A stretch of DNA of 17,864 bases. Source: Ginkgo biloba (taxonomy: Eukaryota; Plantae; Ginkgophyta). The notes under the pieces were generated by a model. The model was not told where the DNA came from and did no database searches. It saw nothing but the letters and a program-made list of their open reading frames with translations. Within the stretch, counting starts at the first letter, position 1, and the number at the start of each line of letters is the position of its first letter. This document shows, one piece after another, positions 1 through 17,864 of this stretch. Location of the stretch: contig JANKJI020000004.1 in NCBI GenBank assembly GCA_024626585.2, forward strand, positions 159,375,482 through 159,393,345. The letters run 5' to 3'. Made by a program: the position numbers and the translations under genes.

Positions 1-2029
1 AATAACTCATTAGTAAGCATACATTCATAAATAATAACATTAATTACTCGTGCATAATTTATAAGGAGACTCAAATTTAGGTATAAAATATATTCATTAA
101 TTGCTTATAGTATATAGTACATCATATTTAATGAAATCCCAATCTCCATGCTTCACAATAAGTTTCATATAAACATATCACCAAAAAACTAGTTTTGTAA
201 AGGAGAAAATTGAGAGTATTCAATAGACCATTCCTCTATGATTCCTCCTCAAAAATCCCTCTATCGTGCCATGTAAACACCCTCATAACACTCCCTTTCA
301 TTACAAAATGGTCACAACATGGAAAAAAAATTCTCATTCTTTCAAAAATCCTCACACAGTGGAAAAATGCTCACACATCCCACTATTCTCATGCAAACCC
401 TCTCACAACATGCAAAACTCTACAACTCTTTTCTCCTCACACGAGCTCTCTCCACACAAAAAAAACTCTATCATGAATCCTCTCCTCCCTCCCAAAAATA
501 TCTTCTTCTCAACCTTTTTTGCCATGGTGCTAACACGTGTGAGCCCACATAAGCTCACATCAAAATAATGGGGAAAAGAGACTACAAGATACTTTTCCTT
601 TTTACAAAAAGGGAGGTGATACGTCATCCACATAACAAAGAAAAGACATCTGATCAAGTAAAATTCCATGTAATCATACTGTTGAGAAAACTCAACTAGG
701 GGTTGGCACCGTGCAACAAGGCTTTTAATCAATTATTAAAACTTAATTAGATGAAAGATCATTTAATGAAGAGGTGCCTATTCAAAACACCCTTTGATAT
801 TGGACCTATATAAACCACTTGGCTTACAATTGTAACTCAATCTATTCATATCAATCATTTCTATTATTCATTTTATACCTAGAATTGTTACAACATTCAT
901 ACATTCTTGGGAGCATACCAATGAGGTTTGCCCATAGAAGGCCTCCAAATTGTAGTCACATCATGCCAATTACCCAAAATCCAAAGAATGCAAGTTGTAG
1001 TACTCTTGCAGCATTTTGCAGGCAAGGCAAAATCTTCTACAGGAGGGCAGAGCGTCAAAACAACCAAAAAACAATGTAAATATATTCCAAAACATTGTCA
1101 TTCCAAGAAAGTCTCCTAGAGGCAAAGTGAAGTCCAAATAATGCTTAGAGAGCAAGTCACACTCTACTAAAAGTTCTAGAAAGTAGAATGACTCAAGTCT
1201 TTAAAGATCATGGTTCCAAGTCATTATACCTGTGAAGATGATTACNNNNNNNNNNNNNNNNNNNNNNNNNNNNNNNNNNNNNNNNNNNNNNNNNNNNNNN
1301 NNNNNNNNNNNNNNNNNNNNNNNNNNNNNNNNNNNNNNNNNNNNNGACTCCTTAGGGTGGGGCACTCTTGGTCATAGGGATTAATTGCTATGATTGTAAT
1401 CATTAATTATATAATAATTATTCGTAGTTTTAGTGTGTATGCTCCATGTAAATTTTGAAATTTTCCTACCCTTCTACTCCATAAACCCTAGCAACATTAT
1501 CTAAGGTAGTTATGGCTCCAATCAAATACCTTCTAGGGGATATGAAACCTTATATGGAGTCTCTTCTTCTTGAGGACTCTTTTTAGCCCTTGCATGCATT
1601 TATTAGTGCTATTGATAGGTGGTTTTTTGCCTTCTTTAGTTAGATGGATGTTTGTGCTAATTTCTACTAGTGGCAGTTATAGGTGTAGTTATTGACCGAA
1701 TGGTTGTTGTTGTAACCATGTCCCATGGTTTGTTGCTATAGCCATGGTGATTTCTTCTACCAATAGGGTTCCCATGTCTAGAGTCTATTGGTTTAGTCGT
1801 AGGGTTTTAGCTGAAAACCATAAAACTATTAATTAAGGGTGGATACCCTAATGATTATAGTTTATTTTGATGCCTAAAATGGGATTATATATACACTTCA
1901 AGAATTTGACTTGGAACTTCAACTATCTTAATGTCTATATAACTTTGCAGCGATAATGGTAATCTTTATCTAATTAATTGCAGACATTATCCTCTATCTA
2001 ATGGCATAGATAATTCTTAATTACTAGCA

Positions 2030-2825
2030 CTTCTTGACCAACATAAAAGACTTTAGGCCAATTTGCTTTTTTACCAAGAATTTCTATCTTCCAATTTTAA
2101 AATTTAGATGACCTCCCCTAATATCCAATTATAAAATTAAACTCAACTTACTTGGAGCTATATTTCACTCACCTAGATACAATAACCCTTTAATATTACC
2201 ACAATAATGCCAACATTAAAACTTAAAATCAAAATATCTAATATTAAAACTTAAAATTGGAGGAGTAGGGTTTTACCAACATATGAGGGCTTTCAAATTT
2301 GTTTCTCGAACTCAATTCTCAAAACAAGTATTCAAGTTTGGTTTGGATTTAGTTTTAAAATAGTATTCTTAACTTGTTTCCAATCTTCAACTTGTCAATA
2401 AACTAGAGTTTACACCACCCAAACAAAGATTTTCATTCATTACTAGTGAATTTTAAACCACTAGAGGTAAATTCTGAACTAATTTTAAAATATATACATG
2501 AATTTGCTATTACACCTAAATCCTATAAATTTGAATTTTAAAAAATGCTAGAAGTCAAACTACACATGGATTTAATTATTTTCTTGCATCATTATAATAT
2601 ACTCCTTAGTTGATTATTATAGTTCCTCTTTTTATTTTTCTTCTCCAACTATTTGACCAATTCTAGGGGATTATATAGTACTATCCTTGAACTCAAATTT
2701 TGACTATCCTTGTACAACATTCATTCTTCTTCTCCACTAGCATTATCATCATCCATGGTCATCATTAACTAAAGCCTCCTTTTCTCTCTAAAATAACTTT
2801 TATGTTATAAAATGAAGGCCCCTAA
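2030..2825 (-). mobile_element. Possible heavily decayed LINE ORF1 (DUF4283-like) and endonuclease start
   Basis: Scattered words: REKEALVN..PWMM, KIHV*FDF (RICVE.D-like), TGGATATTAGGGG (one base short of WNIRG), P.VF..QE. Confidence 0.35.
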
Positions 2826-3309
2826 AGTATGAATCTAGATCCAAGNNNNNNNNNNNNNNNNNNNNNNNNNNNNNNNNNNNNNNNNNNNNNNNNNNNNNNN
2901 NNNNNNNNNNNNNNNNNNNNNNNNNNNNNNNNNNNNNNNNNNNNNATGCTCCCTTTATACCTAGATTAAGATTTTGCAATGATGGTAACAAAACCATTAT
3001 GTTAGCTTCAAACTTGCCTGTTGTCTAACCAAACTAATTACTAATTACTAATTAGCTATCATAAGACTCATTGATGGCATTCCACTATAATAAACACTAC
3101 AACTAGGCATAAACCTCCAACACCCTAATTGTAGGAATAATGAAGAGTGATATCCATTGTGGTCATCTAAACTATCAACATAATACATTATGTTAATATT
3201 ATTCCACAAGAAACTGTTTGGGGATAGAATCAATTATATTCATTCTTCCATCTACAAGCACAGTAACAATCCTTCCCTCGATTCTCACTTGCCCAAGGAG
3301 AGGAGTTAA

Positions 3310-3900
3310 ATATTTATGTAACAATTCAATCAACCAACTTTATCGCTCTTCACAAGCGAAAAGATTCAAACAGATTCTGAAACATTCATAAGCTAGAATA
3401 TTCTCCTTACAATTTGCATACCTTTTTAAGTTACCCAACCCAGTCTATACTCAACACTTTGCTTCATCACAAGCCTCAGGAACGATTGAAGGTTCACGAA
3501 ATCCACAGGACAGTTCTTTGTGGAGACAAAAAAATTGAATAAAAACAGTAGATTCCATGGATTATAGTTTGTTGTGGAAGATAATGGATTGGATGGAAAT
3601 CATATATGTAAATGTTGAAGTCCTAGAAAATTCAAAGATTCAAACAGATTCTAGAATATTCATAAACTACAATATTCCCCTCAGAATTTGCACATTTTCT
3701 TTTAGATATCCAACCCAATCTCTACCTAACACTATGCTTCATCAGAAGCCTCTAAGAAGTATTTTAAGAGTTTTCAAGAAACATACAGGATGGTTCTTTG
3801 GGAAGGCTCAACAAAACTGGAATAGCAGCAACCAACTTCAGGGCAAATACTTTGTCAGCTTAGGTAATGGAAGGGATAGGGGGAACATATACATATACTT
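3310..3900. repeat. Diverged tandem duplication, period ~275-280 bp
   Basis: AAGATTCAAACAGATTCT at 3361 and 3635. Alignment continues through CCAACCCA.TCT, GCTTCATCA.AAGCCTC and ACAGGA..GTTCTTTG (ending 3520 and 3800), and more weakly TAATGGA..GGAT..CATATA (~3582 and ~3865). Confidence 0.85.
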
Positions 3901-4506
3901 CCAGATCTCTGCCTTTAAAATATCAAGTAAATGAGCCAAGTTTCCTTCAAGAATCTCAAATAAAATTGATATTCAGAAAAGTTTATAAAGTAAAATTCTG
4001 AATGGGACAAACCTGAGTGTGAAGATTACAGGACTAAACATAATCTCAGTGAAATTGCTCAAGATTTTCCAACGAGTACAAAATTGGTTTTTTTTCATGA
4101 TAATTTTATTGGCCTGTACAAATAGCTCTATAGCACCAAAAATGACAAACCTGGAATTATATGATACTCTGTTAAATACAATAAAAGGTTCACAACCTAT
4201 ATGATAAATCTCCAATTCTAAAGATCCTATAACTTATGCTATTCCACTTTGCCTTTGAATGATTTGGCCTAAAATTCCAGAAACTCTTGTTTTACCTTCT
4301 ATTGATGTCCAGATTGTAATAGGACAAGGCTCTTTGTTGTCAAAGCACCAGTAGTTTCCACTTTTCCAGATTTTCATAGGAAGTTTCTAAAGGTCAAGGG
4401 ATAGAGGTCCACAAGAAAAAAAAAATTCATTGACCTTGTGTTTCAAAGGTACTCTTACTTCCACAGGAATTCATGCATTGCAATCCTAGCGTGTCCGAGG
4501 CAGAGA

Positions 4507-4612
4507 TCACTGGGACCTTATGAATATCACCAAACTTGAATAGAATCCAGTGATAGCAATAAGAGATGTCCCAATGTACATACAAGCTGTGGTTGCACAT
4601 ACATACAAGTAT
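4507..4612 (-). CDS. PIGG: PIG-G terminal exon (YLYVCATTACMYIGTSLIAITGFYSSLVIFIRSQ*)
   Basis: Acceptor TCTTGCAG|A completes the Lys codon, giving the conserved FSPK-YLYVCAT junction. TGA at 4509-4507. Not in the ORF track. Confidence 0.9.
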
Positions 4613-7600
4613 CTGCAAGATCATTAAAAAAATGCTATGGATTGTGTTGCACGATCTTAAAATTTGTTTAGTTCCCACAATATGATCGCGAATAGGAGGG
4701 TCATAATAGTTGATTGAAGGAAGATGGCAGTCTAGGCATGTGATCAAGGGCTGCGATTTATCATGATCAGGAGATCATGGAGCAGAGATCACACAGTTAA
4801 CCGTCAAACATACATACATTTTTGCAGAGACATCATGGGACACAATGGTCCTTAGTTGAATCTGGAGACTTCAGTCTTAGCATGAGGAGATTTGAATAAT
4901 TGATTAGTGATAATACATGTGCAAGAACAATTATGATTGTTGGTATTTACCAGATGATTTGGACGTTCTTGAGGGTGATAGCATTTGACAGCATGGTGGT
5001 TGCTTTGTTGAAGGCTTGCTAAGCAAAAGGGCAATTGAGGGAACATCTTTGTATAGCCTAGAAAAGACAAGTAAGACTTATCTCGAAATCTGTGAATAAA
5101 GATGAGTAGTGAAGCCAGTGCCTTGTCAATTGACTCACCAAAAGGATCAGCGAGCAGAAAGAAAGAAATAGTATTACTGTTCTCTGATGACCAAAAGCAG
5201 TCAATGGGACTATAAATACTACATCATGTAAGATAATCTGTGCGTGTGCAAGAGTGGCAACCCCTCATCTAAGCCTAATGTTAGACCTATCCCTATCTTA
5301 AAGTCCTTAAAAAATAGGTATCATTNNNNNNNNNNNNNNAGGCAAATAGGCAACCTTGCACTCAACATGAGAATCCAAGAAAACCCTAAAGGGGGGCAAT
5401 GTGCAATATATGACAATGTAGGATTTCCTGCGTGAGTACCTCCCTCCAGGGAATGGGGATATCCAATTGTCATAGGAGTATGCATCGCTCTGAGCCCATG
5501 CCTCATCCACAAGATATACCACTCAATGACTATGTCATAGATCCAAGAGCAGAAGATGATCCAATCCCATCTGTCCTAACATCCAAGGCCGAGGAAGTGG
5601 TGTTCACGAAGAAAATAACTAGTGATCTGTCTATCAGGTAGNNNNNNNNNNNNNNNNNNNNNNNNNNNNNNNNNNNNNNNNNNNNNNNNNNNNNNNNNNN
5701 NNNNNNNNNNNNNNNNNNNNNNNNNNNNNNNNNNNNNNNNNTTCTCCTCTTCATTGTAATGATGTCACTGAAAATATTTTGTACTACCATAGTCAGTTGA
5801 TATTGTATGAATGGCATTTCCATTATTATGAACTGATGGAAAGGAGGAAGTAGAGTTTGACAAAGCTAGCTTGGGAATCTTGTCAATTCTTTGCAATCTT
5901 TTTTCATACTACAAGCACACGTTAATTGTTGCCTACAAGGTGTCTCAAAGAATTTCCTTAATTTTGACTTTATAATTAGGGTGAGTTGATTATAATAGTA
6001 AACAAGGCATCCTGCATCCTTCTGGATATGTGAAGATGAAATAGTGTACTTTAATGTAATGAATCTAGCTGTAAAGACCTTAAAAAACTCGCGAGGGAGT
6101 TGCTTCATATTGGTAAGGCTTTATGTACGTCACCAGGGTTGATCTTGATGGCCGACTATTTCGTTAAGGTAGTGCTCAAATCATCCTATGATGAGATCGA
6201 TTAAGAGGGTAATGACCAATACCACTTGACGCAATCACTTGTAGGAGTTTGGTAGAACAATCACATTGTGACCTATTATGAGGAAACCCCGAGGTGGAAC
6301 AGGCTTCTAAGTAAGAATGTATATGATCATTCAAGCTTCCATCTACTTTGCTAGAATATTTAGGTAGTGGGATCAAGTTGGCAGGTAATGGGACTAGTTG
6401 CACATCATGCCAGAGTGGATTAGGGGCTACCTAAGGAGTTTCCATGACTGGGTGATGTTCACACCTAGTTTGATTTGGTAGTTAATTTGTAGATTCTAGA
6501 GTGAGTCCCTTTGAGAAGAAATTATTTTGACATTGATAAGAAAGATATCTAACTTTCAATTGTTAATATGCTGAGCACAGACTGTGTACGTATAGATGTG
6601 AATGCATATGTACATGCATGTGCTTGTGTACACACATTATTACTTACTTTGGCGAGAATACACTCCAAACAAATAGATGATTCTTCATGGTCAATAATAT
6701 GCCTGTGAAGCCAACCAGCACAACTGAATTCAATGCCAATGGCAAAACACATGGAAGGGCAATTATCTGCAGAAAGAAGTATCCTGAATTTTCTTCGTCT
6801 TTAATAGCATGCATGAAGTTGCTGCACTCCTTGAAAGATGAACAAAGCAGCAAGGCCAGCAGAAATAGCAATGGAGATGCATATGTAATAATGAAAGCCA
6901 AGATGCCCGATAAAACTGTTGAGTGGCTTGATAGTCCCTGCCATACGGAATGATTGATGAAGAAAAGGTTCTCAAACATAGCAGTACGGGAAAATTGCAT
7001 TCGAAAAATACAAACAATGACGGATACAATGATTCAAGAGAACAAAAATACTTACTGTGTATGCACCTGCCACATCAACTGTGGCTAGCGTATTGCTGTT
7101 TCCAAGTCCAAAATGGCCTGCTGCCTTGGAAGCGTAAGCTTCTCTTAATAAGGGAATTTGACACTCTCCTTATAGAATACACAACTTGTCATTTATGTAC
7201 AATAGACCTTCTTGAAGAGAAAATTCCATTTTCTTATCCCCTTACTATAATACTACCANNNNNNNNNNNNNNNNNNNNNNNNNNNNNNNNNNNNNNNNNN
7301 NNNNNNNNNNNNNNNNNNNNNNNNNNNNNNNNNNNNNNNNNNNNNNNNNNNNNNNNNNAATTTCAAAAAGCAACTATGCCTTATAATGCAACGATTTTGA
7401 ATTGTAGATAAACCTTTATTGCATTTTACTTACATATCTTCTACAGGAATGCCCCTTCTTGCCCAAGAGTCATATACATTTGAGATCGTCAAATAGCCTA
7501 GAGCTTTGAATTAAAGCTTTGACACTTTGTAGATGATCATCAAATTCTTCTATAAGGAACATATGCGCCTTTCCATTTGTCTTTTCATAGTTCAACATGC

Positions 7601-10600
7601 TTCCCACATATTCATTATTCCAACACTAGAGATAAGATTTGTTTCCTAGCATCTATAATCAGATTCTAGATCATTGATCTTTCTTGACAAATTGTTTGTG
7701 GTTTTCAAACTATGTTTGATTATAAGGTAGAAAATATTTATCAATAAGAATCCTTTTCCATTATTGGTTCCTCTGTTATAACAATTCCCATAGTTTTCAA
7801 AGAAACTCGAGTCTTTGTGATCTTTTGCCACATAAACAACATGAAGTAACCCCCTGGATATTCTTTATCTTTCAACAAGTAGCAAGTATAAATTGATAAC
7901 AAGTTTTTAAATATTTTTTTGGGGAATTCATAGCATAGAGATCAACTTATTAGGCTTGATTGTGAATCATTTTTATTGCATGGGCCAACTTGTCTAAGAG
8001 TTTATTATGTCCTTCAAATCTTGTTATTGTGATGTGCCATTTAGTTCTCCTTGATTGACCCCTAATCCACCCTTAGGTGCTGATATGCCGCCTCCCTAAA
8101 AATAGATGCAAATGAGCTCAATTTGAATTGTAATTTTCATGTTGCATTTATATACATGTCTGATTTGCAAGCCAAGGTGTCAGCCACAAAAGCTCTTCTC
8201 AATGGTGCACAAGTGTGCCCAAAAGTTTGTACCCAAGGCATACCATGAGGTAAGTTCAACTCTATTGATGTTGTCATTGATCTAGAGCATTCAAATTTTA
8301 ATTTCTAGTAAGTTGGCTTCTAGAATGCATATTGGATATTTTTTTGGAAGATCTCTCCCTGAGACTGTACTCAAAGACTAGGTTGAGGAAAGTTGGTAGA
8401 TAAATAGTGGGAAAATTGTTTCTATTCATTATCTATGCAGAGGATTTTNNNNNNNNNNNNNNNNNNNNNNNNNNNNNNNNNNNNNNNNNNNNNNNNNNNN
8501 NNNNNNNNNNNNNNNNNNNNNNNNNNNNNNNNNNNNNNNNNNNNNNNNATCTCCAATATAAAGATAGTTAGGTGACTCTTCAATTCTAGACAATGACCCT
8601 TAACATTCAACTTCCTAACCTTTTGAATTCTCCACAGACCCTTAAACTAAAATATTTAAACCATGGTCTATACAGAGAGGTATCATGCCCATAGTCAATG
8701 CCATTAAAAAGCTCAGGGGCGCCAAAATACACGAGATCTTAAACGAGGGTTTGAACAAACAATATAACTCCCACGACCATAAATGAAGTCGCCCTATTAG
8801 AAAACCATTAAACCCTACCCCTTTTTTGTCTTTCTTCACTCTACATAGTATGCTAGCATTCTTCACTCTACATAGTTGGTAACAAGACAAACTACCTATG
8901 GTTCCATAGCAGGTGCAATCTTTTTTTTGATTTTTTTGCAAACTCAACGATAAATCCACCAATAGTAGATCTTCAATCACAAATGTCTTTAACTAAAATT
9001 CAGTTGCAAATACCTCTATAACATCCATAGGATTTAAAACATAGAGGTAACTTTTAAAACTGCTTGTACTACACAACCTCTAAAATTGATATAAGAATAA
9101 AACAACTACTAGGTCACAAAAATCCACTCACAAACTCAGGTTAGGGATAACTAGGATTTTGATCTATTCATGACTATATAAATACATGTTCAACAGAGAT
9201 GACCTAATCCAAGCGAGAAAGGCTAACTTGGATGATCCTGAGTAGTCCATTGATCTAACAACTCAAGCAGCGTGAAGACGACTCAAGGCATTGGAGGTGA
9301 CTCAATCCAAATGGAAATACTTCCATGAATGAACTCTAGAACACGAGCCAATCAAGGTGATGCAAGTTGACCTAAAGAAATGTGAATTGACCTACTTTTT
9401 CCCCCTTGAGCTGCCCAGTGTTTTTCTTGAGACTATTTTCATGAGATGCTTTCCCTAAGATGTTCTTCCCTTAGAATGTAAGCCAAATATAAAGGAGCGT
9501 AGATTTATCAATTGAGTCGATCAAAACTCCAAATCGACAGTGTTGTCTAATTATGGCTCTAAGTGTTAGAATCCACACTAATAAGAGGTGAAGTATGCAT
9601 TCATAGTGTGAGGGCATGCATTTAGTACACACTCATAACAAAAGGTAGAATAACATCATAAAATCATTGCACAAATCACAAAGTACTCAAATTTGGGGTA
9701 CAAACTTCTATTATTAATTTCAAGTGTGCTAGTACAACATAATAAATGCACGGGTTAGGCTTCTCACACCAAACCTTAGTTTTTATTACTTGAATCACAC
9801 CAAAGGACTTTGTCTCTTCAATTTATAGTTTCTCTCTCTTCATAAATGGTAAGGACATGTCTTTTCTAAATGTGGGTTATAATATTAACCCTAACCCTAC
9901 TATTTTGTCCTTTCTAATTTTACATTAGATGCGCCCTCATTAGGGCATTAAATACGACCTTACATGAATAATAAATGCACCTTAATTAAGCCCTAATTAA
10001 TTTGACTTAGGGCTAGGCAGATTGACGTCATAATTGTCCTTAAATCTGTCGACTTTGACGATGCTAACTCGATTTAATTGTTCCTTAATGACTTTGCTTT
10101 GACCAAAATTGACCCCACCTAATTGTTCGTTAATAAGTTTGGTTTGACCAACGTTGACCCGACTTAATTACTCCTTAAATAGGTCATCTTTGACTACGAT
10201 TTTGACCATTAATAATGCACCTTAAATTCAGGTTGATTTTTATCATTTTGACCAACAACTTGAACATTAAATATTATCCTTTTTTTTGTGACTTTGACCA
10301 AGTTTGACTAGCAAATTTCTCAGCATTAAATGCTATTATTATTTTGGGTCTTTCACTAGCAACTTTGGCTACTTTTGGCCAATGATTTTGACCAAGTTTG
10401 ACGAGCATTGACTTTAGATTTTTAGGGTTGACGTCATCCCACAATTAATTCTAGCTAACATCCTTCTCGCTTCTGCCATGTTAACATTGACTTCATCACA
10501 TCATCTAGGTCTTGCCACATCATCAAGGTCTAATCCTCGTGATCTTGCCATGTTATCTGAGCACTTTTAACTACCTTAAGGCAGTTTTGCCTTTCCAAGG

Positions 10601-13600
10601 TGGTTTTGTCCTAACTTAAGGTGGTTTCTCCTTCTGCTCATGACATGCCCTTTGTGGATGTCACGTCGTCGTCTATTATTTGCAAATGAATCATGTCGTC
10701 AGTTTGCTATATCAATTAGGGACAAATATCCTACAAACACTATAAAGCCTCCAAATCAAAAGGTGCCTCAGTACTATGTCAAAGTCTTTCCAGAAGTCTC
10801 CAAAGTAGTAGTCAAACTTATAGTGCCTATGTCTAGACCCCTTAATTGTATCCCTATGTGTAAGAATATGATCAAGGGTCTGATGGTCTCATCGAAAACC
10901 TACTAACTCTTTTCTCTGAGGCCCTCTCTGTCTACTAGCTATGAGATATGTGAGTCTAGGATGGTGGAGTGTAATTGGTCAAGGTATGGTTGATCATAAT
11001 GGTATGATATTTTCGTGGATTTGATGCATTCCCTGATTTGAAGATTGGTTGTATTATGTTTGAGATCCAAGAGGTGGAGAAATCAACCACGCTCAAGGGT
11101 ACTAATTCAGGAATAAAACAACATCAATGATAATTCTTTCAACATACTTGAGCAAGGACACTCGAGCCTAACATGGAGGGGATCGATGTTAGCCATAAAA
11201 TGGTTGTGTTATAACCTTATATTAATTTTAATATTAATTGTGTAAAATGACATGAACTAATAGTATGTAATTAGGCTTAAGGGGTTAATTAAGGATTAGT
11301 TAGTAGTTAACTACGAACACANNNNNNNNNNNNNNNNNNNNNNNNNNNNNNNNNNNNNNNNNNNNNNNNNNNNNNNNNNNNNNNNNNNNNNNNNNNNNNN
11401 NNNNNNNNNNNNNNNNNNNNNCACTTGTATCTTGTTGCTAATTCTTATAATGTTTTTAGTAGTGTTGAGTGTGTGATGCAATGCTTCTATTAGACATTGA
11501 TGTGCTTATGAAGGTAATTGCATTTATTGTTACCTATTTTCTTATTTTGTCTGACAGTCCACAAGGGAAGCCCCCAAAAAATTGGAGAGACAAATTAAGT
11601 TGGAGATTAGCTTTGCTAGAGAGTTAATCACTTTGAACAAAGATGTGGGATGATTGGAGAATGACAATATGAATCNNNNNNNNNNNNNNNNNNNNNNNNN
11701 NNNNNNNNNNNNNNNNNNNNNNNNNNNNNNNNNNNNNNNNNNNNNNNNNNNNNNNNNNNNNNNNNNNNNNNNNNNCAAAGTATCACCACTTTCTTGGAAG
11801 GTAAGTTACATCTTCACTTCCTTAAGAAGGAGATTCCTACAAGCCTTATATCATCCTAAATAAGTTTTCCACTATCTTTGATCATCCAGTTATCCCCTAG
11901 GGTTACTCCCTTCCACTTTAAAGAAGATACAAATAGTTCTTCATATTCAACCTGTAACCAATTCTAGAAGGTTTTAGCCATTGGGAATTTCTAGAATACA
12001 TGGAAGACCAATTCCTTCTTTTGACATACAACACAAGAAGGGTCCGCCAAGCTTGAATTATGTAGTCAATCTTTCACCGCAAGGTTGTGGTGTATCACCA
12101 ACCATCCCAAAACATTAATATTGAATTATTTTTGTACCTTCCATATGCTTCGACATCTCTTTTTCCATCTTTCCTTTGGGTTGTTGATTCCCCATTTTAG
12201 ATTGAGTCGAGGAGCACTAAGTGTCTCACATCTAGTTATATTATACAAATGACGATTTTTGTAGCAGTAAAAGGGATTCCCATTGCTCCATCTCTAATCC
12301 CTCCAATATATTCCTGGAACCTATAATTGGCGCTTGAAAATGCAACTCTCTGGGAGAACTTTACAAAGCTCCAATAAGATAGGCTCATTTGTATAGGACA
12401 AATTTAAAGAGTATCTGATGGCTCTCCAATCTTTCCATGTCTGATGATCTTGATCCCAAAGGTCCTTCTAGAAGAACATCCCCTTTCTTTCTAATCTTTT
12501 TCCTATAAGATTTGGAATCATACCCAACAATCCTCTAGATGAAGAAAAAGTCCAAATAGGCCTTGAGGCTAAATCCCAACCATTCCTTAACCCTTCAAAA
12601 TCAGAGTGCAGTTGTGTAGAAATTGATTGCCAAGATTTCCACACACACTTGAGGATTTAAGACCCTGTTGTTGTGAATGCAGATGCCCCACCTAGAATGT
12701 CATATAAACCAAATGGGCCTTTGATTCACATCTAATAAGTTGTTGTAGCAATCTTGTGACAAACAAGGATCTACTATGGTGTATCCCCATGTTTACAACG
12801 AACCATCCATTTTCCTACCAAGACCATTCCTTGAGCCCTAATGTCAGTTATACCCAAGCCACCATGGGTCTTGGGAAGAGTGCATATGTCCCAAGCAACT
12901 AAGGTTCGGCCCTTGGCTCCTCCATGTTTTCCCCACAGAAATTTTTGTAACAACATGTCAATTTTGATGTAACCAGATTTGGATGGAAAGAGACAGGATG
13001 ACTAATATATATGCCCAGATGCAAGAATCCTGTCAACCATTGTGATCTTCCCTGCCAAAGGAAGGTCCTTAATATCCATCTTTGAATCTTGGCCAATAAT
13101 TTATCCAATTTTTTCTTTTCCGTTTTTATGGTAGTTTTTTATTTTTTTCAAAAAAGAGTTAAAAAAATAAAAGAAAAGAAAAGAAACGGCATTTTGGGGG
13201 TAGGATATGGTTGGGATACGACCATCAACCATATCCATACAGGGTACAGTACGGGTACAACACAAGTATGTACCATAAATGTTTTCAAGCTATTTCTGCG
13301 CCACTCCCATCCCTTCAGAAATCTCAGATATGGATAGCTTCCCTTTTTATAACTACTTGTAGCCGGTTGGCAAGGAACATTTCACTCCAAAATGGAGCTG
13401 ACTTTGAGGCATTCAAGAGGAAATGGAAGAAGCCACACACTGTCAACTCTGCAACAGCAGACAAGAGTCAAAGAGTACAGCTTCTCCAGAAAATGGCAAG
13501 CAATTCAAGAGAGTAGACTTGAGGAACTCTGAATTCTCTGCAAATTGCAGTACTCGGCTTTACTGTTTAGACTACAGCAAAAGGACCATTTTGTTTCAAA

Positions 13601-16329
13601 ATCCTTCTAGCATGCTGCTATAATTGGAGAAGTTGTAAGCCGGAAGGCATGGCCTATTTTGTCTTTGTTGGACTCTGTTCCATTATCAATCAAAGCTGTT
13701 ATTTGTGTTCCCAAACAAAGTTTGAACTGAGTGATTTCTAATGAGGTGATTTTGGTTTTTGCTCCTGCGTGAAGCTCTTAATGTGCATGTAAGGAGAAAG
13801 CAAGCTTGCCTGCAGCAAGTGCATCGAGTTTAGCTTAAATTATTTCTAAACAGCAATTTAATTAAGAGCAAAATCTTATACTCATTTTCTGTTAGGGGCA
13901 TCTCCTGTCTCACATTTCATCAAGATAAAGAAACATCTTTTGCACATTAGGTGTGAAACAAAATGGATCAGGTGAAACAAAAATTCATGCAACTATGATA
14001 TCCTTACATGCTTGAAGACTACCTATTTTTATATGGTCAATCAGCCTATCTACCAGTCAAAGCTTGTATATGCTTTGGGAGGCTTAAAGAAAATAAGGAT
14101 GGTGTGATTAGGTGCATGCATAACTAGGTAGCCAGAGAGGGATTAGATTACTGACCATAATCCATCCTTTATGTTGTGTCCCAGCATTATAAAAGTAGCT
14201 CGTCATTGCGAGAATTTGTACGAGAAGAAGGACAACAGGTCCTGCATTTACTGGCTGTTGAAGTAGCAGCTGCAAAAGGCACCAGCACAATATGTATACC
14301 TTTCCGGCAAAATAAATGCAGCTTCTTGTTCCCTCTTCAAGATGAAGTTTTCCAACCTGACTTTTAGAATCTGTCCGATTTTTTTTTTCTGGCAAGTTTA
14401 TAGTCCAAGGAAAAGCTAACAGTGTTGTCAATGCAGTTAAACCAAGAGATACATATACTAGGCGGGCCAATAAAGTTACCCAATAATCCATTAAAGGCAT
14501 GATTTGGTTCTGGCACCACAGAATGTAAATTAATATTAAAAAACCAGACATTAAGATATTTGTAACAATAAAAACTTGGAAACGCTTCCTTGGTTTAACT
14601 GCCAGAAAAGCACCCACTGCTATAAACATTACTAGGAAAACTGAGGCTGTCTGGAAACATTTTATGACATGAGGACCAGTGTTATCAAGCCACTTTGCAA
14701 TATCTGGCAAATAGGCCCAATTAACACCACCTTGATGCCATGCTCTCAACAGTCTTCCAGCAATAAGGACAATCAAAACAGCAGAGATCTGTAAAGCGTT
14801 AATTTGATGGGAAAGTATAGATGCTCCAGATTTATAGCTCAATCTGGAAATACTGTTTAGATTGTTCAACTCACCGCAAGGACTTTGAAAGGAAAAATTC
14901 TCTCTTGCTTTCGATAAATCCTGTGACCAGAAAAACAATTTAAATTTTTGCTTGGGTGAAGAACTCCAAATTTGACAAGTTCTATGAATAAAAGCAAGGC
15001 ACAAAGTTGACAATAGGAAGTGCCACGTAAATTGCTCTTCTTCCACCAAGGAACTAGCTCCCAGGCTAAGTGCATGGATGCAAATCCCTGCACAAGCTAT
15101 TCCACTCTCAAGATGTACAGTGTGACTGACACCCTCCACCCTTAATGCAACGCATTCCGATATTTCCCCAATTGCTTTGCACACTTGGAATGAAATCCAG
15201 AAAAGTGTCAACAGGGACCCAATCATCAAGAACCCTCCCATTGCGAGTAAATGCAACGGCTTCTGCAGCACAAACAATGCATTAGTTTCATGTTACTACA
15301 CCATGATATTTTTCAAATGAAAGCACAAAATATGCAAACAATCACTGATATACTATGCTAAGGAATACCAGGACACACGTAGGTGCATACTGAATGAATG
15401 GACATGTTGCCATACCTCAGTAGCTCCCCTTGATAACCATTCTGATGCAGCTCTTAAGAACTCAGTATAAGCTTCCATTGCAATTTGTGAGTTTTCCACA
15501 TGTTTGATTGGATCTCCACTGCATGCCATGTAGAAACTTGACATTGAATTCTATCATATAGTAGCTACCCATTTCTGAATACTGTGAAGTTGAATTCAGT
15601 TCTTGAAAAGTTTATGGCAGAAACCAAGGCAGAAAATAAAGCTTACATTCCTCTACTTCTGTGTTGGAGTTTCCAAGAAATATGAAGAGAAGCAGCTTTC
15701 CCAAATAAATAGCATAGTTTTGCATCACTTCGTAGAGTGCCTATTTCACTTTCCAACATTTTATCATGGATTTCCTTACCCTGTTCCAGAGATGCCATGT
15801 TGGCACATGCTGGTAGAACACTGACGAACGTAAAGTGATTGGGTTTGATGTCAGTTTGCTGCATTTGGTGAAACAATGCCAACGCCTCATTGGCAAACCC
15901 ATACCTGGAGTAAGCTGCAATCATCACAGTCCATGAGAACACATTTCGTTTATGCATGTCGTTGAAAACCCTGCGAGCATCCAGCAAACTCCCGAATTTG
16001 ACATACATGTGCACCAATGTGTTCCCTAAATATCTGTCTGGCATAAATCCTCGTAGATTGATGTGGGTGTGGACTAATTTACCCTCTGACAACGCTTTCT
16101 TATTAATGCAGACCTGCAAGAGACTAACATATGTAGAAATTCCTACAGACCGGTCCATAACATGCAAAATGTGCAGCGCCTCCTTCAGTCTGCCCTGCAA
16201 ACATAGACTTCTCACATCCTTGGGGTATCCGCAGTTGCCGATGCCTTGGTTTTCAAGAGCACCAGCCGTAGTCTTAGCTGTGCCTTCTGTACGCTGAAGC
16301 TGGGGTATTAGGCCAAGAAGCGATACCAT
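4507..16329 (-). CDS. PIGG: Spliced gene model: PLS-PPR N-terminus fused to the C-terminal membrane half of GPI ethanolamine-phosphate transferase 2 (PIG-G/GPI7); join(16329-15647,15518-15416,15262-14156,7124-7056,6937-6648,4612-4507), 2358 nt, 785 aa
   Basis: All five introns are GT..AG with matching phases (2,0,0,0,2) and the exons have no internal stops. Motifs match plant PIG-G as I recall it: FLRAASEWLS..TEKP, SLGASSLVEEEQFTWHFL, GRLLRAWHQGGVNW, AGHFGLGNSNTLATVDVAGAY, MKNHLFVWSVFSPKYLYVCAT. PIG-G identity is secure. The 5' fusion and the 7124 acceptor are less certain. Confidence 0.7.
5866..6410 (-). mobile_element. Ty3/Gypsy gag relic (retrotransposon gag domain) in the last intron
   Basis: PLPKYSSKVDGSLNDHIHSYLEAC, then frameshifted LFYQTPTSDCVKWYWSLPS*SISS*DDLSTTL and MKQLPREFFKVFTARF. 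Confidence 0.8.
6648..6937 (-). CDS. PIGG: PIG-G exon (GLSSHSTVLSGILAFIITYASP...MKNHLFVWSVFSPK)
   Basis: Acceptor TGGCAG|GGA and donor AA|GTAAGT (phase 2). The HLFVWSVFSPK motif is typical of the PIG-G/PIG-O C-terminus. Confidence 0.93.
7056..7124 (-). CDS. PIGG: PIG-G exon (AAGHFGLGNSNTLATVDVAGAYT), apparently missing its first several codons
   Basis: Not in the ORF track; read by hand. Signature GNSN.LAT.DV.GAY and donor ACA|GTAAGT at 7056/7055. The only phase-0 AG at the junction is a weak AAG|GCA lying in Gypsy-derived sequence. Confidence 0.85.
7125..7258 (-). mobile_element. Ty3/Gypsy integrase zinc-binding-domain fragment abutting the PIG-G exon
   Basis: 7226-7125 translates EFSLQEGLLYINDKLCIL*GECQIPLLREAYASK, which fits the Gypsy pattern .LQDGLLY...LCVP.....LIREAH.S..AGHFG. 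Confidence 0.75.
7475..7610 (-). mobile_element. Possible decayed Gypsy gag fragment
   Basis: WEAC*TMKRQMERR / YVPY / ALIQSSRLFDD resembles W..MK..M..R.VP / L.QGS.SV.DY. Frameshifted and weak. Confidence 0.35.
8711..8724 (-). other. Possible LTR-retrotransposon primer-binding site (TGGCGCCC)
   Basis: The minus strand reads TTTTGGCGCCCCTG next to LTR-like non-coding sequence (8728 to ~9500). TGGCGCC is a common Gypsy PBS start, but the expected CA LTR end reads TA here. Confidence 0.3.
9564..10735 (-). mobile_element. Probable solo LTR (~1.17 kb)
   Basis: The minus strand reads TGTAGGA...TCTAACA (TG..CA, imperfect inverted ends), with a repeat-rich U3-like part and TATA-like CTATAAA at ~9828-9822. 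Its start coincides with the break in the LINE RT. No clean TSD, and the left end could instead be 9541. Confidence 0.5.
10002..10492 (+). repeat. Degenerate ~45-bp minisatellite with about 17 same-strand TTGAC motifs
   Basis: TTGAC at 10002, 10022, 10055, 10099, 10109, 10144, 10154, 10190, 10202, 10248, 10294, 10304, 10388, 10398, 10408, 10428 and 10487. Confidence 0.8.
10736..11090 (-). mobile_element. Non-LTR retrotransposon reverse transcriptase relic (N-terminal RT motifs)
   Basis: SWISNIIQPIFKSGNASNPRKYHTIMI, then GFR*DHQTLDHILT..DFWKDFDIVLRHLLIWRL, a decayed form of W....I.PI.K.G....NYR.I / QxGFR...T.DHI / DF.KAFD.V. Confidence 0.8.
11776..13108 (-). mobile_element. L1-clade LINE ORF2 relic (post-RT region and zf-RVT zinc finger), intronic
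   Basis: LAGKITMVDRIL, KFLWG..LVAWDICTLPKTHGGLGITD..KWMVR, and WLVIHHNLAVKD*L..DPSCVVCQKKELVFHVF. Contains frameshifts and stops. Confidence 0.88.
13110..13345. mobile_element. Possible non-autonomous DNA transposon end (hAT/MITE-like subterminal GGTAC repeats)
   Basis: GGGTAGGATATGGTTGGGATACG..GGGTACAGTACGGGTACAACACAAGTATGTACC looks like CpG-decayed (G)GGTACG repeats. It follows a T-rich/A-rich tract at which the LINE ends. No TIR pair or TSD found. Confidence 0.35.
14156..15262 (-). CDS. PIGG: PIG-G large exon, 369 codons, multiple transmembrane segments
   Basis: Acceptor TTTGTGCTGCAG|AAG and donor ATG|GTCAGT. Motifs SSLVEEEQFTWHFL, GRLLRAWHQGGVNW, WCLLQLLLQQPVNA. Confidence 0.93.
15416..15518 (-). 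CDS. PIGG: PIG-G exon (GDPIKHVENSQIAMEAYTEFLRAASEWLSRGATE)
   Basis: Acceptor TGCAG|T at 15519/15518 completes the phase-2 codon ATT. Donor GAG|GTATG at 15416/15415. Conserved AY..FL..ASEWL motif. Confidence 0.88.
15647..15745 (-). CDS. PIGG: 3' part of an internal PIG-G exon, in frame with the PPR fragment
   Basis: DAKLCYLFGKAASLHISWK resembles the plant PIG-G linker (L.CLF.NAA.LH..WK) that precedes AY..FL..ASEWL. It ends at donor AT|GTAAGC (intron starts 15646, phase 2). The 5' limit is approximate. Confidence 0.75.
15760..16329 (-). CDS. PLS-class pentatricopeptide repeat protein N-terminal fragment (L-S-P motifs plus a truncated L motif)
   Basis: DVRSLCLQGRLKEALHIL leader, then STYVSLLQVC..PDR (L), YLGNTLVHMYVKFGSLLDARRVFNDMHKRNV (S), FSWTVMIAAYSRYGFANEALALFHQMQQTDIKPNH (P), FTFVSVLPACANMASLEQGKEIH (L, cut short). 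ATG context is good (ATAATGG). No E/DYW domain. Confidence 0.93.
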
Positions 16330-16732
16330 TATTTCTTCTGATTCCTTAATTTTTTTTTTTTTTTNNNNNNNNNNNNNNNNNNNNNNNNNNNNNNNNNNNN
16401 NNNNNNNNNNNNNNNNNNNNNNNNNNNNNNNNNNNNNNNNNNNNNNNNNNNNNNNNNNNNNNNNCTGTATTTATCAGATTCATCTCATGCATTGAAGCTG
16501 AAATAACAAAAGCGCAGGGAGCAAAACTATGTTATACAGCCAACAGGAGGACAAAGTGATTAGTCACCATAAAAGGACTAAACAGCAGTAACCAGGAATG
16601 TTTATTTGGGCATAAGAGGGAATGTTACATGGCCTCATTTTTCCTAGTAATGTGGGCATAACAGGGAATGTTTATTTCCCTTTCACATTTTTAATGCTAC
16701 TGCACATTATGGCTTAAAGATTGTTACCTTGT

Positions 16733-16827
16733 GACTGAAAACACACTAAATTCCATATATGTGTGTGCATGCATATAAAAGACTAAAACACCCTGAATTC
16801 CATATATAAGTATGCATGCATATAAAA
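16733..16827. repeat. Two-copy 47-48 bp tandem repeat containing TGCATGCATATAAAA
   Basis: gactgaaaacacactaaattccatatatgtgtgtgcatgcatataaaa followed by gactaaaacaccctgaattccatatataagtatgcatgcatataaaa. Confidence 0.85.
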
Positions 16828-17229
16828 GATTAAGGAAACAGAGAGTATATATTATGTGTAGTGTAACACTATGATAATTGCCCATAGAAGGAATCCACCT
16901 TTTGCATCATCCCATGCTAGCCCATCCCTCACTAGCAGACTAATCTCTCAACCAACCACTTCCATGACATGTTAAATTGTCAATAGAAGATGGAACTTCT
17001 GTGTATCACTGTATGCCTAAGGACAGAGAGCAGGAGAATAAAAGGCTGCAAGTTTGCACTGCCCTGTGAATACCAAGAACTACTTTGCTCTACTGTTCTT
17101 TTCAAAGGTTTGTAAATTATTCTTTTGTACACAATTTATTTTTCCATTGAAGCTATCTATATTTCACATCAATATAATACACTTTCCATCAGATGCCTTG
17201 GACAACATGCTCTTTAGTCATTGTCCATA

Positions 17230-17864
17230 TTATTTTCATCAATTACTACATCTTTGCTAATAATCACTTTATTTTATTTTAGAATGTAGATTTTATATTA
17301 TTTATTTTACTCATCATATCCAACCATTATTCTTTTTTTACTAACCTCTTCTAATTTGTTACTCTTTTCTTTAAGAACCATTGCATAATAGGTGGATCCA
17401 AAAATTCTTAAGTGTCAAACTTTTGGATTTATACTTGTCCAAGATTTGAAAGGTGTGTTTCCCTTGAATGTTACTGTAGGATATCTATTTATCAAATAAA
17501 TAGCTATATTAACTACATATATGAAAAATTTCCTCTCCATCTATTTTTTCTCCAACATAGATCTTGCCATTCCTATCAAAGTTTTGTTGATTGTCTTAGC
17601 TACACCATTTTTTTGCAGTGTAAAAGAATTTGTCAGTTTTCTTCAAATTCCACATGCTCTACAAAATATTTGGAACTTAAATGATGTAAATTCTCCTCCA
17701 TTATCTATTATTAAAGTTTATATTTTGTATCCTACCTCATTTTCAACTAAGGCTTTGAAAATCTTGAAGAAGTTCAATGCCTCTAATTTTTTTTTCAAAA
17801 AGTATCCCTAGAACATTTTGGACCAATCATCAACAAAAGTGAGTAAGTATCATGGTCCTCCCAA
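17230..17864 (-). mobile_element. Ty1/Copia pol relic: integrase core and downstream SH3-like region, several stop codons
   Basis: Hand translation: YLLTFVDDWSK..YFLKKKLEALNFFKIFKALVENE..DNGGEFTS..QKNGVAKTINKTLIGMARSML..YLINRYPT..HLRIFGS..VGYDE..VIISKDVVIDE. Runs off the window end. Confidence 0.92.

What the first reader, a model, noticed from the sequence alone, without database searches (positions are those of the whole stretch)
4507..16329. In-frame chimera: PLS-PPR RNA-binding N-terminus fused to the membrane half of PIG-G
Seen: the 228-aa ORF is PPR up to EQGKEIH (His188, 15768-15766) and PIG-G-like from about DAKLCYLF (15726). There is no gap, stop or pyrimidine-rich acceptor between the two parts. 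The apparent stop (ATG TAA) overlaps a GTAAGC donor that splices in phase to five more PIG-G exons, giving 785 aa. Known: PLS-PPRs are soluble organellar RNA-binding/editing factors, while PIG-G is an ER polytopic enzyme whose N-terminal half holds the catalytic alkaline-phosphatase-fold domain. I know of no described PPR::PIG-G architecture. Inference: a young exon-shuffled gene that could tether about 3.5 PPR motifs to a membrane, or a disrupted PIG-G copy, or a misassembly.
Basis: partly seen in the sequence, partly recalled or inferred. Interest (0 to 1): 0.85.

Follow-up and report, generated by a model that had tools for sequence, protein, structure and literature searches.

The report
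Misassembled Ginkgo PIG-G gene
The apparent fusion of an RNA-binding protein to a membrane enzyme is most likely the ordinary Ginkgo PIG-G gene, joined by the genome assembly to unrelated high-copy DNA at short look-alike stretches, so it is probably not a real new gene.

Summary
The open reading frame and the 785-aa model exist as described, but the fusion is most likely an assembly misjoin (about 0.82). The PIG-G exons match Ginkgo's intact 1008-aa PIG-G model Gb_02601 at 589 of 591 residues, with two conservative changes. The switch is not at DAKLCYLF. It lies 34 codons inside exon 12, at KEIH, which both the PPR repeat and PIG-G encode. The same gene has a second switch: ten codons inside exon 15, Gypsy integrase gives way to PIG-G at a shared GHFG. 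The natural acceptor and ten conserved codons are missing there, so the 785-aa model needs a weak acceptor inside retroelement DNA. Both switches go from a high-copy family into a low-copy exon, 587 and 138 bp from a contig end. Introns are retained and there is no decay. The scan noted similar chimeras on other DNA of this genome, two of them with PPR; I did not check those. A real rearranged copy (0.13) or a working chimera (0.03) is therefore not excluded.

The parts
15766..16329 (-). 5' fragment of a PLS-class PPR gene: N-terminal leader, degenerate first motif, then L1, S1, P1 and two thirds of a second L1, ending in EQGKEIH
   Evidence: Pfam PPR hits; 53-59% identity to the best PPR hits, with similarity ending near residue 190-194; motif classes assigned by length and by eye
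15766..15777 (-). Junction 1: KEIH, shared in frame by the PPR repeat (GKEIH) and PIG-G (NKEIH, Gb 400-403)
15647..15777 (-). 3' part of PIG-G exon 12 (Gb 400-443); the first 34 codons of the exon are missing
   Evidence: 43/43 identical to Gb_02601; exon limits projected from Amborella
15416..15518 (-). PIG-G exon 13
   Evidence: 33/34 identical, A472S
14156..15262 (-). PIG-G exon 14
   Evidence: 368/369 identical, Y555F
7107..7258 (-). Decayed Ty3/Gypsy integrase (H2C2 region) fragment with a stop codon, running to the contig end
   Evidence: Atlas hits to Integrase_H2C2 clusters; matches the motif of fetched retroelement loci, one of which has rve downstream
7107..7120 (-). Junction 2: GHFG shared in frame by Gypsy integrase (AGHFGVGK) and PIG-G (SGHFGLGN)
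7056..7118 (-). 3' part of PIG-G exon 15 (Gb 857-877); the natural acceptor and Gb 847-856 are missing
   Evidence: 20/20 identical over Gb 857-876; missing peptide not found in the window
6648..6937 (-). PIG-G exon 16
   Evidence: 97/97 identical
4507..4612 (-). PIG-G exon 17 with stop codon
   Evidence: no differences from Gb_02601
16365..16464 (.). 100-N gap bounding the contig that holds junction 1 (587 bp away)
7259..7358 (.). 100-N gap bounding the contig that holds junction 2 (138 bp away)

Best explanation
The window holds exons 12-17 of the ordinary Ginkgo PIG-G gene (GPI ethanolamine-phosphate transferase 2). In a fragmented assembly, two contigs that carry its exons were extended upstream into the wrong sequence. 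Where an exon shares a short stretch with a high-copy family (a PPR gene at KEIH, a Gypsy integrase at GHFG), the assembler crossed from one to the other, went on for 587 and 138 bp, and stopped. A shared peptide gives shared codons, so the joins are in frame automatically. Shown: near-identity to an intact PIG-G, both joins mid-exon at shared motifs, both near contig ends, missing exon parts absent from the window. Inferred: that the joins were made in silico (or in library preparation), and by what step.
For: 589/591 residues identical to the full-length Gb_02601, which has the catalytic Phosphodiest domain. Both changes occur in other PIG-G proteins (S in 92/111, F in 3/111), so there is no sign of decay. 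KEIHDKM ranks 2 of 1002 PIG-G 7-mers for similarity to 17 PPR proteins. Seven of 10 fetched Gypsy-like loci continue GHFG with VGK, against LGN in PIG-G, beyond the pattern used to fetch them. Both joins are mid-exon by the Amborella gene structure. Introns are retained, which excludes an mRNA-derived origin. Nine gaps in 17.9 kb. No PPR family is listed on any PIG-G hit. Many similar chimeras are noted in this genome (unchecked AI notes).
Against: The DNA of both parents is not in hand, so the exact shared length is unknown; I can only bound it at 12 nt or more for junction 1 and about 12-14 nt or more for junction 2. That may be shorter than the overlap most assemblers need. The Gypsy rank is circular, because the loci were fetched with a GHFG pattern. 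An earlier follow-up judged another chimera in this genome to be real retroelement cargo (s1-585802; not checked).
Confidence: 0.82

Rival explanations
1. The joins are real but the product is dead: a very recent duplicate or a damaged allele of PIG-G, made by two microhomology-mediated deletions or repairs, one into a PPR gene and one into a Gypsy element in intron 14.
For: Microhomology-mediated end joining makes joins at short shared stretches and keeps introns (general knowledge). Junction 1 lies inside an ungapped contig. Two amino-acid differences from Gb_02601 could mark a separate copy.
Against: It needs two independent events within 9 kb of one gene copy, each ending near a contig end, with no stop, frameshift or splice-site damage elsewhere. 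Two conservative differences also fit ordinary alleles. A fresh Gypsy insertion would start at an LTR end and leave the 5' exon part nearby; neither is seen.
Confidence: 0.13
2. A real, expressed PPR::PIG-G chimera: about 3.7 PPR motifs anchored to a membrane by the catalytically empty PIG-G half, binding RNA there or competing with PIG-G for partners.
For: Open frame with ATG, intact PPR motifs and canonical GT-AG sites; 785 aa is possible on paper.
Against: The model needs a purine-rich acceptor inside Gypsy DNA and loses Gb 847-856, a segment present in all 111 aligned PIG-G proteins (G854 in 110). The exact ORF is in no collection searched, and no hit covers both halves (limited to 125-399 aa). 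So few PPR motifs would give little sequence specificity (general knowledge).
Confidence: 0.03
3. Retrotransposon cargo: PPR and PIG-G pieces joined by template switching during reverse transcription, as reported for maize Bs1 and noted elsewhere in this genome.
For: Template switching uses short homologies; a Gypsy fragment and a copia-like fragment are nearby; s1-585802 describes such a case.
Against: All PIG-G introns from 12 to 16 are present with working splice sites, and the exons are undecayed and spread over 11 kb.
Confidence: 0.02

Closest known systems
Ginkgo biloba Gb_02601 (PIG-G / GPI ethanolamine phosphate transferase 2; P0222)
   Same: Residues 400-846 and 857-1008 match at all but two positions; intron positions agree with Amborella.
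   Different: Residues 1-399 (first membrane anchor and catalytic domain) and 847-856 are absent from the window and replaced by PPR and Gypsy sequence.
PLS-class PPR proteins of gymnosperms (e.g. Gb_38243, Gb_20682, P0079)
   Same: L-S-P motif pattern, 40-59% identity over the repeat region.
   Different: Stops inside the second L motif; no further repeats and no E or DYW domain. The exact parent gene was not found.
Ty3/Gypsy integrase H2C2 region (PF17921)
   Same: REAHTSKVAGHFG-type motif and upstream context.
   Different: Only about 45 codons, with a stop; switches to PIG-G at GHFG.
Chimeric contigs of short-read assemblies
   Same: Unrelated sequences joined through shared short words; described for graphs linked by shared k-mers (PMC7299287, written about metagenomes).
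   Different: The assembler and its settings for this genome are unknown to me; the shared length could not be measured.

Membership tests
PIG-G (the window's exons as part of a normal gene) | PIGO_PIGG membrane region with PIG-G-type best hits | tested here: met
PIG-G (the window's exons as part of a normal gene) | N-terminal anchor and alkaline-phosphatase-fold catalytic domain | tested here: not met
   No hit for any of exons 1-11 or the 5' part of exon 12 in the window; present in Gb_02601. DNA beyond the window could not be read.
PIG-G (the window's exons as part of a normal gene) | Conserved intron positions | tested here: met
   introns after Gb 443, 477, 846, 877, 974 as in Amborella
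PLS-class PPR editing factor | P-L-S motif triplets | tested here: met
PLS-class PPR editing factor | Long motif array ending in E/E+/DYW | tested here: not met
   the array ends at H188
Exon-shuffled chimeric gene | Parts joined through an intron in matching phase | tested here: not met
   join is 34 codons inside exon 12
Exon-shuffled chimeric gene | Junction supported by genomic reads and transcripts | not testable with these tools
Retroelement-captured gene cargo | Captured pieces lack introns and lie between LTRs | tested here: not met
   introns 12-16 retained; LTRs not searched for
Assembly misjoin | Switch at a short shared sequence, near a contig end | tested here: met
   (peptide level; nucleotide length only bounded)
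Assembly misjoin | An independent model of the same species shows the gene intact | tested here: met
   Gb_02601; a predicted protein, its DNA not on record
Assembly misjoin | No spanning reads; loose read ends at the join | not testable with these tools

The most novel reading that the evidence does not exclude
A very young, real duplicate of the PIG-G 3' half was joined by microhomology to a PPR gene's 5' end and is transcribed, giving a membrane-anchored PPR protein with no described counterpart.
Probability: 0.03. Interest if true: 0.6.

Novelty: not a real feature. Interest (0 to 1): 0.06.

Why it matters
If the best reading holds, it matters only as a warning: in this assembly, gap-free in-frame fusions at a shared motif are weak evidence, and similar chimeras noted elsewhere in the genome should be checked against Gb proteins and reads first. 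If the chimera were real and expressed, it would be a newborn gene caught before any divergence, coupling an organellar RNA-binding fold to an ER membrane scaffold.

Tried and rejected
The message did not say human-like and told me to go on with other tools, so translations of 14111-16329 were afterwards sent by reference to protein tools; the DNA is Ginkgo. The joined 785-aa model was not sent to any search tool; it was built only inside a script for local comparison, and pieces were searched apart. Exact look-ups of the 228-aa ORF found nothing. The parent PPR was not found; sees only 125-399 aa proteins, so this blank says nothing. DNA for Gb_02601 is not on record, so synonymous differences could not be counted. 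The Cryptomeria locus was too long to fetch. Pfam gave no integrase hit on the two short Gypsy pieces; the Atlas and fetched loci did. I guessed a SPAdes plus Zanfona assembly from the 100-N gaps, but the paper searches did not tie this genome to it, so I do not claim it. No paper describing a PPR::PIG-G protein came up (narrow searches). Rejected: a hidden acceptor at the junction with the PPR lying in an intron, since the join is inside exon 12; a PPR insertion splitting the exon, since the 5' exon part is not in the window. Searches were my own input errors.

Full report
Observation. The 228-aa ORF at 16329-15643 on the minus strand exists and carries PPR repeats. Downstream ORFs hit the PIGO_PIGG membrane family. 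The window has nine N gaps. The PPR part and the first three PIG-G exons lie in one ungapped contig, 11776-16364, so the fusion point is not at a gap. The six gaps named in the finding fall in introns and do not affect the frame; their continuity was not tested with reads. Joining 16329-15647, 15518-15416, 15262-14156, 7124-7056, 6937-6648 and 4612-4507 inside a script gives 785 aa with GT-AG sites and no internal stop. That joined model was not sent to any search tool; its pieces were searched apart.

Organism and parent gene. A search with a full-length relative (P0096) returned Ginkgo biloba Gb_02601, 1008 aa, with both the catalytic Phosphodiest domain and the membrane region. The window's exons match it at 589 of 591 compared residues (Gb 400-846 and 857-1008 are covered except for codons split by introns). 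The two differences, A472S and Y555F, are conservative and occur in other PIG-G proteins (92 and 3 of 111). Gb_02601 is a predicted model, but it is colinear with a 1027-aa relative encoded without introns on a 3.5-kb Logan contig and with the Amborella gene. So Ginkgo has an intact PIG-G, and these exons are either that gene or a copy too young to tell apart.

Junction 1. Identity to Gb_02601 begins at K185 (15777), not at DAKLCYLF. PIG-G reads NKEIHDKML and the window reads GKEIHDKML. GKEIH is also a common form of this PPR motif. KEIHDKM ranks second of 1002 PIG-G 7-mers for similarity to the 17 PPR proteins fetched (that set came from a query that included the motif, a mild bias). Amborella has 17 exons, and exon 12 spans about Gb 366-443, so the join is 34 codons inside an exon. 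This is not shuffling through an intron. None of Gb 1-399 is found in the window.

Junction 2. Upstream of GHFG at 7118 the window reads LLREAYASKAA where PIG-G reads VVTMHWLGMS. The upstream piece resembles Integrase_H2C2 clusters and the motif of ten fetched retroelement loci, one with an rve core downstream. Seven of the ten continue GHFG with VGK, against LGN in PIG-G, so the likeness extends past the pattern I searched with; by my count, two of these loci match the window at 18 of 22 nt across the motif. The rank of 1 is circular and is not used. Exon 15 starts at Gb 847, so this join is ten codons inside the exon. The missing peptide is not in the window and belongs to a segment present in all 111 aligned proteins. 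The 785-aa model therefore rests on an acceptor inside retroelement DNA.

How it most likely arose. Two joins in one gene share four traits: a high-copy family upstream, a low-copy exon downstream, a shared in-frame peptide, and a contig end close by (587 and 138 bp). A family with many diverged copies is likely to hold one that matches an exon for 15-20 bases where the peptides agree, and an assembler that crosses there yields an in-frame join without any selection (inference). Graphs linked by shared k-mers are a known source of chimeric contigs (PMC7299287, written about metagenomes). The shared length cannot be measured without both parents; it could reach about 21-22 nt if the parents read GKEIHDKI and AGHFGLGK, which is a guess. 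Notes on other windows of this genome list many such chimeras, including PPR::ZIP and CHR5::PPR, and one follow-up reports that a similar fusion is absent from the species' RNA (s1-603279). These are unchecked AI notes and serve as leads only.

Rivals. A real, dead rearranged copy made by microhomology-mediated repair would also keep introns (0.13), but needs two events in 9 kb with no other damage. A working chimera (0.03) must splice to a weak acceptor and lose a conserved segment. Retroelement cargo (0.02) is contradicted by the retained introns.

Limits. I could not search the rest of this assembly for the upstream PIG-G exons or a second copy; no other PIG-G note exists among the 626 noted windows. 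The assembly method is unknown.

Verdict. The sequence reads as described, but the fusion is most likely not in the plant. Novelty: not a real feature. Interest 0.06.

Noticed in passing
window 7056-7258: Second switch in the same gene: decayed Gypsy integrase into PIG-G exon 15 at a shared GHFG; natural acceptor and ten codons missing.
   Followed up: yes
window 16350-16464: The contig ends in a 15-nt A run (minus strand) next to a 100-N gap, 35 bp upstream of the PPR ATG; the promoter is not in the contig.
   Followed up: partly
window about 12000-13110 (-): Broken frames in intron 14 that look by eye like the C-terminal part of a LINE reverse transcriptase; Pfam gave no supporting hit on two short pieces.
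   Followed up: partly
window about 17200-17864 (-): Stop-riddled sequence that looks by eye like a copia integrase core, beyond the gap upstream of the PPR.
   Followed up: no
window 14156-15262: Exon 14 of the gymnosperm PIG-G proteins has an insert of about 25-30 residues relative to angiosperms, before the GRLLRAWHQGG motif.
   Followed up: no
P0301 (Kingdonia, 1315 aa): A PIG-G model with an extra PF10536 domain; may be a merged gene model.
   Followed up: no
L006 3877-4647: A metagenome contig with a Gypsy integrase also has an ORF hitting the phage-type RNA polymerase family PF00940, as seen in plant mitochondrial DNA.
   Followed up: no
P0330 locus (Cryptomeria): The Cryptomeria PIG-G gene spans about 142 kb against 16 kb in Amborella, so the Ginkgo introns here may be much longer than the 100-N gaps suggest.
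   Followed up: no
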